Translations under genes and position numbers: made by a program
The notes under the pieces: model-generated
What the model was told of the DNA's origin: nothing
Databases searched by the model: none
Seen by the model: only the letters and a program-made list of their open reading frames with translations
Shown: one piece after another, positions 1-64,000 of the stretch
Position numbering within the stretch: position 1 is the first letter of the stretch
Layout of the letters: every line of letters starts with the position of its first letter
From: Candidatus Latescibacterota bacterium
GTDB taxonomy: Bacteria > Latescibacterota > UBA2968 > GCA-2709665
Direction of reading: 5' to 3'
Assembly (NCBI GenBank): GCA_965203805.1
Contig: OZ241917.1
Coordinates: forward strand, 2,560,001-2,624,000
DNA length: 64,000 nucleotides

Positions 1-640
1 GACCAAACGCCGTGATCGCACTCGTCACCCATGTCCTGCTACGCTATCTCTTGAGAGACGACGAAGCGCTGGCTGACGTTAATGATCACCGATATGCACG
101 ATCGTATGGCCTTTCATATCAAACCTCCCCACATTAAAGATGATTGGTATCATCACCAGTGTAGGGAGACCCCCTCCAAATATCAAGAAAAGCCCCTGGG
201 CTGCTCATCACAGCCCAGGGGCTCTTGGGGGGTGCAAAGCCTTACTTATTCGAACTTTTGTTCCCACTACTGCGATTCAATTGCACAGAGCGATTGTCCC
301 TTGCAGCCTTATGCGCAGGGCTGGTCGGATTTTGCTGATTCGCGTGGTGATTACGGTCGCCCTGGGACCAGTTACTACTGCCTTTGCCACTGCCTTTACT
401 TCGACCCATTTCTGATCACCCCCTTTAATTTGTAGGTCTGTGGTCTTAGATTCGCGAACCAACACTTAGGTTTCATTCTGTCAATACACATAACCGAAAT
501 CAGCCAACGCCCGATCAAGCATCTCCTTTACCGCTTGCCCTTCGCGGTCCGGCCACTGCACTGCTCGGACCGCTCAATACAAGGCCCCTGCCGCGAATCT
601 ATGTCCTATTCACTTGAAAATCCGGGTCTCCGTTAATGAT

Positions 641-738
641 TGTTAATGATCGCCCATATGCGGCCACTTCAGGATCGGCCTAATCAGGCCACCCGGGATG
701 AGATAAGGGTTTCGGACTTCCCGTCGACGTTTCTACCA
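641..738 (+). mobile_element. IS21-family left-end remnant (no transposase follows)
   Basis: TGTTAATGATCGCCCATATGCGGCCAC..GATCGGCCTAATCAGGCCACC with internal direct repeats; near-identical to ends at 21597 and 26726 that lead into an IstA-like start. Confidence 0.75.
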
Positions 739-781
739 GCTTGAATCCCCGCGACAGACCAGGCGCCTTTCCGGCTCTTAT

Positions 782-819
782 TTCTTCCTTCTGCATTCTT
801 CCTTCTTCCTTCAGATTTC
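782..819. repeat. 7-nt tandem repeat (TTCNNNN x5)
   Basis: ttcttcc ttctgca ttcttcc ttcttcc ttcagat ttc. Confidence 0.7.
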
Positions 820-1038
820 GGCCGCGTGTCGCTCGTGCTGCCTGATAGGTGACCCCGATGAACGATTTCATCGGGGTTTTTTCTGTGTCGCATAATACGA
901 CGAATGTGGCGCGAAATGCGTCATTTTCTGTTGGGGCCGCATTGACCAACAATGAAGATTGTCGTATATTGCGTCATTTATAGAATAACATGTATAGGTC
1001 GATCGAATAAGGCGAGTTTAAGAAATAGGACGTTCGCA

Positions 1039-3804
1039 GTGACTGACATTGTCCGCACTCCGGAACAAAAGGCACGCGCAAAGATCGATGCGAAGTTGAA
1101 TCAGGCTGGCTGGCAGGTGCAGTCGAAGAACGAGATCGACTTCAGCGCCGGCCTCGGGATCGCCGTGCGTGAGTATCAGACGGATATCGGACCGGCCGAC
1201 TACGTACTATTCGTTGACAGGGAAGCTGTGGGCGTCGTCGAGGCAAAGTCGGAGGAGTGGGGCCACAAGATTACGACCGTCGAAAATCAGTCTGGCGCTT
1301 ATGCTGCTGCCGAGTTGAAATGGGTGAACAATAAAGAACCCCTGCCGTTCGTCTATGAAACGACGGGTGTGTTGACGCGATTCACCAACGGTCGCGACCC
1401 GAAACCCCGGTCCCGCGAGGTCTTCAACTTCCCCCGGCCAGACACGATACGTGAATGGCGCACGCAGAGCGCTTCGCTCCGTGGCCGGTTGCAACGGCTA
1501 CCGGAACTCGACCCTGTAGGTCTCCGTGAGTGCCAGATCGGCGCTATCGAAAAACTGGAATCATCTTTCAAGGATAATCGCCAACGCGCGCTCGTACAGA
1601 TGGCCACAGGCTCGGGCAAGACCTACACAGCAATCACCTCGATCTACCGGTTGCTCAAATACGCAAACGCCAGGCGGATCCTGTTTCTGGTAGATACACG
1701 CCATCTTGGCGAGCAGGCTGAGCAGGAATTCATGGCCTACGTTCCCAGTGACGATAACCGTAAATTCACCGAACTCTATAACGTACAGCGTCTCAAGTCT
1801 TCCTTCGTCGCTCAGGACAGTCAGGTCTGCATCAGCACCATCCAGCGTATGTATTCGCTGCTGAAGGGCGAGGAGATCGACGAAACCGCGGAAGAAATTA
1901 ACCCGGCGGAGTTGGTGCAGCCAGGTCAACCGATGGAGGTCGTCTACAACGAGAAGATTCCGCCTGAGTTTTTCGACTTCATCATCATTGACGAGTGCCA
2001 CCGGTCCATCTACAACCTCTGGCGCCAGGTCCTCGACTACTTCGACGCCTTCCTCATTGGTCTCACTGCCACGCCTGACAACCGCACCTACGGATTCTTC
2101 AAGAAAAACGTCGTCAGCGAATACACTCATGAACAAGCCGTCGCGGACGGCGTCAACGTCGGTAACGAAGTCTACGTAATCGACACTGAACGGACAAAAC
2201 ACGGCGGCCGGATCAAGGCCAATCAGCATGTCGAAAGACGCGAACGCCTCACGCGGCGCAAGCGCTGGGAGATTCAGGACGAGGATCTTGACTATACCAG
2301 ACAAGAACTGGATCGCACCGTTGTCAATCCCGATCAGATCAGAACGGTCGTCCGTACGTTTCGAGACAGTCGGACGGAGATATTTCCTGGCCGCGAAGAG
2401 GTGCCCAAGACACTGATTTTCGCCAAGACGGATAGCCACGCCGACGACATCATCCAGACGGTGAGGGAGGAATTCGACGAAGGCAATGAGTTCTGCAAGA
2501 AAGTCACATACAAATCCGAAGAGGACCCGAAATCCGTCCTCGCCCAATTCCGAAACGGCTATTATCCACGCATTGCTGTCACCGTGGATATGATTGCGAC
2601 GGGTACCGACGTGCGACCACTCGAATGCCTGCTATTCATGCGTGATGTGAGGAGCCGCAATTACTTTGAGCAGATGAAGGGCCGTGGGACACGTATCCTG
2701 GAACAGGACGATCTCAAAAAGGTCTCACCCTCTGCCGTCAGCGGAAAGACTCACTACGTTGTTGTGGACGCCGTCGGCGTCACGAAATCGCTCAAGACCG
2801 CCAGCCAGCCGCTCATCACGAAGCCGTCAGTTCCACTTAAGGATCTTGCAATGGGCGTGATGATGGGCGCCCACGATGAGGATACGGTGGGCTCACTCGC
2901 CGGCCGCCTCGCAAGGCTGAACCAGCAACTCGATTCAAGTGAACTGGAACGTATCCGTGAAAAAGCAGGCGGTATCGACCTTACCAGGATCGTCGGCGAT
3001 TTGGTGGCAGCCATCGACCCCGACCGGATTGACGCGAAGGCCCGCGAAATCGAAGTTGTGCCTGAGCATGCCGATCCGTCATCCCCCGCCCTCTTCCAGG
3101 CGCGGGAAGAGCTGGTACGCAAAGCGGCCAGGGTGTTCAACGGCGAGTTGATTGAACTGATCGACTCGATCCGCCGCGACAAAGAACAGACCATCGACAA
3201 CGAAGGTCTTGATACCGTGCTCCGCGCGGAATGGGAAGGCGACGCGCACAAAAATGCCGAGGCCGTTGCGAAAGACTTCCGGGAGTATCTCGAAGCCAAT
3301 CGCGATGAAATCGAAGCCCTTGCCATCTTCTACGCCGAACCGTACAGACGAAGAGACCTTACATTTGAGATGATCCGCGAGGTTTTGGAAAAGCTCAAAA
3401 CTGATCGGCCTCGACTCGCCCCTTTTCGTGTTTGGCAGGCATACTCCGTGCTCGATGACTACAAGGGCGGGCAACCGGCTAGTGAACTGACCACGCTCGT
3501 GGCTTTGATCCGCCGAGTCTGCGGCTGTGATAGCAAGCTCTCGACCTATTCGGATACGGTGCACCGCAACTTCCAGAATTGGATTATGACACACCACAGC
3601 GGCAGCGGAGAGAAATTCAACGAAGATCAAATGGACTGGTTGCGCATGATCCGTGACCACATCACCACCTCGTTTCATCTGGACCGCGACGATCTGGACA
3701 TGGCTCCATTCGATAGCAAGGGTGGCTTGGGGCAGATGTACAAGCTCTTCGGCGACCGAATGGATGATGTGATTGATGAGTTAAACGAGGCACTGGCGGC
3801 ATGA
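1039..3804 (+). CDS. hsdR: Type I restriction enzyme R subunit (EcoAI/EcoEI-like)
   Basis: Nuclease motif ADYVL..VEAK, Walker A MATGSGKT, DECHR, GLTATP, QMKGRGTR; GTG at 1039 preferred over ORF-track start 952. Confidence 0.95.
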   Translation: MTDIVRTPEQKARAKIDAKLNQAGWQVQSKNEIDFSAGLGIAVREYQTDIGPADYVLFVDREAVGVVEAKSEEWGHKITTVENQSGAYAAAELKWVNNKEPLPFVYETTGVLTRFTNGRDPKPRSREVFNFPRPDTIREWRTQSASLRGRLQRLPELDPVGLRECQIGAIEKLESSFKDNRQRALVQMATGSGKTYTAITSIYRLLKYANARRILFLVDTRHLGEQAEQEFMAYVPSDDNRKFTELYNVQRLKSSFVAQDSQVCISTIQRMYSLLKGEEIDETAEEINPAELVQPGQPMEVVYNEKIPPEFFDFIIIDECHRSIYNLWRQVLDYFDAFLIGLTATPDNRTYGFFKKNVVSEYTHEQAVADGVNVGNEVYVIDTERTKHGGRIKANQHVERRERLTRRKRWEIQDEDLDYTRQELDRTVVNPDQIRTVVRTFRDSRTEIFPGREEVPKTLIFAKTDSHADDIIQTVREEFDEGNEFCKKVTYKSEEDPKSVLAQFRNGYYPRIAVTVDMIATGTDVRPLECLLFMRDVRSRNYFEQMKGRGTRILEQDDLKKVSPSAVSGKTHYVVVDAVGVTKSLKTASQPLITKPSVPLKDLAMGVMMGAHDEDTVGSLAGRLARLNQQLDSSELERIREKAGGIDLTRIVGDLVAAIDPDRIDAKAREIEVVPEHADPSSPALFQAREELVRKAARVFNGELIELIDSIRRDKEQTIDNEGLDTVLRAEWEGDAHKNAEAVAKDFREYLEANRDEIEALAIFYAEPYRRRDLTFEMIREVLEKLKTDRPRLAPFRVWQAYSVLDDYKGGQPASELTTLVALIRRVCGCDSKLSTYSDTVHRNFQNWIMTHHSGSGEKFNEDQMDWLRMIRDHITTSFHLDRDDLDMAPFDSKGGLGQMYKLFGDRMDDVIDELNEALAA

Positions 3805-5339
3805 CTGCGATCAAGCAACTTCCGATCGGCTGGGCCACTACGACTGTCGGTGAAGTCGCTACTTACCAGAATGGGCGCGCGTTCAAACCATCCGAATGGG
3901 GAACCGCAGGGTTGCCTATTATTCGAATACAAAATCTTAACGATACAAATGCCAACTACAATTTCACGGATGAACAACATGAAGAACGGTTCAAAGTCAA
4001 GAGTGGAGACCTATTGTTTGCCTGGTCCGCATCACTAGGTGCGTATATCTGGCAAGGCCAAGACGCTTGGCTAAACCAACATATCTTCAGAGTTGATCAT
4101 TTGAAGATGATAGACCGGCTGTTTCTTTACTATGCACTGACAAATATAACCGCCGATCTATACGCCAAAGCTCATGGTTCGGGTATGGTTCACGTAACGA
4201 AGGCAAGATTCGAAGAGACAAAGATATCGTTGCCCCCTTTAGTTGAACAACGCCGCATCGTAGCCAAGATCGAGGAATTGCTCTCCGAATTGGATAAGGG
4301 CATCGAGAGCCTGAAGGCGGCGCGGGCGAAGCTCGATGCATACCGCCAGGCCGTTCTCAAGCACGCCTTCGAAGGCAAGCTCACGGCGCAATGGCGCGAA
4401 GAGAACAAAGACAATCTTGAGACGCCTGAGCAATTGATCGCTCGCATCAAGCGGGAGCGAGAAGCCCACTATGAGCAGCAGTTAGCCGAATGGAAAAAGT
4501 CCGTTGATGAATGGGAGGCTATTGGGAAGCCCAGCAAAAAGCCTAGCAAACCAATGATGGCAAAGAAGCTGCCGCCACTGACGAAAGCGGAGCTGACGGC
4601 GTTGCCAGAACTACCGAAGGGATGGAGATGGGTGCAGTACGGAACCCTTACCGAGATTGTGAGGAACGGGATTTCGCGAAAACCAACGGGAGAAAAAGGG
4701 GAGAAAATTTCCCGGATTAGCGCAGTAAGACCAATGAATTTCAATATGGACGATTACCGTTACATAGACAACCATGATGTCGAACTTGACGACTATCTGC
4801 TCCGAAAAGGTGATGTAGTATTTACAAGGTATAATGGATCGCGGCAGTTCGTTGGGGTGTGTGCCGAATACCGCTCCGACGAGAAGCGAGTCTTTCCAGA
4901 CAAACTCATACAAACGAGAGTCTTCTCAGGAACTGTGAGCTCTAGTTTCATCGAAAAGGCCGCACACTCTGGGGCCTCACGAAGATTTATTGAGTCTAGG
5001 ATTAGGACTACAGCGGGACAATCTGGGGTCTCCGGCTCGGACATAAAGTGCCTCCCTATTCCACTCTGTCCGAAAGCAGAGCAACGTGCGGTCGTTAAGC
5101 TTCTTGAATCAAAACTCGCTACTATTGACCGACTCGAAACTCAGATCGAAGAGAACTCTCGCAGAGTCGAAGCCTTGCGCCAAAGCATTCTCAAGAAAGC
5201 CTTTGCAGGCGAACTCGTTCCGCAGGATCCTCACGACGAACCAGCCTCAGTTCTACTTAGTCGAATCAGGACCGAAAGAGAGAAGGTCACACGGAAGAAC
5301 CAATCCACAAAAACAAAGAAAGGAAGGACGCCTACATGA
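3801..5339 (+). CDS. hsdS: Type I RM specificity subunit
   Basis: Two TRDs (LPIGW.., LPKGW..) with conserved PPLVEQRRIVAKIEEL and PLCPKAEQRAVV; ATGA overlap with hsdR. Confidence 0.95.
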   Translation: MTAIKQLPIGWATTTVGEVATYQNGRAFKPSEWGTAGLPIIRIQNLNDTNANYNFTDEQHEERFKVKSGDLLFAWSASLGAYIWQGQDAWLNQHIFRVDHLKMIDRLFLYYALTNITADLYAKAHGSGMVHVTKARFEETKISLPPLVEQRRIVAKIEELLSELDKGIESLKAARAKLDAYRQAVLKHAFEGKLTAQWREENKDNLETPEQLIARIKREREAHYEQQLAEWKKSVDEWEAIGKPSKKPSKPMMAKKLPPLTKAELTALPELPKGWRWVQYGTLTEIVRNGISRKPTGEKGEKISRISAVRPMNFNMDDYRYIDNHDVELDDYLLRKGDVVFTRYNGSRQFVGVCAEYRSDEKRVFPDKLIQTRVFSGTVSSSFIEKAAHSGASRRFIESRIRTTAGQSGVSGSDIKCLPIPLCPKAEQRAVVKLLESKLATIDRLETQIEENSRRVEALRQSILKKAFAGELVPQDPHDEPASVLLSRIRTEREKVTRKNQSTKTKKGRTPT

Positions 5340-6823
5340 ACACCGCTCCCATCGTCTCCAGAGTGTGGAACTTCTGCACCACCCTTCGCGATGACGGGGT
5401 GAGCTATGGGGACTATCTGGAGCAGCTCACCTATTTAATCTTCCTCAAAATGGCCGATGAGTACGGCAACCCCCCCTACAATCGAGATGTCGGCATACCG
5501 GCAGACCTTAACTGGCAGAGCTTGAAGTCAAAAAGGGGCTCGGAACTCGACGGCCATTACGCCGCCCTCCTCCGCGAACTCGGGACGAAGACCGGCATGC
5601 TTGGTCAGATCTTTACCAAGTCCCAAAACAAGATCCAGGACCCTGCAAAGCTATACAGCTTGGTCGACATGGTAGATGACACCGAGTGGGTCACCTTGGA
5701 TGCCGACGTAAAGGGCGACATTTACGAAGGGCTTCTTGAGAAGAATGCGGAGGATACCAAGTCAGGCGCAGGACAGTATTTCACGCCTCGAGCACTCATT
5801 CGTGCAATGGTCGAGTGTGTACGCCCCGAACCGGGCACGCTAATCGCCGACCCGGCCTGCGGTACAGGTGGATTCTTTCTCGCCGTATACGACTTCATCA
5901 CCAACGCGGACAATTTCAACCTGGACAAGGATCAGAAGGCGTTCTTAAAGCACAATGCATTTCACGGAAACGAGATCGTCGCCAATACCCGCCGTCTGTG
6001 CCTGATGAACATGTTCCTCCACAACATTGGGGAGATCGACGGTGGTGTACCCATATCGCCCTATGATTCGCTGGTGGCCGATTCAGGCGACAGGTTTGAC
6101 TATGTGCTGGCAAATCCGCCCTTCGGAAAGAAGAGCTCCATGAGCTTTACGAACGAGGAGGGTGAACAGGCAAGGGACGACCTGACCTATAACCGACAGG
6201 ATTTCTGGGCGACGACCTCGAATAAGCAACTCAATTTCGTGCAGCACATCCGCACAATGCTTAAGACCACTGGCAGAGCCGCGGTCGTGGTTCCGGACAA
6301 CGTCCTGTTCGAAGGCGGAGCCGGCGAGACGGTCCGCAAGAAGCTGCTGGACAACACCGACCTGCACACGATCCTCCGCCTGCCGACGGGCGTGTTCTAC
6401 GCACAAGGCGTCAAGGCCAATGTGATCTTCTTCGACAATCACGAAGCCAGTCCATCACCATGGACGAGGAAGGTGTGGTACTATGACTACCGAACCAATA
6501 TTCACCACACACTGAAAAAGAAGCCGATGCGCTTTGAAGATCTGTCTGAATTCATCGAGTGCTACAATCCGAAAAACCGGCATCAGCGCAAGGCGACCTG
6601 GGACGAAAACGACGCATCGGAAGGCCGTTGGCGAAGCTACAGCTACGAGGAGATATGCGCGCGCGACAAGACCAGCCTCGACATCTTCTGGCTCAAGGAC
6701 AAGAGCCTGACCGACCTGGACAACCTGCCCGAACCCGACGAACTTGCCGAAGAGATCATCGAGAATCTCGAAGCTGGGCTCAACAGCTTTCGCCAGGTTC
6801 TGGCGGAATTGGGGACGCGGTGA
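5336..6823 (+). CDS. hsdM: Type I RM N6-adenine methyltransferase
   Basis: GQYFTPR, DPACGTGGF, NPPF; ATGA overlap with hsdS. Confidence 0.96.
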   Translation: MNTAPIVSRVWNFCTTLRDDGVSYGDYLEQLTYLIFLKMADEYGNPPYNRDVGIPADLNWQSLKSKRGSELDGHYAALLRELGTKTGMLGQIFTKSQNKIQDPAKLYSLVDMVDDTEWVTLDADVKGDIYEGLLEKNAEDTKSGAGQYFTPRALIRAMVECVRPEPGTLIADPACGTGGFFLAVYDFITNADNFNLDKDQKAFLKHNAFHGNEIVANTRRLCLMNMFLHNIGEIDGGVPISPYDSLVADSGDRFDYVLANPPFGKKSSMSFTNEEGEQARDDLTYNRQDFWATTSNKQLNFVQHIRTMLKTTGRAAVVVPDNVLFEGGAGETVRKKLLDNTDLHTILRLPTGVFYAQGVKANVIFFDNHEASPSPWTRKVWYYDYRTNIHHTLKKKPMRFEDLSEFIECYNPKNRHQRKATWDENDASEGRWRSYSYEEICARDKTSLDIFWLKDKSLTDLDNLPEPDELAEEIIENLEAGLNSFRQVLAELGTR

Positions 6824-6899
6824 CAGACGTTTCTGGCTCGATAATTTTTCGCCTACCAAGACGGGATGTTGCCATGAAGACTACCGATAAGCTCTTTGC

Positions 6900-8282
6900 A
6901 TGGGAGTGCTTGTGAATACGGCTGGACATCATGGAATCACAGACATTGATGTGCTTGCGCTGTCTGTGCGTGACAACGAGTCGCGCCGACTGATCGGTGA
7001 AGCGATAACCGCCTATCGCGGGAGCGCTTTGCGGTCTGCAATAGTGTCAACATGGATTGCTGTTGTGTATGATATCATTGCCAAGGCTCGAGAGTTGACC
7101 GCTCAAGGCGAAGCGGCTTCCCGCGTGCTCGTTCATGATTTGGACAATGCGATTAAGGCTGGTGGCAACCGAGAGATGCAGAAGTTTGAATCTGAGTTGT
7201 TAATCAAGGCAGTCAGAGATCTTCAGCTTCTTGCTCCGCATGAATACACGGCCTTCGAGCGGCTACAGCGAGATCGGCATCTTTGTGCACATCCTGCCTT
7301 TGTCGTCAAAGATGAGCTCTATCAGCCGTCACCTGAACTGGTTAGGTCACATATCGTCCACGCCCTAGAATACCTACTGGTGAAGGCTCCGCTGCAGGGG
7401 AAAAGTGCAATTGCCCGATTCGATGCTGATCTACTTGGCTCGTCTTTCCCAACGACAGCGGAGGAAATAGGCAGTTTTATTCGCACGAGGTATTTGGACC
7501 AGGCGAAGGATGTCCTAGTGATCAATCTCCTCAAGGCGATAGTCAGTGCGCCATTTGGTGCTGAAAACGCCAAATATGCAAGTAAGATCCGGACGCTCGC
7601 CCTGACGCTACGCGAGATCGCGAACGCCGAAACGCGGATCTTTGACACGGAGATGCCCAGCATCATAGCTCGGAAATTCGAAAGCATTGAAGAGGACGTC
7701 CTACTCCGCATCTGTCCGTTCATTGCATACGAGCCGCGCATTTGGGACTGGCTTAAAGAATCCGACCGCATCCGTACCAGACGACTTCTTGAGACTGCTG
7801 ATACGGAAACCCTAAAATCCTGCTGTGCGTTCGACGCAATTGTAGCCGATCCCGTGTCGAAAATCCTTTCTGACCGGTTTGATACCTTCGAAAAAGCCGT
7901 ACAGATCAGCATTATCGCAGAGCACCCAAGCAAGGAATTCGTCTGCAAGGGAATTGAACTCTACTCCGATGCCGTAAGTTACCGTCATGCCGAAGAACTC
8001 GGTCGGTCAGTTATTTTGTCCCTCGCTGAGTACTTCGATAGCGCAGATGTTGAAGCGGTGCTGAAGGCCGCCAGCGAAAATGGGCAAATCTGGAATGCGC
8101 ATGGGACGCCCGACATCCTTGAACGACTGTTCGATGAGACCGTTTCTCTTCTTAGCGAAAGCCGACCTCACTGGGAAGATTTCGTTCGCGGTCAGATAGA
8201 CCGCGCCGATGGCGACTTTTCGGACCGCTATAGATATCCTGGATTGCAGAAGAGACTCGACTGGAATGCGGAGAAAACCTGA
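6900..8282 (+). CDS. Hypothetical protein with HEPN-like RxxxxH motif and helical C-terminus
   Basis: 460-aa ORF; EAITAYRGSALRSAIVSTW helix and RHLCAH motif; start uncertain. Confidence 0.6.
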   Translation: MGVLVNTAGHHGITDIDVLALSVRDNESRRLIGEAITAYRGSALRSAIVSTWIAVVYDIIAKARELTAQGEAASRVLVHDLDNAIKAGGNREMQKFESELLIKAVRDLQLLAPHEYTAFERLQRDRHLCAHPAFVVKDELYQPSPELVRSHIVHALEYLLVKAPLQGKSAIARFDADLLGSSFPTTAEEIGSFIRTRYLDQAKDVLVINLLKAIVSAPFGAENAKYASKIRTLALTLREIANAETRIFDTEMPSIIARKFESIEEDVLLRICPFIAYEPRIWDWLKESDRIRTRRLLETADTETLKSCCAFDAIVADPVSKILSDRFDTFEKAVQISIIAEHPSKEFVCKGIELYSDAVSYRHAEELGRSVILSLAEYFDSADVEAVLKAASENGQIWNAHGTPDILERLFDETVSLLSESRPHWEDFVRGQIDRADGDFSDRYRYPGLQKRLDWNAEKT

Positions 8283-8504
8283 GTAACTGATAATCTAACG
8301 TTCCGCGTTAGACGTCGCGTGCTTGTGCTCTCTTAACGCGAACACCAGCACTGTAATTTTCGGCGTGTTGTCTTTGATGGGTTCATTCGATCAAGTTGGC
8401 GTCAAGACTGATGCGAGGGGCTCCGTTGACTGTTCCGCCCCGGTCTGTATTGAATTCATTTATTCGACAAATCAATTTATCCGCAATCTATCGACACGCG
8501 TATC

Positions 8505-8712
8505 CGAAGAACCGTCCAAGGCAGGTTGAACAGTGCGCGCTACAGGTAGCGTGCCGAATCAACTGTTGGGCCGACTCCGACGGTCTTACTTCGAAGTAGG
8601 CATTGTAGCTCTACACCGATGGTCAAACTTACCGAGAGAACTGAAAGGCTCGAGGGTGCCTCCCTCGGGGTTTTTTAATTTGATGGTGAAAACCCTTAAC
8701 GGGTCTTTCAGA
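8505..8712 (+). ncRNA. Candidate structured RNA (unassigned)
   Basis: Rod-like hairpin 8505-8593 and 3-way junction 8641-8711, paired by eye. Confidence 0.3.
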
Positions 8713-8792
8713 TTTAATTCATCAACATTTCGATACGCATTCTTAACACGCGAATTTTGGTATGCACTGTTTTATTGTGGGGCGGTCGAACG

Positions 8793-10109
8793 ATGCTTGA
8801 CGTGATCTCCAAACCCGCAGGGCAAATTGGCGAAAATGACATAGAGGCGCTTATCAGAATGGAAGTCCCTGAGGGCGACCAGATCGAATTCAAAGAAAGT
8901 CTCCGTAGGCGGACCAGTTCCGCGGATCCCTGGATTCTCGGGGAGAATAAAGTTGGTGAAGGAGCCAGGAACGAAATACTTGAGGAAGTCGTAGCGTTTG
9001 CAAATGCCCACGGCGGTGCTCTTCTTGTCGGTATCCGTGAATCCGAGTCCAAACCGCATGTCGCCTCAGAGATTAAGCCACTGCCTCGATGTGTTGAATT
9101 GGCCGAACGCTTCGGGCTCATGTTTCGTGATTGCGTAGAACCCCAAGTTCCCGTCGTTGAGGTGTTTGGAGTGCGGACCAAAGGCGAAAGTGGCGTTGTC
9201 ATTATCCGGGTTGGGCGTTCACGCCTGGCGCCACATCGCGTTGGCACTACCCGCAATTGTACGGTTCGCCGAGCAGATCGATGTGAAAAAATGACTATGC
9301 GGGAGATTCAAGACATGACACTGAATGTATCAAGGGGGATGGAGCGCCTTGATAAACGGCTCGCGGATCGGTCAGAGCGTTTCCGTCAGGAGCTTGGCAG
9401 ATTAGAAACCCCGGATGATTCGTACGCATTGCGATTCACTGCGTTACCGGTTGGAGAGGAAATCAGCTATGAACGCGTTTATGACAGGCAGGGTATAATC
9501 CCGGAATTGCGCGTACCATGGTGTGCAGTGACGCGTATTAGAGGCAACATCCGACAGAATCTGGGAGTTCGGCATCAATTTCCACCGGTGTATTGGCGGC
9601 CTATTCTCCGTGGTGCCAGGGCAGACATCAATTCCAGTCTGAACAGACAATCGTACCTTGGATACCAAGAACTGCATTGCGATGGAACCGTAGAGGCGGG
9701 ATTCGCCGCTTGCAACAAAGAGTCACGTCTTGATCCGAATCTAGCTCTTTCGCTTTTCGCCAATACTGCCAATTGGGCCAACCACGTCAGGAACCAATCA
9801 TCGCCACCTATACTGGAATTCGCTATTGAAGTAGAAATACGTGTTGCTGGGAAATTGCTTACGGTGCGTTTGCCTGACGACGATGTCTTAAATGCAGTGA
9901 TTTTTCCGGCGACGGCTGAAGAAGCTGGCGTGAGATTCGAACGCCTTGCTCCGCGGGTCTCGAACGCAAAATTTCCGGTATATACTCTCAACTCGGAAGT
10001 AACCCCGGTGGATCTTCTGGCGATATTTAGCCAAGACTTTTGGAATTGGTTGGGTAAGTACGTTCCCAGTAATACGGAAGAGTTCGTGATTGGCCAGTGG
10101 CAACTATAG
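8793..10109 (+). CDS. Schlafen/AlbA_2 domain protein with unknown C-terminal domain
   Basis: EGDQIEFKE..VVAFANAHGGALLVGI signature. Confidence 0.85.
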   Translation: MLDVISKPAGQIGENDIEALIRMEVPEGDQIEFKESLRRRTSSADPWILGENKVGEGARNEILEEVVAFANAHGGALLVGIRESESKPHVASEIKPLPRCVELAERFGLMFRDCVEPQVPVVEVFGVRTKGESGVVIIRVGRSRLAPHRVGTTRNCTVRRADRCEKMTMREIQDMTLNVSRGMERLDKRLADRSERFRQELGRLETPDDSYALRFTALPVGEEISYERVYDRQGIIPELRVPWCAVTRIRGNIRQNLGVRHQFPPVYWRPILRGARADINSSLNRQSYLGYQELHCDGTVEAGFAACNKESRLDPNLALSLFANTANWANHVRNQSSPPILEFAIEVEIRVAGKLLTVRLPDDDVLNAVIFPATAEEAGVRFERLAPRVSNAKFPVYTLNSEVTPVDLLAIFSQDFWNWLGKYVPSNTEEFVIGQWQL

Positions 10110-10244
10110 GCACACGTTGCACACCCAAACGCGAATGGCTTGATCAGCCCCCTTAAAGTTCAACTTACGTTCGGCCAAAGTGACCTGCAAATTTGAAAAC
10201 GCGGACAATGAATATGACTTCAATGCCATAGGAGTTCTGAGTCT

Positions 10245-13200
10245 ATGCGCTTTCGCGACCAGAGTCACATAGACCAAGTGCGTGAAGCCCTATGGAGACG
10301 TAACGGTTGCGCTTCCGTCATGATTGGAAGCGGATTCAGTAGGAATGCGCAAAATATCCGACCGGACGCACAAGAGCTTCCAACCTGGCGTGAAGTTGGA
10401 CGCGCGATTCACAATAAGCTTTATCAGCAAGAAGACTGTAGCAGCCTTGGGGAGGATATTGTCCAAACACCGGGTGCCGACAACATATTGAGACTTGCCC
10501 AAGAGTATAAGGCTTCATTCGGAAGGCCAGATCTGAACCGGTTTTTGAGACAACTCATCCGGGATGAAGACTACAAACCCGCATGCGCGCATTTAAGGTT
10601 GCTACGTCTTCCCTGGCGGAATATTTTCACCACGAATTGGGACACCCTGTTGGAGCGGGCGAGTAATTCTGTAGCACAATACAACTACAGCATTGTCCGA
10701 ACAATGAACGAAATTCCGCTGGCGTTTGAGAAACGAATCGTAAAACTGCACGGATCGCTTCCGGACTATTTCCCGCTAATAGTCACTGAAGAGGACTACC
10801 GGACCTATCCAGCGAAATTCGCTCCGTTCGTGAACACTGTGCAGCAGGCCATGATGGAGACAGTGTTCTGCCTGATCGGGTTTTCCGGAGATGATCCGAA
10901 TTTTCTCCGGTGGTCGGGATGGGTTCGAGACAATCTGGGTGACGCAGCGCCTAAGATATATCTGGCCGGATGGCTGGGACTGTCGACACACAGGCGCCGC
11001 ATGCTTGAAGATCACAACGTTGTTCCCATAGACCTCGCGCATCATCCGCAGGCGAATACATGGCAAGATCACCTGCGTCATGGCTTAGCTATGGACTGGA
11101 TCCTTTACACGCTGGAAAGAGGACGTCCATATGACACGATAGACTGGCCAGCGATGCGGACGTGGGAACATGAACCAATCCCTGATCAACTTGAGCCAAT
11201 TGTCAAGCTGGATCTTGCAGAACCGAAGAGTGAGGCGCTTACACTACCAACCGAGAAATCGAAGAATTCGTCGGATTCGGTGAGAGAGATTCTCGACGCC
11301 TGGAGCCACAACAGGCGCCTCTATCCAGGCTGGCTGATTGCACCAGCCAGCGTGCGACACGTGATGAGTTCAAACACTGACGATTGGGAACCCCACGTCT
11401 TGGACGTAAGCGATTTCGCGCCATTGAAAAGGCTCAATGCGATCTACGAGTTGGTATGGCGCCGAGAGATCTTATTGGACCCGATTTCTTCGAGACTTGA
11501 GTCCGCTGCCGTAAATGCTCTTAAACCAATTGACTGCCAGAGTCGTACCATAGATGGAACTGAAGATCAGGCTATTGACTGGGTTAACGTTGGAAAGGCA
11601 TGGCGCACCGTCGCGCTTGCTCTCGTGACGGCTGCTCGCCTCCGTTTCGATCACGACCTCTTCAAAGAGCGGATCGACGACTTATCATCCTATTTCCGAA
11701 ACGATCCAGACGTCTCGCAGCGGGTTCATCATGAACGCTGTCTGTGGGCATTGTATTCAATGGATTTTAACGCTTTGGAGAGCTTGCTCAATGACTGGCG
11801 GACGGAAGACTGCGACCCGGCATGGATGTTACGAAAAGCCTTGTTCTTCTTCGAAGTGAATCGAATCGACGAAGCATCTAAATTGTTTGACCGGTGTCTC
11901 TCGGCAATCCGGCGAATAAGAGAGGAAGAAGACGACCTCGCCGGTCCATCTCGCGAGGGTTGGGCTTTATGGATGAAAAGGGCACTTGAGTGGCGCAGAT
12001 GGCCGAGACGCGAGGACGAAGACCCGCCGTCAGACGAGCCGTTTCGCCGAAGATGGAGAAAATTGGCTGTGCTAAAATGCAGCGCTCTTGACGAGAGAGA
12101 ACAGTTTATCAACGATATGAAGGAAAGAGTGCAGGAATCAGGCGCACCGCCATTTGACCTCGGTGTCCGTACTCACCCCGGGCTTGTTTTTGCGAACGAA
12201 ACAGACAATCGATGGTTTGCGGCGCGGCGCGCCGTCAGACTTTGCGAGACAGCTGGATTGCCCAACTTCGGATCGGGTGTGCTTAAGTCAGCCATAAGTC
12301 ATTTGTTCAAAACGGAACCTGAACTGGCATTGTGTCTTGTTCTCCGAGCTTTAGACTACGATGAGGATCCCGTACTCAAACACGTCTTGTCTCGTACCAA
12401 CATTGCGAGGCTAGATGCCGAGACTGCGAATAGGCTGTCGGAAATGTGTGTCAAATCAACCGATTACGCTCGCCCGCGCCTGTTTAGGGCGGGCAAATAT
12501 CCACGAGACATTTTCTGGATTGAGCGGATGCGTGTCGCTATGGAGGTGTTGTCACGGCTAACACTTCGGCTATCGCCTAGCAAAGTAGAAAGGACTTTTG
12601 ATCAGGCATTGGAATATTACCGAGATCATCAGGTGGCTCAAGAACTGTGGCTGATGGGCCCCGTACGAAATCTACTGAATCGCTCGTGGGAGGCTCTACC
12701 GCAAGATCGACGCCAAGATCGAGTCCTTGATGTGCTGGGTGCGCCACTCTTAGGGTTGGGCAAATTTACGTCCGATTGGCAAAAATTCCCGACACCTGAG
12801 GAACTCCTCGATATTGAACTTCGACCACCTGATCGTACAAACGACAACGAAGTCCGCTGGCAAGAAATCGTCAAGCTTATCTTGCGGGGCCTTCTTGCCG
12901 GCGGTGTGGCACGCAAACGAGCGTCTCGCAGACTCGCTTCAGTAGCCTTTTGGAACCGTCTAGACCCAACCGAAGTCGCCGAAATCAGCGATGCTCTTTG
13001 GAACGAACAGTACACGCCCGCTGATGGTCTCCCTGGTGAAACCGAGCTCTTTGACTGGGTGTTCTTGTTGCTTCCCGAGCCGACACAAGGTTTGGCGGAA
13101 CACAACTTTCGCCGCAAGTGGCTCGTTGTCAGTGGTTTATCTCGGGATGAAAGACCCAGCCTTGACGATATAATCTGGCAAGTGGGCATAGCCATAGCTG

Positions 13201-14054
13201 GCTTGAAGGCACACGGTTATTCATTTACTTTATCGGACGAGGAGCAGTCCTATCTAATTCGCCTCGTTGGTGAATGGTCAACCAGACTTGTGCCTCCCCG
13301 TTTCTATCTCTCAATCGAGACCGAACACAGCAAATCCACTCGCCAAGCCGTCGACGGTCTTCGAACGGTCCTTTCTGAAGTCAAAATCCCTGAAGCTACT
13401 GCCGAGAAATTGTCCAAGAAAGTGTTGAAATTGAACGCGGACAGGATTCCCGCGTTCGGACTTACAGCCGGGCTCGTCAGGGCAATGCCGAACCGAATTG
13501 ACGATATCGCCCATGCGATGAGGACAGGGCTAGCATCCCAGGACGAATTACTCGCTAATAATGCAGCAGCAGGCTTATATCATTGGCTGACGACATCGGC
13601 TGAGGTCGTTTCGCAGGTCCAGCGCCCGCCAAACGACCTAGTTCGTGAGATCGGTATCATGATCGCCGCCCGTAGGAAGGGACCTCTTTCCCAGGCTCTG
13701 CAGATCGCGAAATGGGTGTTTGATGAGGGAAACGACGAACAGAAGGAGGATATTCGTCAGTTGGCGTTGGATGGTCTCGGTTATCTGCTTGAAGAGTTAC
13801 GGTACGACAGGGAGCATGATCAGGACGAAAAAATTGACATTCCGTTGCTGCGGTGGCGTAGCGCCCAACTTGCTCTATCAATGGCGAAGCACGGTTACAG
13901 AGATGACTCGACCATCTCCCGCTGGTTGGAGGTCTCCGGGGAAGATCCACTACCCGAAGTCCGATACGTTAATGATCCGCCTTATTTTCGTGGGCCTGAC
14001 AGCAAGGAGCGCGATGGCCACGATGAGGAAGGTACAGGGTCACTCGACGAGTAG
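10245..14054 (+). CDS. Large SIR2-domain protein (defence-associated sirtuin-like NADase)
   Basis: IGSGFS, FTTNWDTLLE, KLHGS, LIGFSGDDPNF followed by about 950 aa of helical sequence; RBS AGGAG. Confidence 0.88.
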   Translation: MRFRDQSHIDQVREALWRRNGCASVMIGSGFSRNAQNIRPDAQELPTWREVGRAIHNKLYQQEDCSSLGEDIVQTPGADNILRLAQEYKASFGRPDLNRFLRQLIRDEDYKPACAHLRLLRLPWRNIFTTNWDTLLERASNSVAQYNYSIVRTMNEIPLAFEKRIVKLHGSLPDYFPLIVTEEDYRTYPAKFAPFVNTVQQAMMETVFCLIGFSGDDPNFLRWSGWVRDNLGDAAPKIYLAGWLGLSTHRRRMLEDHNVVPIDLAHHPQANTWQDHLRHGLAMDWILYTLERGRPYDTIDWPAMRTWEHEPIPDQLEPIVKLDLAEPKSEALTLPTEKSKNSSDSVREILDAWSHNRRLYPGWLIAPASVRHVMSSNTDDWEPHVLDVSDFAPLKRLNAIYELVWRREILLDPISSRLESAAVNALKPIDCQSRTIDGTEDQAIDWVNVGKAWRTVALALVTAARLRFDHDLFKERIDDLSSYFRNDPDVSQRVHHERCLWALYSMDFNALESLLNDWRTEDCDPAWMLRKALFFFEVNRIDEASKLFDRCLSAIRRIREEEDDLAGPSREGWALWMKRALEWRRWPRREDEDPPSDEPFRRRWRKLAVLKCSALDEREQFINDMKERVQESGAPPFDLGVRTHPGLVFANETDNRWFAARRAVRLCETAGLPNFGSGVLKSAISHLFKTEPELALCLVLRALDYDEDPVLKHVLSRTNIARLDAETANRLSEMCVKSTDYARPRLFRAGKYPRDIFWIERMRVAMEVLSRLTLRLSPSKVERTFDQALEYYRDHQVAQELWLMGPVRNLLNRSWEALPQDRRQDRVLDVLGAPLLGLGKFTSDWQKFPTPEELLDIELRPPDRTNDNEVRWQEIVKLILRGLLAGGVARKRASRRLASVAFWNRLDPTEVAEISDALWNEQYTPADGLPGETELFDWVFLLLPEPTQGLAEHNFRRKWLVVSGLSRDERPSLDDIIWQVGIAIAGLKAHGYSFTLSDEEQSYLIRLVGEWSTRLVPPRFYLSIETEHSKSTRQAVDGLRTVLSEVKIPEATAEKLSKKVLKLNADRIPAFGLTAGLVRAMPNRIDDIAHAMRTGLASQDELLANNAAAGLYHWLTTSAEVVSQVQRPPNDLVREIGIMIAARRKGPLSQALQIAKWVFDEGNDEQKEDIRQLALDGLGYLLEELRYDREHDQDEKIDIPLLRWRSAQLALSMAKHGYRDDSTISRWLEVSGEDPLPEVRYVNDPPYFRGPDSKERDGHDEEGTGSLDE

Positions 14055-14183
14055 AGGGGAATTGATTCAGGTTGATTGTTGGCAATTACAGGTAGACAGT
14101 TGTTCGGGAAGTACCTGTCGATTTTTCTACTCATGAGGGTATCGACGCACCCGTTCGGTCGCGGGAAAACTCAAGGAGAAACC

Positions 14184-15101
14184 ATGGCTATTCCGGATTT
14201 CCAGTCAATCATGTTGCCGCTGTTAACAATGGCCGGTGATCGACAAATCCATCGACTCCGCGAAAGCGTGGCGATTCTTGCAAAGGACTTTAGATTGACG
14301 GAGGAAGAGACAACAGAGCTTGTACCAAGTGGTCAACAACCACGGTTTCACAATCGAGTCGCTTGGGCAAGAACGCACCTTAAAAAAGCCGGACTTTTGG
14401 AGTCTCCGAATCGGGGCTCTTTTCGTATCACGGACCGGGGTCTTGGTGTTTTGGCCAAGAGGCCTTCCCAGATAGACTCCGAATTTCTCAAGCAATTCGA
14501 CGAGTACAGGACGTTCCGGCAGCCTCGTCTTACGGGGACCGAATCGGCTGCAGCAAACGAATTGGACGACGATCTTGTTCAAGGACCCCCGGTGGAATTC
14601 CTTGATGAGGCATATCATGTGTTCAGACAGAACCTAGCGAGTGAGATTTTGGAAACCGTTAAAGGATCTCCCGATTGGTTTTTAGAAAAGCTCGTTGTGG
14701 ATCTGCTGGTGAAAATGGGTTACGGCGGCTCTCGGCAAGAAGCAGGTAAGGCCATTGGGCGCTCCGGAGATGGGGGCATAGATGGCATTATAAAGGAGGA
14801 CCGTCTTGGCTTGGATATCATTTACGTACAGGCTAAGCGATGGGAGAAGGATGTCCACAGACCGGAGGTCCAGAAGTTCGCGGGAGCACTTCAGGGACGG
14901 CACGCCCGCAAGGGGGTTTTTATCACAACGTCGGACTTCTCAACTGGAGCCTGTAAATACGCCGAGCGTATCGAGTCCAAGATCATCCTGATCCGTGGCG
15001 CCGAACTTGCCGAACTCATGATCGAACATGACGTTGGCGTGGTGACCGAGGCCACACATACATTGAAGAAGATAGATCCCGAATACTTTCCGGATGAATG
15101 A
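14184..15101 (+). CDS. mrr: Mrr-family type IV restriction endonuclease
   Basis: MAIPDFQSIMLPLL N-terminus, NRVAWARTHL, GDGGIDG..YVQAKRW; RBS AAGGAG. Confidence 0.95.
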   Translation: MAIPDFQSIMLPLLTMAGDRQIHRLRESVAILAKDFRLTEEETTELVPSGQQPRFHNRVAWARTHLKKAGLLESPNRGSFRITDRGLGVLAKRPSQIDSEFLKQFDEYRTFRQPRLTGTESAAANELDDDLVQGPPVEFLDEAYHVFRQNLASEILETVKGSPDWFLEKLVVDLLVKMGYGGSRQEAGKAIGRSGDGGIDGIIKEDRLGLDIIYVQAKRWEKDVHRPEVQKFAGALQGRHARKGVFITTSDFSTGACKYAERIESKIILIRGAELAELMIEHDVGVVTEATHTLKKIDPEYFPDE

Positions 15102-15274
15102 GGTTTTGTTCGGCTGGCGCAAATTCCGATCAGACGGAAAAACTCCTTGGGCAGCGTTTCCTAGGAATCACCCTCCTCCAACAATTCCACGACTTGCTAC
15201 GTTCCTGGGTGCGATACAACTTCGGGTTGAACTACCACTTACCTCAGACTGAACCGGGTATGTAAGGAGGAATT

Positions 15275-16300
15275 ATGACGATTCCTGAGCTTGCTGATGA
15301 ATTGAATCACCATTCATCCGAATACGAGATTGGCGATCTGCAAGAGCAGAGGGTCAATTTGCACGGCCTTAAGCGTGCTCCATGTCGCGGCATATTCGGT
15401 ACCCGAACTATCCACGAAGCGTACGCCTTTCATGTCGGAGGCAGAAAGGAGTTACAGTTCAACATCGGGCAAGAACTGATCGATGATGTCGAAGTGATCC
15501 GATATGGGGTTGCTTTTTCGCTTGAACTGAGCCAGACGCTTCCGCGACTTGATCCGTTATTTCCTAAGATTCAGCGATTCAACGAATACGTGATTGAACA
15601 CTTGGAAGACTATCCCAGTTTTATGATGTGGTACCACGACACCAACCGGGGATACATGAGCGAAGATTGTCCGGTTGGACAAATCGAAGTCGACTTGGTA
15701 AAGCCCGGAAACTTTATCATGTTGGGTAGAAGAGTTGCACAGGATGAAGTGGATGTTCGGGGTATCCTTGAAGGCTTCGACAGTTTGCTCCCACTGTATT
15801 ACTATGTCGAAGGATCAGCACAGAGTCCGGCGTTCACAATGGAGCCGGATTTCACCCCCGGCTGCCCGGACTTCATCGAGAGCACTACCGCTCGACATAG
15901 AGGAAAGACGGTGGATGTGGCTTTGCGGCATCAAACACTCCAGATGGCGTTGTATAAGCACCTTTGCCAAGAGGCCGGATACGAAAACGTTCAGATGGAG
16001 CGTCATCTGAATATCGGGGTCAGCGTTGACGGCGTCGTCCACCTAAATGGGAAACAGACATTCTATGAAGTGAAGGTCGCGTCGTCCGTACGATCATGCG
16101 TCCGCGCCGCAGTGGGCCAACTGATCGAATACTGCCACTGGCCTTCGGCTGACCGCGCGAGCGAAATGATAGTGGTTGGTGAAGCGGAGTCGGACTCAGA
16201 CAGCAAGGCTTACCTTGATCTTCTGCGCCAACAATTCGGCTTGCCGCTCTGGTATCGCCGCATCGACATGGAGAATGATGCTCTCGAAGGGAAGACATAG
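15275..16300 (+). CDS. Hypothetical protein with C-terminal PD-(D/E)XK nuclease-like motif
   Basis: VDGVV..FYEVK..AVGQLIEY; RBS AAGGAGG. Confidence 0.65.
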   Translation: MTIPELADELNHHSSEYEIGDLQEQRVNLHGLKRAPCRGIFGTRTIHEAYAFHVGGRKELQFNIGQELIDDVEVIRYGVAFSLELSQTLPRLDPLFPKIQRFNEYVIEHLEDYPSFMMWYHDTNRGYMSEDCPVGQIEVDLVKPGNFIMLGRRVAQDEVDVRGILEGFDSLLPLYYYVEGSAQSPAFTMEPDFTPGCPDFIESTTARHRGKTVDVALRHQTLQMALYKHLCQEAGYENVQMERHLNIGVSVDGVVHLNGKQTFYEVKVASSVRSCVRAAVGQLIEYCHWPSADRASEMIVVGEAESDSDSKAYLDLLRQQFGLPLWYRRIDMENDALEGKT

Positions 16301-16792
16301 GGCCAATGCTCGAAGTGGGGCACGCGCGGACGATGAGCCCAAAGTGCGATGGATCCGTCGCAACAGATTTTCAAGAGGAGGATCGGCATGCGAGCGATAA
16401 TTCTGTTGATTTGCACAATTCAGGTTTTCTGTAGTACAATCAAAGCGCAGCATCCCGACCCGCATAGGTTTCAACAAAGAGGCTTCATCAATTGGAATTG
16501 GCGAAAAATGCTGGTTTTCGCAGACATACTACAATCATAAGCCGTATTTTTCCGTGGAGTCATTAGAGGGTATACAAGGTCAGGAGGTCCGCGTTGTCAC
16601 CTTTGATAATCCGAAATGCATGCGCGACGATCTTTCAGGTTTTGACACCGATGTTTCACAAATGCTGAATCATCGAATGATGAGTCCACTCCGAAAAGTC
16701 GAGTTTACTTATTGGCAAAAAAGTACTAAATTCGAGGTATCGACAGGCTTCAGAGTCGCTGCCGTAGAATCGAAAAAAATGGCGAGGGCGAT

Positions 16793-18409
16793 ATGTTTAG
16801 AAGGAGTGCCCCTTCAAGTGCGCCGGATCTGTTTCGCAGTTTTGAGTCTCATCTCACAGGTCGGAAGCGGAACCGGCTCAATGATCCGTTGTGCTGGCAT
16901 AATCTGTTTTACGAGCACATCACGTCAAAGGTGGATGAGGATAACTTCCGTGTGGTGTATGCCGCTGACGTAGGGCGTCCTAATGCGCCGATTCGTCAGT
17001 TGGTGTCGATGATGATCATCAAGGAGGGTTTTGGGTGGAGCGATGCCCACCTTTTCGATCAATGTCGGTTCAACATCCTGGTGATGGGTGCATTGGGATT
17101 GGCGAATCTTACGGATGAAGTGCCTGTCGAGTCCACGTATTATCTGTTCAAGCAGGCGTTGTATTTGTATCAACTGGAGACCGGTCGCGACCTGATCGGC
17201 GAGACCTTTGCCAGCTTAACGAAGACGCAGGCCAAGGCCTTTGGTGTGTTGGGTCAGCAGATTCGAATGGACAGCCTGCCTGCGCCGGATACTCGGCAGG
17301 CAGGTAAGTTGATCGGCTCGAACATTGCGCTTTGTTGTCGGTTGCAGTTGGTGGTGGGTTGCGTACAAGGGTTCTGGAGGTCGTTGGACCAGGCCCAAAA
17401 ACAACGATCATCGGCAGCGGATCAGCAGGTTTTGGAGGCTCTGATCCAGGGGAAGCCTCATCAGGTTGTCTACGGTCTCACCAGTCGTGAAAAAGGCGAG
17501 AAGCTCCAGGAATTGGGGCTGTTATTGAGCAGGCTACAAGCGACCTATACCGAGAAGGACAGCGACCAATACGATCTGATCGTGCGTGTTTTTGGGGACC
17601 ACTATACGGTTTCATCTTCCCCCGAGGAGGTGCTGCCCAAGCCGCATGAAGCGATCTGTTCATCCTCGTTGCAGTCTGCCCATGATGAAGAGGCGGCCTT
17701 TCGCAAGAAAGGGAAGGACAAGGTGAAAGGGTATACGGTCAACCTCACCGAGACCTGTGATGAGGAGGGCCTCAATTTGATCACGGACGTTGACGTCAAA
17801 CCCGCGACGCGTCCCGACAATGCGTTTGTCCAAGGCGCCATACAGAGGACGCAACAGGTGGTGGGCGACGTCGTCGAAGTGTCAATGGATGGGGCCTATA
17901 ATGATCAATCCAACGCCGAGTATGCCGACGAAAACGACAAGCAATTCTTTTACAGTGGCCTGCAAGGAAAGCCAGGGCGTTTCCGTTATGAACGCACAGC
18001 AAAAGGCGTCACCGTCACCGATCAACAAACCGGAGAACTTCACATCGCCCAGGAATACAAACCGGGAAAATACAAAATCATCATCGATGGCAAAGCACGA
18101 TACTTTCAGGAACATCACATCGACACTTACCTCAGACGCAAACAGATGGAAGCCCTGCCTGACCCCATCAGAAAACGACCTGCCTGCGCCGAGTTCGCTG
18201 CCTCGCCTGCTTCAGCAGGCAGGTGCTCGGCAGGCAGGCGCAATAACGTCGAAGCCAGCATCTTCCAGTTGAGCTACTACACCAAAAATGGCAAGACGCG
18301 CTATCGCGGATACAGGCCACACCAACTGTGGGCGCGCTGTCGTGGCCTATGGGTCAACCTCGTTCGGATCCAAAACTACCTCACAACACCCTCGACGCTC
18401 CCCGCATAA
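16793..18409 (+). CDS. DDE transposase carrying two in-frame palindromic inserts
   Basis: GRPNAP, WSDAHLF, IRMDS, SMDGAY, RNNVE motifs. Confidence 0.88.
   Translation: MFRRSAPSSAPDLFRSFESHLTGRKRNRLNDPLCWHNLFYEHITSKVDEDNFRVVYAADVGRPNAPIRQLVSMMIIKEGFGWSDAHLFDQCRFNILVMGALGLANLTDEVPVESTYYLFKQALYLYQLETGRDLIGETFASLTKTQAKAFGVLGQQIRMDSLPAPDTRQAGKLIGSNIALCCRLQLVVGCVQGFWRSLDQAQKQRSSAADQQVLEALIQGKPHQVVYGLTSREKGEKLQELGLLLSRLQATYTEKDSDQYDLIVRVFGDHYTVSSSPEEVLPKPHEAICSSSLQSAHDEEAAFRKKGKDKVKGYTVNLTETCDEEGLNLITDVDVKPATRPDNAFVQGAIQRTQQVVGDVVEVSMDGAYNDQSNAEYADENDKQFFYSGLQGKPGRFRYERTAKGVTVTDQQTGELHIAQEYKPGKYKIIIDGKARYFQEHHIDTYLRRKQMEALPDPIRKRPACAEFAASPASAGRCSAGRRNNVEASIFQLSYYTKNGKTRYRGYRPHQLWARCRGLWVNLVRIQNYLTTPSTLPA
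17275..17304. repeat. 30-nt CCTGCCTG..CAGGCAGG palindromic element, in frame in the transposase
   Basis: Absent from the paralogue near 33050 (GACAG|TAAGTT). Confidence 0.92.
18179..18238. repeat. 60-nt nested palindromic element, in frame in the transposase
   Basis: 59/60 identical to 39399-39458. Confidence 0.92.
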
Positions 18410-18836
18410 GAGGGGCTTTCTTGTCCAAAACCCCCATACCACACACCCACAGCACCTTCACAGGTCGCCCCTGAGCCGGTACGCCCCACCTACACCGGAT
18501 CTCGTCGACACACACGAAATCACAAATTCCAACGCTGACCACTTACATCCGGCTCTCATTACCCCGTTTTCGGAGGGGACTCAATGATCAATTTGAGGAT
18601 ATCGAGTTGGTATTTGCAAACATACGTAAAAAGAGATGCAAAATTCGATGTCGACAACCTCCGTCCGAACGGAAAATACGAAGCCAGAGGCAAGTGCATT
18701 CAGTCAAAGACATACCCATCGAAAGGGATCGCGGTTGATTACGTTACTAACGGTCGAAGTATCACACATGTCTATCACACAATGGCACTGGCCGGGTGCG
18801 GAAGTGCCAAGTAGGGGAATCGTGCAAGTAACGTCA

Positions 18837-19527
18837 ATGAAGCGGGAGATTCTATCACAGCTTTATGCGCTCATCGAAACTGGCTGGCGACTGACAGAGT
18901 CATTTAAGCTGAATAGACTCGAATTCAAGTCAGACGCACCGGAAGCCGAGCTCAGAGCATTCGTCACGACATCGCTTGCTGCAATCGAACGGATCGTAGG
19001 TACGGGCAGTCATTACTACGAATGCATTCCGCAATAGCAAGAACGCCTTTTGTCTCCTCTTGCTGTTGACAGCTATCAATCAATCACCGGTCCAAACCTG
19101 CATTTGATCCCAACCGTGACAGGCGCACTAATCGCCATTCTCGATGCTGTTGGATCAAGGACTGCTGGAATCGCTTGAATCCAAATTGCGAACCAACATT
19201 CACGACGACTTTCTGGTACAGGCATCAGAGCTACTGCACGCCGATTTTCATGTTGCGGCAATGGTGCTCATCGGAGGCGTTCTCGAAAACCATTTATGAA
19301 AAATCGTCGTCTCATTCGGCCTTACGTTACCGAAGAAGGGAAGTATTTCAAATTACAACGACCTGCTTCGAGAGAATCCGTATAGTCAATCCGTGTGGCG
19401 CCGCATCCAATCCATCGGTGACCTGCGCAACGATGCGGCGCACGGCGAGTGTTCGACACTTGACCCCGAGGATGCCAAAGATGCCCATCGTTTCGTGCAA
19501 CGATTTGTCGCGGATCACCCGACGTGA
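18837..19527 (+). pseudogene. HEPN/DUF4145-like pseudogene
   Basis: AAMVLIGGVLENHL and LRNDAAHG motifs, broken by stops and frameshift. Confidence 0.65.
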
Positions 19528-19781
19528 TTACGGCTGGAAATCGTCAGACCGGGCGGGTTGCCCGCGTGCGTGAAGGAGCGGTTCGAAAAAAACAGAGAAA
19601 GAGGAGGAATCCCCGTTCCGATAGCTCTTCCGGCGCACGCGTACGGATATCGATCTAAGGCCACTTCCGAGCAACTCAACAATCGAGTTTATGTGAACCA
19701 CGGATAAAAATAGGGCACAAGGCGACGAATTCTGGCGTGATGTGGAGGAGCAACCCAGGCCGAAATACGGAGGGAAAGATA

Positions 19782-20180
19782 ATGATCGAAATCAGTGAGA
19801 ATTACTGGGAAAACATGATTGGTGTTCTGTTGGCGTTCGCGTTGCTGGCTTTGACGATCGAACGAGCGCTCTACCAGGTCTTCGACTCGAAACTCTGGGG
19901 ACTCATCGAAAGAAAATTGGATGAGCAGGTAGGTGGTGATTACCTGGACCTGAAGCCCTGGATTTCTGTGGCTGTCTCGGTGATAATCACCTTTCGCCTA
20001 CAAGTGGACTTCATCGCGGTCGTCCTTGAAAGACAAAACGTTGAATTCCTTTCGATGGTACTAACAGGATTGTTTATTTCCGGTGGAAGTACGGGAATCT
20101 ACAAGTTCCTGAAGCGCGCGAGGAAACTCAAGGACGCTGCGGTACCCACCTCCGCCGCTTCCGGCGGCGACTCCCCCTGA
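19782..20180 (+). CDS. Small 3-TM membrane protein (holin-like)
   Basis: Three hydrophobic segments, TGLFISGGS, basic tail; RBS GGAGG. Confidence 0.6.
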   Translation: MIEISENYWENMIGVLLAFALLALTIERALYQVFDSKLWGLIERKLDEQVGGDYLDLKPWISVAVSVIITFRLQVDFIAVVLERQNVEFLSMVLTGLFISGGSTGIYKFLKRARKLKDAAVPTSAASGGDSP

Positions 20181-20330
20181 CGGGGGCAGTGATTGTGAGG
20201 TGAGTGCGCGCCAGCCGGTGTCGAATGCCTCCACAGAGTGGAGTGATCCCGAGGTGTCGCTGGGCGGCTCGTTCACAGTGCTGTTCAACCCGGCTGATCG
20301 ACTCGTCACTTGTATGCGGCGTCCCAATCC

Positions 20331-20440
20331 TGTAGATTGTATCGTCGCGGCCATACGATAGATGGACCCTCCATCAACCGGCAATCAGCCGCTATTGAAA
20401 CCGACAAATGGACGATAACCGTTCCCTGTTCCCGCGCTTG
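20331..20440 (+). pseudogene. Duplicated leader plus first codons of the AAA/DUF4143 ATPase gene
   Basis: Colinear with 35080-35190. Confidence 0.7.
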
Positions 20441-20966
20441 ATGGAACTCGAGAGCCGGGAGGCCCTAGCCGACGAGCAGCAAGCAGAAATACCGACTGAC
20501 GGACACGGATAGGTTTTCTTGTTAACTGACGTATACTACATATGCTATTTCGAAAATTTAGGGGCAATCCTAACGATTGCCCCTAATGGTTATGGCGCGC
20601 TGGTCTCACCAGACTATCTTAGAAAGTAACCCTTCCAACTTTTCTAAGATGACCAGAACTCTGGTTGCAATAGAGCTCCAGCGCCACCATGGTCTGCCGT
20701 TCTTCATGGCAACCTCCAGAAGTGAAGGCGGAAGTCACCATACTCTTTGCCTTAACTATATTGAAAATTGGACTTGACGCGTCCTTTCTTATATACTATC
20801 TTTTTCTCAAAGAGTATGGCGGCTTAGATCCGCCAGTGATCGCCGGCCTGGCTTCCATTATGCGAAGTCAGGCCGGCTGGGGTTTTGGGGTCTACTCTAA
20901 AGATAAAAATTCTCGCTGAGCTTGACAAGCAACAGTTCGTTCGAAAAGGAAGTAGAAATCATATAA

Positions 20967-21503
20967 TTAGGTCTCAATTTCTCCAATTGAATCATCAACA
21001 CTGCCCCGCGGATGATCTCTTCTTAGCCTTTCCTCCTCTTCTTTTTCAATTTCTTCATTCTCTATTTCAGCGATTCTCTGATTTTCGAGATGATAGGCGG
21101 CTTCGGCATCATCCATGGGCAAATAATATCGACCTGCAGGATCTTTGTCTAATCGTCCTTTTTGCTTTTCACGTGAAAGAAATGCTCTAAAATAATCTCT
21201 TGAATAAGGAAATTCACGGCCGTTTGCTTTATAGAATTCAATGAGTTCCTGATAAAATTCAGCTGTGTATAGGGCACTGTGAATAATGAACAATTGCCGG
21301 ATTGCATATCGAAGATAATTCGCATTGGATATTTCTTTTGCTATGTGTTTCGTTGGGGATTCTGTGACTTTTCCAGAGTCTGTTGTATCCTGAGCAAACA
21401 GACTCGGTTGATAACGGCTACGTATCAATCGCTGTATAGCCCTCAATTCTCTCTTTGCTGCTCTCTCAGCCGCTAGTAAATGACTTAATACAGAATCAGC
21501 CAT
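20967..21503 (-). CDS. Hypothetical AT-rich protein (possible winged helix)
   Basis: 178-aa ORF with RBS GGGGAG. Confidence 0.65.
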   Translation of the reverse strand: MADSVLSHLLAAERAAKRELRAIQRLIRSRYQPSLFAQDTTDSGKVTESPTKHIAKEISNANYLRYAIRQLFIIHSALYTAEFYQELIEFYKANGREFPYSRDYFRAFLSREKQKGRLDKDPAGRYYLPMDDAEAAYHLENQRIAEIENEEIEKEEEERLRRDHPRGSVDDSIGEIET

Positions 21504-21596
21504 GACATTTTCTCCCCTTTGTGATTCAAAATATATCGGTTCTTCTCATGATTGTCAAGGAAAATATCACATATGATTCAAATCGTAGCTTTAGGT

Positions 21597-21898
21597 TGTT
21601 AGTGATCGCCCACATGCGGCGACTGGCAGGATCGGTCTAATCAGGCCAGTTGAAGATCGGCCTAATGCGGCCACCTGGGATGCGATATAGGTTTCGGACT
21701 ATCCGGCAACGGTTCTACCTTCTTTCTGTCTCCCCGACAGTCAGGAGCGAAAAACATCCAGGAGCGAAAAACATCGCAAACCGGAGGATCGAGACGTGTC
21801 AGTATCGCCGGATATTGACGCGTATGCGGTTGGCCGAGTCGGACCGTGCGATCGCCCGTTCAGGGTTGATGGGTCGCGAGAAGGCAGGCGCTTCGTGA
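21597..21898 (+). mobile_element. IS21-family left end plus istA 5' fragment
   Basis: TG terminus with 3 internal repeats; (I)ANRRIETCQYRRILTRMRLAESDRAIARSGLMGREKA; 17-bp tandem duplication 21742-21775. Confidence 0.8.
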
Positions 21899-22119
21899 AT
21901 TGGCGGTCCGTTAGAGATGGCTGGATGCTTCTCGCGTGTTGCCTGATGATGCGCTCCCTACCCAAGTTGTACAGGCTGCTTCCTCGCGGCAACAGTCGAG
22001 GTCGTCGGTCTTACCCTGCGAGGACAAGGTCTCGGCATGATGCCGTCAGGGTTTCCGTGACACGGTCATACACTAGGCGTTGGTGGACACCTGCGGCTAA
22101 ACCGGCTTGTATTCCTCCA

Positions 22120-22250
22120 GCCGTCGTTTTCTCCAGCAACTCGCCCCCGACCGCGCGTTCTTCAATCTGGACGAGCATAACTGTTTTCGGACCGCCCGGA
22201 CCGATCCCTCCGGTTTCGTCGCCATCCTGCCGGTGGCAGTGACACTGGAG
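22120..22250 (+). pseudogene. Fragment of the AAA/DUF4143 ATPase gene
   Basis: LQQLAPDRAFFNLDEHN..RTARTDPSGFV matches 35270-35390. Confidence 0.75.
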
Positions 22251-22397
22251 CGGCACGGTCTGGGAGATGTGCGCAGTGTATAGCAACATCCACTTTCCCA
22301 ACCGAACCCGGTATCAAATTTCGTCTCTATTACACTGGGCAGATCAGGACCCATTGCGATGACGTGCGTGCCAGTTCAACAATTGAAAGAAGGAACG

Positions 22398-23354
22398 ATG
22401 CCGCGTCTGTACAGCCGCCAGCGCCTGCTGCTGGGTTTGCTTGGCGCGATTGGCGGGGACGCAAGCAATACGGACTTTCAGAAGCTTCTATTTCTCTACT
22501 GTAAAGGGCTTTCGTCACACCGGGCAACTGAGACACCTCAAGGACTCTACGAATTTGTCCCCTACCATTATGGCGCATTCTCGTTCACCAGCTATGCGGA
22601 CCGCCGCCGCCTGGCGGATTGGGGGCTGCTCGCGGATGACGACCAGAAATGGGTCCTGACAGAAGGCGGGAGTAATATCGCACGAGATTCAGAAGCCAGT
22701 TCGATGCGTTCGTTCGCGCATCAATATCGAGGCGTTCGAGGGGATGCGCTCATTGCGGATACCTACCGGCGGTATCCGTATTATGCGATACGCAGTGAAA
22801 TCGCCGAGCAGGTCTTGCAGGACGATCGGCGGACACTTGATCGGATCGAATCCACGCGTCCCGAAACAACACCGTCGCGGCTATTCACAATCGGTTACGA
22901 AGGACGAACGCTGGAATCTTATCTCAATCTGCTTATTCGCGAAGGCGTGACCCTACTGTGTGACGTGAGACGGAACGCGATCAGCCGTAAGTACGGGTTT
23001 TCCAAGACCACACTTGAACGGGCCTGTTCAGGTGTTGGAATTCGTTACCAACATCTTCCGGAGCTTGGGATTGAGTCCCGTCGACGTCGAGGTCTCAAGA
23101 CGGAAGCGGATTTCAAGGACCTTTTCGAGGCCTATAAGCAGACGGTCCTGCCAGATCAGGGCGATGCCCTGGGAAGAATTCGCGACTGGTTGCGGTCCGG
23201 CGAATCGGTAGCACTCACCTGTTTCGAACTTGAGGCCGGCCAGTGCCATCGTCATTGCGTCGCCAATGCGCTCGAAAAGTTCACCGATCAGAACCACCCT
23301 TCAGATGGAGACGCTCGCCCCTTCTTCCCCCACGGTGGCGTAAAACACCTTTGA
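22398..23354 (+). CDS. DUF488 family protein with N-terminal Panacea/wHTH-like domain (copy 1)
   Basis: LFTIGYEGR, LCDVRRNAISRKYGFSK, LTCFE..CHR; N-terminal FQKLLF..FVPYHYGAFS. Confidence 0.85.
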   Translation: MPRLYSRQRLLLGLLGAIGGDASNTDFQKLLFLYCKGLSSHRATETPQGLYEFVPYHYGAFSFTSYADRRRLADWGLLADDDQKWVLTEGGSNIARDSEASSMRSFAHQYRGVRGDALIADTYRRYPYYAIRSEIAEQVLQDDRRTLDRIESTRPETTPSRLFTIGYEGRTLESYLNLLIREGVTLLCDVRRNAISRKYGFSKTTLERACSGVGIRYQHLPELGIESRRRRGLKTEADFKDLFEAYKQTVLPDQGDALGRIRDWLRSGESVALTCFELEAGQCHRHCVANALEKFTDQNHPSDGDARPFFPHGGVKHL

Positions 23355-23445
23355 CCGATGCGATCAAACAACGCATCCTGGTTACCGCAAAAAACCTACT
23401 CGACGCTTTCAAGGAAATATGGCGAAGCTGTCTGCATAGGTCGGC
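23351..23445 (+). pseudogene. Truncated DUF488-partner gene
   Basis: QRILVTAK/TYSTLSRKYGEAVC, frameshifted; homologous to 31008. Confidence 0.65.
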
Positions 23446-23606
23446 TTTGTGACGTGATGAACCTCTTTTCTTCTGATCGAAATAAAAAGAAGATGGGTGT
23501 CCCGATATTAGCCATTGCCCAGTTTTTCATTATTAAATATATTCCTGATGTGAAATGAAATTCCGATACACTCGGAAATATCGGCCAACAATTGGGGTAT
23601 TTTATA

Positions 23607-24158
23607 ATGACAATAACTCCACCGAGATTTAATTCCGACAAGACTTGTGTAGTGGCTGCTTATCTGGTTCAATTGGCGGGCGGCAAATTGGATATGTACA
23701 CATTGATTAAATTGCTTTACATAATGGACAGAGAAGCCTATAAGAGATGGTGTCACGCAGTGACGTTTGATTCATATGTTTCGATGCCATTTGGTCCTGT
23801 TGTGAGTAAGACTTATGATATATTGAAAGGCGAAATAGAAGATCCACTCTGGACTGAGTATTTCCACGAGCGCAAGAATAACACCATTTTTCTTAAAAAG
23901 GAGAACCCAGATTTTGGACTTATGTCGAGAGCGGAAGAGGAACTTGCCCAAGAGCTCTATGAGATTTACGGAAAAATGGATTTCGATAGTCTCTGCGAAA
24001 TCACACACAAATTCGCAGAGTATGAAGATCCGAAAGGTAGTTCGTTACCCATTACAATCAATAGTATCCTGAATGCCGTAATGGATGATGAAGAACAAAT
24101 CAAATCAGCGGTTGAAGAACTACATACCCAGGTTTGCCATGAGAGGATATTCGGCTAG
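23607..24158 (+). CDS. Panacea (DUF4065/SocA-like) antitoxin
   Basis: LIKLLYIMDRE, SMPFGPV, ITH motifs. Confidence 0.88.
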   Translation: MTITPPRFNSDKTCVVAAYLVQLAGGKLDMYTLIKLLYIMDREAYKRWCHAVTFDSYVSMPFGPVVSKTYDILKGEIEDPLWTEYFHERKNNTIFLKKENPDFGLMSRAEEELAQELYEIYGKMDFDSLCEITHKFAEYEDPKGSSLPITINSILNAVMDDEEQIKSAVEELHTQVCHERIFG

Positions 24159-24163
24159 GCAAT

Positions 24164-24730
24164 ATGTGTCTGAAACCAGGCAGCGCGGCGATTTTACATG
24201 ACACATTTTACAGTAACAAACCCCATTTGTTTATTGTGATTTCTGAACCATTGGGTGACAAGAAAGATGTCATAGTTGTCAATGTCAATTCCTGGAACTC
24301 TAATTGCGATGAGACGACGATTTTGTGTGTTGGCGACCATCCGTTTATCAATCGTAAGTCATATATTAACCTTAATGCGACAAAATCAGCAACGCGGCGT
24401 CGCGACAAAACCTTTCGAATTGGGCCGAAAAGGTCGTCCGGAAGGACATTTTTTCCGTTCACGTCCAGTGACCTGAAGGATCATAGAAATCAGCAGTTAA
24501 ATCACCTTTATTTACTTGCACATATTCGAATTAACGTCCCCGAATAATGACGAATCAAGGTTAACTACAGACTCGCCGAAAGTCTCGAATACTGCAAAGT
24601 AGCTTTAGCATTTCGTAGGGGGAAAACACAGGACGCTGTAAAACCTGAGGTACTTAAACGTATTCAAATGGGTCTCATTAATTCGCCAAAAACACCGAGA
24701 TATCTTATTGAACTCTACAATCAAGCGTAA
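24164..24730 (+). pseudogene. Putative toxin (PemK/MazF-like?) interrupted by a MITE
   Basis: Removing 195 nt restores a 123-aa ORF (..HPFINRKSYIN|YRLAE..ELYNQA*). Confidence 0.8.
24370..24560. mobile_element. 191-bp MITE with TTAA target duplication
   Basis: Imperfect TIR CCTTAATGCGACA / TGACGAATCAAGG; TTAA on both sides. Confidence 0.85.
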
Positions 24731-24861
24731 ACGTCCAAATACTCACATACCTGAGCCGAGATCCTCTAATATTTCGGCATTTTCAATACCATCTTATGCT
24801 CTTGTGCCATTTGCGAGACACCTGTGCTTTACTTGAAACCCCTACATACTCCCCGACACAA

Positions 24862-24890
24862 AAACACCCTCCTTTTCAGGAGGGTGTTTC
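24862..24890. terminator. Bidirectional terminator-like hairpin
   Basis: AAACACCCTCCT-TTTC-AGGAGGGTGTTT. Confidence 0.6.
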
Positions 24891-24944
24891 TATTTCACCG
24901 ATTGAATTTGTTCGAATTTCGAGGCATTTTGCCGCGAGCAAATA

Positions 24945-25202
24945 AACCTCCTGGGCGACTTCTTCCCCGATCCCGTTCTGGCCACCGCCCTGCTGGACCG
25001 ACTCCTCCATCATGCCACCACCATCTCCATCCGCGGAGACAGCTACCGCCTGCGACACCGCAGAAACGCAGGACTGTCTATACACACCCAACTGCACACC
25101 TGAAAAAGGACCTGATCATGCCACCCTGATCCACGCTACATCCTGTCTATTGTGTCCAATTTTATACCGGTGCTTTTGTCAAAAACAAAACCGGTGTTGA
25201 CA
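24945..25202 (+). mobile_element. IS21-family istB 3' remnant plus right end (second IS21 type)
   Basis: ALLDRLLHHATTISIRGDSYRLR; end repeats ..ACCGGTG..ACCGGTGTTGACA. Confidence 0.85.
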
Positions 25203-25400
25203 CCTGGACGATCGGGTTTATACTTCCGGTCCTGGCATCGGTGGAATACTTGCGCGGTCTGGTCAGAGTAACTACGATCAATACAAAAGATCCGAAGCAA
25301 GTAACGACAGGACCACCACTTGAATAGCCGGTTTACGAGATACCTCCTTGGATAAGCGTCTATTTAAAAGAGAAAGAACCAATATTGCCAAGTACGCTAA

Positions 25401-26012
25401 TTATCTTTGCTTGAATTCTACCGGCAGGAAATTTGTGGTCGGGAGTGGATAATATTCTTCATTCTCCAATAAATACCATCCAAGCGAGTTACTATCGTTA
25501 TCTCTCACTTGAATCCACAATTCCCATTGACCACGTCGAAGTTCCTTCAATGGTAACTTTTTAAATGGTGTGGGATCGCGTGCGAGGTATTCTGCACAAA
25601 TCACATGGTCATTTATTCGCCAAAACTCCCAACGCTCAGCTCGATATTGAAGATATTCAAGTATATCACCTTCTACGAATTTTAAGGTACTGATTTTCAT
25701 TCTATCGCCCCAATAATCATCTAACGACAGATAATATATGTTGCCATACACAGCACCATAAGCCACACCAGAGACTCGTGCAAGATATAATCCTGAGAAA
25801 ACAGTTCTGTATCGAACCTTGCCAAATTTTATCGTATCCCCCTGGGCCGGTTTAATAATACGTGAAATCTTAGCATACGTCATAGGTGCGCCTCGCAAGA
25901 TCATCGAATCGCCTGAAGCCGTGATTATTGGAAGATACTCACTTGGAAACATTTCAGATTCAAAGGCGAAACCAAGTCGTGACACAAGAATAATAATCAA
26001 TACATGCCACAT
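25401..26012 (-). CDS. Hypothetical secreted protein (AT-rich)
   Basis: RBS AAGGAG; signal-like MWHVLIIILVSRLGFA. Confidence 0.7.
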   Translation of the reverse strand: MWHVLIIILVSRLGFAFESEMFPSEYLPIITASGDSMILRGAPMTYAKISRIIKPAQGDTIKFGKVRYRTVFSGLYLARVSGVAYGAVYGNIYYLSLDDYWGDRMKISTLKFVEGDILEYLQYRAERWEFWRINDHVICAEYLARDPTPFKKLPLKELRRGQWELWIQVRDNDSNSLGWYLLENEEYYPLPTTNFLPVEFKQR

Positions 26013-26226
26013 ATAATCTCCTTCCCAAACCCCTGGGCTAATCGCAACAGCCCAGAGACTTGTGTTTAAATGGGGAGAGGTACCACCAGGAGGACAATTT
26101 CGGCCATCCCTGCCTCTCCTACGACCCATTGTTGCCATACCCATTTTCTATATATAGTCTCAGCAGAGCCAACAGATACGACCCATTTACTCCCTTATGA
26201 TAGTTCTTGAGTTTAAACCCCCTACG

Positions 26227-26720
26227 TGCCAATATAGAGTAAGACAACTCCCCCTCCGAGATTAATGTCGTATATTGGGCGGAGAGGAGGGCACGAGATG
26301 AGGTCAAGAATCGACGTTGGAGACAACGGCACCAAGAGGTCGGATCCAGAGGTGCCGGCGCGTGCGAAGCGTCGCCGGTTCACCGCTGGGTACAAGCTTC
26401 GCATCCTGGAAGAGGCGGACGCTTGCCGGGCCCCTGGTGAAGTTGGCGCGCTGCTGCGTCGCGAAGGGTTGTATTCCTCGCAGTTGACCCAGTGGCGTCG
26501 TGCGCGTCGGGAGGGGTCGCTCAAGGCGCTGTCCAAGCCGCGGGGACCGAAGGGGCGTCGTCGTGACAAGGTCGCCGTCGAGAACGAGCAACTGCGCAAG
26601 GAAAACGCCCGTTTGCGTCGACGACTGGAACAGGCGAACACCATCCTCGAGATCCAAAAAAAAGCCTCCGAGATCCTGGGCATCCCCCTGAACCGTCCGC
26701 CGGACGACGACGACGTATGA
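26227..26720 (+). mobile_element. IS3-family remnant: left end and orfA (26298-26720), orfB missing
   Basis: KRRRFTAGYKLRILEEAD..LLRREGLYSS..ILEIQKK. Confidence 0.85.
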
Positions 26721-26725
26721 TACGT

Positions 26726-26912
26726 CGTTAATGATCGCCCATATGCGGCCACTGCAGGATCGGCATAATGAGGCCACCTGGTATGAGATTAGGGTTTAGG
26801 ACTTTCCGGCAACGGTTCTACCTTCTGAGTGTCTCCCCGGCATTCAAGAGGGAAGAACATGGCAAACCGGAGGTTCGAGACGTATCAGTATCGCCAGGTA
26901 TTGACGCGTATC
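26726..26912 (+). mobile_element. IS21-family left end plus istA start
   Basis: Same end sequence as 641; MANRRFETYQYRQVLTRI from 26859. Confidence 0.82.
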
Positions 26913-27041
26913 TCTTCCGCTGGCCGAAAAATTAGAAAATTAGCTAAGAGTCATGCAAAATAACATCCGACTACAACACCTACCAAGCGTACCCCATAGA
27001 TCCTCCCTCGATGTTTAGTTTCGCCCTGGTACTTTTTCCTA

Positions 27042-27069
27042 TTGACACCCACGGATACTATGTTACTTT
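27042..27069 (+). promoter_or_regulatory. Possible sigma70 promoter of hicBA
   Basis: TTGACA-16 nt-TACTTT. Confidence 0.4.
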
Positions 27070-27195
27070 TAACGGTACTTCCCCATGCGACTACTATTTG
27101 AACATGCTGGACGCTGTATAGGCCGCTGCATAGATACCGCGGGTAGGCCTTCCCCTGTTCAAACATTCACTTTTACCAGAGGATAGGGGACGGCC

Positions 27196-27597
27196 ATGAG
27201 ACCATTTTCCTTTTTGCGTAGTACGAAACCGAAGATACCTGTCCTCACAATTGCCGTCAGGAGAGAGATAAAGCACGATCCAAAAACCGGAGAATACTGG
27301 GCTACATGTCCTGCGCTCCCCGGTCTCCTTGAGGTCGGAAATTCAGAAGAGCAGCTCGAATCTCGTCTGACGGAAGGTATTTTCTTTTACTTTGAGTCCC
27401 TCTGTAGGGACGGTTTGCCTATTCCGGCGGGACCTGACTGTATTGTAAAAGTCGACGGAGCACCAGTGGCATTTGGCGGAGGACAGGTCGTCGAGATGCC
27501 CAAGAATAAACACTCCTCGCAAGACTGGGCGACCGCCAAATGGCCTATTCCAAAGATGCCAGACAACAGCTTGGAAGCATTACTCCAAACCGTATAG
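27196..27597 (+). CDS. hicB: HicB-family antitoxin
   Basis: YWATCPALPGLLEVGNSEE..DGLPIP. Confidence 0.8.
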   Translation: MRPFSFLRSTKPKIPVLTIAVRREIKHDPKTGEYWATCPALPGLLEVGNSEEQLESRLTEGIFFYFESLCRDGLPIPAGPDCIVKVDGAPVAFGGGQVVEMPKNKHSSQDWATAKWPIPKMPDNSLEALLQTV

Positions 27598-27866
27598 TCA
27601 AGGGTCTTAAAAGTGACAATTGGGATCGTCAATTTACAAGAAGCGCACGACAAGCTTTCGTTAAGGACGGAAGACGAGTCACAGTTCACGTTCATCCAAA
27701 ACCGTACGTCAGTATAGGGCTAATAGAAGATATACTGTGTCGCCAAATTGGATGGACAGAGGAAGACCTCATACGTCTCGGCTTCCTTAAAGGGAAACAT
27801 TTCAAGAGGAAGAAGAAAGACAAAGCGAAAAAACCTCCTCTCGAATCTCCAACCCACACTGAATAG
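27540..27866 (+). CDS. hicA: HicA-family toxin
   Basis: FVKDGRRVTVHVHP..GLIEDIL..QIGWTEED; overlaps hicB; the usual GSH motif reads RSARQA. Confidence 0.7.
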   Translation: MAYSKDARQQLGSITPNRIVKGLKSDNWDRQFTRSARQAFVKDGRRVTVHVHPKPYVSIGLIEDILCRQIGWTEEDLIRLGFLKGKHFKRKKKDKAKKPPLESPTHTE

Positions 27867-27880
27867 AAAGATAAATGCCA

Positions 27881-27917
27881 AAAAGACCGACCTCTCGGGC
27901 GGTCCTTTTTTTATTTT
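27881..27917 (+). terminator. Intrinsic terminator
   Basis: GACCG(A)CC..GGCGGTC stem followed by a T-run. Confidence 0.7.
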
Positions 27918-27943
27918 CAGGTGTACTCGTGCAAGCCCTCGAT

Positions 27944-28004
27944 TGTTAATGATCGCCCATATGCGGTCACTGCAGGATCGGCATAATCAGGCCACCTGGT
28001 TACA
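27944..28004 (+). mobile_element. 61-bp IS21-end remnant (TGT...ACA)
   Basis: Same end sequence; degenerate copy ends at about 32112 with the same right flank. Confidence 0.7.
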
Positions 28005-28011
28005 ATTGAAT

Positions 28012-28115
28012 CCCCCCACCGCATCAGCCTTCGCCGGTCCTTCGACCCTTCGACAGGCTCAGGGCAGCGGCTCAAGGACCGGCTCGGGCAAGGGCGGTTC
28101 TCGAACCGCCCCTAC
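28012..28115. repeat. Composite palindromic repeat cluster (nested CTTCGACA-GCTCAG plus GTAG-tagged REP-like)
   Basis: CCCCCCACCGCATCAGCC head; nested CCTTCGAC; GGGCGGTTCTCGAACCGCCCCTAC. Confidence 0.75.
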
Positions 28116-28217
28116 AACAAGAATCGCGCGTCGGTCCTGGCGATGACGGTGTTCGACGGATCAGCTTTACCCGATACCGTGCAAGCCCATTCGCAATGAC
28201 GCGCCGTCGATAACCGG

Positions 28218-28544
28218 TCACTCCGAAAAATCGTCGAGTGACGCAATGCCCGTCAGCGCCACCGGCGGTCGGTCCGGAAACTCCGCCACCAGACTCAATT
28301 TCCCGCCCATAGCCTCGACATAGCCACTGAGGGTGGAAATCAACAGATCACTGCGCTGTTCAAGGCGGGACACGTTCTCCTGATTGATCCCAAGCTTCTC
28401 GGCGACCCGCACCTGCGTATGTTTTCGAGCCTTACGCAAATCTCGTAACGACATCTCGTCGGCGATCAGAGCCCGGGCCCGTTCTTCGATTTTCTTCCGT
28501 CGGGACGGGGGCAGCTTGTCCATTCTGTCTGTCAGAGCACTCAT
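28218..28544 (-). CDS. XRE-family HTH antitoxin (HigA-like)
   Basis: LRDLRKARKHTQVRVAEKLGINQENVSRLE..SDLLISTL. Confidence 0.9.
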   Translation of the reverse strand: MSALTDRMDKLPPSRRKKIEERARALIADEMSLRDLRKARKHTQVRVAEKLGINQENVSRLEQRSDLLISTLSGYVEAMGGKLSLVAEFPDRPPVALTGIASLDDFSE

Positions 28545-28909
28545 TTTGTCCTCCTCTCTGCCTTCAATCGATCAAGATGCAGATCGAAACGGTGATCTGC
28601 CTTCCTGATCAGTTTCTGGTAGAACCGCTGTTCACCGGCTCCCGATTTATCGCCGGCAACCAGTAGTATGGCCTTACGTTCAGGATCAAAAGCAAATGCT
28701 ACCCGCCAGACTCGTCCCTGCATAGTAAAACGAAGTTCCTTCATATTGGCATGTCGTGACCCCTTCAACGTGTCCACCTGTGGACGACCTAACGTTGGCC
28801 CGAACGCCTCCAAGAGCTTCGCTCGTGCAAGCAGTTCGTCCTGCACCTTCGGTACCAAGGCGTCAAACTCGGGATCAAACGCCGGATGGAAATCGACTTC
28901 CCAGTTCAT
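28541..28909 (-). CDS. RelE/HigB-family toxin
   Basis: GPTLGRPQVDTLKGSRHANMKELR..AILLVAGDKSG; ATGA overlap with antitoxin. Confidence 0.9.
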   Translation of the reverse strand: MNWEVDFHPAFDPEFDALVPKVQDELLARAKLLEAFGPTLGRPQVDTLKGSRHANMKELRFTMQGRVWRVAFAFDPERKAILLVAGDKSGAGEQRFYQKLIRKADHRFDLHLDRLKAERRTK

Positions 28910-28911
28910 TC

Positions 28912-28945
28912 ATTATAATATGACTCATAAATCATATGATGTCAA
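28912..28945 (-). promoter_or_regulatory. TA promoter with palindromic operator
   Basis: TTGACA on the minus strand; inverted repeat ATATGA..TCATAT next to the start. Confidence 0.55.
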
Positions 28946-29202
28946 GTGCATCCAAAAGGGCCAGTGTCACATCGACTCGTCAATACCCGAGATGGACCTG
29001 TAGCGGATCTGCAGGGTACTCGGGGCATACTCATTGACGACCTTGACGGGACCCTGATGTAACCCGGCCGACTTCCGCGCATACAGTAGCGCTGCTGCTC
29101 ATTTCGAGACTCCGATACGAGATCCCGTCGGGGTCACTTGCAATTCCAGTGGCCAACTCACAAGCATCTTCGACCTGGATTGCATACGGTGGGGTTTGAA
29201 AT

Positions 29203-29790
29203 CCCCCCACCGCATCAGCCGTCGCCGGCTCCTTAGTAAACTTTTCGGCCCTTCGACATTTCGACACCCTTCGACAAGCTCAGGGACCGAGCTCAATGCA
29301 GGCAAGCTCAATGACCACGCGTTGTCAGGCAATCTCCGATTTCGCTCAGAATAACAGGCCGACCGACCGCCAAACCTGTCATCCTGAGGAAGCCGTCCAG
29401 CCTGCCGGCGGTTCATCGGCAGGCTGGCTGACGAAGGATCTACTGCAGCATCGCTTAAACCCGAGCGTGTTCTGTCATTCGCGGAGAGTTGGTAGGCGGC
29501 ACGTTTGCGCCTACACGGTCAGGCTGAGCCGGCGCCACGGAAACCATGCCTCCGCGCAAAGGTTTGTATTCAAAAGGCTTCCGCTACACGTCCCGTCGAG
29601 AAGACGGGAGATTCTTCGACTCCGCTCAGAATGACATGCGTCGTAATAACCAAAAGCGAGATGTTTCGGTCATGCCCTGGCCAAACTGTGACGAAGACGT
29701 TTCGAAGGTGGGGCCTGCCTGCCTGCCAAAGCGTGGCTGGCAGGCGCAGGCAGGCGCTCCGCTGCGCAGGCAGGCGACTCCCCCTCAAGG
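29203..29790. repeat. Cluster of palindromic repeats
   Basis: Triple-nested TTCGAC..AGCTCA (29250-29316); GTCATCCTGAG..GAAGGATCT and GAGATTCTTCG..CTCAGAATGAC pair; CCTGCC nest 29714-29774; CTCCCCCTCAAGGGGGAG. Confidence 0.8.
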
Positions 29791-30057
29791 GGGAGTGATC
29801 GACCGTTGAAAAGGCGCGTGCACTCACTTGCACCTATTTGGTTGCGGCTGAGCAAAGCAAAGCCGCGCTAGTGGAGTAGGTGATGTTCCGGGCGTGTAGC
29901 GTCACGCACGCCTAGTGGAGCCCCAGGGTAGGGTTCGCTGTTGCAACATCTACTTTCACCACCAAACCGGGTATCCAATTCCGTCTCGATTTCACTGGGC
30001 AGATCAGGACCCATTGCGATGACGCGTGTGCCAGGTCAACAGTTGAAAGAAGGAACG

Positions 30058-31011
30058 ATGCCGCGTCTGTACAGCCGCCAGCGCCTGCTGCTCGGGTTGC
30101 TTGGCGCGATTGGTGGGGGCGCGAGCAATACGGACTTTCAGAAGCTTCTATTTCTCTACTGTAAAGGGCTTTCGTCACACCGGGCAACTGAGACACTTCA
30201 AGGACTCTACGACTTTGTCCCCTACCGATATGGCGCATTCTCGTTCACCAGCTATGCGGACCGCCGCCGCCTGGTGGATTGGGAGCTGCTCGCGGATGAC
30301 GACCAGAAATGGGACCTGACAGAAGACGGACGCAAAATCGCGCGAAATTCAGAAAACAGTTCGATGCGTTCGTTCGCTTCTCGGTATCGAAACCTGAGAG
30401 GGGATGCGCTCGTTGCGGATACCTACCGGCGGTACCCGTATTATGCGATACGCAGTGAAATCGCAGCGGAAGTATTGGAGGACGATCGGCCGACGCTTGA
30501 TCGGATTGAATCGACACGTCCCAAAACAACACCATCGCAGCTATTCACGATCGGCTACGAAGGGCGGTCCATTGAAGAATACCTGAATCTGCTCATCCGT
30601 GGAGGCGTGACCCTGCTGTGTGACGTGAGGCGGAATGCAATCAGCCGAAAATATGGGCTTTCCAAAACCACACTTGAGCGCGCTTGCACAGGAATAGGTC
30701 TCCGTTATGAACATTTTCCGGAGCTTGGAATTGAGTCCAGCCGACGCCGAGGTCTGACGACGGAAGCGGATTTCACGGACCTTTTCGAGGCCTATAAGCA
30801 GACCATCCTGCCAGATCAGGGCGATGCCCTGGGAAGAATTCGCGACTGGTTGCAGTCCGGCGAATCGGTAGCACTCACCTGTTTCGAACTCGAAGCCGGT
30901 CAGTGCCATCGTCATTGCGTCGCTAATGCGCTCAAAGCGGTCACCGTTGAGTACCACCCTGAAGATCGAGAATTTCGATCCTTCCTCCCCAACGGCGTAA
31001 AACACCTTTGA
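30058..31011 (+). CDS. DUF488 family protein (copy 2)
   Basis: Close paralogue of 22398-23354, including the leader. Confidence 0.85.
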   Translation: MPRLYSRQRLLLGLLGAIGGGASNTDFQKLLFLYCKGLSSHRATETLQGLYDFVPYRYGAFSFTSYADRRRLVDWELLADDDQKWDLTEDGRKIARNSENSSMRSFASRYRNLRGDALVADTYRRYPYYAIRSEIAAEVLEDDRPTLDRIESTRPKTTPSQLFTIGYEGRSIEEYLNLLIRGGVTLLCDVRRNAISRKYGLSKTTLERACTGIGLRYEHFPELGIESSRRRGLTTEADFTDLFEAYKQTILPDQGDALGRIRDWLQSGESVALTCFELEAGQCHRHCVANALKAVTVEYHPEDREFRSFLPNGVKHL

Positions 31012-31271
31012 CCGGAACGATCAATCAACGCATCCTGGTTACCGTAAAAGCCTACCCGACGCTTTCGTTGTTGCAAAACGCGACGGTTTACGATAGACTC
31101 GACGAGCTCATCGCTGGCGCCAAAAGCAACACAGTCTCGCTTGCTGTATTCAAGCCGGCAATAGTCATTGATTTCATTTGGGAGGACGATGATCGCGAAT
31201 GGAGTCAGCAAAGGCTCGAGCAGATGCGTGCGCTCCACAGCCAGCTTGCTCTATTTGAAGACAATAGCTGA
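31008..31271 (+). pseudogene. Internally deleted DUF488-partner gene
   Basis: QRILVTVKAYPTLS joined directly to later sequence (SLAVFKP); lacks the RKYGEAVC seen at about 23410. Confidence 0.6.
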
Positions 31272-31393
31272 CGCGAGACGTTTCAAGGACCCCCGTCTAT
31301 CTTCATCCCAATTTTAACATTTCCACTTGACAAGATAAATTCTGTTGCGTAGTCTTTACGGAAAAGATATGCAAAAGACATCTACGGGATTTA

Positions 31394-31759
31394 ATGGACC
31401 TCATACCTTCGGCACGCGATAGAGAGTTGTTTGTTGCTGTCGCCATTCCGATCTTTTACCTCAGCACAGTCTGCTATATCGCCACCCGAGAAACATCGAT
31501 TCTATCCGTTAAGACCGCTCAAGACATTACTGCCATCGGCGTCTTCTCAATCACCATTACCTTTTTCCTTTTGGAGATCAAGGACATGTTCTATGGACGA
31601 GCGATGAAACAAATAGGACGGGAAGAAAGGGACCGTGAGATTAGTGAGATACTCGATGCTGCACTTAAAGAACAGCCACCCCCCAGCGCAAGGGAGCTTG
31701 TTCAAAGAGTGTATGAAAGCAAGAAAAAAAACTCACAAAACTCCGGAAAACTCAAATAG
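31394..31759 (+). CDS. Small 2-TM hypothetical protein
   Basis: Two hydrophobic segments; TTGACA upstream; hairpin 31789-31825 downstream. Confidence 0.65.
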   Translation: MDLIPSARDRELFVAVAIPIFYLSTVCYIATRETSILSVKTAQDITAIGVFSITITFFLLEIKDMFYGRAMKQIGREERDREISEILDAALKEQPPPSARELVQRVYESKKKNSQNSGKLK

Positions 31760-32194
31760 CAACGGTCCGCAGCGTTCATAACGTTATCAACAGCCTGCCG
31801 GAACAACTGTTCGGCAGGCTTTGTTATGCCTTCCCCCCTCGCTCCCTATTTCCCCACTTCAGAGGCTTCTCCATGCGCTCATCTGTAATCCTGGAGTTAA
31901 CCCGGTTCAGTGGAGGTTTAGGGCTTGTGTTTCGAGCCCATGATTGACGGTTGTTCTCGTAGCTTACGGGCGAGTGGTATCCCAGCGCAGAATGCCTGTG
32001 GTGTGGATGGTACCAGCCGTTGATGTATCTGACAATGAATGCCGTGTCGTCACTGCAGCACAGGTCTAATCACGCCAGTCGAAGATCGTCCTGAACCGGC
32101 CACCTGATTACAATTGAATCCCCCCACCACCGTCGCCGGCCGTTCCACATTTCGACCCTTCGGCGGGCTTGCTTCGACAAGCTCAGCACAAGCA

Positions 32195-32375
32195 GGGGCC
32201 GGCTCGGCTTCTGCCTGCCTGCCGCCTGCCTGCGCCGCTGCGCTTCCCGCGGCAGGCAGGCGCTCCGCTTGGCGCAGGCAGGCGACTCCCCTCAAGGGGG
32301 GAGTGATTGCGACGTGAATGCGCGACAGCCGGTGTCGAATGCGTCCACAGGGTGACGTGATTGCGAGAGGTCGCT
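32195..32375. repeat. Composite repeat containing a 69-nt nested CCTGCCTG element (32214-32282)
   Basis: Nearly identical to 33620-33795. Confidence 0.9.
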
Positions 32376-32462
32376 AACGGGCTGAACATCGATCTCTACG
32401 CCAACGGAGACATCGCAGGCCTCGACGTCGACGCTTCCCGGCGTCTTGACCATTCGACACTT

Positions 32463-33500
32463 GAGTCCACTCCGAAAAGCCGCGTTTACATGGCCGGGAA
32501 AAAGCGCTAAATTCGAAGTGTGACGAGGTTGCAAAGCCGGATTGATGATTGATCGCAAAAAAGCGAGGGAGCTATGTTCGGAAGGAGTGCCCCTTCAAGT
32601 CAGCCGGATCTGTTTTCCAGCTTCGAGTTGCATTTCAGCAGACGGAAGCAGGATCAGTTGAATGATCCGAAGTCGTGGCACAATCTGTTTTACGAACACG
32701 TCACGTCAAAGGTCGATGAGGATCTGTACTCGGTGCTGCGCGATGCCAACGAGGACCGACCCGGTGCGCCGATTCGACAACTGGTGTCGATGTTGATCCT
32801 GAAGGAGGGATTTGGATGGAACGATGCGCAACTGTTCGAGCATTGTCGATTCAACATCCTGGTGATGCGCGCATTGGGGATGATGAATCTATGCGATGAG
32901 GCGCCTGCTGAGTCCAGGTATTATCGTTTCAAGCATGCTTTGTATGAGGTTCAACTGAAGACCGGCCGCGAACTGATTGGCGAGACGCTCTCGAGCTTAA
33001 CCAGGACGCAGGCCAGCGCCTTTGGTGTGTTGGATCGGCACGTCCGCATGGACAGTAAGTTGATCGGCTCGAACATTGTGCTTTGCTGCCGGCTGCACCT
33101 GGTGGCGCGATGCATGCGAGCGTTCTGGGAGTCGCTGGACAAGGACCAAAAGGGACGTTTGTCTTCGAAAAGACAGGTTTTGGACGGATTGCTCAAGGGG
33201 AAGCCCTATCAGGTTGTCTATGGTCTCAACCGCGTTGAAATGGGTGAGAAGCTGCAGGAATTCGGGCAGTTATTGCGCAGGCTTCAAGCGACCTATACCG
33301 AGAGCCACAGCGATCTATACGGCCTGATCGTGCGGGCTATGGCGGATCAGTATAACGTCCTATCGTCCTCCAAACAGGTGTTTCCGAAGCCCCCTCAAGA
33401 GATCTCCCCTTTCTCCCTGCAGGTTGCCGATGTTGACGCGGAGGCCGCTGTTCGATCCCGTGTGGCAAAATTAGAAGGTCTTTGGAGCCCGGATGGGTAG
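32463..33500 (+). mobile_element. Truncated paralogue of the 16682 IS (left TIR plus partial transposase 32574-33500)
   Basis: GAGTCCACTCCGAAAAG; protein colinear with the N-terminal ~300 aa of 16793. Confidence 0.88.
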
Positions 33501-33619
33501 CGTGATTGATGACACAGGAGACGTTGATGAACGAAAAGAAGCTCTCTAACCTGGCCGCCATCCGATAAGGCTTGAGCCCCCCACCGCATCAGCCGTCGCC
33601 GGCCCTTCGACAAGCTCAG

Positions 33620-33795
33620 GGGGCCGGCTCGGCTTCTGCCTGCCTGCCGCCTGCCTGCGCCGCTGCGCTTCCCGCGGCAGGCAGGCGCTCCGCTTGGCGC
33701 AGGCAGGCGACTCCCCCTCAAGGGGGGAGTGATTGCGATGTGAATGCGCGACAGCCGGTGTCGAATGCCTCCAAAGGGTGGCGTGATCGCGAGGT
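33620..33795. repeat. Composite repeat containing a 69-nt nested CCTGCCTG element (33639-33707)
   Basis: Nest identical to 32214-32282. Confidence 0.9.
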
Positions 33796-33831
33796 TTCGT
33801 TGATGCGGTAGTCAGAAAGAGAGGGAAGCCC

Positions 33832-34974
33832 ATGGATATCGAGGGGATTCGCGGCCAGATGCCGGGCCTGAAACACGGCGTTTACCTGAACACCGCCGGA
33901 ATCGGTCAGTCGCCGGTCTGCGTGAACGAAGCGGTCGCCGAGGGCTATCAGCAGTTGCGCAGCGGCAGCGTCAGTACGAGCGACTGGTACGACGCAATGT
34001 CCGAGGCCCAGGACGAATTGCCGGCCAAAATTGCCGGCTTCTTCGGCGCCGATGCAGGGGAAATCGCGCTGACGATGAGCACCGGAGAAGGTTACGGTAT
34101 GGTGCTCGGCGGGCTGCGGTGGCAACCGGGAGACGAGGTCCTCATTACCAATGAGGAACACCCGGTACCCCTTGAAGCCGCCCAGGGTGTGGCGGACCGG
34201 GAAGGAGCGATCGTCAAGGTGGTCGAAATCGACCAGGATAAAGACCTTTTCCTGGACCGGCTGGCGAATTCGATCACCCCGCGTACCCGGCTGATCTGTT
34301 TCAGCCATGTCACGACGGATTGGGGGACCCGGCTGCCCGCCCGCGAGGTCTGCGAGCTGGCGCGGGCCCGCGGCATTCTCACGCTCTGGGATGGCTGCCA
34401 GGCCATCGGGCAGTTTCCGGTGGACCTGCATGAAATCGGCTGCGACTTCTACGCCACCAATTGCTACAAGTGGATGCTTTCGCCGATGGGTACCGGATTC
34501 CTCTATGTCAGGAAAGGCGCGCAGCAAGTTTTGAAGCCGCTGCGGCGACCGCACGCCCCCGACGGTACGGCCCGGCAGTACGAGACCGGATCGCCGGCGC
34601 GCGCGCTCTACCTGGGTCTCGGCGCGGGTCTCGATTTTTTGGCCGGCATCGGCGGGCCGCGGGCCATCGCCGCGGAGGCGGGACCAAAGGCGGAATCGCT
34701 GCGCGATCGCTTCGACGCCATTCCCGGCGTGCGGGTCATCGGCTCACGCCGCGCCGAAACCCAAACCGGCACTGTCGCGTTCGCTGTCGAGGGCATGGAA
34801 GGGAACGAAGTCTCCGACGCACTCCGGAACCGCTGGCAAATCGCCCAACGGGCGACCAACATCAACAAACCCTCCGGTGTGCGGATTTCGGTGGCGTTCT
34901 ACACCACCGATTCGGAGCTGGATACCCTGGTCGAAGCGGTCACCACCCTGGCGGGCGAGACCGGGAATCGGTAA
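33832..34974 (+). CDS. Aminotransferase class V PLP enzyme (cysteine desulfurase/IPN epimerase-like)
   Basis: YLNTAG, EEHP, SHV, DGCQAIG, NCYKWM, RISVAFY. Confidence 0.9.
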   Translation: MDIEGIRGQMPGLKHGVYLNTAGIGQSPVCVNEAVAEGYQQLRSGSVSTSDWYDAMSEAQDELPAKIAGFFGADAGEIALTMSTGEGYGMVLGGLRWQPGDEVLITNEEHPVPLEAAQGVADREGAIVKVVEIDQDKDLFLDRLANSITPRTRLICFSHVTTDWGTRLPAREVCELARARGILTLWDGCQAIGQFPVDLHEIGCDFYATNCYKWMLSPMGTGFLYVRKGAQQVLKPLRRPHAPDGTARQYETGSPARALYLGLGAGLDFLAGIGGPRAIAAEAGPKAESLRDRFDAIPGVRVIGSRRAETQTGTVAFAVEGMEGNEVSDALRNRWQIAQRATNINKPSGVRISVAFYTTDSELDTLVEAVTTLAGETGNR

Positions 34975-35079
34975 CGGGCAAGAGGCTGAATCCTTTCTCC
35001 TTTGTAGCTGGCGCAGCCCGCCTGCACCCGTGTTCGATCCGGCTGACAGAATCTTCACTTGATTCCAGGGTCCCTTTCC

Positions 35080-35165
35080 TGTAGATTGTCACGTCGCGGT
35101 CATTCGACAAACGGACGCTCTCATAACCGGCAATTGGACGCCATTGAAACCGACAAATGGACGCT
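35080..35165 (+). promoter_or_regulatory. Leader with 23-bp-spaced direct repeats overlapping the start codon
   Basis: CGRCAAWYGGACGC units, GACG at 35114/35137/35160. Confidence 0.5.
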
Positions 35166-36404
35166 AACCGTTCCCTCTTTCCCCGCTCGCTGGCGCCCGT
35201 TCTTGGGGAGGCCCTGGCCGACACGCCGGTGGTCTGTCTGCTCGGACCGAGGCAAAGCGGGAAAACGACGCTCGTCCAGCAACTCGCGCCCGACCGCGCG
35301 TACGTCAGCCTGGACGATCACAACTATTATCAGACCGCCCGGACCGATCCCTCCGGCTTCGTCGCCAGCCTGCCGGACGCGGTGACCCTGGACGAGGTGC
35401 AAAGGGCGCCGCAACTGCTCCCCGCCATCAAGCGCGCCGTGGATCAGGACCGTCGTCCCGGTCGTTTCGTGCTGACCGGCTCGGCCAATCTGCTGCTGGC
35501 GCCAACGGTAACCGAATCCCTGGCCGGGCGGATGGAAACCGCGCAATTGCACCCGCTGACGGAATCCGAAAAAGAGCGCGCGCCGGGGCGCTTCCTCAGC
35601 GACCTGCTGAACGGCGCGATCAAGCCGGGCATCCGGCCCGAGGCGGCGGCTGAAGCGCCGTCGCTGCAGGACCGACTGGTCGCCGGCGGCTATCCCGAAC
35701 CGCTGACCCGCGCGCCCGTCCGCTCCCGGCAATGGCACCGGCAGTACCTGCGCAGCATTATCGATCGGGACGTGCGGGACGTGGCGCGGGTGAGAGATTC
35801 ACACGAACTGGGTCGCCTGTTGGAGCTGTTGGCCCTTCGCAGCGCCGGATTGTTGAACACCTGTAATCTGGCCAATGCCCTGGGCCTGCACCGGTCGACG
35901 GTAGATCACTACATCGCCGTCCTCGAACGCCTCTTTCTTGTGCGACGCCTTCCGGCGTGGCGCCGCAACCCGGCCAAACGGCTCATCAGAGCACCCAAGG
36001 TCCATCTCCTCGATAGCGGGCTGACTGCAACCCTCGCCAACCTGACCGCGTACGACTGGCTGGGCAGGCGGGACCAGATGGGGCATCTGCTGGAGTCCTT
36101 TGTCGTACAGCAACTCATTGCCCAGGCCGCCTGGACGGAACCGGATCTGCGTTTCTGGCACTATCGAGACAAGGACCGGGTGGAGGTCGACGTGGTCATT
36201 ACCCGGGGTCAAAAGACATGGGGCGTTGAAGTCAAGGCCGCCCGTGGGATCAGCTCCGGAGACGGGAAAGGGCTGATTCGGCTCGCTGATCGTTGCGGCA
36301 AGGATTTCGAGTGCGGCGTGCTGCTCTACGCCGGCCGCGATCGACTCCCGTTGGCCGACGAGCGCATACTCGCCGTGCCGCTGAGCGAATTGTGGGAGCG
36401 GTAG
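35157..36404 (+). CDS. AAA_14 ATPase with DUF4143/PD-(D/E)XK C-terminus
   Basis: GPRQSGKTT, LDEVQ, LTGSA, ESLAGR, GGYP, EVDVV..VEVK. Confidence 0.93.
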   Translation: MDANRSLFPRSLAPVLGEALADTPVVCLLGPRQSGKTTLVQQLAPDRAYVSLDDHNYYQTARTDPSGFVASLPDAVTLDEVQRAPQLLPAIKRAVDQDRRPGRFVLTGSANLLLAPTVTESLAGRMETAQLHPLTESEKERAPGRFLSDLLNGAIKPGIRPEAAAEAPSLQDRLVAGGYPEPLTRAPVRSRQWHRQYLRSIIDRDVRDVARVRDSHELGRLLELLALRSAGLLNTCNLANALGLHRSTVDHYIAVLERLFLVRRLPAWRRNPAKRLIRAPKVHLLDSGLTATLANLTAYDWLGRRDQMGHLLESFVVQQLIAQAAWTEPDLRFWHYRDKDRVEVDVVITRGQKTWGVEVKAARGISSGDGKGLIRLADRCGKDFECGVLLYAGRDRLPLADERILAVPLSELWER

Positions 36405-36475
36405 GGCGCCTGCCCTTCGGCGGTGTTGATCGACCTGGCAAACGGACTCGCCTCTTGATTGCGGCAACCAAATCT

Positions 36476-36595
36476 TGTAGATTAATGTCGCACACATTCG
36501 ACACGTGAGGACGATTAAAACCTACAATCAGACGCTCCATTGACCGACAATTAGACGCACATATAACCGACGAATGGACGCTCACCGATTCGGTT
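36476..36595 (+). repeat. Third copy of the ATPase leader, with one extra repeat unit
   Basis: TGTAGATT..ATGGACGCTCACCG; GACG at 36510/36531/36554/36577. Confidence 0.65.
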
Positions 36596-36705
36596 CCCCC
36601 GGCAGTGCGGGGAGAAGACCTCCAGCCGCGAATGGAGGCCGCATTGGATTGTTACGGAAAGCCACTGCTGTCCAGGAACGAAGCCGATTTCAGGCAGGTG
36701 GGACC

Positions 36706-36798
36706 CTTTGTGTTTTTGTGCCTTTTGTGGCAGATGTTTTTTCGCGGCAAACCGGAAGAGCAGAACAATAGCCACAAAAAGCACAGAAGGCACACAAG
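36706..36798. repeat. Inverted pair of 9-nt periodic repeats
   Basis: CTTTGTGTTTTTGTGCCTTTTGTGGC / GCCACAAAAAGCACAGAAGGCACACAAG; another copy at about 56958. Confidence 0.7.
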
Positions 36799-36822
36799 GA
36801 CTGGACGACAACAGGAAGGGCC

Positions 36823-37079
36823 ATGAAACTTCATTACTATCCCGAAACCGATAGCCTGTACGTCGAGTTCAAATCCGGTCCGGGCACTGAAACGCGAGAG
36901 GTCACTACCGGGCTAAACGTCGATCTCGACGCCAACGGAGACATCGTAGGCTTCGACATCGCAAAAACGCAGGACTGGCAACACACACCCATCACGATAC
37001 TTGAAGAGGAGCAACAAATGTCACCTTGATCATACCTCATCCACTATCAATAGTGTCCAATTTTAAACCGGTGTTGACA
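36823..37079 (+). pseudogene. Truncated DUF2283 gene fused to an IS21 right end
   Basis: Matches 39045 up to GFDI, then sequence like 25060-25202 ending GGTGTTGACA. Confidence 0.8.
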
Positions 37080-37268
37080 AGAGACAGCGATCTATATGGT
37101 CTGATCGTGCGTGTTTTGGGGGATCAGTATACCGTTTTATCGTCACCCAAACAGGTGCCCCGTCACGAGATCTCCCCTTTCTCCTTGCAGTATGCCGATG
37201 TTGACGCAGCGGCCTCAGTTCGATCACGTGCGGCATATGTACAAGATCTTTGGAGCCCGGATGGGTAG
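37080..37268 (+). pseudogene. Transposase-derived fragment
   Basis: Colinear with 33300-33500. Confidence 0.8.
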
Positions 37269-37295
37269 CGTGATTGATGAGCTCAGGAAACGTCG

Positions 37296-38756
37296 ATGAA
37301 CGAAAAGAACCTCTCAAACCTGGCCGCCCTTGGCGAAGGCTATACCATCGAGTTCAAGCGCTCGGGCACTTCCGGGCTTGGACGTGAGATATGCGCCTTT
37401 GCCAATGCCACCGGCGGCGTGATCTTGATTGGCGTGACCGACGATGGGGTGGGCTGCGGCGTTGCTGACCACAACCGCTTGAAGTCCAGGGTCCAGTCGA
37501 TCGCCCGCAGCGCGGAGCCGCCCATCGCGGTCGAGATCGAAAGCGTAGAAGGCGTGCTCTGTGTGACCGTGCCCGCGCAGCACAGCAAGCCCTACTCTTT
37601 CGGTGGAAAGTTCTACATCCGCGAAGGGGCGAGCAGTCAGCAAATGTCGCGCGAGGAGATTCGGGAATTCTTTTACAAGGAAGGGCTGATCCATTTCGAC
37701 GAAACCGCGTGCGACAGGTTTTCATTGGAGAAAGACCTTGATGAAGAGAAATGGTCCGTGTTTCAGCGCCGCGCGAAAATTCCCGAGGATATGGATCCGG
37801 AGATCGCGCTTCGCAACCTGCACCTGATGGATGAAGATGGCCGGATGACACACGCCGGGGCTTGGTTGCTGGCCAGAGACATCCGGAAGTTCAATATCAG
37901 CGCGGACGTCGCATGTGCGCTCTTCATGGGAACTGACAAGGTGCGCATTCTCGACAGGCGCGACTTCCACGGCGACGTCTATACGATGATTGAAGAGGTG
38001 ATGGCCTGGATTCTCTCCAAAATCAACATCGAGTACATCATTAAGCACGTAAAGCGGGAAGAACGGCCGGAACTGCCCGAAGAGGCCATTCGCGAGGCGG
38101 TCGTCAACGCATTGGCCCACCGAGACTACCGTTCGACGGCCAATGTACAGATTTACCTGTTCAATGACCGGCTCGAAATCGTCAGCCCTGGCGGGTTGCC
38201 CGCCGGCATGACGGAAGCGGATCTCGGTATCAAGAGCATACCGCGCAATCCGCTGTTGTTCGGCATCCTGCACCGCATGGAGGCGGTCGAGAGGATCGGT
38301 TCAGGCATTCGGAGAATCCGCGACCTGTGCCGTGAACACGGAGTGGCTGAACCGTTGATCGAAGTGGCCGATTCGTGGGTAACGACAATGTTCCAAAGGC
38401 CAACCTCAGAGGTGGAAACCCGCACCGGGCGAAAGCAAGAGTCAGGCAAGAGCCAGGCAAGAGTCGGGCAAGAGCCGGCACCAGGTCGGCACCAGGTCGG
38501 CACTAAGTCGGCACCAAGTCGGCACCAAGTCCAAATCCTGCGTAACTGCCTGTCAGAAAAGGCGATAGGGACGTTAATGGCGTCAGTCAGTAGAAAGGAC
38601 CGAACCAAGTTCAGGAACCAGGTCCTGAAACCCCTGTTGGAAGCCGGATGGCTGGAGATGACCATACCGGACAAGCCGACAAGCAGCAAGCAGAAATACC
38701 GGGTGACAAGCAAGGGGCGACAGCTTTTGGCGGAGTTGGGGGAGAACAATGTCTGA
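37296..38756 (+). CDS. AlbA_2 + HATPase_c_4 (RecG-C-like) + C-terminal wHTH protein
   Basis: GEGYTIEFK, ICAFANATGG, REAVVNALAHRDY, SPGGL, PRNP, PDKPTSSKQKY. Confidence 0.9.
   Translation: MNEKNLSNLAALGEGYTIEFKRSGTSGLGREICAFANATGGVILIGVTDDGVGCGVADHNRLKSRVQSIARSAEPPIAVEIESVEGVLCVTVPAQHSKPYSFGGKFYIREGASSQQMSREEIREFFYKEGLIHFDETACDRFSLEKDLDEEKWSVFQRRAKIPEDMDPEIALRNLHLMDEDGRMTHAGAWLLARDIRKFNISADVACALFMGTDKVRILDRRDFHGDVYTMIEEVMAWILSKINIEYIIKHVKREERPELPEEAIREAVVNALAHRDYRSTANVQIYLFNDRLEIVSPGGLPAGMTEADLGIKSIPRNPLLFGILHRMEAVERIGSGIRRIRDLCREHGVAEPLIEVADSWVTTMFQRPTSEVETRTGRKQESGKSQARVGQEPAPGRHQVGTKSAPSRHQVQILRNCLSEKAIGTLMASVSRKDRTKFRNQVLKPLLEAGWLEMTIPDKPTSSKQKYRVTSKGRQLLAELGENNV
38435..38532 (+). repeat. 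Intragenic ~11-bp tandem repeats (9 units)
   Basis: GCAAGAGYCRG x4, then GCACYARGTCG x5. Confidence 0.9.
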
Positions 38757-38985
38757 AGACAGCGCATGGAATGAAACGCTGGTAGAAAAAACGGTGACCC
38801 ACCACATTGAATTAGACGGGCGGCTTTTTCTGATCGAAAACGTCCCGGCGCGAGTCAACGTCGAGACGGACGAGAAGCACTTCTCACCGGAGACCGTCGA
38901 ACGGTTACAGCAAGTGGTGTGGGAACAATGCCGACCCGTTCGCACTATCGAGACTCAGGTCTATGAATACGCTGCTCTCTCTTGA
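38749..38985 (+). CDS. YgiT/MqsA-like small antitoxin-type protein lacking Cys ligands
   Basis: LIENVPARVNVETDEKHFSPETVERLQ. Confidence 0.75.
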   Translation: MSEDSAWNETLVEKTVTHHIELDGRLFLIENVPARVNVETDEKHFSPETVERLQQVVWEQCRPVRTIETQVYEYAALS

Positions 38986-39044
38986 AGGAACCGCCCGGTT
39001 GTCGGCAACGCATTCTTTGATCGCGGCTTTCGAAAGGAAGGGCC

Positions 39045-39260
39045 ATGAAACTCCATTACTATCCCGAAACCGATAGCCTGTACGTCGAGTTCAAATCCGG
39101 TCCGGGCACTGAAACGCGAGAGGTCGCCAACGGGCTGAACGTCGATCTCGACGCCAACGGAGACGTCGTAGGCTTCGATATCGACGCGGCTTCCAGGCGT
39201 CTTGACCTTTCCACGCTTGAAACGGAGGCGTTGCCGGTACGCGCGTACAAGATGGGCTGA
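39045..39260 (+). CDS. DUF2283 domain protein
   Basis: YYPETDSLYVEF..DLDANGDVVGFDI. Confidence 0.88.
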   Translation: MKLHYYPETDSLYVEFKSGPGTETREVANGLNVDLDANGDVVGFDIDAASRRLDLSTLETEALPVRAYKMG

Positions 39261-39303
39261 CGGTTGTACGACCACCGCTGATTGCTTACCCATGGAGTCC
39301 TCT

Positions 39304-40776
39304 ATGAAATCTGTTATTGACCTCCGTCCGTACGTCCTCATCTTGACGGGCGTTTTCCTGTGTCTGTCCGCCCTGCCCTGTGATGCGAACCCTGCAGGCC
39401 TGCCTGCGCCGAGTTCTCTGCCTCGCCTGCTTCAGCAGGCAGGTGCTCGGCAGGCAGGCGGACCCCGGTTGACCCTCGAGGCGTGTCTGAGGCAGGCGCT
39501 GGCCAACAACCGGCAACTGGCGGCGGCCGGATTCGCCGCCGAAAAGGCAAACTGGGACCGCCGGAACGCGTGGTCGCAGTTCGCGCCGAGGGTGAGCTTC
39601 AATACGGAGGTGACGCGGATTGACGAACAGACGCTGGCCGAGCGGGACTTTTCCAGGTACTTTCCACCCGAGATCCCCGTACCGCAAGTGGCGTTCCGGA
39701 CCTCGTACTATTCGTCGTTCCAGGCGCACGTCCCCATCTTCGACGCGGAACTGATCAACGGCGTTGCCGTGGCGACCACCGGACAGTCCGCGGCCGAACG
39801 GACTCGAGAGGCCATCCGCGATCAAATCCTCTATCAGGTCACCTTCGGGTACCTGGAAGTGCTGAAACGCCGCGCGACGCTCGAACTTCAGCGGGAATTC
39901 CTCGTCCTGACCGGCCTGAACGTCAAAAAAGCCGAGAGGATGCACCTTGCGGGGAGATATTCGAAGCTGGACCTGCTGCGGTGGCAGGTGGAACACCAGC
40001 AGCAGAAGAGCAGCGTGGCCGCGGGAGAGTCCGCCTTGCGCGATGCAACGGTTCGCTTGCGCCGGCTGCTCAACCTTCGCGCGCTGGAGACGGACGCGCT
40101 GGCGGACGCCGTCCCGGACGTTCTCAACGCGGAGGCCACGCGGCTGGCGAATTTGTCTGAAGGTGACATCCGGCGGCTGGCGGGCGTGGAGAACCGGACG
40201 CTGGTTGAAGGGAACGCAGTACTCGCAGCGGCGGAACGGGACCGGGAACGCAGCCGCCTGGTCTACCGGGGGCAGGTTTCGAGTTACCTGCCCGACGTCT
40301 CTCTCAGCTATTCGACGGCCTGGCGCAGAAACGATACGCCGGCGCTGGACGACTACAGACCCTCTACGGTCATGGTCAATCTGTCGGTTCCCCTGTTTAC
40401 GGGATTCCGAAACCTCTCGCGTCTGAAGTCGGCGCAATTCAGCTATCTGGCGCAGGATTCGCACTTCTCCGATCTGGTGGACGAGACCCGGCAGTCGCTT
40501 GGCGAGACGGTCAACCGGATCGTCAATCTGAAGAACCAGCGCGAACTGATCTCGACCAGCCTTGCGTTCAATGAAAACAACTATCGGATCGTCTCCCGGG
40601 AAAAGACGCTGGGGCGGGCATCGAATCTGGACGTCATCGATGCGAAGCTGAACCTGCAGAACGCCCGGCTGCTGGAGATCACAACGCGATTCGACCTCGC
40701 CTCAACGGCGGTCGAATTTCACTACCTGATGGGCAGCCTCGACGGTCTGGTCGAGGAAATGGCGGAGTCGGAATGA
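39304..40776 (+). CDS. TolC-family outer membrane efflux protein with 20-aa palindrome-derived insert
   Basis: Signal peptide, LTLEACLRQALANN, YLPDVSL, LSVPLFTG; start may be 39292. Confidence 0.9.
   Translation: MKSVIDLRPYVLILTGVFLCLSALPCDANPAGLPAPSSLPRLLQQAGARQAGGPRLTLEACLRQALANNRQLAAAGFAAEKANWDRRNAWSQFAPRVSFNTEVTRIDEQTLAERDFSRYFPPEIPVPQVAFRTSYYSSFQAHVPIFDAELINGVAVATTGQSAAERTREAIRDQILYQVTFGYLEVLKRRATLELQREFLVLTGLNVKKAERMHLAGRYSKLDLLRWQVEHQQQKSSVAAGESALRDATVRLRRLLNLRALETDALADAVPDVLNAEATRLANLSEGDIRRLAGVENRTLVEGNAVLAAAERDRERSRLVYRGQVSSYLPDVSLSYSTAWRRNDTPALDDYRPSTVMVNLSVPLFTGFRNLSRLKSAQFSYLAQDSHFSDLVDETRQSLGETVNRIVNLKNQRELISTSLAFNENNYRIVSREKTLGRASNLDVIDAKLNLQNARLLEITTRFDLASTAVEFHYLMGSLDGLVEEMAESE
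39399..39458. repeat. 60-nt nested palindromic element, in frame in TolC
   Basis: 59/60 identical to 18179-18238. Confidence 0.92.
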
Positions 40777-41882
40777 AACACAGGAACGCAGCAGCGATTG
40801 CCGTGCTCGCGCTGGGCGCCTGCGTGCTGTCGTGCGGGCCGCGGGAGGACACCGAAACGGGCGGGTCGGCCGACCAGGGCGTGGATACGCTCCGGGCGGT
40901 CCCTGTCGAAGCCAGGGTCGTGCGCCGGGAAATCGTGGAGGAGGCGGTCGAAGTCGCGGGCGTCATTCTGCCGCACGGCGCGGTGGACGTGGTCGCCGAG
41001 ACCGGCGGGAGGCTGACGGACGTCAGGGCCGAGGTCGGCGCGCGCGTCACGGCCGGGGACACCCTGGCCGTGATCGACGACCGCGTGGCCCGGAGCCGCC
41101 TGGAACATGCCATCGCGCAGGTCCTTTCCTCGGAAAACAACCTGAATATCGCGCGACTGAATTTCGAGAGCGACCGGCAGCTTCTGGATTCCGGAGACAT
41201 TTCCAGGCTGGCGTTCGAGACGTCCCGGTTTGCCGTCAAGTCCGCGGAAGCCAGGTTGAAATCGAACCAGGCCGAACTGAGTCGCGCGCGCAAAGGGTTC
41301 GAAGACACCCGGCTGACGAGCCCGATCGACGGATGGGTATCCAGAAAGCGCGTGGAGCCCGGAGCGATGATATCCGCCGGCGCGCCGGCCTATCGGGTCG
41401 TCGATCTGACAACCATGAAGATCACGCTCGGAATCCCCCAGACGGCCATCGGCCGCATCCGGACAGGCGGCCCGGTACGCATTACCGTCGCGGCGCTGGG
41501 TCGCCGGGGGTTCGATGGTACCGTCCGCTATATCTCCCCGCAAGCCGAAGAGGAAACCGGAGCGTTTCCCGTCGAAGTCCACGTGGCCAACACGTCCGAT
41601 ACGTCGATCCGCGGGGGGATGTCGGCCCGCTGCCGTGTGATGCTGGGCGGATCGAGTCCTCAGTTCGTCGTTCCCGGCAACACGGTCCTCGCGCGAAACG
41701 GCAGGGAGCATGTCTATCGGATCCGGAAAGGCATTGCGCGCCTCACCGAGGTAACGACCCGCGAAACGTTCGGTTCGCGGGTTTCCGTGGAAACCGGGCT
41801 CGCGGAGGGAGACACGATCGTCGTCGGGGGCATGCTGCGTCTGGGCGTGGAAACCCCCGTGACGATTCGCGCCTTTCGATGA
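40773..41882 (+). CDS. RND efflux periplasmic adaptor (lipoprotein)
   Basis: Lipobox VLSC; lipoyl-like GARVTAGD and SPIDG; GLAEGD. Confidence 0.92.
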   Translation: MKHRNAAAIAVLALGACVLSCGPREDTETGGSADQGVDTLRAVPVEARVVRREIVEEAVEVAGVILPHGAVDVVAETGGRLTDVRAEVGARVTAGDTLAVIDDRVARSRLEHAIAQVLSSENNLNIARLNFESDRQLLDSGDISRLAFETSRFAVKSAEARLKSNQAELSRARKGFEDTRLTSPIDGWVSRKRVEPGAMISAGAPAYRVVDLTTMKITLGIPQTAIGRIRTGGPVRITVAALGRRGFDGTVRYISPQAEEETGAFPVEVHVANTSDTSIRGGMSARCRVMLGGSSPQFVVPGNTVLARNGREHVYRIRKGIARLTEVTTRETFGSRVSVETGLAEGDTIVVGGMLRLGVETPVTIRAFR

Positions 41883-41927
41883 GTCGAACGGACGTCGTAA
41901 GGACCCGGTTCATGAGGCATTCCTGAT

Positions 41928-44900
41928 ATGTCGATCGTGAAATTCTCGGTTCGAAACCCGGTATTGGTGAACCTGGTCATGGTGGGCCTGCTCTGCTTCG
42001 GCGGCATCAGTCTCTTCAGCATGCCGCAGGAGATGAACCCGCAGATCGACTTCAACTGGGTGACTGTCTCGATCCCGTACCCGGGCGCGAGCCCTGAAGA
42101 GGTGGAGAGCCTGATCGTCGTCCCCATCGAAGCGGAAATCCACGACCTGAACAAAATCGACGAGTTGCAGTCCACGGCAGACGCTGGCCTGGCCCTGTTC
42201 CTCGTCAAGTTCGAAGACATGTCGGAGTCCGAATTCAGGGAGGTCTACACGGACCTCAAGGGGCGCATCGACCGGGTAGAGCTCCCGGATGCGGCAGAGG
42301 ACCCTGAGGTGGACGACTTCGACAGCGGCGATTTCCTGCCCGTACTCACGGTCAACATGGCATTCACGATCCCGGAGGAAAATGCCCAGATCGTCGCCGA
42401 CGATCTCGAGGATGACCTGAAAGACATATCCGGCGTGGCCAGGGTGCAGGTTGCGGGCCTCCCCGAACGGGAAATCTGGGTCGAAGTCGATCCCTCCCGG
42501 CTGGCTGCACGCGGCCTGACGGTCCTGGACGTCGTCCGGGCGATGCAGGCGAGAAACCTGAACGTATCCGGAGGCACCCTCACCTACCGCGCGAAGGAGT
42601 ACGCCATCCGGTCCCTGGCGGAATTCCGGAGCGTGGAGGAGATTCGCGAGACAATCGTCCGGACGGCTCCCCGCGGGGAGACCGTCAGAGTCAGGGACGT
42701 CGCCAGGGTCCGGGACCGACGTGAAGAACCCCAGGTCCTCTCCAGGCTGAACGGCAAGCCGTCCATCACGTTCTCTCTATCGAAGAAAACCGACGCGAAT
42801 ACGAACGACATGATCCTGGCCGTCAAGGAGACGATCCGCAGGTACGAGGAACGCGTACCGGACGGTATCGGCTTTACCTTTACGGACGACAATTCCGTCT
42901 ACATCAACCGGGTGATCGCGGCGCTACGGAACAACGCGGTCACGGGCATGGTGCTCATTTCACTCGTGCTCTGGCTTTTCCTGGGCTCCTGGAACGCCTT
43001 TCTCGCGACGATCGGGATACCCATTTCATTCTTCATCACCTTCATTCTGCTGGGCATTTTCGGATATACCATAAACGGGAGCACGCTGTTCGCGATGGTG
43101 ATGGTACTGGGCATCATTGTGGATGACGCCATCATCGTGATCGAGAACTGCCACCGCTACCGGCTGCAGGGCCACGGCGCCGGCGAGGCCGCCGTCCTGG
43201 GCGCGGGCGAAGTGACAACGCCGATTATCAGTTCCGTAGGCACCAACATTGCCGCCTTCCTTCCCTTGATCCTTCTTCCGGGCGTGATGGGGAAGTTCAT
43301 GCGGATCATCCCGTTGACCTTCGCGCTGGCGCTGGCCGCCTCCGTGTTCGAGGCCTTCGTCCTCCTGCCTTCGCACTACGCCGAATGGACCCGGCGGTCC
43401 AACGCCCACAAAAGAGGCGAACAGCCGTTTTTCAGGAGACTCCGCAGAATCTACGGTCGAATGCTGGTCCGCACGCTGCGGCGGCGCTACTGGGTGATCG
43501 GCGCCCTGGTCGGCGTCCTCATCGGCGCCTTGATGATCCTCGGCCGGCTCCCCATCGACATCTATGCCGACGATGAACTGGACGCGTTCAAGGTGCTCAT
43601 CAAATTCCCCGAAGGAACCAGCCTGCACGAGTCGGATCGCGTCACCCGCGCCTACGAGGCCGAGGCCCTCCGGCTTTCCGAAGCGGACGTCGAAGGCGTC
43701 GTCGTGAACGTCGGTCTCCTGCAGAGCAACAACGAGTGGCTGACGCGGAAGAGCGTCTCACAGGTCCTCGTACAGCTCAAGCCCAAAGAGAAACGCGCAA
43801 GAATGTCGGACGAACTGATGGAAATGCTCCGGGAGCGCACGGAGCACATCGAGGGACCCGCTTCGGTCAGCTTCGAGCTGTTCGCCGGAGGGCCGCCCGA
43901 AGGCAAACCGATCTCCGTGAAGGTTCAGGGTCGCTATCTCGACCGGATGAAGGAAGCCGCGCTTGTGCTTCAGGACTCGCTGCGCCGGATCCCCGGCACG
44001 CTGGAAGTGACAGACGACTTCCCGCCCGGCAAGGAGACGATCCGGATCGAAGTGGATGAAGTCAGAGCGGCGCTGTACGGTTTCTCGGCGCAGGACGTGG
44101 CCCTGAACGTCCGGTACGCGTTCGACGGGGTCAGGGCCACGACGTTCAGGGATGGAGACGAAGAGGTGGGCGTCATCGTACAGTACGACAGAGCAAACCG
44201 GTCGACCGTGGAAGACGTGCTGAACGTACAGGTGACGAACGCAAGCGGGCTTACGGTCGCGCTGCGGGACATGGTCTCGTTCTCAATCGGCCCGGGACGC
44301 ACGAAGATCAAGCGCTTCGACCGGAATCGGACCATCATCGTCACCGGCGAGATCGACGAAGCCGTATTGACATTGGATCAGATCAACAACAGAATGCTCG
44401 AGATCTTTCCGTCGATCGAAGCGCAGTATTCCGACGTGAGCTTTCATATCGGCGGGGAGTTTACGGATTTCCTGGAAGCGTTCGACAACGTCGCGGCGCT
44501 GTTCGTCGTCAGCCTGATTCTGATGTTTCTGATCCTTGGAACCCAGTTCAATTCCTACGCTCAACCCCTGGTGATCCTGACTTCCGTACCCTTCGCGATC
44601 ATCGGCGCGCTGCTCGGTCTGTTGATTTCGGGCAACCCCTTCAGTCTGATTTCGATATTCGGCTTCGTCGCCCTGGCGGGAATCGTCGTCAACGACGCCA
44701 TTGTGATGGTGGCTTTCATGAACAGACGGCGACGTCCCGGCGGGTCCGTGACGAACGTCTGGCGGAGCATCGTGAACGCGGGGCGGTTGCGGCTGCGGCC
44801 GATCATCCTCACTTCGGTGACCACGATATCCGGCCTGATGCCGATGGCCATCGGCATCGGCGGAAAGTCGGCCCTCTGGTCGCCGCTGGCGAACGTCATC

Positions 44901-45017
44901 CTTTTCGGCATGCTCGTGTCCACCGTGCTGACGTTATTCGTGATACCCTGCTTCATGGCTGTCCTGGACGATATCAAACGCGTGCGAAAAAAGGCGCGGT
45001 TGCGACCTGCTGCATAA
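41928..45017 (+). CDS. RND efflux permease (AcrB/CzcA-like)
   Basis: YPGASPEEVE, GIIVDDAI, GIVVNDAI, RLRPIILT; 1029 aa. Confidence 0.95.
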   Translation: MSIVKFSVRNPVLVNLVMVGLLCFGGISLFSMPQEMNPQIDFNWVTVSIPYPGASPEEVESLIVVPIEAEIHDLNKIDELQSTADAGLALFLVKFEDMSESEFREVYTDLKGRIDRVELPDAAEDPEVDDFDSGDFLPVLTVNMAFTIPEENAQIVADDLEDDLKDISGVARVQVAGLPEREIWVEVDPSRLAARGLTVLDVVRAMQARNLNVSGGTLTYRAKEYAIRSLAEFRSVEEIRETIVRTAPRGETVRVRDVARVRDRREEPQVLSRLNGKPSITFSLSKKTDANTNDMILAVKETIRRYEERVPDGIGFTFTDDNSVYINRVIAALRNNAVTGMVLISLVLWLFLGSWNAFLATIGIPISFFITFILLGIFGYTINGSTLFAMVMVLGIIVDDAIIVIENCHRYRLQGHGAGEAAVLGAGEVTTPIISSVGTNIAAFLPLILLPGVMGKFMRIIPLTFALALAASVFEAFVLLPSHYAEWTRRSNAHKRGEQPFFRRLRRIYGRMLVRTLRRRYWVIGALVGVLIGALMILGRLPIDIYADDELDAFKVLIKFPEGTSLHESDRVTRAYEAEALRLSEADVEGVVVNVGLLQSNNEWLTRKSVSQVLVQLKPKEKRARMSDELMEMLRERTEHIEGPASVSFELFAGGPPEGKPISVKVQGRYLDRMKEAALVLQDSLRRIPGTLEVTDDFPPGKETIRIEVDEVRAALYGFSAQDVALNVRYAFDGVRATTFRDGDEEVGVIVQYDRANRSTVEDVLNVQVTNASGLTVALRDMVSFSIGPGRTKIKRFDRNRTIIVTGEIDEAVLTLDQINNRMLEIFPSIEAQYSDVSFHIGGEFTDFLEAFDNVAALFVVSLILMFLILGTQFNSYAQPLVILTSVPFAIIGALLGLLISGNPFSLISIFGFVALAGIVVNDAIVMVAFMNRRRRPGGSVTNVWRSIVNAGRLRLRPIILTSVTTISGLMPMAIGIGGKSALWSPLANVILFGMLVSTVLTLFVIPCFMAVLDDIKRVRKKARLRPAA

Positions 45018-45319
45018 TCGACCGGGGCAATCGCTCACGGTTGAACATTGGCTCGCGCTCTCGCCTTACTGTAAGGTATCGACGAAAATCGGAGGGATCG
45101 GTACAATCGAGCGCTCCACCCGGAGAAACACGGAACTATTCCAAAGCTTGTGATTCGTAGAACAACACATCCAATTGAGCTTGATTTGAAATAGCAATGT
45201 GCATTGTTGTGGAATTGTTTCTGTCCTGCTGAAACGTAGCTCGAAATAACGCCAATAGCGGAAAATTACATTGATGTAGAATCAAAAATGCGCGGCAACG
45301 ACGAAGGCGGGAGGTTCCA

Positions 45320-46315
45320 ATGAACAAACACGAATCCATACTATCAGTTCGATTCGATGGCACTGGAGTTGGCGCAGGTAGAATTCCTGTCTCTCATTTG
45401 CTACGATTTCTTTCCAATTTCAACAAGGTGCTTCATCGGACAGGCAGAGTGCTGCAGGGCGACACGGAAAGCTTGCGACGTGGCCAACCGCCTCAGCGCA
45501 TTGCATCTGAGGTTGAGCTTGAGTTGGTATCACTAACGCACGGAAGCCCAGCGGCGGTGTTGTCCTTCGATCGCGTACAGCAGCACCTCAACTTTCCAGA
45601 GATGGATTTTGGACTGCAAATCCTGGAAAGCGCCATCGGCGGACTCGAAACAGTCCAGCGGAAAAACGCCAATTACACGTTCCCGGAGGGATACGATACC
45701 GGTGTATTGATGGCTTGGCGTGACCTCGGAAAACTCTTCGGTCACGGTATCGAAAAGATCGAATTTACGTTGTCCCATTCACAGAAGCCAGTCCAGGCCT
45801 CCCTAACACCTGAAGGCGTTGCACACATCAAAGATAGGATTAAGGGACCTCAGGTAAACATCCGCGTAATCGAAGGGCGACTGTTGATGGCAGACTTCAA
45901 GGAGGACGGTACGCGATTCCGTGTGCATCCGTCAACTGGAGATCCGGTTCTTTGTCTGTTCGATGAAGAGCAAAAGGACGAAGTCTTGGAGAACATTCTG
46001 CAATACGTCCGCGTAGTTGGAGAGGCACGAGAAGATCCCGTGTCTCGAAAGATAGCGGAAATCAACATTCACGATATTGAGAGGCTGGATGAACTGCAAA
46101 ACGAAGCAACCGACCTACTGCCTCGCGGGACGCCAATTTCGCAGTCGTTTTGGAATTCGCCAACATTTCAGGAACTGGCGCGGACGCAGAACGTGCAGCC
46201 AATGGCAGACGTCAGGGTGCTGTTTGGTACCTGGCCGGACGACGAAGACGACGGCTTCGAGGCTTCAATTGACGAACTGCGACATCGTCGCGCCGAGACA
46301 GGTCCTTGGTCATGA
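45320..46315 (+). CDS. Hypothetical 331-aa partner of the PIN toxin
   Basis: RBS GGAGG; ATGA overlap with PIN gene; acidic/aromatic VapB-like tail. Confidence 0.75.
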   Translation: MNKHESILSVRFDGTGVGAGRIPVSHLLRFLSNFNKVLHRTGRVLQGDTESLRRGQPPQRIASEVELELVSLTHGSPAAVLSFDRVQQHLNFPEMDFGLQILESAIGGLETVQRKNANYTFPEGYDTGVLMAWRDLGKLFGHGIEKIEFTLSHSQKPVQASLTPEGVAHIKDRIKGPQVNIRVIEGRLLMADFKEDGTRFRVHPSTGDPVLCLFDEEQKDEVLENILQYVRVVGEAREDPVSRKIAEINIHDIERLDELQNEATDLLPRGTPISQSFWNSPTFQELARTQNVQPMADVRVLFGTWPDDEDDGFEASIDELRHRRAETGPWS

Positions 46316-46719
46316 GCGGATCCAGGGTCATTCTCGACACGAATATAGTTTCCTATCTGATGAAAGGTGGCCAGCTTGCTGCAGCATATGTGCCACATCT
46401 CCAAGGTCGGTTACTTGCAATCACTTTTGTTACTGTTGGAGAACTCTATTTCGGCGCGGAGAAACAAGGTTGGGGCGAAAAAAGACTAAGAACGCTTGAG
46501 ACCAACCTCCGTAACTTTGTGGTCATACCGTACGACTACGAGATTGCCCGGTGCTATGGCAAGGTGGTCGCGGAACGTCATCGCAAAGGACGACCGATTT
46601 CAGATAACGACGCATGGATAGCTGCCTGTACCGTAAGACATGGTATTCCATTGATTACACACAATGTAAAGGATTTTGAAAGCATTACTGCGCTTCAGTT
46701 AATCTCCGAGAATCGATAG
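46312..46719 (+). CDS. vapC: PIN domain (VapC-like) toxin
   Basis: ILDTNIVS, TVGEL, NDAWIAA, THNVKDF. Confidence 0.92.
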   Translation: MSGSRVILDTNIVSYLMKGGQLAAAYVPHLQGRLLAITFVTVGELYFGAEKQGWGEKRLRTLETNLRNFVVIPYDYEIARCYGKVVAERHRKGRPISDNDAWIAACTVRHGIPLITHNVKDFESITALQLISENR

Positions 46720-46823
46720 GCGCACTTGCGTCCTGTGTAACTTGTCGAGGGCGAACCGAGAGGCTACCGGGAGATTAACTCGCCGTTGTACGCCGACTGG
46801 CGCCTTACACAAAGGAGACTGGA

Positions 46824-47708
46824 ATGGCACTGACCGACGCGGAATTGAAACAGTACGAGGAACTTGGCGCCGTCACGATCGACAGCCCGTTCACGTCCGC
46901 GGAGCTCGACCGGGCGGAAGCCGCGTGGGACCGGCTGACGGCGAGCGGCCGGCCGCCGTACGAAGATCCCGACTATCTGGACGTCTTCCAGCATCCGTAC
47001 TTTGAAGACGTGGCAAGGAAACTGTTGCGGGCGGATGCCGTGCATCTCTGGTGGGGCGTGTCGCCCCACGGCCGTCACCCGGCCAAAGCGCCCTTTGGGA
47101 GCATCCGCGACCAGTGGGCAAGCGGATGCCACACCGACATCCAGGCCACGTGGGACGACTTCCAGGCGACGCCCCGCAGGATGCGCGCGGAGCTGTGGTT
47201 CTGGCTCAACGACGTGCCGGAGCATCGGGGGGCGATGCGCATATTGCCCGGAAGCCACCGACCCATTATGGAATACTGGAGCCGCGTCCTCACGCCGGAG
47301 CACAAGGCGATGCTGCCTCGCGTTCACGGGGTGCGTCCGAGTCCGGCCGAAGGCACGGGGTCCTATCCGGAGCATGTGCCCGACCTGACCGGTACGCCCT
47401 GGCTGGATCAGGAGCCGGCGCCTATGGTGGCCCGTCGAGGACAGATGCTGATTCTATGCAGTTCCGGCCTGCACTCGGCCTGGCAGAACGAGGATACCGC
47501 GCCCCGAAAGGCGATGCTTTCGGCATGGGCCGCCACGGGCGTTTCCTGCGGACTGCCCAAGGGCCAGCGCGACTCGCTGATGGCGTTCTTCCCCCGGCTG
47601 CGGGAGAAACTGCGCCCGGAACGGGCTCACATCGTTCCGGAAGACTTCGAATGGCTCTTCGAGAGCAACTACGAGCCGAAGTGGCCCGAGACGTTTATCG
47701 GGACATAG
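46824..47708 (+). CDS. Phytanoyl-CoA dioxygenase (PhyH) family protein
   Basis: HTD, GAMRILPGSH, LHSA motifs. Confidence 0.88.
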   Translation: MALTDAELKQYEELGAVTIDSPFTSAELDRAEAAWDRLTASGRPPYEDPDYLDVFQHPYFEDVARKLLRADAVHLWWGVSPHGRHPAKAPFGSIRDQWASGCHTDIQATWDDFQATPRRMRAELWFWLNDVPEHRGAMRILPGSHRPIMEYWSRVLTPEHKAMLPRVHGVRPSPAEGTGSYPEHVPDLTGTPWLDQEPAPMVARRGQMLILCSSGLHSAWQNEDTAPRKAMLSAWAATGVSCGLPKGQRDSLMAFFPRLREKLRPERAHIVPEDFEWLFESNYEPKWPETFIGT

Positions 47709-47914
47709 TTCAGACTCAAAAGTGCCTCGCCATTCGGCCGACGACTTATCCCGTCGCTGGGTGTTGCTTGCGCTGCTTGCACTGAGCTTGCCGAAGCGGC
47801 TTGTCGAAGTGCCATCGCTGGACGACGTTGCTCAGGTCGCTTGTTGTCGGTCACAACCCCCTTTGGAACTAACCTCTTGGGGGACAAAGGCTTTATCTCT
47901 TCCACCAACTCTCA

Positions 47915-48033
47915 TTTTCTCTTCGTCCTTTTTCTTGTACGCCCAAGAAAAAGGACCAAAAAGAACGGCGCCTGCCTGCCGAGCAGGCTTCGGCCTGTCT
48001 GCCGTTCCAACGGGACAGGCAGGCGCAGGCAGG
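47915..48033. repeat. Hairpin repeat plus 63-nt nested CCTGCCTG element (47971-48033)
   Basis: Outer 33 nt, inner 30 nt (47994-48023). Confidence 0.85.
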
Positions 48034-48257
48034 CCGCTCGGCGCGGGGCCGGTTTTTCCGTGAACCACCTCAGTGGCGCAATTGGAATTTGGTTGCCCTT
48101 TCACCGAAACCGCCCATCCCGAACGATGTTGCTGGACGGAATAGCACGGAAAAACCCCTCCCTTCACCACCGTGCGGAGCGTAGGTCGTCCGGGGAGTTC
48201 ATCCTGGTGGATTCGCGTGGATCCGCCGATTGTATTTTGCTGTATGTTTTTCGGTCA

Positions 48258-48482
48258 AGCTGACAACTGTGGGCTGATTGCTGGTTCTGCTCCCCCTCTC
48301 CCCCCGGGAGAGGGGGCCGGGGGGAGAGGTTTGCGGGGCTGAGGGTGGTTCGCTCTCGGCTGAACGCCGACCGCTGATAGCTGTTTTTCGATGGCAGGGA
48401 ATTTGGGGAAAAGGGGATTTTGAACTTGATCTTGGATTTTGGTTCAAGCTGACTGCTGATGGCTGAACGCTGATCGCTGCTT
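48258..48482. repeat. GCTGANN heptamer runs and CCCCCTCTCCC..GGGAGAGGGGG hairpin
   Basis: gctgact gctgatg gctgaac gctgatc; hairpin at 48292-48316. Confidence 0.75.
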
Positions 48483-48549
48483 TTCTCCAGCCGAATTCAA
48501 GCGAACTATCTCCGGGACAGAACACTGTGACACACTTGGAGGGAACGCC

Positions 48550-49773
48550 ATGCAACCGGTCGACCGCGATCGATTCCTGGAAGAGGGCTACCTTGTGGTC
48601 AGGGAAGCCATTCCCCGCGAGAAGCTGCAGGAAGTTCGCCGGGTCTACGAAACGCTGGTGAACCGCCAGCGGGAAAACTGGACGGCCATGCGAAAGGAAG
48701 GCGACCCGCCGGGAGGCGAGTGGGAGACGAGCCCGCAACCCCGCCTCATGCTCCAGCGGCCGCCGCTGATCCGCGGGATCGATGAAGAGACGGCGCCCGC
48801 GGTCGAGGTGTGGCTGGAGCCGAACATCCAGGGCGTCAGCTCCCGGCTTCTGGGCGTTGCGGACGCGGCGGTAACCGAAATGATGATGATGTGCAACCCG
48901 GTCCGAGACCACGGCCCGGCGAAATGGCATCGCGACCACCACCCGATCGACACCGCTCCCCTCCAGGGATATATCGACGACATCCTCGAAGGGGGACCTC
49001 GTTACGTCCAATGGAACATACCCCTTTACGACGACAGCGTCCTGGTGGTGATTCCGGGCAGCCACGTGAGGTTCAACACGACCCGGGAAAACGAGTGCCT
49101 GCTGGCCGATCCTTGCCGGCCCTTGCCGAACGGCGTCCGGACCCGCCTCGAAGCGGGCGACGGCGTTGTGTACATCCTCCCGCTTCTCCACTGGGGCAGC
49201 AATTACAGCCCCAGGTTGAGACGGACCATACACGGCGGGTTTTCCACCCACACGTCGATTGACGATCTCTCGTTCGCGGAACACCTATCGACGGGAACGG
49301 CAGCCGCGTTCGAGCGCTGGAATCAACGGAGCCTGGAGATGAAGGGTCACACGGAGGAAGCGCTCAGAGCGGTTGTCGAATGCGACGGGGAGGGGTATAA
49401 CGCGGCGTTGAACCGGCTTCATCCGGGCCGGAGCGAAAAGGGAAAGATGCTCACCACGGTCTTCCTGTGCAAGGCCGCATTGGCGATCCGACTTGCCAAA
49501 AACGCGCCGTATCCCGATGTACCCGATGAGCTCTCGCGCCGGCTTCGGGGCGCGCATCCGATCACGCTCAACTGGGGTCCGGCGTTCGCGAAACGGTTCG
49601 ACGAATCAGAGGCGGAGACGTTGTGGAAACGGTTCGAACCGCTGGACCGGTTGCTCCGATCGGATGCGGAGCATTTCGTGCCGGGATTTCAGTCCGGACC
49701 GATGCAATATCACTTCAACGAGATGCCGGAGGGTTACACGACCTCGGATTTCATCGCGGGATGGGGTTCGTGA
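48550..49773 (+). CDS. PhyH-family dioxygenase
   Basis: WHRD, IPGSH, LHWG. Confidence 0.88.
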   Translation: MQPVDRDRFLEEGYLVVREAIPREKLQEVRRVYETLVNRQRENWTAMRKEGDPPGGEWETSPQPRLMLQRPPLIRGIDEETAPAVEVWLEPNIQGVSSRLLGVADAAVTEMMMMCNPVRDHGPAKWHRDHHPIDTAPLQGYIDDILEGGPRYVQWNIPLYDDSVLVVIPGSHVRFNTTRENECLLADPCRPLPNGVRTRLEAGDGVVYILPLLHWGSNYSPRLRRTIHGGFSTHTSIDDLSFAEHLSTGTAAAFERWNQRSLEMKGHTEEALRAVVECDGEGYNAALNRLHPGRSEKGKMLTTVFLCKAALAIRLAKNAPYPDVPDELSRRLRGAHPITLNWGPAFAKRFDESEAETLWKRFEPLDRLLRSDAEHFVPGFQSGPMQYHFNEMPEGYTTSDFIAGWGS

Positions 49774-49888
49774 AGGCGGGCGGGGATGGACTCCTCGCGC
49801 CGCGTCGGACCTGTCTCGTCCGGACCAGCATTCTGTCCGGAATACAGGTCGCCTGAATTCGACCGCCAATTTGTGCGACTGGCATGGC

Positions 49889-50065
49889 GCCTGAGACCTG
49901 AGCCGCTCCCTGAGCTTGTCGAAGGGTCGGCGAAGGTGGTTAAAGAACGCCATATGGGTTACGAAACACGGGCATTTCGACAAGCCGTTTCGACAAGCTC
50001 AACGCACGCAATGACCACGTTTCGAAGCGTTCGCTTCGACAGGCCGTTATGACCGGCTCAGGGCC
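49889..50065. repeat. Nested CTGAG..TCGAAG / TTCGAC..CTCA repeats
   Basis: Multiple interleaved half-elements in both orientations. Confidence 0.7.
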
Positions 50066-50134
50066 AGACGCTCACACATCGTCCGGCATAACAGGGGATA
50101 CTTCGTCAGAGGGAGCGGCAGGCGTTGGAGGGGT

Positions 50135-50350
50135 TTACTCAGAGGCGTCTAAGCGTGCATCGTTTTTGGCAATACGTTCGCCGAAGGAATCCAGGCGTGT
50201 GTCGATCCGATCCAGGCGGGATTCGATCTTGTCAAAGCGAGCGTCCATTTTGTCTTCGAGTCTGTTTGCAAGCGTCCACATGGCGCCTGTCAGGGTGAAC
50301 AGAAAGACGGCCCTGCGGATGTTATCGGCAATGAAGATTTTCCCAATCAT
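50135..50350 (-). CDS. Small TM plus coiled-coil hypothetical protein
   Basis: Heptad-like RLEDKMDARFDKIESRLD; RBS GGAG; TTGACA upstream. Confidence 0.5.
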   Translation of the reverse strand: MIGKIFIADNIRRAVFLFTLTGAMWTLANRLEDKMDARFDKIESRLDRIDTRLDSFGERIAKNDARLDASE

Positions 50351-50570
50351 GGCATACTCCGCCGGTGTTGTTTACTGGAAAAATGTCCAGGTTTTCAATT
50401 CTTGTCAAGGACAGATATATTACTTGCAAGAGGTGCGTTCAGGCATCGTCCGGCGTGACAGGTCAACGTTGGGGTATCCTTAAGCAAGCCACTTAACAGT
50501 AGGGATTATCACAACTTTTGGTTGACCTTGACGGGCTCGAACGGGACCGTTTGACCACGCACATAATTAT

Positions 50571-51485
50571 CTAATCAGAATATGATTCTGTTGCCAAGAA
50601 AAAATCAAGTTCTCGCTTGGCCTTGCGCCAACGACGTTGCATTTGTTGGATAGTGTCTTCGGGTGATTCTCGCAGTTTCATGTTCTCTATTTGCAATCTT
50701 AGAATTTTCTCATTGCTCACTAAACCATACCCTTCTAAACTGAGTGGGAAATTATGAAAGCCGATATTCTGAATGGACCAACCTAGCGTAGTGAATTTGC
50801 TAAAGCTATTGGCCGGTACCTTAATGATTAAGGTATCATTGAGCGTTGGTTCACCAAGCAGTCTCCATTGACGTACATTCTCTGCATTGGAATGCCTTGC
50901 AAGTAGCTCGGTCAACTCCCGAAACTCCCGTAGTATTTCCCTAATACGTTTGACGTCAAATTCAAACTCTTCAGCATTGAAGTCCTTCGGATCAATGCGA
51001 AATCCCGGAGCTGTAGTCGGAGAGAAGGTAGACAACGGTTGGCTATATCGCCTATAATAATCGTATGCTTTTTTGGCGCTGTCTTTTAATGCCTCATCAT
51101 TTATGTGAAGTTGCCATAATAAGTCACTTATCTTTGGATCAGAGAAATATTGCAAGGCTTGCACAACATTGTGACGTATCCACCAATCTTCTGCAGTTGT
51201 TGCTTTGATTAAGGCTTCTCTAGCAATTATCCGTTTTTCCAAATTCGTGTGAAGAAATCCATCTTCCTGTTGTATCCAACGTTTAATCACCCAGGCCGCT
51301 GTAACCGGCGCTGTGTCAAGACCACTTCGACCCAATTCCTCAACAACCACTTCAAATACGGGCTCACCGATTTCCGCTACAGCACTGTCACCATGACTCA
51401 GAATCCATCTAGGGTATTTATCAGTCGCTGAAACCGGGGACATATACAATAGAAATAATATCAAAACACCTGCTGTGGTCTTCAT
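50571..51485 (-). CDS. Secreted hypothetical protein with HEAT-like segment (AT-rich)
   Basis: Signal MKTTAGVLILFLL..SA; DWWIRHNVVQAL. Confidence 0.75.
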   Translation of the reverse strand: MKTTAGVLILFLLYMSPVSATDKYPRWILSHGDSAVAEIGEPVFEVVVEELGRSGLDTAPVTAAWVIKRWIQQEDGFLHTNLEKRIIAREALIKATTAEDWWIRHNVVQALQYFSDPKISDLLWQLHINDEALKDSAKKAYDYYRRYSQPLSTFSPTTAPGFRIDPKDFNAEEFEFDVKRIREILREFRELTELLARHSNAENVRQWRLLGEPTLNDTLIIKVPANSFSKFTTLGWSIQNIGFHNFPLSLEGYGLVSNEKILRLQIENMKLRESPEDTIQQMQRRWRKAKRELDFFLATESYSD

Positions 51486-51530
51486 CCAAATATCCCTTCC
51501 TTTAATTCCCCTTTCGCCACAATTAGCTAA

Positions 51531-51822
51531 TGTCACGGTTCGCCCTAATGAGGCCATTCATGATCGGCATAATGGAGCCACCTGGAAGTGGCGATTTTAG
51601 TGTTTCGGAATGGGCACGTAATTAGTGTTTTTCAGCCTCCGTTCCAAGGTGTTTTTTGGGTGATTGTGGTAGGGTTTTGGAGATCGATAGCTGTCGCCGT
51701 CGAGAATGACACGATATGCGCCCTGTCTGAGGCGGTCGAGGGTGGCGGCGCGTTCATAACGTTCAGAGATGAGGTCGTGGAAGTCCTCGTCGTGCGGCGG
51801 CGCCATGGGATTGAGGCCGAAT
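51531..51822 (-). mobile_element. IS21-family right end plus internally deleted istB fragment
   Basis: TGTCACGGTTCGCCCTAATGAGGCCA..GATCGGCATAAT; DLISERYER|AATLDRLRQGAYRVILDGDSYR. Confidence 0.85.
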
Positions 51823-52086
51823 AGGGGCAGTCGAAAGGGGTGGACCAGAGTTAGGGTGGCGGAGGTGATTCCCCCTCAAGGGGGAGCGATGTCGATGTTC
51901 TGCCGGTCAGGTCGAGCACGGTTCCAGACGTTCAGGCACTATCCGGGGCGACAGGAGATACTTCCTCAGCCTGGAGGCTTCCTTAATCGGTCTCCAGGCC
52001 GGCAGAACGAAATCGAGGCAGGCAGGCCCCACCTTCACAACGGCTTCCTCAGCGTCTCCTTCTTACCGTGATTCCCCCTGCCCTTT

Positions 52087-52112
52087 GTAGGGGCGTCCCT
52101 TGTGGGCGCCCT
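52087..52112 (+). repeat. GTAG-tagged REP-like palindrome
   Basis: GTAGGGGCGTCCCTTGTGGGCGCCCT. Confidence 0.7.
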
Positions 52113-52210
52113 GCCGATGGTTCTCTGGCAGGCCGCACCGTTTCCTCAGGATGACAGTTTGAGCGAGGGCGTAACGGATGCCTTTCGCGAATGAGGATCA
52201 GCCGCACCGG

Positions 52211-55126
52211 CTAAAACACAAAGATATCCTCGAGCCCGACCTCGCTGACCGTTCCGAATTTCTCCAGCGCCGCGATGTCGATTTTGTTTTTGTCCCCAAC
52301 GATGGAAATCAGCTTGACGCGGTTCTTCAGGTGCTTCCCGTAGAACCCCAGCATGTCGTCCATTTCCGCGGCCTGGATTCTCTCGAATCGCGACTTTCGG
52401 GGATCCACGGGAACGCCCAGACGTTCCCAGGAACGAACGGATCCCAGGACCCGTCGAAAGCTGATTTTGCTGGTGCGGTATCTGTTCAGTATGGAGGTGC
52501 GGGCTTCTTCAAATCGCTCGGGTGTGACCGGCATGTTGTCGATCAGGTCGATAAACGCCGCCACGGCCTCGATCGTCTTGTCGGGCTGGCAGGCGATGGA
52601 TCCCGCCAGGAGGTTCTGGTCTCCCTTACGGTTGCCGTTGAAGTACCGCGCCCATGCCGAGTAGGCCAGCGCGCGGGCTTCCCGCAATTCCTGGAAGACG
52701 ATACCGCTCATTCCGCCGCCGAAATAGCTGTTGTAGAGTTCCGTAGCGGGAACCGACGCCTCGTTGTAATCCACGTCGCCGAACTCGATGTAGACGAGCG
52801 CCTGGGCGAGCGATTTGTCAAAAAAGCGGATTTCGGTCTTCTCGGGCGTCCTCGCCTTATAGAACCGGTACGGCGGGGGGTCTGCAAGATCACCTGAGAC
52901 CCTATGGTATTTCTTCAGCGCCGCCGTCACCCGTTCAAGGGGAAGAGAACCGGTATACGCGATCGTGTGCTTGTACTCCAACAGGCCCCGCACCAACCCA
53001 TGCAGTTCCTCAACCGAAAGTTCCAGCAACGCGTCGTTGGGCAGCATGCGCAGGTAGCGTGACGCTTTGCCGTATCTGTTGTTCAGGACAACGCCGCCCT
53101 GAATGGTGCGGTGATTTTTTTTCGTGTCCTCGCGCTCTCCGAGGATGATGCCGACAAGCTGTTCGAGTGTCGCCTTGTCGGCCGACGGGTTGCTCACAAG
53201 CTCAGCCATCAACGCCAGCGAGGCATCGAAGTTCTCGTCGAGGCCGGAAATGGTCACGGTGGTTTCATTGTTGCCCGCCGACAGAGAGAATTCCGTGCCG
53301 AGTTTGTACCACTCCTTCTTGAGGGCTTCGGAGGTGTGGCGTCCGGTACCCGACTTGTCGAGCAAGCGGGCGGCAACACCCATCCTGTTGTTCTGGTTGT
53401 TCCCGAGGTCCACCGTAAAGCTGAGCGTAAAGAGATCGTTGATCGGGTTGCGGGAATAGTAGAGCCGGACGCCATCGTGGTATTCCGCGATCCGGTAGTC
53501 CTTGTCCGGATCGACAAACGTCGGCTCGATTTCTTCCGCGGGCATGGACAGTACGTTGCCCGCGAAAGCGGACTGCCGGGTGGCGTCGATTTCGATCTTG
53601 TCGATCTGCGGTTTCGGAATTTTGGGAATTTCGTGCTGTTCATCCAGCCGGTACCCGGCAACGTAGTTGTCCGCGAAGTATTTCCGTGCGACGCGTACGA
53701 CGTCCGCTTTGGTGACCTTTTCAAGGCGGGCGATCTCACCGGCGGTATGGCTCCAGTCCTGGTGTGCAAGAAATGAATTCCGCATCCGGCGCACCCGTGC
53801 ATTGTCCGACTCCATTTCTCGCTTCTCGTACTTCTTGAAGTCGGTGACGATGGCGGGCAGAATCCAGTCTTCGAAACCCCCGCTCTTGACGATTTCAATC
53901 TGATCCAGGAGCAGTTGTTCGAGTTCCTCCAGTGCCTGGCCTTTTTTGGGAATGCCCCACAGATACTGGGCGCCGTGGTCGTTGTACAGGGTGGGGTACG
54001 ATCCGGCCCTGCGTACCCGTTGTTTCTGGTTCAGGTTGAGGTTGATCAGTCCGGCCGTGGCGTTGTCCAGGATCATATCCAGGAGTTTGAGCGCGTCCGC
54101 GTCTTCGTGATTCCTTGACGCGGTCCGGAATGCCAGAAGGGCGAACTCTTCTCCCTGGTATTTGACCTTCGCCCGTTCGACGCCGTTGAGGGGCGCTTCC
54201 TCCCAATCGGGCAACTGAGGCAGGGTACCCTTGCGCCACCCGGAGAAATGCCCGTCGATGAGTTTGATCGTTTCGTCGATCCGGATGTCTCCCGAGATCG
54301 CGATCGCCATATTGTTGGGCACGTAATAGGTATTGTAAAACCGGTACATGTTTTTCAGCGACGGATTCTTCAGGTGTTCCACCTTTCCGATCGTGGTCTG
54401 CTGGCCGTAGGGGTGTTTCTTGTAAAGCAGATCGGCGACCGCGTAGCTGATGATCCGGTCCTTGTTGTCCATCGACCGGTTTTTTTCTTCGTAGACGGTC
54501 TCGAGTTCGGACTGGAACAGCCGGAAGACGGCGTTCCGGAAGCGTTCGGATTCGATGACGGCCCAGTGGCGCAACCGGTTGGCGGGCAGATTGATCCTGT
54601 AGACCGTCTCTTCGTGCCAGGTATGCGCGTTCAATCCGGTGCCGCCCATGGCTTTGTAGAGCTTGTCTATCTCGTTTGGTATGGCATACGCGGCCGCCAG
54701 CTGGGACTCCTTGTTGATCTCGGCGTAGATGGCTTTTCGCTTTTCCGGGTCTGCTTCGCTGAAATGCTCCTCATAGAGACCGGTGATACGGTCGAGATGC
54801 GCTTTTTCCTTTTCGTAGTCGAGTGAACCGATGTTTTGAGTGCCCTTGAACAACATATGCTCCAGGTAATGCGCCAGTCCGGTGGATTCGGCCGGATCGT
54901 GTTTGCTGCCCGCCCGTACGATGATTTCCGCGTAAAAGCGAGGCGTCTGATGGTTTTCGGTGAGATAGACCGTAAGTCCGTTATCCAGACGAAAGATATG
55001 TGCCGCCATCGGATCGTCGGAACCGGGTTCGTGAATACGAGTGTACGCGGCATCGAGGCTGGATACCGGACCGCAGAGAACGGCGACAAGAAGAATGGCG
55101 GACGACGCGAAACGCGACTGATGCAT
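52211..55126 (-). CDS. M16 (insulinase/PqqL-like) zinc peptidase, secreted
   Basis: GLAHYLEHMLFKG (HxxEH), LDNGL, ELREARALAY; signal peptide. Confidence 0.94.
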   Translation of the reverse strand: MHQSRFASSAILLVAVLCGPVSSLDAAYTRIHEPGSDDPMAAHIFRLDNGLTVYLTENHQTPRFYAEIIVRAGSKHDPAESTGLAHYLEHMLFKGTQNIGSLDYEKEKAHLDRITGLYEEHFSEADPEKRKAIYAEINKESQLAAAYAIPNEIDKLYKAMGGTGLNAHTWHEETVYRINLPANRLRHWAVIESERFRNAVFRLFQSELETVYEEKNRSMDNKDRIISYAVADLLYKKHPYGQQTTIGKVEHLKNPSLKNMYRFYNTYYVPNNMAIAISGDIRIDETIKLIDGHFSGWRKGTLPQLPDWEEAPLNGVERAKVKYQGEEFALLAFRTASRNHEDADALKLLDMILDNATAGLINLNLNQKQRVRRAGSYPTLYNDHGAQYLWGIPKKGQALEELEQLLLDQIEIVKSGGFEDWILPAIVTDFKKYEKREMESDNARVRRMRNSFLAHQDWSHTAGEIARLEKVTKADVVRVARKYFADNYVAGYRLDEQHEIPKIPKPQIDKIEIDATRQSAFAGNVLSMPAEEIEPTFVDPDKDYRIAEYHDGVRLYYSRNPINDLFTLSFTVDLGNNQNNRMGVAARLLDKSGTGRHTSEALKKEWYKLGTEFSLSAGNNETTVTISGLDENFDASLALMAELVSNPSADKATLEQLVGIILGEREDTKKNHRTIQGGVVLNNRYGKASRYLRMLPNDALLELSVEELHGLVRGLLEYKHTIAYTGSLPLERVTAALKKYHRVSGDLADPPPYRFYKARTPEKTEIRFFDKSLAQALVYIEFGDVDYNEASVPATELYNSYFGGGMSGIVFQELREARALAYSAWARYFNGNRKGDQNLLAGSIACQPDKTIEAVAAFIDLIDNMPVTPERFEEARTSILNRYRTSKISFRRVLGSVRSWERLGVPVDPRKSRFERIQAAEMDDMLGFYGKHLKNRVKLISIVGDKNKIDIAALEKFGTVSEVGLEDIFVF

Positions 55127-55395
55127 GGATGAGTCTCCCTGTTGTGAATCCGATCGAACCAATGAACGTTACCGGGCATTGACCGCGAAATCCTCGCGGC
55201 CGCCGACTTAGCAATATAACAAGAGTGGCGGTTGAATTCAATCCCCCGCGGTGTTTCGGGCAGGTCCCGTGTCCGGTTGCCCCCGGCGCGCGGCGGACCG
55301 TTCCGCAAACCAATAGAGCGGCCGACATGACGTCGGCCGCTCAATGGAGTTTCCGTACCCGGTCGGGCGCGTGAAACCCTGCCCGCAAACCGCCG

Positions 55396-56658
55396 CTACT
55401 GAAGCTCCCCGGCTTGCGTCACCACCTTTCGGAATGCCTCCGCGTGTTCCCTGATGACTTCGGGGCGATAGTGCTTGAACCACGGGATGGAAAACAGGCG
55501 TTCCGACATCCGCTCCGTCTGCGGCAGGCTCCCCTCGCCGTGGCGAACGTCGGCGTCCGAATGCGCGACCCGCGTGGGTTCGCCGTGGCCGTAGACGTCA
55601 GCCTCGTTCAAAACCGGATGCAGGTGCATCAGCAGGTTGGCCCCTGCGCCGCAGGAGGTCCCTTCAGCCCGCACCGCCTCGCAGAACTTCCGCAGGGGCA
55701 GCCCGCCGAGTTCCTCCGGCACGTAGATGCCATGCGCGGCATACCAGCCGCCCATCGTGCTGCCGGAGCCCTTCGGCGGCCTGTGGGGGCGCAGCCCCGG
55801 CGCGCCTTCGAGCAGGTCCCAGAACGTGTTCATCGACCTGTCGATTTCCTCCATCCGTTCCCGGTAATGCCTGAGCTGGACGCGCCCTACGGCCGACGAC
55901 AACTGGTGCATCCTGTATTTGAATCCGCCCAGAGGCACGCCGGCAAACTTCTTCAACTCGGGATTCTCGATCTGCCCCGTCCGTTCGTAGTGGCCGAACG
56001 CAACCGCGCGTTCGTAGATCTCCTGGTCGTCGGTGACCAGCATCCCCGCCTCGCCGATCGCCAACGACTTTCCTGCCATGCAGGACATTGCGCCCACGTG
56101 GCCGATGCCGCCCGTCAGGCGCCCCTTGTACATCGCGCCGTGGGCGTGGGAGACGTCTTCGATCACCTTGATTCCGCGGGCGTTTGCGATTTCCATGATT
56201 GCATCCATATCCGTCGGATGGCCGAAATAGTGGACGGCCACGATCGCCTTGGTTCTGTCCGTAATCTTCCGTTCCACGTCGGCCGGGTCCAGTGTGATCG
56301 TCTCAGGGTCGATATCCGCGTAGACGATGGTCGCGCCGAGATTCATCGCCTGCAGCACCGATGCCCAGAACGTCATGCTCTGGCAGATGATTTCATCTCC
56401 CACACCCACGCCGCATCCGAACATCGCCGAATGGATCGAAGATGTACCCGTATTGTGCCCAAGCGCGTACTTCGTTCCGAACCAGTCGGCGTATTCCTTT
56501 TCAAACTTCACCGTGACGTCCGTACCGGACATGGCCCCGCGACGCAGTACCTCCAGCGCGGCCTCTTCGTCTTCCCCGGTAATGATCGGCCAGGTGAACA
56601 TGTCTCCCGGATCGGTCTTCACCGCCCTCGATCCACCCAGAATGGCCAGCTTGTCCAT
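55396..56658 (-). CDS. DegT/DnrJ/EryC1/StrS aminotransferase
   Basis: TKAIVAVH, IEDVSHAHGA, GKSLAIGEAG. Confidence 0.93.
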   Translation of the reverse strand: MDKLAILGGSRAVKTDPGDMFTWPIITGEDEEAALEVLRRGAMSGTDVTVKFEKEYADWFGTKYALGHNTGTSSIHSAMFGCGVGVGDEIICQSMTFWASVLQAMNLGATIVYADIDPETITLDPADVERKITDRTKAIVAVHYFGHPTDMDAIMEIANARGIKVIEDVSHAHGAMYKGRLTGGIGHVGAMSCMAGKSLAIGEAGMLVTDDQEIYERAVAFGHYERTGQIENPELKKFAGVPLGGFKYRMHQLSSAVGRVQLRHYRERMEEIDRSMNTFWDLLEGAPGLRPHRPPKGSGSTMGGWYAAHGIYVPEELGGLPLRKFCEAVRAEGTSCGAGANLLMHLHPVLNEADVYGHGEPTRVAHSDADVRHGEGSLPQTERMSERLFSIPWFKHYRPEVIREHAEAFRKVVTQAGELQ

Positions 56659-57045
56659 CGTCGAACCTCCTCAGGAACGTTCCACCCCTGCGTTCAGAAG
56701 CTACCTGGAAAATAACGTCAGAAACTACGAAACACGCGAAAAAAACGAAAGATCCGTGGCTGAGACCAATTACCGCAGGAGGCGCAACACCGCAATGTTG
56801 CACGCGGATGAATTCGCCTCAGCAATCGGTTTAATACCAAAATAAAACCGATTCCGCAAGCGAAATATGCCGCAATCGACCTTTCGCGTTTCCCCTTGAT
56901 TTTCAGCCATGAATTCGGTAATTAGCCTCAATTCGAAAAAAGAAAACCGAAGAATTGGCCACAAAAAGCACAAAAGGCACAAAGAGCATCCGTTCAAAGT
57001 AGCGTGTGTCGTAACGCCGCCAATTGTTCAGCACATCCGGTTTCC

Positions 57046-58023
57046 ATGTCCATCCTCATCACCGGAATCACGGGCAGGATCGGCGCCAACCTGGCCGGAG
57101 CGCTTGCAGGCCGGGGGCACGCCGTACGCGGCCTGGTCTGGCCGCGGGATCCCCGCGTCGACAAACTGAACGGCCTCGGTGTGGAGCTCGTCTCCGGCAG
57201 TCTCACGAATGCAGGCGACGTACTGGCGGCCATGCAGGGCATAGAGACGGTTTTCCACCTGGGCGCGGCCTTTCAGGGCGGCGGTCCGTTTTCCGAAACG
57301 GACTATTTCGAAATCAACGTGCGCGGCACGTTCAACATGCTCGAAGCCGCCAGAGCGCAGGACACGCCGCCGCGGTTCATTTTCGCGGGCACGGACGCCG
57401 TTTACGAAAAGTACGTCCCGGGGGGACTGGCCGAACCGATCCGGGAAGACCGGACACCCCGGCACTGCCGCGGATGGTACGCGCTGTCCAAATCGCTCGG
57501 CGAAGAACTCTGTACCGGATACTGGCTCACCTGCGAGCTGCCCGTGGTCGTGCTTCGGTTCTGCATGGTCTTCGGCGCGGGCGAGATTCTGGACTTTCCC
57601 CAGTTCCGATTGAGCGGATTGAAAGGCCGTCCCGAATTCAAGGGCTCGTGGCGGGGAACGGAGCGCCTGGTGGTACTCAGCGACCCGGAGGGCAGACCCT
57701 TCAAGAAACACGTCACTGACGTGCGTGACGTCGTCCACGGCTGCCAACGGGCGATGTGCGCGGAGGGCGTATCGGGTGAAATCATCCAGCTGGCCGGGCC
57801 TGCGCCCTTCACCTGGGATGAAGCCGTCCCGTATCTTTCGGAACGTCTGGACGTCCCCTATATCGAAGCCGTCCCGCGGGGAGACCCCACGTTCTATGAA
57901 TTCGACCTGTCCAAAGCCCGTAATCTGTTGGGGTTCAATCCCCGGTACGATATACGAAAGATGATCGACGATGCCCTGGCCTACCGGCGCGGGGATGACA
58001 TCGGCGTCCTGCCGACGGACTAA
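57046..58023 (+). CDS. NAD-dependent epimerase/dehydratase
   Basis: TGITGRIG, YALSK. Confidence 0.92.
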   Translation: MSILITGITGRIGANLAGALAGRGHAVRGLVWPRDPRVDKLNGLGVELVSGSLTNAGDVLAAMQGIETVFHLGAAFQGGGPFSETDYFEINVRGTFNMLEAARAQDTPPRFIFAGTDAVYEKYVPGGLAEPIREDRTPRHCRGWYALSKSLGEELCTGYWLTCELPVVVLRFCMVFGAGEILDFPQFRLSGLKGRPEFKGSWRGTERLVVLSDPEGRPFKKHVTDVRDVVHGCQRAMCAEGVSGEIIQLAGPAPFTWDEAVPYLSERLDVPYIEAVPRGDPTFYEFDLSKARNLLGFNPRYDIRKMIDDALAYRRGDDIGVLPTD

Positions 58024-58033
58024 GGAGGAGTTC

Positions 58034-58795
58034 ATGTCGCCGGAAGGCACCTTCTGGCCCGATGGCGCCCGGGGCGCCGTAAGCCTCACCTTCGACGACG
58101 GCCTCGAAACGCAACTGGACCATGCGATTCCCTGCCTGGACGAAGTCAACCTGAAGGGGACGTTCTACGTCAACCCCGGCCGGTCGGAAGTCTGGGAATC
58201 GCAGGTCCCCCGGTGGCAGCAGGCCGGCAAAAACGGTCACGAACTCGGCAATCACACCTCGATGCATCCGTGTTCCTGCAACTTCGGATTCCGAAACGAC
58301 GGCTATTGTCTCGAAAACCTGGGGCTGGATGACATCGCGCGCACCATCGACGAAGCCACCGAAGTCATGGACCGCCTGTTTCCCGAACAACAGGGCGACC
58401 GGACGTTCTGCTATCCCTGTTACCAGACCTACGTGGGGGCCGGCGAAAACCGGCAATCCTATGTCCCGCTCGTCGCCCGCCGGTTCAAGGCCGCCCGGGG
58501 CTGGGGCGAACGCGCCAACCATCCGGAACGGATCGACCTGGCATGCACGTGGTCCCTGCCCGTAGACGGACACACCGGAACAGAGATGGTCGCGTTCATC
58601 GACAACGCCGTGCGGGACGGTCTTTGGGCCGTCATCTGCATGCACGGCATCGGCGGCCAGCATCTCTCCATTTCAACGGCGTCGTTGAGGGAAGTCGTTC
58701 GGTATCTGGACGCCAACCGGGACAATATCTGGACCGCCACGATGATCGACGTCGCCGATCGTATCCTTCGGCATCGTCGCTCCCGGGACGGATAA
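58034..58795 (+). CDS. Polysaccharide deacetylase family protein
   Basis: SLTFDDG, HELGNHTSMH; RBS AAGGAGG. Confidence 0.92.
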   Translation: MSPEGTFWPDGARGAVSLTFDDGLETQLDHAIPCLDEVNLKGTFYVNPGRSEVWESQVPRWQQAGKNGHELGNHTSMHPCSCNFGFRNDGYCLENLGLDDIARTIDEATEVMDRLFPEQQGDRTFCYPCYQTYVGAGENRQSYVPLVARRFKAARGWGERANHPERIDLACTWSLPVDGHTGTEMVAFIDNAVRDGLWAVICMHGIGGQHLSISTASLREVVRYLDANRDNIWTATMIDVADRILRHRRSRDG

Positions 58796-58854
58796 CGGGA
58801 ACATCCGCTTCGCGGACCCCCTTTACTCAAGAGCGGAAACACAGAGGATTTCGC

Positions 58855-59961
58855 ATGATCGTACAGACACATCTCATCGGATGCCGTAAAGCCGACCTGG
58901 ACACGCCGGCGCTCCTGGTGGACCTGCCCACACTGGAACGAAACACCAGGAAGATGGCGGACACCATCATCCACAAAGCGGGCGTCCAGTGGCGGCCTCA
59001 CACGAAGGGCATGAAGACGCCGGCGCTCGCCCACCGGCTGCTGGAAGCGGGCGCCATCGGCATTACCTGCGCCAAACTGGGCGAGGCCGAGGTGATGGCC
59101 GCGGGCGGCGTCAACGATATCCTTATCGCCAACCAGATTGTCGGCCCCCGGAAAATCGCGCGCCTCGTCAACCTTCGAAAACAGGCCGACGTCATGGTCT
59201 GCGTGGACAATGAGAGCAACGTTCGCCAACTCAGCCTCGCCGCCGCGGAAAAAGGCGTGCGCGTCCGGGTGCTGATCGAGGTCGACGTGGGCATGAACCG
59301 CGCGGGCGTTGCGCCGGGCGGACCCGTTTTATCCCTTGCGCGGACGATCTCCGCCTGCCCGGGTCTGGAACTCTCGGGCCTGATGACGTGGGAAGCGCAC
59401 ACGCTGGCCATAAAGGACCCCTGCGAAAAACGGCGGATCATCACGGAATCCCTTTCGAAACTCACCGACAGCGCGGACCTGTGCCGCCGCAGCGGAATCC
59501 GCGTGGACATTCTCAGTTGCGGCGGCACAGGCACGTACTGGATCAGCGCTTTCCATCCCGGCGTCACCGAGATCGAAGCCGGCGGCGGCATCTTCGGCGA
59601 TATCCGGTACCGAACCGTCTTCGGTGTGCAGCACGAATACGCCCTCACGGTGCTTTCCACCGTCACCAGCCGACCCGCGCCCAACCGCATCATCTGCGAC
59701 GCGGGAAAGAAGACGATGAGCAGCGACTCATCCGTTCCGGCGCCGATCGGCATCCCCAACGTCACCCTGGTAAGCCTTTCCGCCGAACACGGTAAGATTG
59801 AACTGGGGGCCCCCGCGGAGACCCCGGGAGTTGGCGAAACCATCGAATTCGTGGCGGGTTACTCCGATACGACGGTGGTCCTGCACGACGAACTCTACGG
59901 AATCCGCGACGGCGTGGTCGAAGCCGTCTGGCCGCTTCCGGCCCGCGGCCGCCTGCAGTGA
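58855..59961 (+). CDS. DSD1-family PLP enzyme (D-threonine aldolase/D-serine dehydratase-like)
   Basis: DTPALLVD, RPHTK, GGTGT, DAGKK, SAEHG. Confidence 0.9.
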   Translation: MIVQTHLIGCRKADLDTPALLVDLPTLERNTRKMADTIIHKAGVQWRPHTKGMKTPALAHRLLEAGAIGITCAKLGEAEVMAAGGVNDILIANQIVGPRKIARLVNLRKQADVMVCVDNESNVRQLSLAAAEKGVRVRVLIEVDVGMNRAGVAPGGPVLSLARTISACPGLELSGLMTWEAHTLAIKDPCEKRRIITESLSKLTDSADLCRRSGIRVDILSCGGTGTYWISAFHPGVTEIEAGGGIFGDIRYRTVFGVQHEYALTVLSTVTSRPAPNRIICDAGKKTMSSDSSVPAPIGIPNVTLVSLSAEHGKIELGAPAETPGVGETIEFVAGYSDTTVVLHDELYGIRDGVVEAVWPLPARGRLQ

Positions 59962-60160
59962 CATGACCCGGCGGGTCCGGAATTCACCCATTGCAGAAAG
60001 CGGTCGCGAAATGACCGGAAACAGCCGCTCGAAACCGCACGTTCCGCCGCTCGAGCGACCTCCGGTTTCGGCCAGTTTTGTATTGACGAATTTCGCATAA
60101 ATCGTTATCATAAGTGCTCTTTACGAAGGAACCGAACGCGATCCATCCCCGGGGACTTAA

Positions 60161-61870
60161 ATGGATACACCGATTCACGACGTGCTTCTCGTAGGCGGTG
60201 GCGCGGCGGGCTTGCGCGCCGCCATCGCCGCGGCGGAAACCGATGCCGGTCTGAACGTCGCCGTCGTCTCCAAAGTCTATCCCATGCGCAGCCACACCGT
60301 CTCGGCCGAGGGCGGCGCGGCAGCCGTCATGCGCGAGTACGACAATCTCGATCTCCACTCCTTCGACACGATCAGAGGCAGCGACTACCTGGCCGACCAG
60401 GACGTGGTCGAAGCCTTTGTAAAGGAAGCGCAGGACGAATCCATTCAGCTCGAACACTGGGGCTGCCCCTGGAGCCGGGATGAAGACGGGCGGGTCAGCG
60501 TACGGGCTTTCGGCGGGATGAGCGTCAAGCGCACCCTCTATGCGGCCGACAAAACCGGCTTCCATATGTTGCACGCCCTGTTTCAGACCTCCCTGAAGTA
60601 CAACGCGGTGACCCGGTACGACGAGTGGTTTGTCACGTCTCTTCTTGTAGACGACGGAAGGGTCTGCGGCGTGGCCGCGCTGAACATGCGCACGGGCGCC
60701 ATCCACGCGATCGGCGCGAAAACGGTGATCATCTGCACCGGGGGCGGCGGGAAGATCTTCCCGTTTACCACGAATGCCGCCATCAAGAACGGCGACGGCA
60801 TGGCCCTTGCCTACCGCATCGGGTGTCCGTTGAAAGACATGGAGTTCGTCCAGTACCATCCCACCGGTCTTCCCGGTACGGGCATCCTGATGACCGAGGC
60901 TTCGCGAGGGGAAGGCGGCTATCTGGTCAACAACAAGGGTGACCGCTATCTGAGCGAATACATCCCCGGCAAAATGGAACTGGGCCCGCGCGATATCCTT
61001 TCCCGCGCGTTCATGTATGAAATGCGGGAGGGCCGCGTTTTCGAAGGGCCCTATGGCAACTACGTCCATCTGGACCTGAGACACCTGGGCGAGAAAGTCA
61101 TCGACGAAAAGCTGCCCTTTGTCAGGGAACTGTCCAGGAACTACGTGGGGATCGATCCGGTCCAGGACGCCATCCCCGTCCGCCCGGTGGTCCACTACAT
61201 GATGGGCGGCGTCCATACCGATATCGACGGCGTCACGCCTATTCCGGGCCTCTACGCTGCCGGCGAAGCCGCATGCGTGAGCCTGAACGGCGCCAACCGG
61301 CTGGGCTCCAATTCCCTCACGGAGTGCCTCGTTTTCGGCGCCCGTGCCGGCAAAGTCGCCGCGCAGTACGCCAGCGGACAGGCGGCGCCCGGCCAGGGCA
61401 CGCTCGAGAACCTCGCCAGCGACGAGCGGATGCGCATCGAACGGACGTACCTGCAGCCGCGCAACGGCAAGGAACGCGTGGCGGACATTCGTACTGAAAT
61501 GCAGGCGGCGATGGAACGCGGCGCGGGCATCTTCCGTAATGAAGAGACGTTGAAAGAAACCTGCGAAGTCCTGAGGAACCTTCAGGAACGCTTTCGAAAC
61601 GTCGGCCTGGACGACACCTCGAGCGTATTCAACACCGAACTCACGGCGGCGCTGGAACTGGGATTCATGCTGGATGCGGCTGAAGCGCTTGCGCACGCCG
61701 CCCTGGACCGCAAGGAATCCAGGGGCTCTCACTCCCGCTCGGATTTCGAGGACCGGGACGATGAGACCTATCTCCAACACTCGTTGACCTATAAGACGGA
61801 AGCCGGCCCGCGCACCGACTACCTTCCCGTAACGATCACGCGCTGGCAACCCGAAGAGCGCAAATACTGA
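60161..61870 (+). CDS. frdA: Fumarate reductase flavoprotein
   Basis: [16 protein letters not shown] (covalent FAD His), [15 protein letters not shown]. Confidence 0.93.
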
Positions 61871-61924
61871 CGACAGGACGTGAGGCGCGAAATCCGGATT
61901 CCGGAACGTCCGCAAGGGGATTTC

Positions 61925-62674
61925 ATGAGCAACGGCAAGAACATCACCATCACCGTAACCCGCTATCGCCCCGAACAGGAAGACGAACCCGTCGAACAAT
62001 CCTACGATATCGAGTTTCAGGAAGACTGGGTGGTACTGGACGGGCTGAATCACATCAAGGACCACATAGACGGATCGCTCTCCTTCCGCTGGTCGTGCCG
62101 GATGGGCGTCTGCGGCAGTTGCGGGATGATGGTCAACGGCGAGCCCAAGCTCTCCTGCGCCGCTTTCCTGCGCGACTATTACCCGGGCGAAGTCCGCGTG
62201 GAGCCCCTGAACAACTTCCCCATCGTCCGGGACCTGATCATCGACATGACCGATTTTATGGACAAACTCAAGGCGGTGCAGCCCTGGATCATCCGGGAGG
62301 AAGAAAAACCCGTTTCGGAAGGGGAGTACCTGCAGACGCCCGAGGAGCTGAAGGAATACAAGCAGTTCAGCATGTGCATCAATTGCATGCTCTGCTACGC
62401 CGCCTGCCCGGTATACGGACTCGAGACCGAGTTCGTCGGCCCCGCGGCCATTGCCCTGGGGCACCGGTACAACCTGGACTCCCGGGACGAGGGACAGGAA
62501 CGGCGTCAACACGTCATTGCAAGCACCGAGGGCATCTGGGAATGCACCTATATTGGCGAGTGCTCCGTGGTCTGCCCCAAAGACGTGGATCCCGCGGCCG
62601 CCATCCAGCGAAGCAAGGTGGCCACGACAGGCGGCTGGTTCAAATCCGTACTCCTGCCCTGGGGGAAGAAGTAA
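61925..62674 (+). CDS. frdB: Fumarate reductase iron-sulfur subunit
   Basis: [33 protein letters not shown]. Confidence 0.93.
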
Positions 62675-62675
62675 G

Positions 62676-63086
62676 ATGATGAGCGAACAAGAGACCGAAC
62701 ACAAGGCCTACGTGCGTCGCGTACCGATCACCTGGTGGCTGCATAACCGCAGGTACTTTCTGTTTATGGTCCGGGAATCGACCAGCGTGTTCATCGCCCT
62801 GTTTATCCTGGGTTACCTGTACCAGCTCTTTCTGATCTCCAGAGGCGCGGAAGTTCACGACTTGTTTCAGGAGTCGCTCCGGTCCGTTCCCTTCGTCGTG
62901 GGCTATGTCATCGTGCTTCTGTTCGCGCTCTACCACAGCGTCACCTGGCTGGGTCTGGTATCGAAGATCCAGATCGTTCGCATCGGCCGCCTGACGGTAC
63001 CGCCCGTTCTCGTGGGGCTGGGCGCTTACCTTTCGTGGGTCGTCGCGTCGGCCGTCGTCGCCTGGATGTTTCTGAACTTGAAGTAG
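62676..63086 (+). CDS. frdC: Fumarate reductase membrane anchor C
   Basis: YVRRVPITWW..FMVRESTS..HSVTW; 3 TM. Confidence 0.9.
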   Translation: MMSEQETEHKAYVRRVPITWWLHNRRYFLFMVRESTSVFIALFILGYLYQLFLISRGAEVHDLFQESLRSVPFVVGYVIVLLFALYHSVTWLGLVSKIQIVRIGRLTVPPVLVGLGAYLSWVVASAVVAWMFLNLK

Positions 63087-63099
63087 CTTGGGGGAGACC

Positions 63100-63456
63100 G
63101 TGTACAAGGAAGACAGATCCGAACCCTTCTGGTGGGGCATGTTCTCGCTGGGCGGCGTGGTCGCCGCGCTGCTGATACCCGTCCACGTTTTCTTCATCGG
63201 GCTGGCCGTTCCGCTCGGCCTGATCGACGAGAGCCTGCTCGAATACAGCCGGATGAAATCCCTGCTTGCAAATCCCCTGGTGAAAGTCTACCTCTTTGCC
63301 CTCGTTGTCCTTCCGCTTTTTCACGCCGCGCACCGCATTCGCTTTTCGCTGCACGAAATGGGCATCCGGAGATTGCTGCTTTCGCTGGACGTCCTCTGCT
63401 ATGGCGGCGCCCTCGTGGGTACGGCCGTCACGCTGTACGTTCTGTTGGTCATTTAG
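63100..63456 (+). CDS. frdD: Fumarate reductase membrane anchor D
   Basis: RSEPFWWGMFSLGG..HAAHRI..CYG. Confidence 0.9.
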   Translation: MYKEDRSEPFWWGMFSLGGVVAALLIPVHVFFIGLAVPLGLIDESLLEYSRMKSLLANPLVKVYLFALVVLPLFHAAHRIRFSLHEMGIRRLLLSLDVLCYGGALVGTAVTLYVLLVI

Positions 63457-63525
63457 AGCCGGGTCCGAAAAGAACCTATATCCTCGGGCCGGCGAAGCCG
63501 GACGTATCGAAGTTCGAGACCGCCT

Positions 63526-64000
63526 ATGAAACCGGCATCCGTCAACCCGTCGTCGGCAGCCGCACGCAAGGTGCTTTGCTGGTGCGGCGCGTTTTCGGTT
63601 CTCTGGGCGGCCACCCACGCGGCGGGAAACCCTCCGGACACCGTCCTCGGAAAAGTGCGCGCTTCGGTTGTCGTTCTGGACGTGGAAAGAAGCGACGGTT
63701 CCCGGAACCTTGGACTGGGTTTTCTGGCCATAGACAGCCGAATTGCGGTTACGACGTGGGATCTGGTCGCCGACGCGGTCCGGGTTGTCGCGAGATTCGA
63801 ATCCGGCGAGGAATTCGGGGTTTCTGGCGTTGTCGACAAGGACGAGAAACGAAACGTCGCACTGGTTCGAATCAAGGTCTTCGGCAGACCGCTGCTCGAA
63901 TTGGCGGCACGCGATCCGGGTGACGCCGAAAGAACCTACATCGTCGACGCGGTCGAGGGGGGAACTTTCAGCCTCATTGAAGGCCGGTTGAATCCATCCG
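63526..64000 (+). CDS. Partial secreted trypsin-like (S1C) domain protein, runs off the window
   Basis: Own translation: signal peptide, VRASVVVL..GLGF..AVTTWDLV..DEKRNVALVRI. Confidence 0.6.
   Translation, partial: MKPASVNPSSAAARKVLCWCGAFSVLWAATHAAGNPPDTVLGKVRASVVVLDVERSDGSRNLGLGFLAIDSRIAVTTWDLVADAVRVVARFESGEEFGVSGVVDKDEKRNVALVRIKVFGRPLLELAARDPGDAERTYIVDAVEGGTFSLIEGRLNPS

Follow-up and report, generated by a model that had tools for sequence, protein, structure and literature searches.

Two hairpin inserts in a transposase gene

The window, by which we mean the whole 64,000-nt stretch of DNA that was analyzed, from a sponge-associated Candidatus Latescibacterota bacterium, carries an insertion sequence (copy W) whose transposase gene holds two short hairpin inserts. 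The features of this locus, with the grounds on which each was placed, are:

16681..18583, plus strand: complete IS1182-like insertion sequence, copy W (alignment of copies W and B, motif positions)
16793..18409, plus strand: transposase ORF of 538 aa, still open (ORF list)
17275..17304, plus strand: insert 1, a 30-nt hairpin element encoding LPAPDTRQAG, aa 162-171 (gap in paralogues, contigs X4 and X5, fold)
18179..18238, plus strand: insert 2, a 60-nt composite hairpin encoding PACAEFAASPASAGRCSAGR, aa 463-482 (gap in paralogues, homologues, fold)
18179..18196, plus strand: left arm of the outer 33-nt element, CCTGCCTGCGCCGAGTTC (match to an intact 33-mer)
18197..18223, plus strand: inner 27-nt hairpin element in the loop of the outer one (core common to genomic ..CCTGCCTCGCCTGCTTCAGCAGGCAGG, predicted structure)
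18224..18238, plus strand: right arm of the outer 33-nt element, TGCTCGGCAGGCAGG (family matches, predicted structure)

The terminal inverted repeats of copy W, TGAGTCC(A/C)CTCCGAAAA, match at 17 of 18 positions, and the element is bracketed by a 4-bp direct repeat, ATGA, at 16677-16680 and 18584-18587. Two DNA contigs with near-identical copies, X4 and X5, part from the window sequence past 18584. The N-terminus of the transposase matches DUF772 (Pfam PF05598; E 9.4e-9; 35.6 bits against a cut-off of 23.1), and residues 46-526 align to the NCBIfam IS1182 model NF033551 with 79-82 bits, below the equivalog cut-off of 270. By the latter score, the protein is a distant relative rather than a curated member.

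The catalytic codons lie at 17270-17272 (D160), 17888-17890 (D366) and 18251-18253 (E487). An alignment of 72 homologues bore out these DDE residues, with D160 and E487 invariant and D366 at least 90% conserved. Because Foldseek scores for the AF2 model were weak (E 2.9e-3, TM 0.19), the structural comparison rested on VIA-align, which aligned 252-272 residues to Tn5 transposase with Z 13.0-13.2; integrase cores also matched, with Z ~10 over residues ~150-535. An earlier note on this DNA had taken the host for a DDE transposase, and the domain match, the weak IS1182 match and the modeled fold agree with it: the gene is, by predicted domain and fold, an IS1182-like DDE transposase with a Tn5-like RNase H fold.

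Filled and empty sites

When the genome's 8 other full-length copies are aligned with W at the nucleotide level, a single clean 60-nt gap appears in each of them at 18179-18238. The site is equally empty at 8 of 8 aligned homologous loci of related Candidatus Latescibacterota genomes and at 3 of 3 metagenome loci. Contigs X4 and X5, which come from other samples and are ~97-99% identical to W, jump from 18178 to 18239 and lack both inserts; run X3 contains insert 2, and protein P0025, 96.5% identical to W, is without it. The empty site reads ...AACCGA|CGCAAT..., and a target-site duplication is absent. Filling it changes ...IRKR|RNNVE into ...IRKR-PACAEFAASPASAGRCSAGR-RNNVE, so that both the insert and the translation change deduced in the earlier note are confirmed. 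Within the invariant RRNNVE, the insert separates the first Arg codon from the second, and it ends 5 residues ahead of E487.

That note had also parsed the 60 nt as one 30-nt element inside another. An element within an element is indeed what we find, with sizes of 33 and 27 nt, since the intact 33-mer, CCTGCCTGCGCCGAGTTCTGCTCGGCAGGCAGG, occurs elsewhere in the genome (at least four times in all). The inner element has diverged at its first base from the C that is usual in the family. The 60-mer has a fold energy of -21.9 kcal/mol (z = -3.6), and chance is a remote explanation for it: one of its family ends, GCAGGCAGG, has 23 occurrences in the window, where 0.5 would be expected. The AF2 model places residues 463-483, with pLDDT <50, in the stretch that joins helix 457-460 to the catalytic helix 485-494. 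By sequence comparison, the 60 nt entered the DNA recently, as two nested members of a family of small, non-coding hairpin repeats.

Insert 1 begins 2 residues after D160, directly past strand beta-1, which carries this residue; both inserts in W are thus close to catalytic motifs, as had been noticed earlier. It corresponds to a gap in 7 of 8 genomic paralogues; in the remaining one, copy B, the identical nucleotide position is occupied by another element, of 33 nt. The sister protein of W, P0025, is empty at this site. The predicted fold of insert 1 reaches -10.5 kcal/mol (z -3.2), and the surrounding residues 163-176, with pLDDT <50, adjoin strand 156-162 in the model.

A hairpin family in the genome and its relatives

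Both inserts belong to a CCTGCCTG...CAGGCAGG hairpin family with 186 loci (clusters) in the 5.87-Mb genome, 113 of them with distinct flanks. The units are GC-rich, measure 19-37 nt and have conserved ends, CCTGCCTGC...GCAGGCAGG; nesting is frequent, many clusters having the form 33+30 = 63. The family was found in 17 of 40 related genomes, while a reversed-pattern control gave 0 matches, and no mention of it was found in the sponge-Latescibacterota genome literature examined. By our own gene caller, a crude one on which the split depends, 146 of the 186 clusters are intergenic while 81% of the genome is coding sequence. Transposase ORFs hold 20 of the 37 intragenic clusters. Further members in the window are:

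39399..39458, plus strand: second copy of the 60-nt composite, with 1 mismatch (blastn, 98.4% over 62 nt)
29714..29774, unstranded: hairpin-family cluster of 61 nt (family pattern match)
32214..32282, unstranded: nested hairpin cluster of 69 nt (repeated at 33639-33707)
47971..48033, unstranded: nested cluster of 63 nt, a 33-mer containing a 30-mer (family pattern match)

The second composite lies in a predicted ORF (39202-40776; Pfam OEP) for a TolC-like outer-membrane efflux protein, just past the signal peptide. It is in frame there but in another reading frame, reading GLPAPSS... rather than the PACAEF... of W, and it is missing from a 96%-identical OEP orthologue in genome G012 and from the orthologues in G003 and G002. 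The clusters at 32214..32282 and 33639-33707 fall within a ~170-nt direct repeat that flanks a partial copy of the W-type transposase. A deletion between two hairpin copies is also among the evidence.

At the 9 hairpin sites with a known empty site, target duplications were absent and no common target motif was visible beyond a weak G^C preference. Position -1 is G in 69% of 226 hairpin flanks. Transposition of a single strand on the lagging strand is expected to leave an orientation bias relative to the replichores; none was present for these hairpins (odds ratio 1.0).

Frame-preserving length was considered as an adaptation and rejected: lengths divisible by three occur in 99 of the 186 clusters, at a similar share in intergenic (76/146) and coding (21/37) positions. 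This share is dominated by a single 33-nt class, and one 19-mer breaks the frame of its host. A depletion of stop codons (63 of 85 clusters stop-free, against 22 in shuffles) is confounded by the shared ends.

Positions of inserts in two transposase families

Within the W transposase family, hairpin inserts occupy 10 different sites, from residue 86 to residue 495. Two of these are within 6 residues of a catalytic residue (binomial P of at least 2 of 10, 0.18). The earlier note had looked to conservation at insertion sites throughout the genome; scored here for the sites of the transposase family, it runs from the 3rd to the 99th percentile with a mean of ~0.65, leaning to conserved stretches. 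Sites 86, 161 and 312 are each filled in at least three non-sister branches of the tree. Among full-length copies across 22 genomes, 3 of 34 bear inserts (W, B and one in G015), each of them single-copy, and the multi-copy sets of the element are insert-free. Some homologues have 4 inserts with frames still open, in a set of database proteins biased toward intact ORFs; a metagenome scan for the DNA of such multi-insert homologues returned insert-free relatives only.

An IS5-like element of 1310 bp offers a second case. Three hairpins are inserted in it, of 27, 19 and 36 nt, the second of which shifts the frame. The element is present in five copies with 0 differences among them, in separate flanks and each with its own 4-bp target duplication. 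Neither an intact helper nor any other homologue of its transposase was found in the genome. Five identical insert-bearing copies do not agree with a simple picture in which an insert kills the IS. The 36-mer lies directly 5' of the catalytic Glu codon and is identical at 36 of 36 positions between the copies of the present genome (G000) and of G007, which are 86% identical over aligned codons. With the inserts removed, the frame is stop-free over 317 codons. Directly 3' of the 19-mer is GGG CUU UGC, where relatives have UUC, and a putative CUU_U slippery site follows the Shine-Dalgarno-like AGGCAGGG, a context that presumably resembles the prfB +1 frameshift site. Pooling this element with the W family puts 3 of 14 sites next to a catalytic residue (p = 0.087), and there may be a weak bias of inserts toward such residues.

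Explanations for the inserts and their positions

We think it likely that the inserts are mobile hairpins of a REP-like kind, able to persist here since the gene is one that can be dispensed with, and that their position beside D160 and E487 reflects chance together with the reuse of landing sites. In this model, a 33-nt hairpin whose loop contains a 27-nt one inserts without target duplication. The composite would move as a single unit that its outer ends define, as indicated by the other copy in the efflux-protein gene 21 kb away. It landed in a complete IS1182-like element, between the arginine codons of RRNNVE. The W frame stays open only because the insert length, 60 nt, is divisible by three and stop codons are absent from the hairpin. 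The predicted outcome is 20 additional residues in a loop ahead of the catalytic helix. Selection would purge hairpins from ordinary genes, leaving them to survive between genes, at the ends of genes and in transposase genes that are dispensable; they would be seen in transposases because they are tolerated there and purged elsewhere.

A related explanation, which overlaps with this one, is target-site preference alone. The hairpins would recognize DNA sequences or structures, some of which are located at the D and E motifs, and closeness to catalytic residues would be a by-product of conserved nucleotides in IS4/IS5/IS1182-type genes. Several observations point this way: the 30-nt and 33-nt members of W and B at one nucleotide after the D160 codon, where P0025, X4 and X5 are empty; the recurrence of three sites in separate branches; the identical 36-mer before the catalytic Glu codon of an unrelated IS5-like element in G000 and G007; and the G at -1. 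However, the 9 empty sites share little beyond G^C, recombination between IS copies or precise excision could produce an equally scattered pattern, and gene conversion from family members could preserve the identity of an insert. The hairpins probably do have preferred landing sites; that such preference suffices by itself we rate at slightly below an even chance.

The proximity of two of two inserts to catalytic motifs had suggested selection for silencing, in which host-level selection would favor hairpins that disrupt the catalytic center of the IS. The pooled count over the two IS families leans in this direction, as does the restriction of inserts to single-copy IS1182-like elements while multi-copy sets are insert-free. 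The W-B dN/dS of 0.42, against 0.27-0.40 in the other 18 pairs compared, might be read likewise, but the inserts are younger than the W-B split, and the ratio is therefore uninformative about function after insertion. Against silencing, 11 of the 14 sites are elsewhere, one of them in a variable stretch at the 3rd percentile, and both W inserts are modeled as loops outside secondary-structure elements. The IS5-like element reached its five identical copies with an insert ahead of the catalytic Glu, and seven intact identical copies of W's IS family persist elsewhere in the genome. A frameshift or deletion would silence an IS as well, so hairpins are not singled out. Given 10 sites spread along the protein, chance, which the earlier note had itself allowed for with only two events, is the more convincing interpretation, and selected silencing seems very unlikely.

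The earlier suggestion of an intron-like element removed at the RNA level belongs to a broader explanation, in which hairpins are removed from mRNA, or the ribosome skips or frameshifts across them, and transposases are still made. The five identical IS5-like copies with three hairpins and no homologue as helper, their stop-free underlying frame, the candidate slippery site and the open frames of homologues with 4 inserts would all fit. However, a helper copy may have been lost, precise DNA excision may yield revertants, lengths of 3n and GC-rich sequence give open frames trivially, the homologues come from a database skewed to intact ORFs, and the insert-bearing IS1182-like copies have not multiplied. 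RNA evidence consists of contigs from one aligned run (X18) of four found (5-6% of words each). A single X18 contig spans the site. It lacks the 60 nt and, with ~90% identity to W, represents another copy, so that it is uninformative on splicing of W; the same joined form is present in DNA at 97-99% identity. An Rfam search with E up to 1 matched the insert to chance miRNA-like hairpins only, with no ribozyme or other family. We consider such a bypass highly improbable, and see scant likelihood that the lineage expresses transposases through its hairpins, by mRNA removal, a +1 shift or bypass, with the D160 and E487 inserts serving as conditional attenuators instead of being lesions.

We thus return to a mobile hairpin tolerated in a dispensable gene, and infer that closeness to D160 and E487 involves neither selection for silencing nor removal during expression. 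The locus is a clean illustration of tiny palindromic repeats on the move, supported by filled and empty sites at near-identical copies, by nesting and by a composite that moves as a unit. It is useful for annotation because 9-20-residue stretches of the type PAC...AGR or LPA...QAG would otherwise be taken as genuine protein; the risk of mis-annotation covers transposases and cellular genes such as that for the TolC-like protein. Should landing-site reuse prove to follow a defined target rule, the finding would gain weight and raise the question of mutual regulation between hairpins and insertion sequences. The same regulatory question would be opened, in testable form, if the interrupted genes of the five-copy IS5-like element were shown to be expressed.

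Comparison with known systems

IStrons, group I and II introns and inteins resemble these inserts in that an insertion is made harmless after transcription or translation. A further example is SOS splicing, which takes inverted-repeat transposons out of animal mRNAs and is set off by pairing of the inverted repeats (PMC12779559). The insert studied here differs: it is 60 nt, without ribozyme or intein-like content or an Rfam match, and its joined form occurs in DNA.

MITEs share with the hairpins a non-autonomous nature, inverted-repeat ends, dispersal and a sometimes intragenic location (PMC10969869). They measure 70-300 bp, have target-site duplications and share their ends with a parent IS (PMC3733652). 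The hairpins here, in contrast, are 19-36 nt and without duplication, and a parent element was not found; none of the twelve long-range end pairs examined for an IS with CCTGCCTGC ends was convincing.

Rickettsia palindromic elements (RPEs) are alike in that they are palindromic and sit in frame within coding genes whose ORF stays open (PMC10969869, PMC3733652), much as the hairpins do in transposases and the TolC-like gene. RPEs are ~150 bp with a conserved peptide, whereas the present elements are 19-36 nt, the 60-mer is read in two frames, a 19-nt member frameshifts its host, and most copies are intergenic.

REPs and REPINs are repetitive extragenic palindromes that RAYT tyrosine transposases mobilize. 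Like the hairpins, they are GC-rich imperfect palindromes of 20-40 nt that number from tens to hundreds, lie mostly outside genes, have an abundance specific to the lineage and leave the target unduplicated. The REP hallmark is a GTAG (or CGTC) tetranucleotide at one end, and REPs within genes are on record (PMC3733652). By contrast, the ends CCTGCCTGC and GCAGGCAGG of our family have neither tag, and the flank profile shows only the G at -1. Frequent nesting, common here, is not a classical REP feature. The genome encodes one RAYT-like gene (NF047646, 104 bits), a candidate mover of the hairpins, which is itself bracketed by another, GTAG-tagged hairpin type; a RAYT gene is expected to be flanked by the repeats that it mobilizes. 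A hairpin of our family lies 7 nt past the RAYT stop in G000, with none within 1.5 kb at 5 orthologous loci (1 of 6 loci). Within the genus, hairpin counts are higher where a RAYT orthologue is present (Mann-Whitney p = 0.004, among related and hence non-independent genomes).

Another counterpart is the very small dispersed repeats of cyanobacteria, for which Elhai et al. in 2008 ('Very small mobile repeated elements in cyanobacterial genomes') reportedly described hairpin-forming elements of a few tens of nucleotides, often nested, in intergenic and coding DNA. Phylum and sequences differ, but the reported anatomy matches that of the present hairpins.

The insertion sequence and its two inserts

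The window occupies 2,560,001-2,624,000 of a genome that is a single contig of 5.87 Mb (59% GC). Homologous records are MAGs labelled Candidatus Latescibacterota, and the stretch is found mostly in sponge and coral metagenome runs. The features at issue are as follows.

Features in the window
16681-18583, complete IS1182-like insertion sequence (W), TIRs matching 17/18, ATGA target duplication
16793-18409, + strand, transposase ORF, 538 codons, DUF772 domain
17275-17304, insert 1, 30 nt; a 33-nt block at the identical nucleotide in copy B, absent in seven other copies
18179-18238, insert 2, exactly 60 nt; missing in all eight other copies
39202-40776, TolC-like outer-membrane efflux gene; 60-nt composite in frame, immediately following the signal peptide

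Eight other full-length copies of this IS lie elsewhere in the genome. Copy B is 86.6% identical to W in protein (tblastn) and 93.9% in DNA over 508 shared codons, and the remaining seven encode mutually identical proteins (100%) that are 69% identical to W (tblastn). In a nucleotide alignment with these eight copies, W departs by two clean blocks, confirming the 60-nt insert described in an earlier note and its exact placement. The empty sites are ATGGACAG/TAAG for insert 1 and AACGA/CGCAAT for insert 2 (the slash marks the junction), and comparison of empty with filled sites revealed no target duplication at either. Insert 2 separates the two Arg codons of RRNNVE, with its last codon, AGG, restoring the first Arg. 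Neither insert is present in P0025, a homologue 96.5% identical to W, or in DNA contigs from runs X4 and X5 (30 nt missing at 17274, and 60 nt skipped from 18178 to 18239), which carry 9 differences in 751 nt (record 17) and 22 in 836 nt (record 11). The insert is present in run X3, and the insert-2 site is also empty in 8/8 aligned homologous loci and 3/3 metagenome loci. From these alignments, both insertions in W are recent.

A family of small, nested hairpins

The window contains 23 occurrences of GCAGGCAGG or its complement, where 0.5 would be expected. Across the genome, CCTGCCTG...CAGGCAGG delimits 186 clusters, which have 113 different pairs of flanks. Most simple units measure 33 nt (55), 31 nt (46), 27 nt (12) or 19 nt (12), and nesting is common, a 30-mer within a 33-mer, for example, giving 63 nt. 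Insert 2, which had been parsed as two 30-nt elements, is instead the 33-mer CCTGCCTGCGCCGAGTTC/TGCTCGGCAGGCAGG with a 27-nt hairpin in its loop; the same 33-mer is intact elsewhere in the genome, and the insert folds as one coaxial hairpin (-21.9 kcal/mol, z = -3.6).

The 60-mer recurs with one mismatch at 39399-39458, within the TolC-like gene, and is missing from the 96%-identical orthologue in the related genome G012 and from those in G003 and G002; the composite is therefore mobile as one unit defined by its outer ends. In the TolC-like gene it is read in a different frame from W (GLPAPSS...), and the two copies thus have no peptide in common. In this cellular gene the repeat contributes an insertion of 20 residues.

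Of 40 related genomes, 17 contain the family by a strict pattern (range over the set, 0 to 94 copies), and a reversed-pattern control gave 0 matches; the family is lineage-specific. By our gene calls, which are crude (4,079 genes, 81% coding), 146 of the 186 clusters are intergenic, 37 lie within ORFs and 3 cross an ORF end. Transposase ORFs host 20 of the 37 intragenic clusters, and most of the others are at most about 200 nt from predicted gene ends.

Several other repeats were noted. Dozens of 31-nt hairpins whose loop is T5/A5 (CCTGCCTGGCGGTGGTTTTTCGGCAGGCAGG) crowd into about 230 kb outside the window (G000:C1:3245000-3471000). These hairpins are embedded in a larger repeat, its flanks constant, and may represent a separate branch of the family that resembles terminators. 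A direct repeat of ~170 nt (window 32195-32367 and 33620-33793, spacing 1425 nt), with a 69-nt nested hairpin cluster in each copy, brackets a partial copy (aa 1-306) of W's transposase family. The genome's most frequent 14-mers belong to a CRISPR-like array outside the window (G000:C1:2399065-2403850; 65 copies of a ~37-nt repeat, 72-77-nt spacing). In a third IS family, DDE_Tnp_1_4 (L019 and L034, at G000:C1:433387-434787 and 4184679-4186025, plus G000:C1:1368668-1369876), one copy has an in-frame 33-nt hairpin that is missing from a 99.3%-identical copy, and a third has lost the 119 nt separating two hairpins, as if family members had recombined.

A candidate mover

A 201-aa protein passes the NCBIfam model for REP-associated tyrosine transposases (RAYT; 104 bits, cut-off 80), and the outer element of insert 2 recurs as an identical 33-mer 7 nt past its stop codon. 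Within the genus, hairpin counts are 10-85 in five genomes with a RAYT orthologue versus 0-28 in ten without (Mann-Whitney p = 0.004, for related genomes that are not independent). At the five loci of RAYT orthologues in relatives, no member of the family lies within 1.5 kb. A distinct GTAG-tagged hairpin, GGGCAGGGATGCCC, flanks the RAYT gene of this genome, and 16 of that hairpin's 18 genome copies cluster around the gene. The hairpins show no orientation bias by replichore, and no parent IS sharing the family's ends was found.

At the RAYT locus (L017:1201-1806, G000:C1:4533512-4534117), the GTAG-tagged hairpins lie inside ~170-nt repeats, and one of them is interrupted by a CCTGCCTG hairpin. 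Another Y1_Tnp-like domain shares 47% identity with the RAYT and is part of a ~1250-aa open frame (L059, G000:C1:4547682-4548257); similar frames of 1203-1441 aa are present in G008, G011 and G016.

Inserts and the active site

An alignment of 72 homologues has M159-D160-S161 and R-N-x-E487 invariant, with D366 conserved to at least 90%. The match to the NCBIfam IS1182 model, at 79-82 bits, is far under the cut-off of 270. AlphaFold modelling of W gave a mean pLDDT of 79.9; the best VIA-align match to the model is Tn5 transposase (Z 13.0-13.2, 252-272 residues aligned), with retroviral integrase cores at Z about 10 over residues ~150-535; Foldseek alone gave a weak match (E 2.9e-3). The model places D160 in a strand (156-162) and E487 in a helix (485-494), with the inserts as low-confidence loops (163-176 and 463-483) directly beside them. 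Conservation and the predicted Tn5-like fold thus support the earlier premise that the neighbouring residues are catalytic.

From two inserts of two beside catalytic motifs, selection for silencing had been proposed. A larger sample did not bear this out; it comprised 110 aligned proteins (W, B, C and 107 homologues of 480 aa or more from databases). Hairpin-type peptides occur in 9/110, some with four inserts, at nine sites in insert-free numbering (after residues 86, 106, 161, 196, 254, 312, 440, 451 and 495); a tenth, after residue 293, comes from the DNA of pseudogene L012. The site-86 insert was confirmed at the DNA level in locus L008, and in the remaining homologues hairpin origin was deduced solely from how the peptides look. 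Of the ten sites, two are at most 6 residues from D, D or E (binomial P for at least two, 0.18), and local conservation ranges from the 3rd to the 99th percentile (mean about 0.65). In this sample, then, inserts are neither concentrated at the active site nor restricted to variable loops, the pattern that the note had set against silencing.

Among 34 full-length IS copies across 22 genomes, inserts are found only in W, B and one G015 copy, each single-copy, and the multi-copy sets (7, 7, 11, 3 and 2) are all insert-free. This fits inactivation, and it also fits old, idle copies merely collecting hits. The dN/dS for W-B is 0.42, versus 0.27-0.40 in 18 other pairs compared, a value uninformative on post-insertion function because the inserts postdate the W-B split.

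Some landing sites are shared. Other members of insert 1's 30-nt subfamily lie at genome position 689671 and, in reverse, in L012. The insert of B at the same site belongs to a 33-nt subfamily, and P0025, the sister of W, is empty there. Sites 86, 161 and 312 are each occupied on non-sister branches of the tree. This scatter could result from repeated insertion at favoured sites, from precise excision or from recombination among IS copies; the sole flank signal is a G at position -1 (69% of flanks).

Proposed RNA-level removal and a five-copy element

The proposal that insert 2 is an intron-like element removed from RNA found no support. The sole RNA contig over this position, from run X18, lacks the 60 nt, yet 57 of 617 positions differ from W and the same join is present in DNA runs; the contig therefore represents another copy rather than a spliced W transcript. 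An Rfam search of the insert matched no family.

An IS5-like element of 1310 bp (L064:1-1310, G000:C1:1308656-1309965) has five copies that are identical at every position, the others at 1512710, 2630962, 3680001 and 5651643. The flanks differ from copy to copy, and every copy has a target duplication of its own, a clear 4-bp repeat in four of them. Its transposase gene contains three hairpins that are absent from the G002 and G013 homologues.

Hairpins in the L064 transposase gene
27-mer, in frame
19-mer, +1 frame shift
36-mer, exactly between RARV and EHPFG, directly 5' of the codon aligned with the catalytic Glu

We take the codon after the 36-mer to be that of the catalytic Glu, on the R-x3-E assignment for IS5. 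The 36-mer is 36/36 identical in a G007 copy, the elements themselves being just 86% identical over aligned codons. A tblastn search of the genome found no intact or other homologue of this transposase. The existence of five copies despite the inserts is a counter-example to simple inactivation, and possibly reflects loss of a helper copy, revertants through precise excision, or expression through the hairpins. Directly after the 19-mer stands GGG-CUU-UGC (UUC in relatives), which presumably resembles the prfB +1 site.

Comparison with known systems

Within the tests that could be run, neither the silencing nor the intron-like reading gained support. Site reuse and the five copies of L064 each have more than one possible explanation. 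Two papers already describe REPs within genes and in-frame RPEs (PMC3733652, PMC10969869), and the former defines two REP superfamilies by a GTAG/CGTC tag. Unlike these REPs, our family has no such tag; MITEs differ from it in size and in having a target duplication, RPEs in their conserved peptide. Among the papers listed by searches for Latescibacteria or Latescibacterota with sponges, none was on such repeats; of the terms checked in PMC12993501, CRISPR alone is mentioned. The hairpins form a new family within an already known class, that of small mobile hairpin repeats. In its nesting and tiny size the family resembles the small dispersed repeats reported from cyanobacteria by Elhai et al. 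in 2008.

Follow-up and report, generated by a model that had tools for sequence, protein, structure and literature searches.

We find that a 30-nt palindrome lying in frame within a transposase gene of an uncultivated Latescibacterota symbiont is most probably one copy in a family of non-autonomous mobile DNA hairpins, carried by this genome and some of its relatives, in which the inserts would be passengers. The palindrome occupies positions 17275-17304 (+ strand) of the window, the whole 64,000-nt stretch of DNA that was analyzed.

A 30-nt hairpin in an IS1182-like transposase gene

The letters at 17275-17304 are identical to those quoted in the initial annotation, which had described an in-frame palindrome with its empty site visible in a paralogue, and this description was confirmed. 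The element encodes LPAPDTRQAG, residues 162-171 of a 538-aa transposase ORF (16793-18409, + strand), which reads RMDSLPAPDTRQAGKLIG around the insert. At the empty site, a truncated paralogous ORF of 308 aa (32574-33500, + strand) has ATGGACAG followed directly by TAAGTTGATC, with the junction between 33055 and 33056, and encodes RMDSKLIG. The 30-mer occurs once in the window (none expected, 100 shuffles), and its boundary is ambiguous by 1 nt (G). As single-stranded DNA, it is predicted to fold into a foot of 7-8 bp, a 2-nt bulge and an upper stem of 3-5 bp (-10.5 kcal/mol, z = -3.2; equally good folds in 2 of 200 shuffles), in agreement with the 8-bp stem, 2-nt bulge and short upper stem described earlier.

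Comparison with other copies indicates that this difference is a recent insertion in copy A, the IS copy that bears it, and not a deletion in the paralogue. Residues at the insert site are present in only 2 of 109 database homologues (at least 480 aa), and in all 107 homologues that lack them the RMDS-KL junction is ungapped, at identities down to 45%. The same genome has eight copies without the insert (seven identical 508-aa copies and the truncated paralogue), and a contig from another study's sample (run X4), 97% identical to copy A, lacks exactly 17275-17304. Contigs of the public runs X1 and X3 span the insert with 0 differences, although their support is not fully independent, as X1 may be the source sample. 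A one-residue variant of the unit's peptide is carried by proteins of other assemblies (P0005 and P0011). Against this evidence, the alternative that a 10-aa segment is ancestral and was lost from the paralogue and most homologues, or that the insert is an assembly artefact, has nothing in its favor beyond its prior possibility, and we regard it as extremely improbable. The initial annotation had allowed for most homologues carrying the 10 aa and for reads failing to support the insert; neither was found.

Copy A spans 16681-18585 (+ strand) and retains its two terminal inverted repeats (TGAGTCC.CTCCGA...) intact. Its ORF is matched best by NF033551 (residues 46-526), at only 79 bits against a cut-off of 270, and a Pfam DUF772 domain matches at 35.6 bits (cut-off 23.1). 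Foldseek against the PDB returned no match at E 0.001 or better; the best matches were piggyBat and Tn5 transposases and retroviral integrases, with E only 4.5e-3 or worse. Three acidic residues (D160, D366 and E487) are invariant or nearly so; in the AlphaFold model they fall on a strand, at the end of a strand and on a helix. The insert had been placed right after the predicted first catalytic Asp. Its position one residue past D160, which is conserved in 110 of 110 aligned rows, bears this out; the catalytic role of D160 is one that we assume by analogy with IS5-family transposases.

A second in-frame insert, of 60 nt (18179-18238, + strand), is a composite: the loop of an outer 33-nt hairpin contains a second hairpin of 27 nt (18197-18223). 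It encodes residues 462-481 and ends six residues before E487. Contigs of X4 (99% identical) and X18 skip exactly this stretch; the X18 contig, the only RNA contig compared, is ~91% identical and comes from a relative. In the AlphaFold2 model D160 is in beta-strand 156-163, the only regions with pLDDT under 50 are 164-177, 462-480 and the C-terminal end, and both inserts are predicted to be disordered loops.

Tentatively, the inserts probably cripple or weaken copy A. The insert-free IS type is present in seven copies at 99.9-100% identity; copies A and B, which bear inserts, are present once each and are dS 0.11 apart. An IS5-like element with three hairpins, one of them directly before its EHPFG motif, exists in five identical copies, which counts against crippling. 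The dN/dS between A and B is 0.45, compared with 0.28-0.40 for other pairs, so some constraint remains. This value below 1 and an ORF still open after two inserts are what one might see if the insert had a selected role, such as making a dead DNA-binding transposase that damps the seven-copy sister IS, controlling translation, or being bypassed or removed at the RNA level. Such a role would also fit the location of both inserts next to invariant acidic residues and the hairpins of two other transposase families, 1-3 residues before the conserved E of what we take to be a C-terminal motif. However, inserts in close homologues are found at nine different sites, most of them far from D160, D366 and E487, and some of the divergence between A and B may be older than the inserts. 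We thus consider a selected role highly doubtful and interpret the inserts as passengers.

A genome-wide hairpin family and its empty sites

At least 271 nested hairpin pairs in the genome form a discrete family with the feet CCTG[C/T]CTG and CAG[G/A]CAGG around variable paired interiors, often with a 2-nt bulge. Units are 21-36 nt long (mainly 33, 31, 30, 27 and 36 nt), and composites reach 99 nt. The window has 7 matches to the pattern CCTGCCTG-N(4-30)-CAGGCAGG (0 expected). Genome-wide there are 168 matches per strand and none for the reversed control pattern. For the foot 8-mer, ~162 copies are expected per strand; the two strands have 457 and 473. Across 41 related genomes the pattern has 0 to 168 matches per strand (0-141 inside the same genus), a patchy spread that is typical of mobile DNA, and the reversed control has 0-1 in each.

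Paralogous sites bound the unit to the base. At least one site with a gap of exactly 0 was found for 96 of the 271 hairpins, giving 46 distinct insertion sites. These bound the unit at CCTG...CAGG, with no unpaired end tag. The flanks have in common only a G at -1 (42 of 46) and a C at +1 (40 of 46), and dinucleotides vary; the target check proposed at the outset thus revealed a preference for insertion between G and C. This preference explains the boundary ambiguity of 0-4 nt, and none of the 46 sites has a target duplication, which extends to the family what had been claimed for 17275-17304. A model with a 2-bp GC target duplication fits the sites between G and C and fails at six sites without C and four without G, 17275-17304 included.

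The independently bounded unit lengths are multiples of 3 nt in 43 of 46 cases, and a stop codon is present in 36 of 1326 frames (221 simple elements). The initial annotation had proposed a frame-preserving element. This stands as a property of unit length but not as a rule, since three units are 19-20 nt long and a 20-nt one frameshifts a DDE_Tnp_1_4 transposase. Lengths divisible by three prevail in intergenic copies (127 of 201) as in genic ones (50 of 70), so the bias is a family trait, carried by about a dozen non-independent sub-families, and not proof of adaptation to coding DNA.

Units are also nested within each other. Besides 18179-18238, examples are a 63-nt composite at 47971-48033 (+ strand), with a 30-nt hairpin inside a 33-nt hairpin and paralogous sites with gaps of 0 and 33, and protein P0013 with LPVR[LPAAPNAAQAG]RTQTG. 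Two 69-nt composites of nested hairpins are located upstream (32214-32282, + strand) and downstream (33639-33707, + strand) of the truncated paralogue, and a cluster of family hairpins is at 29714-29774 (+ strand).

A 31-nt family has 39 copies, 36 of which are within 3.245-3.471 Mb, and is part of a larger composite repeat. Comparison of paralogous sites for the 39 copies found no exact empty site. Their spacing ranges from 212 nt to 50 kb and did not resemble that of an integron cassette array.

The hairpins are depleted in genes and predominantly extragenic: with a crude purpose-made gene caller, 70 of 271 are inside predicted genes and 201 outside, and genes cover 84% of the genome. Deep in-frame copies are mostly in transposase genes. 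In-frame insertion was seen, each time against insert-free homologues, in transposase copies A and B, in a DUF1156 methylase (PACALHADR, absent in 4 of 4 orthologous loci) and in a TolC-like OEP gene (39202-40776). The latter holds the same 60-nt composite as 18179-18238 (one mismatch in the compared part) at 39399-39458 (+ strand), in frame just past the signal-peptide region; this insert is absent in 6 of 7 orthologues, and in genome G007 this position is taken by another, different insert of 10 aa. The hairpins therefore add loops of 7-20 residues to proteins, also beside active-site residues, and explain odd stretches rich in Leu, Pro, Ala, Gly, Arg and Cys (LPAP..RQAG, PACA..HADR, LPVR..TQTG) in proteins of these genomes.

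Probable recurrent insertion and candidate mobilizing enzymes

At one and the same codon junction, a hairpin is present in four transposase lineages that do not form a clade. A quick whole-protein tree, which may not reflect the history of the sequence close to the insert, requires at least four changes to accommodate these carriers, and on it A is sister to the insert-free P0001 (SH-aLRT 99). At this site copy A has a 30-nt unit and copy B a 33-nt unit, each matching a separate sub-family that is found elsewhere (the 30-mer at 689671 and G016:2999400, the 33-mer at 3336025 and others). One ancient insertion would account for this without repeated targeting if it had later passed between IS copies through recombination or gene conversion and had been lost by precise deletion. 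Such a history fits the coexistence of IS copies that are able to recombine, the presence of A and B in one genome, the tendency of palindromes to be deleted and the uncertainty of the tree. The different units in A and B and the number of changes on the tree argue against it, as does the TolC-like gene, where two genomes likewise have two different inserts at one spot. We consider a single ancient insertion unlikely and favor repeated insertion by a mobile family; some of the presence/absence differences could reflect precise excision and not insertion.

HUH transposases had been named as a known parallel, and a search for a nuclease or transposase gene flanked by the motif had been proposed. 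This search tied no enzyme to the family. The genome encodes two RAYT-type genes, one of which, RAYT#1 (G000:C1:4533512-4534114), scores 104 bits against NCBIfam REP_Tyr_transpos (cut-off 80). A 33-nt hairpin, one base off the insert of copy B, is located 7 nt past the stop of RAYT#1. However, palindromes of the form GAGGGCAGG(G)ATGCCCTC, in part with GTAG (29 in the genome), flank RAYT#1 at all 6 of the orthologous loci, and the CCTG hairpin is private to the copy in this genome, G000 (1 of 6 loci); we rejected the two as a cognate pair. The RAYT domain inside the DUF1156 methylase (RAYT#2) was rejected likewise, as its upstream hairpin is private to G000 (1 of 5 loci). Neither gene has a conserved CCTG hairpin beside it across these 6 and 5 loci.

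Across genomes, RAYT-like matches correlate with hairpin counts (Spearman rho 0.67 in 41 genomes and 0.52 in the 22 of one family, all kin and non-independent), and hairpin numbers are 16-168 in the six genomes whose RAYT#1 orthologue is at least 77% identical. In contrast, G015 has 134 hairpins without a close RAYT#1 orthologue. Pfam Y1_Tnp counts do not track hairpin counts in the family of 22 genomes (rho 0.19), and G017 and G038, with 32 and 75 Y1_Tnp matches, have 0 hairpins. Asymmetric units have no replichore orientation bias: CG-bulge units number 40 on the + and 43 on the - strand in the 0.5-Mb bins from 1.0 to 4.5 Mb, which roughly cover the region bounded by the turns in GC skew at 0.8 and 4.4 Mb, and 20 and 26 in the other bins. 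Mobilization by a REP-associated tyrosine transposase (HUH/Y1) in a strict REP/RAYT system would agree with the RAYT-type genes, the correlations, and the imperfect, bulged hairpins without target duplication. The other palindrome of RAYT#1, the many hairpins of G015, and the lack of orientation bias and of an unpaired tag at the unit end speak against such a system, which we see as possible but somewhat improbable. An HUH/RAYT-type enzyme is still our best guess for the mobilizer, held at less than even confidence.

A DUF559 (Vsr-like endonuclease) gene lies between identical 33-mers on both sides, and the number of DUF559 matches correlates with that of hairpins (rho 0.77 across 22 genomes that are related and thus non-independent). 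As a linked enzyme it was rejected, with a hairpin within 300 nt at only 5 of 35 strong loci (5 of 16 in hairpin-rich genomes). We regard DUF559 as a lead, not a link.

Proposed mechanism and relation to known repeats

The filled and empty sites show that a unit goes in, and possibly also comes out, exactly at the stem base without target duplication. They also show that the target lies preferentially between G and C and that one unit can land in another. We propose that the mobilizing enzyme acts in trans on single-stranded hairpin DNA. Because units are nearly all multiples of 3 nt and almost free of stops in six frames, a genic copy adds 7-12 residues and leaves the gene unbroken. Genic copies survive mainly in dispensable genes, such as those for transposases; in copy A one unit landed one residue past Asp160 and a second, composite one six residues before Glu487. 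The inserts would have no function of their own.

The hairpins might even form a distinct class of mobile DNA: single, stop-free hairpins of 3n length that can inhabit coding sequence, moved by a hairpin-specific enzyme other than the RAYT of GTAG REPs and inserted repeatedly, at the stem foot, into the same G-C or G-T junctions. The inserts at identical positions in four transposase lineages and two TolC orthologues are in keeping with this, but we consider it improbable. If true, it would mean a new minimal transposition or integration mechanism, and hairpins beside catalytic residues in transposase genes could naturally brake insertion sequences. The 46 filled and empty pairs, exact to the base, provide a clean natural data set on the movement of the smallest bacterial repeats, with nested copies, recurrent insertion at one codon junction and a near-identical empty allele elsewhere. 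As the cleavage sites are known to the base, the mobilizing enzyme is directly testable.

Several known elements share some of these features. Fungal mitochondrial GC clusters and double-hairpin elements are small GC-rich palindromes that are spread in the genome and can lie in coding sequence; they are organellar and unrelated in sequence, and are set apart here by description only. MITEs have terminal inverted repeats around a non-coding core and a target duplication, whereas here the whole unit is one stem-loop with an ambiguity of 0-4 nt. In IS200/IS605 elements each end has a subterminal hairpin, insertion takes place 3' of a fixed tetra- or pentanucleotide, and there is a strand bias tied to replication; IS608-type elements have an orientation bias. 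The Latescibacterota units resemble these "peel and paste" elements in their imperfect hairpins and lack of target duplication but differ in that one hairpin is the whole element, the target is only a G and a C, and there is no replichore bias. REPINs are non-autonomous DNA hairpins whose presumed mobilizer in trans is a domesticated HUH tyrosine transposase encoded by a single-copy gene (RAYT). The units are likewise non-autonomous hairpins in a genome that encodes RAYT-type genes. However, the mobile unit consists of one hairpin and not of an inverted REP doublet as in REPINs, the palindrome cognate to the resident RAYT is a different one, and there is no conserved REPtron-like CCTG arrangement.

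The closest known kinds are intragenic REPs and Rickettsia palindromic elements (RPEs). RPEs are ~100-150 nt long, and the Latescibacterota units 21-36 nt, with composites to 99 nt; the families and host lineages are unrelated, and we separate them by description. What they share is hairpins in frame inside protein genes, which for RPEs are described in the available part of a REP survey as palindromic repeats that are apparently tolerated (PMC3733652). Our literature search found no account of such repeats in Latescibacterota. The supplementary intragenic-REP tables of PMC3733652 may hold comparable in-frame cases, and in the available text of a paper on sponge Latescibacterota (PMC12993501) "palindrom" occurs only about CRISPR.

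In the parts of the REP survey available (Di Nocera et al. 2013, PMC3733652), GTAG- and CGTC-tagged REPs are high-copy, GC-rich imperfect palindromes of 20-40 nt, defined by an unpaired GTAG or CGTC tetranucleotide at one end; CGTC REPs have no dedicated transposase, and Latescibacterota is not among the phyla listed there. REPs are described as mostly extragenic and patchy among related genomes, with a minority in ORFs adding short peptides. The Latescibacterota units lack the tag and are bounded at the stem foot (46 sites), are mostly of 3n length and nest in each other, and their genic copies are mostly in transposase genes, unlike the intragenic REPs reported there in replication and repair genes. 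Like REPs, the 271 hairpins are high-copy imperfect palindromes, mostly extragenic (201 of 271) and patchy across relatives. REP-like hairpins without a GTAG or CGTC tag can thus colonize coding sequence in a barely studied, sponge-associated phylum.

The hairpin insert of transposase copy A

The 30 nt at 17275-17304 (CCTGCCTGCGCCGGATACTCGGCAGGCAGG) occur once in the window, with 0 occurrences expected from 100 shuffles, and lie in frame within a 538-aa ORF (16793-18409) that reads RMDS-LPAPDTRQAG-KLIG. A paralogous ORF (32574-33500) reads RMDSKLIG, with the empty-site junction between 33055 and 33056, which bears out the in-frame palindrome and paralogous empty site of the initial annotation. 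Folded as single-stranded DNA (-10.5 kcal/mol, z -3.2), the 30-mer has a foot of 7-8 bp and an upper stem of 3-5 bp, separated by a 2-nt bulge. A DUF772 domain is present in the ORF, whose best curated model is IS1182 family transposase, at 79 bits, far under the 270-bit cut-off. It belongs to an IS copy (copy A, about 16681-18585) that keeps both inverted repeats. The ORF carries a second in-frame insert of 60 nt (18179-18238), in which the loop of a 33-nt hairpin encloses a second hairpin of 27 nt.

The truncated paralogue at 32574-33500 is bracketed by 96%-identical repeat copies (32195-32301 and 33620-33726), in which a 69-nt nested hairpin composite precedes GACTCCCC(C)TCAAGGGGGGAGTGATTGCGA. 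This tail is present again at 20166-20262 and 29764-29799. The window also has 4-6 copies of an unrelated dispersed repeat, CAGGATCGGC.TAAT..GGCCACCTGG (638-696, 21620-21678, 26723-26781, 27941-27999, and 51559-51585).

We aligned the query with the 109 database homologues of at least 480 aa from among the 120 matches listed. The RMDS|KL junction has no extra residue in 107 of these 109, and the other two (P0005 and P0011) have LPAPDARQAG between RMDS and KL. Seven identical 508-aa copies in the same genome lack the insert, and one diverged genomic copy (copy B, 1518291-1519850) also has a 33-nt hairpin at this junction. Contigs from two public sequencing runs, X1 (possibly the source sample) and X3, contain the 30 nt with 0 differences, which counts against an assembly artefact. 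In run X4, from another study, a 97% identical contig (22 differences in 836 nt) lacks exactly 17275-17304, and the precise stretch 18179-18238 is missing from a second contig with 7 differences over 667 nt. These sequence comparisons show the hairpin in copy A to be an insertion, as first proposed, rather than a deletion in the paralogue, and a recent one.

The four carriers at RMDS|KL (A, B, P0005, and P0011) do not form a clade in a quick tree of 41 rows (A, B, the seven-copy type, and those of P0001-P0042 with 480 aa or more; P0031, P0032, P0040, P0041, and all proteins after P0042 were outside it). The insert label needs four changes on this tree, and A is sister to the insert-free P0001 (SH-aLRT 99). 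Such a pattern could possibly arise by recombination among IS copies combined with precise loss. Given that the carriers form no clade and that the unit of A (30 nt) differs from that of B (33 nt), each matching a sub-family present elsewhere, we read the junction as one hit by repeated insertion. Close homologues in other assemblies have hairpin-coded inserts of 9, 10, 11, 20, and 21 aa at nine different positions.

Conservation at D160, D366, and E487 is complete or almost complete in the homologue alignment. The initial annotation placed the insert after the predicted first catalytic Asp; it does begin shortly past the conserved D160, with one residue between, and the putative catalytic role of this residue is by analogy with the first catalytic Asp of IS5-family enzymes, where we take the motif order to be hhDST, then aDxGY, then a YREK-type motif. 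An AlphaFold2 model of the copy A protein (mean pLDDT 79) has D160 in a strand (156-163), D366 ending a strand (362-366), and E487 in a helix (482-495). Internal pLDDT is below 50 only at 164-177 and 462-480, the two inserts. Foldseek ranked piggyBat and Tn5 transposases and retroviral integrases highest in the PDB, none with an E value better than 4.5e-3.

The seven copies of the insert-free IS type share 99.9-100% identity. A and B each occur once (dS 0.11), and their dN/dS of 0.45, compared with 0.28-0.40 in other pairs, fits a constraint that is weakened and not abolished. An IS5-like element with two ORFs (G000:C1:1308739-1309792, on the contig of the genome under study) has four more identical copies, and all five contain hairpins of 27, 19, and 36 nt, the last immediately 5' of the EHPFG motif. 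This counts against simple inactivation, and suggests that an IS laden with hairpins may still multiply.

A genome-wide hairpin family

In the genome (5.87 Mb, one contig, 59% GC), the foot 8-mer occurs 457 times on one strand and 473 on the other, versus about 162 expected for each. Pairing feet like brackets gave 271 hairpins. We searched the genome with the two 70-nt flanks of each hairpin separately, and called a site empty where the flanks meet with no base between them. At least one such paralogous place exists for 96 of the 271 hairpins, collapsing to 46 distinct sites. The unit is preceded by G in 42 of these and followed by C in 40. Its boundaries are ambiguous by 0-4 nt and therefore imply no real target duplication, in support of the mobile element first proposed. 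Unit lengths are 33 (16 sites), 30 (11), 36 (4), 27 (3), and 21 nt (3), with composites of 45-75 nt (6) and units of 19-20 nt (3); 43/46 are multiples of three. Stops are present in only 36 of 1326 reading frames (221 simple units). Units are also nested within other units, and about a dozen sub-families have feet in common and different interiors.

Our own crude gene caller (4214 genes, 84% of the genome covered) placed 70 of the 271 hairpins inside genes, many near over-extended 5' ends. In 38 genes (30 distinct proteins), 100 nt or more separate the hairpin from either end of the gene. A Pfam scan covered 20 of the 30, leaving out A (scanned already), B, five near-duplicates of transposases in the scan, and three non-palindromic chance matches. 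Nine had transposase domains (DDE_Tnp_1_4, DDE_Tnp_1, DDE_3, rve, Mu-transpos_C_2, DUF772), four had no match, and seven were other proteins. In four of these seven (DnaE2-like, AP_endonuc_2, thymidylate kinase, and GFO oxidoreductase), the hairpin is upstream of the first domain and thus probably outside the real coding sequence. A DUF1156 methylase has a PACALHADR insert that is missing in 4/4 orthologous loci. A TolC-like gene (39202-40776) carries the same 60-nt composite as copy A at 39399-39458; it is missing in 6/7 orthologues, and in G007, a related genome, another insert of 10 aa occupies this position.

The bias to multiples of three holds as strongly outside as inside genes (127/201 versus 50/70). 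The predominance of such lengths agrees with the frame-preserving element first proposed, but frame preservation is a consequence of unit length and no rule, because a unit of 20 nt shifts the frame of a DDE_Tnp_1_4 transposase compared with its paralogue.

The highest hairpin density in the genome is at G000:C1:3245340-3470728, outside the window, where a larger composite repeat (a small CCCTTTCCTTATAGGAGAGGG hairpin, a 31-nt CCTG hairpin, then GGGGAGAGGTCTGCG) has 36 of its 39 copies within about 230 kb and switches orientation near 3.33 Mb and 3.46 Mb. In a related genome (L093, G016:C1:2998300-3001300, about 1101-1170), the 3' half of a 30-nt GATGCT hairpin variant (TCGGCAGGCAGG) is repeated in tandem after the hairpin, in at least three copies, which look as if made by slippage.

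Candidate mobilising enzymes

The genome has two Y1/RAYT-type genes. RAYT#1 scores 104 bits (80-bit cut-off of NCBIfam REP_Tyr_transpos), and a 33-nt CCTG hairpin lies 7 nt past its stop. Among the six orthologous loci, this hairpin occurs in G000 (the genome under study) only, and the palindrome that flanks all six is another one, GAGGGCAGG(G)ATGCCCTC (29 copies in G000), which argues against the suggested HUH link. RAYT#2 is in frame within the DUF1156 methylase at five loci of four genomes (G000, G008, G011 twice, and G016), with an adjoining hairpin only in G000. This DUF1156/D12-methylase frame with a Y1_Tnp domain (G000:C1:4546977-4550684, L054/L035; orthologous loci L031-L034) is about 1200-1440 aa, and the RAYT domain may have been fused to it or may be a selfish insertion resembling an intein. 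In G016 the frame additionally contains a RAYT#1-type domain.

Hairpin counts range from 0 to 168 across 41 related genomes. The range is 16-168 where a close RAYT#1 orthologue is present, but G015 reaches 134 without one. Pfam Y1_Tnp counts did not correlate with hairpin counts in the related genomes. DUF559 counts did among 22 genomes of a single family (rho 0.77), a relation confounded by kinship and assembly quality, but a hairpin lies within 300 nt of only 5/35 strong DUF559 loci. These comparisons tied no enzyme to the hairpin family. One DUF559 (Vsr-like endonuclease) gene (G000:C1:3336025-3337072) has identical 33-nt hairpins on both sides in the same orientation, and a third copy 300 nt beyond. 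In G016, hairpins lie within 150 nt of two of three strong DUF559 genes. Asymmetric units showed no replichore bias in G000.

Comparison with known repeats

The runs in which the stretch occurs come mostly from sponge and coral metagenomes. Literature searches turned up no earlier description of the CCTG hairpin family. In Di Nocera et al. 2013 (PMC3733652), the defining feature of REPs is a GTAG or CGTC tag left unpaired, REPs within genes are reported for several species, CGTC REPs have no dedicated transposase, and Rickettsia RPEs are summarized as in-frame palindromic inserts. The CCTG hairpins resemble the REPs and RPEs described there in general behaviour. Unlike GTAG/CGTC REPs, they have no tag and are bounded at the stem foot; they also differ from the repeats described there in their dominant multiple-of-three lengths, their nesting, and their host, Candidatus Latescibacterota. 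On account of these differences, we file them outside the GTAG/CGTC REP families, RPEs, MITEs, and IS200/IS605, as a variant of known REP/RPE-like behaviour.

Follow-up and report, generated by a model that had tools for sequence, protein, structure and literature searches.

How do an efflux component gene and a transposase gene come to share the same 60 nt, read in different frames, with both reading frames remaining open? The two genes lie in a 64,000-nt stretch of a Candidatus Latescibacterota genome, the whole of which was analyzed and is termed the window below. The original prediction, made from the letters of this DNA, was that a nested unit had moved recently as one entity and had added a peptide to a working envelope protein.

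A nested composite hairpin present in two genes

The first copy of the composite (39399..39458, forward strand) lies within an outer-membrane-factor gene, where it codes for LPAPSSLPRLLQQAGARQAG; the second (18179..18238, forward strand), here termed IS site 2, is in frame within a transposase gene, where, shifted by one frame, it reads PACAEFAASPASAGRCSAGR, just as the predicted change of frame would have it. A gapless alignment of the two gives 59/60 identical positions (61/62 when the next two bases, CG, are counted), the sole mismatch being T39417 versus G18197, and the flanks cannot be aligned with each other, in agreement with the identity and the unrelated flanks first reported. Both copies have the same orientation, with 21,220 nt between them. 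A search of the window allowing up to three mismatches recovers the composite at these two places against an expectation of 0.00 (100 shuffles), and a BLAST count over the whole genome (5,865,457 bases in one contig, 59% G+C) also returns two full-length copies only.

The composite is built from two hairpins of the same superfamily, one within the loop of the other. The left arm of the outer hairpin with its first loop bases, CCTGCCTGCGCCGAGTTC (39399..39416, forward strand), and its last loop bases with the right arm, TGCTCGGCAGGCAGG (39444..39458, forward strand), both match the solo 33-mer CCTGCCTGCGCCGAGTTCTGCTCGGCAGGCAGG; between them, within the outer loop, sits the inner 27-nt hairpin (39417..39443, forward strand), which has five solo copies elsewhere in the genome. 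The solo outer unit reads CCTGCCTGC-GC-CGAG-TTCTG-CTCG-GCAGGCAGG, and this loop variant is present in four exact copies, or five when both strands are counted. The solo inner 27-mers (four exact over 27/27 and one over 26/26) are all within one repeat, at ATCCTG^TCCATCCATG. The nesting originally proposed is thus borne out by the occurrence of each part on its own. The fold of the whole is an extended, nested hairpin (-46.3 kcal/mol, z -2.7), with 2/200 shuffles equally good, and a gathering-threshold Rfam scan of the entire window returned 0 matches. Five of its six frames are free of stops; the earlier claim that the unit is open in more than one frame is hence true but cheap, because the DNA is so G+C-rich.

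The outer-membrane-factor gene and its added peptide

The gene carrying the first copy is an intact TolC-like outer-membrane-factor gene at 39304..40776 on the forward strand (ORF 39202/39304..40776), encoding 490 aa from the ATG at 39304. It is the first gene of an RND efflux operon that continues on the same strand with a membrane-fusion protein gene (40773..41882; Pfam HlyD_D23 and HlyD_3) and a gene for a 1029-aa RND transporter of the AcrB family (41928..45017; Pfam ACR_tran, 4.4e-206). The product matches Pfam OEP (1.8e-47; 162 bits against a cut-off of 22) and scores 100 bits on the NCBIfam TolC model TIGR01844, below its cut-off of 225.15; we therefore name it an OEP-family, TolC-like factor, a looser identification than the plain TolC first assigned.

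Read across the insert, the protein is ...CDANPAG-LPAPSSLPRLLQQAGARQAG-GPRLTLE, i.e. 20 residues are added. These lie ~4 residues past the predicted signal-peptidase site ...LPCDA|NPAG, as read by eye without a predictor, and ahead of the first conserved helix RLTLEACLRQAL, so that the peptide would fall just after the signal peptide as had been foreseen. With the insert removed, comparison against the closest orthologue (that of genome G012) gives a dN/dS of 0.13 at a dS of 0.11, which supports the view that the insert-bearing gene is intact and under purifying selection. Of the earlier description as a working envelope protein, the open reading frame and the selective constraint stand, and the protein presumably works. 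An AlphaFold2 model of the factor from an 18-row alignment has a mean pLDDT of 45, too poor for locating the peptide, and the RNA runs X21 and X22 contain 5% of the sampled words. The mature N-terminus of the filled allele is expected to yield the tryptic peptides NPAGLPAPSSLPR, LLQQAGAR and QAGGPR.

Precise insertion at both sites

Were the peptide an ancestral part of the protein, its orthologues would be expected to contain it; 13 of the 14 same-genus orthologues lack the 20 residues. The closest, from G012 (97% amino acid identity), is empty and reads CCTGCAGA|CGGACC at the joint, and the BLAST alignment of its efflux locus with this genome is interrupted precisely where the insert lies. 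Immediately ahead of the insert, the present genome has G and the empty alleles have A, resulting in a change of Asp to Gly. The hexamer GCAGGC stands at 39394..39399 (forward strand) and again at 39454-39459; with this repeat at either end of the efflux-gene copy, the empty-form joint can be placed only to within 6 nt. When 20 kb were compared for synteny with G012, G001 and G003, the efflux insert was the only CCTG-type indel in the aligned part. The 60 nt in the efflux gene are a precise insertion between the A and C of GACG, without target duplication.

In G007, the efflux-gene orthologue contains a distinct family member of 30 nt, oppositely oriented, at the same A/C junction (GCGGA|...|CGGATC); judged from the sequences, this nucleotide of the gene was hit independently. 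As a second species has been independently hit at this nucleotide, the target choice of such elements becomes testable.

The second composite copy resides in an ORF of 538 aa (16793..18409, forward strand) for an IS1182/IS5-like transposase, with a match to Pfam DUF772 and 79 bits on the NCBIfam IS1182 model, which is under the cut-off. This gene has two in-frame hairpin insertions, of 30 nt and 60 nt, and the ORF stays open. At IS site 2, nine IS paralogues in the genome are empty and the window's copy alone holds the 60 nt: the nine have ATCAGAAA[AC]CGA joined straight to CGCAATAACG, with nothing between the two sides of the junction ...AAACCGA|CGCAATAAC. Here too, there is no target duplication, and the boundary is ambiguous by one C. 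The other insertion, IS site 1, is a 30-nt solo hairpin of the outer type at 17275..17304 (forward strand); two copies of the IS in the genome are filled at this site, both with the outer hairpin alone (30 nt, and 33 nt in IS copy 1518773), and the site is empty in seven full copies and a partial one. Both composite copies are thus insertions and not ancestral sequence. In G007 and G008, IS remnants directly upstream of the efflux gene retain a decayed version of the composite of IS site 2.

Taken over the four sites with a known empty form (IS site 1, IS site 2, and the efflux gene in G000 and in G007), target duplication is absent from 4/4, and the target is GA^CG at 3/4. The exception, IS site 1, has ACA(G)^TAAG instead of GACG as its target, which counts against a strict target.

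Filled and empty alleles in metagenomes

Read evidence comes from Logan contigs of sequencing runs, and the runs holding the stretch are sponge and marine metagenomes. Two short-read runs, X1 and X2, which may be the source sample, have contigs across both junctions of the efflux copy with 0 differences. A run of another study, X4, has an 8785-nt contig over the entire 601 nt; it is filled, with 29 differences and 0 gaps, and represents a third lineage, in that G012 shares 11 of the 28 differences listed by position. Its flanks are ~5% diverged, yet no difference is seen over 39391-39497; recombination, a second hit at a hot spot, or a contig artefact could account for this difference-free stretch.

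Run X3 contains both states. Its filled contig is of 164 nt (6 differences, depth 11.6), and its empty contig (depth 5.2, shorter side 38 nt) has the joint 39393->39454, at which exactly 60 nt are skipped; the empty form there is GCAGGC versus GCAGAC in G012. As joints below a likeness of 95 may be from other organisms, we read this one as the empty allele of a close strain within that sample and not as proof of excision. In another X3 contig, of 119 nt, the composite (2 differences) lies between ...GCATGGACA and TAAGTTGATCGGCTCGAACA, i.e. at IS site 1. Scans of the metagenome contigs with the composite, either exact with one N or degenerate, gave no match. The polymorphic empty sites that the original prediction anticipated in reads are therefore represented by the filled and 60-nt-skipping contigs of X3, and the read support without which the insert would have been in doubt is provided by junctions in contigs from the runs of two studies. 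These data support the insert being polymorphic in natural populations. The claimed recency of the movement fares less well: the IS-borne copy is shared, in decayed form, with two other species, and the efflux copy is already present in the ~5% diverged strain.

The CCTG hairpin family

The composite belongs to a large family of mini-palindromes of the form CCTGCCTG...CAGGCAGG, of which a strict regular expression finds 189 and a looser one 234 in this genome. The length distribution has peaks at 33, 31, 27 and 19 nt and also includes numerous nested forms of 58-88 nt. In 93 aligned rows, the ends are CCTGCCTG... and ...GGCAGG, these ends being the search pattern itself with up to two mismatches per arm, and the flanks are variable. 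Conservation of the fold is seen in the 33-nt class: in its 20 distinct variants, columns 12 and 24 are paired in 20/20, as C-G in 13 and A-T in 7, and 62 of the 80 stem cells are paired, versus 11-29 of 80 with shifted partners. The 27- and 33-nt units, with their fold and stem covariation, are thus of the 20-40-nt imperfect palindromic type typical of REPs.

Merely 36/234 members (~15%) are in likely ORFs, versus 69% of random 33-mers by a crude home-made ORF scoring, and we take the family to be mainly extragenic on this account; with 234 matches to the regular expression, it is also dispersed and of high copy number, as REPs are. The spread is uneven, with 63 of the 234 elements within 3.0-3.5 Mb, many copies are inside or beside IS elements, and members often lie within other repeats or within the loops of other hairpins. 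The GTAG or CGTC end tags of the Di Nocera super-families are absent from the ends in the 93 rows; GACG (CGTC when the opposite strand is read) serves as target at 3/4 sites and lies outside the element. Insertion in frame with the host ORF left open, as in the Rickettsia palindromic elements (RPEs), is seen for the 60 nt in the outer-membrane-factor gene and for both transposase-gene insertions (30 and 60 nt). Related genomes have between 0 and 107 CCTG hairpins each. A literature search over titles and the starts of abstracts recovered no earlier description of such repeats in Latescibacterota.

Movement of the composite as a whole or re-nesting in place

Movement of the intact composite and its re-assembly, with the inner hairpin re-entering an outer loop, are about equally likely. 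The architecture occurs in four contexts across the genus, namely IS site 2, the efflux gene, IS site 1 (in X3) and a decayed copy at G008:C1:3690480. The single difference between the two copies in the window is uninformative as to unit movement, because the junction base (39417/18197) is C, T or G even among orthologous copies of IS site 2. At IS site 1, the outer hairpin stands alone in the present genome and the composite is found in X3, which implies at least one gain or loss of the inner hairpin by a resident outer one. Further, another inner hairpin, of 30 nt, recurs at one and the same loop position in three or more outer subfamilies, represented by the 63-, 66- and 71-nt forms.

It is accordingly conceivable, with a probability a little short of even, that the composite never travelled whole: at each site the outer 33-mer would have arrived first, and the 27-nt inner hairpin would have later entered its loop at TTC^TG, its preferred loop. 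Such a sequence of events would be in keeping with the lone 30- and 33-nt outer hairpins at IS site 1 here against the full composite, two differences apart, in X3, with the other 30-nt inner hairpin at the same loop position in the three or more outer subfamilies, and with the existence of solo outer copies of this very loop variant (4-5 exact). It is countered by the 27-nt inner hairpin being otherwise found in one context only, ATCCTG^TCCATCC, which is unlike the loop, and by the recurrence of the same architecture in those four contexts. Of the earlier claim that the unit moved as one entity, the insertion itself is upheld, and the composite at IS site 1 of X3 makes in-place re-nesting about as likely as unit movement.

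Candidate enzymes for movement

The only free-standing Y1 gene in the genome encodes a 201-aa RAYT (C1:4533512-4534117), with 104 bits on NF047646 (cut-off 80) and a match to PDB 4er8 at E 3.7e-6; a RAYT-like domain is also found within a 1252-aa DUF1156 methylase-like ORF. An exact outer 33-mer lies 7 nt past the stop codon of the RAYT gene and is an insertion relative to G001, where the site is empty. The gene is surrounded by another hairpin, GAGGGCA..TGCCCTC, with 29 copies in the genome, nine of which are within 1.2 kb of the gene; at the five orthologous RAYT loci a CCTG hairpin is present at 0/5, and all five have a hairpin of the GAGGGCA type. Thus, the REPtron or REPIN-RAYT arrangement, in which a repeat flanks its cognate single-copy RAYT gene, is not the one that the CCTG family displays.

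Among the 41 genomes compared, the six with an orthologue of the RAYT have 100, 102, 17, 63, 10 and 84 CCTG hairpins, and genomes lacking it mostly have eight or fewer, with the exceptions of G015 (107) and G007 (30, a draft); this association does not amount to independent observations, as the compared genomes are kin. When asymmetric 33-mers are set against the replichores defined by GC skew, the ratios are 23:15 and 9:8, i.e. no strand bias is apparent, the skew being weak and the arms unequal. The RAYT is the best candidate for the engine, and a rather doubtful one.

An IS110-family gene, present in one copy, was considered and rejected as the engine, as hairpin counts do not follow it: relatives are present in two genomes with 0 hairpins, G017 and G025, and a search of the hairpin-rich G011, G015 and G016 found none. 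The IS110-like gene does have CCTG hairpins in its 3' end, and MITE-like derivatives of it exist. A reverse transcriptase (a single one, common to G016 only) was likewise dismissed for being out of step with the hairpin counts. No TnpB-type domain was found in the genome.

Mechanistic interpretation and alternatives

We consider it likely that the locus records the insertion of a REP-like mini-hairpin into an efflux gene that stayed intact. The 60 nt would be a non-autonomous, REP-like miniature palindromic element, a 33-nt hairpin whose loop holds a second hairpin, of 27 nt, from the same superfamily, and would be moved in trans by a hairpin-specific cut-and-join enzyme that acts on single strands. 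A single-strand, hairpin-reading enzyme is suggested by the precise ends, the lack of duplication, the nesting in loops and the structural covariation. The insert may have survived owing to its length of 20 codons, the five of six frames that are free of stops, and a location in the variable N-terminal tail that precedes the first conserved helix.

The efflux copy could instead have been copied ectopically from the IS copy, by gene conversion or by template switching at short homologies, with no element-specific enzyme being needed. The shared orientation of copies 21,220 nt apart, the GCAGGC at both ends of the efflux-gene copy and the presence of GCCCTGCC in both left flanks, ~27-30 nt upstream, would all fit such an event. 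We nevertheless consider it quite improbable: the junction repeat at the IS site is at most 1 nt, the boundaries are base-identical at both sites, hundreds of members have the same termini amid unrelated flanks, a different member lies at the same nucleotide in G007, and across many independent events the junctions are so far always at the element's own termini. Still less probable is a MITE driven by a DDE transposase and reduced to two fused terminal inverted repeats. To this one could attribute the palindromic ends and the many copies in or beside IS elements, but the target-site duplication expected of it is absent at 4/4 sites with a known empty form, and no IS with CCTGCCTG ends was seen in a survey of unpaired CCTGCCTG (as opposed to a dedicated search for IS termini), almost all of these being unique and near the number expected by chance.

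The least credible of the alternatives is an ancestral peptide that relatives have lost, or an insert produced as an assembly artefact. The GCAGGC repeat could indeed drive a precise deletion, and the empty form in X3 has GCAGGC rather than the GCAGAC of G012; against this are the 13/14 empty orthologues, the same 60 nt within an IS, and the junctions recovered in contigs from the runs of two studies. Setting these aside in favor of REP-like hairpin insertion, one may go further and speculate, as an improbable reading, that the CCTG hairpins are currently active mobile DNAs of 27-33 nt, which would rank with the smallest known and would move precisely and free of duplication in and out at GA^CG and at hairpin loops by an enzyme other than the RAYT with its own separate repeats, with the composites being new replicative units and a source of envelope-protein peptides in sponge-associated bacteria.

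Relationship to known palindromic repeats

The family works like RAYT-REPs and belongs to the same broad kind. With REPs and REPINs, which RAYT tyrosine transposases mobilize, the likeness extends to GC-rich imperfect palindromes of 20-40 nt in hundreds of copies, mostly extragenic and divided into subfamilies, with some members being intragenic (20-30 residues), at a gene site shared by two species, or nested in palindromes. REPs within genes add 20-30 residues, different REPs occupy about the same recB site in two Xanthomonas species, REPs are found within other palindromes, and one REP super-family is without a dedicated transposase (PMC3733652, Di Nocera et al. 2013); excision of REPINs in population reads is likewise described in PMC3116915 (Bertels and Rainey 2011). 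Unlike these, the CCTG family has neither a GTAG nor a CGTC tag, and the hairpins that flank the genome's RAYT are of another family; on both counts we do not file it as RAYT-REP. Moreover, a REPIN is an inverted doublet, whereas the composite here is a hairpin nested in a loop. Intragenic REP-like repeats are thus already published, and the CCTG family adds a further case.

The Rickettsia palindromic elements, as presented in PMC10969869 (after Ogata et al. 2000), are the classic in-frame palindromic selfish DNA. The CCTG family resembles them as in-frame palindromic selfish DNA in genes that stay open and are probably functional; RPEs are by that account of ~100-150 bp and frequent in genes, in contrast to CCTG units of 27-60 nt with ~15% in likely ORFs.

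Several features of the CCTG family also recall systems of other kinds. IS200/IS605 elements move by a single-strand 'peel and paste' mechanism, with hairpin ends, no target duplication, and insertion and excision that are both precise. A single-strand mechanism of this sort would accommodate nesting in hairpin loops, though such nesting is not a documented IS200/IS605 trait. The present elements differ in that their left-flank tetranucleotides vary (CGGA, CAGA, ACGA, ACAG), in that no strand bias is detected (against a weak skew), and in being far smaller than any PATE. Heterocystous cyanobacteria reportedly have repeats of 21-27 nt whose fold is kept by compensatory changes, and which are said to be nested in themselves and in other repeats, and to have been mobile in recent time by an engine that is unknown. 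These small dispersed repeats are from another phylum and are unrelated in sequence to the CCTG family.

The locus offers a clean, datable example of such movement, with filled and empty alleles in paralogues, orthologues and field metagenomes: a selfish 60-nt hairpin in a conserved efflux gene that is left unbroken, in a sponge-associated lineage of an uncultured phylum, Candidatus Latescibacterota. The CCTG family as a whole provides very small substrates for studying the movement of REP-like repeats, which is still unsettled. For annotation, it serves as a warning that short low-complexity protein inserts in these genomes may be repeat-derived.

The efflux gene and its genomic neighborhood

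Metagenome run X4 carries the efflux gene in the form filled by the 60-nt composite. Over 601 positions its contig shows 29 differences to the window sequence, none of them within 39391-39497. This difference-free stretch comprises the insert and ~20-40 nt on each side, with the flanks being less conserved; the higher conservation of the insert region could be due to recombination or to a second insertion at this hot spot, or it could be an artefact of the contig. On the 5' side of the efflux operon (window 37296-39260) are genes for a 486-aa protein with Schlafen AlbA_2, HATPase_c_4 and Fic-like_C domains and for a DUF2283 protein, along with a 78-aa ORF belonging to no family.

Two related genomes, G007 (locus L005, ~1284-1443) and G008 (locus L014, ~2962-3121), preserve a decayed copy of the composite-bearing IS upstream of the efflux gene. 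At the IS junction that holds the composite in G000, these remnants retain roughly its first 31 bases, and they end ~55 nt ahead of the start codon of the efflux-gene orthologue. The remnant lies close to the orthologue of the very gene that contains the composite in the present genome (G000).

Hairpins, landing sites and a MITE-like derivative

The motif ATCCTGTCCATCCATG, present in ~46 copies across G000, is a recurrent landing site, with several CCTG hairpins inserted at one and the same point within it. Two CCTG hairpins, one of 33 and one of 36 nt, are also found in the 3' non-coding end of the single IS110-family element of this genome (C1:4837400-4839700, locus L074). About 10 gene-less copies, in which the left end of this element is joined to its right end, are dispersed in the genome, including one in the window (47833-48239), and are MITE-like.

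Several hairpin families are polymorphic in the genus, because relatives contain other mini-palindromes that are missing from the window: a 21-nt one, GACTCCCCCTCAAGGGGGGAG, in G012 and a 45-nt palindrome shared by G012 and G001, at points corresponding to window ~38831 and ~26342 (relative to loci L076 and L077). A 37-nt CRISPR-like repeat, GTTTCAATCCTTGTTCTGATGGAAGATTCTCTCTGAG, occurs ~64 times genome-wide.

RAYT genes and a reverse transcriptase

Outside the window, G000 C1:4532764-4534675 (loci L036, L052) has the classic layout of a REPtron. Its RAYT gene, encoding 201 aa, is surrounded, up to 1.2 kb on both sides, by nine of the 29 GAGGGCA(3-4 nt)TGCCCTC hairpins of the genome, one of them preceded by GTAG. 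This layout of gene and hairpins recurs in five related genomes. A second Y1 domain of RAYT type, sharing 47% identity with the free-standing RAYT, is fused in frame within a 1252-aa DUF1156/D12-methylase-like ORF located at C1:4546978 and beyond (locus L037, 508-3231, extending past the locus end); the fusion is also seen in G008, in G016 and, twice, in G011.

A 522-aa reverse-transcriptase ORF (G000 C1:1678996-1680561; G016 C1:679236-680801) is 96% identical between these two genomes of two genera and was not found in the rest of the 41 genomes, which together suggest a recent horizontal transfer.
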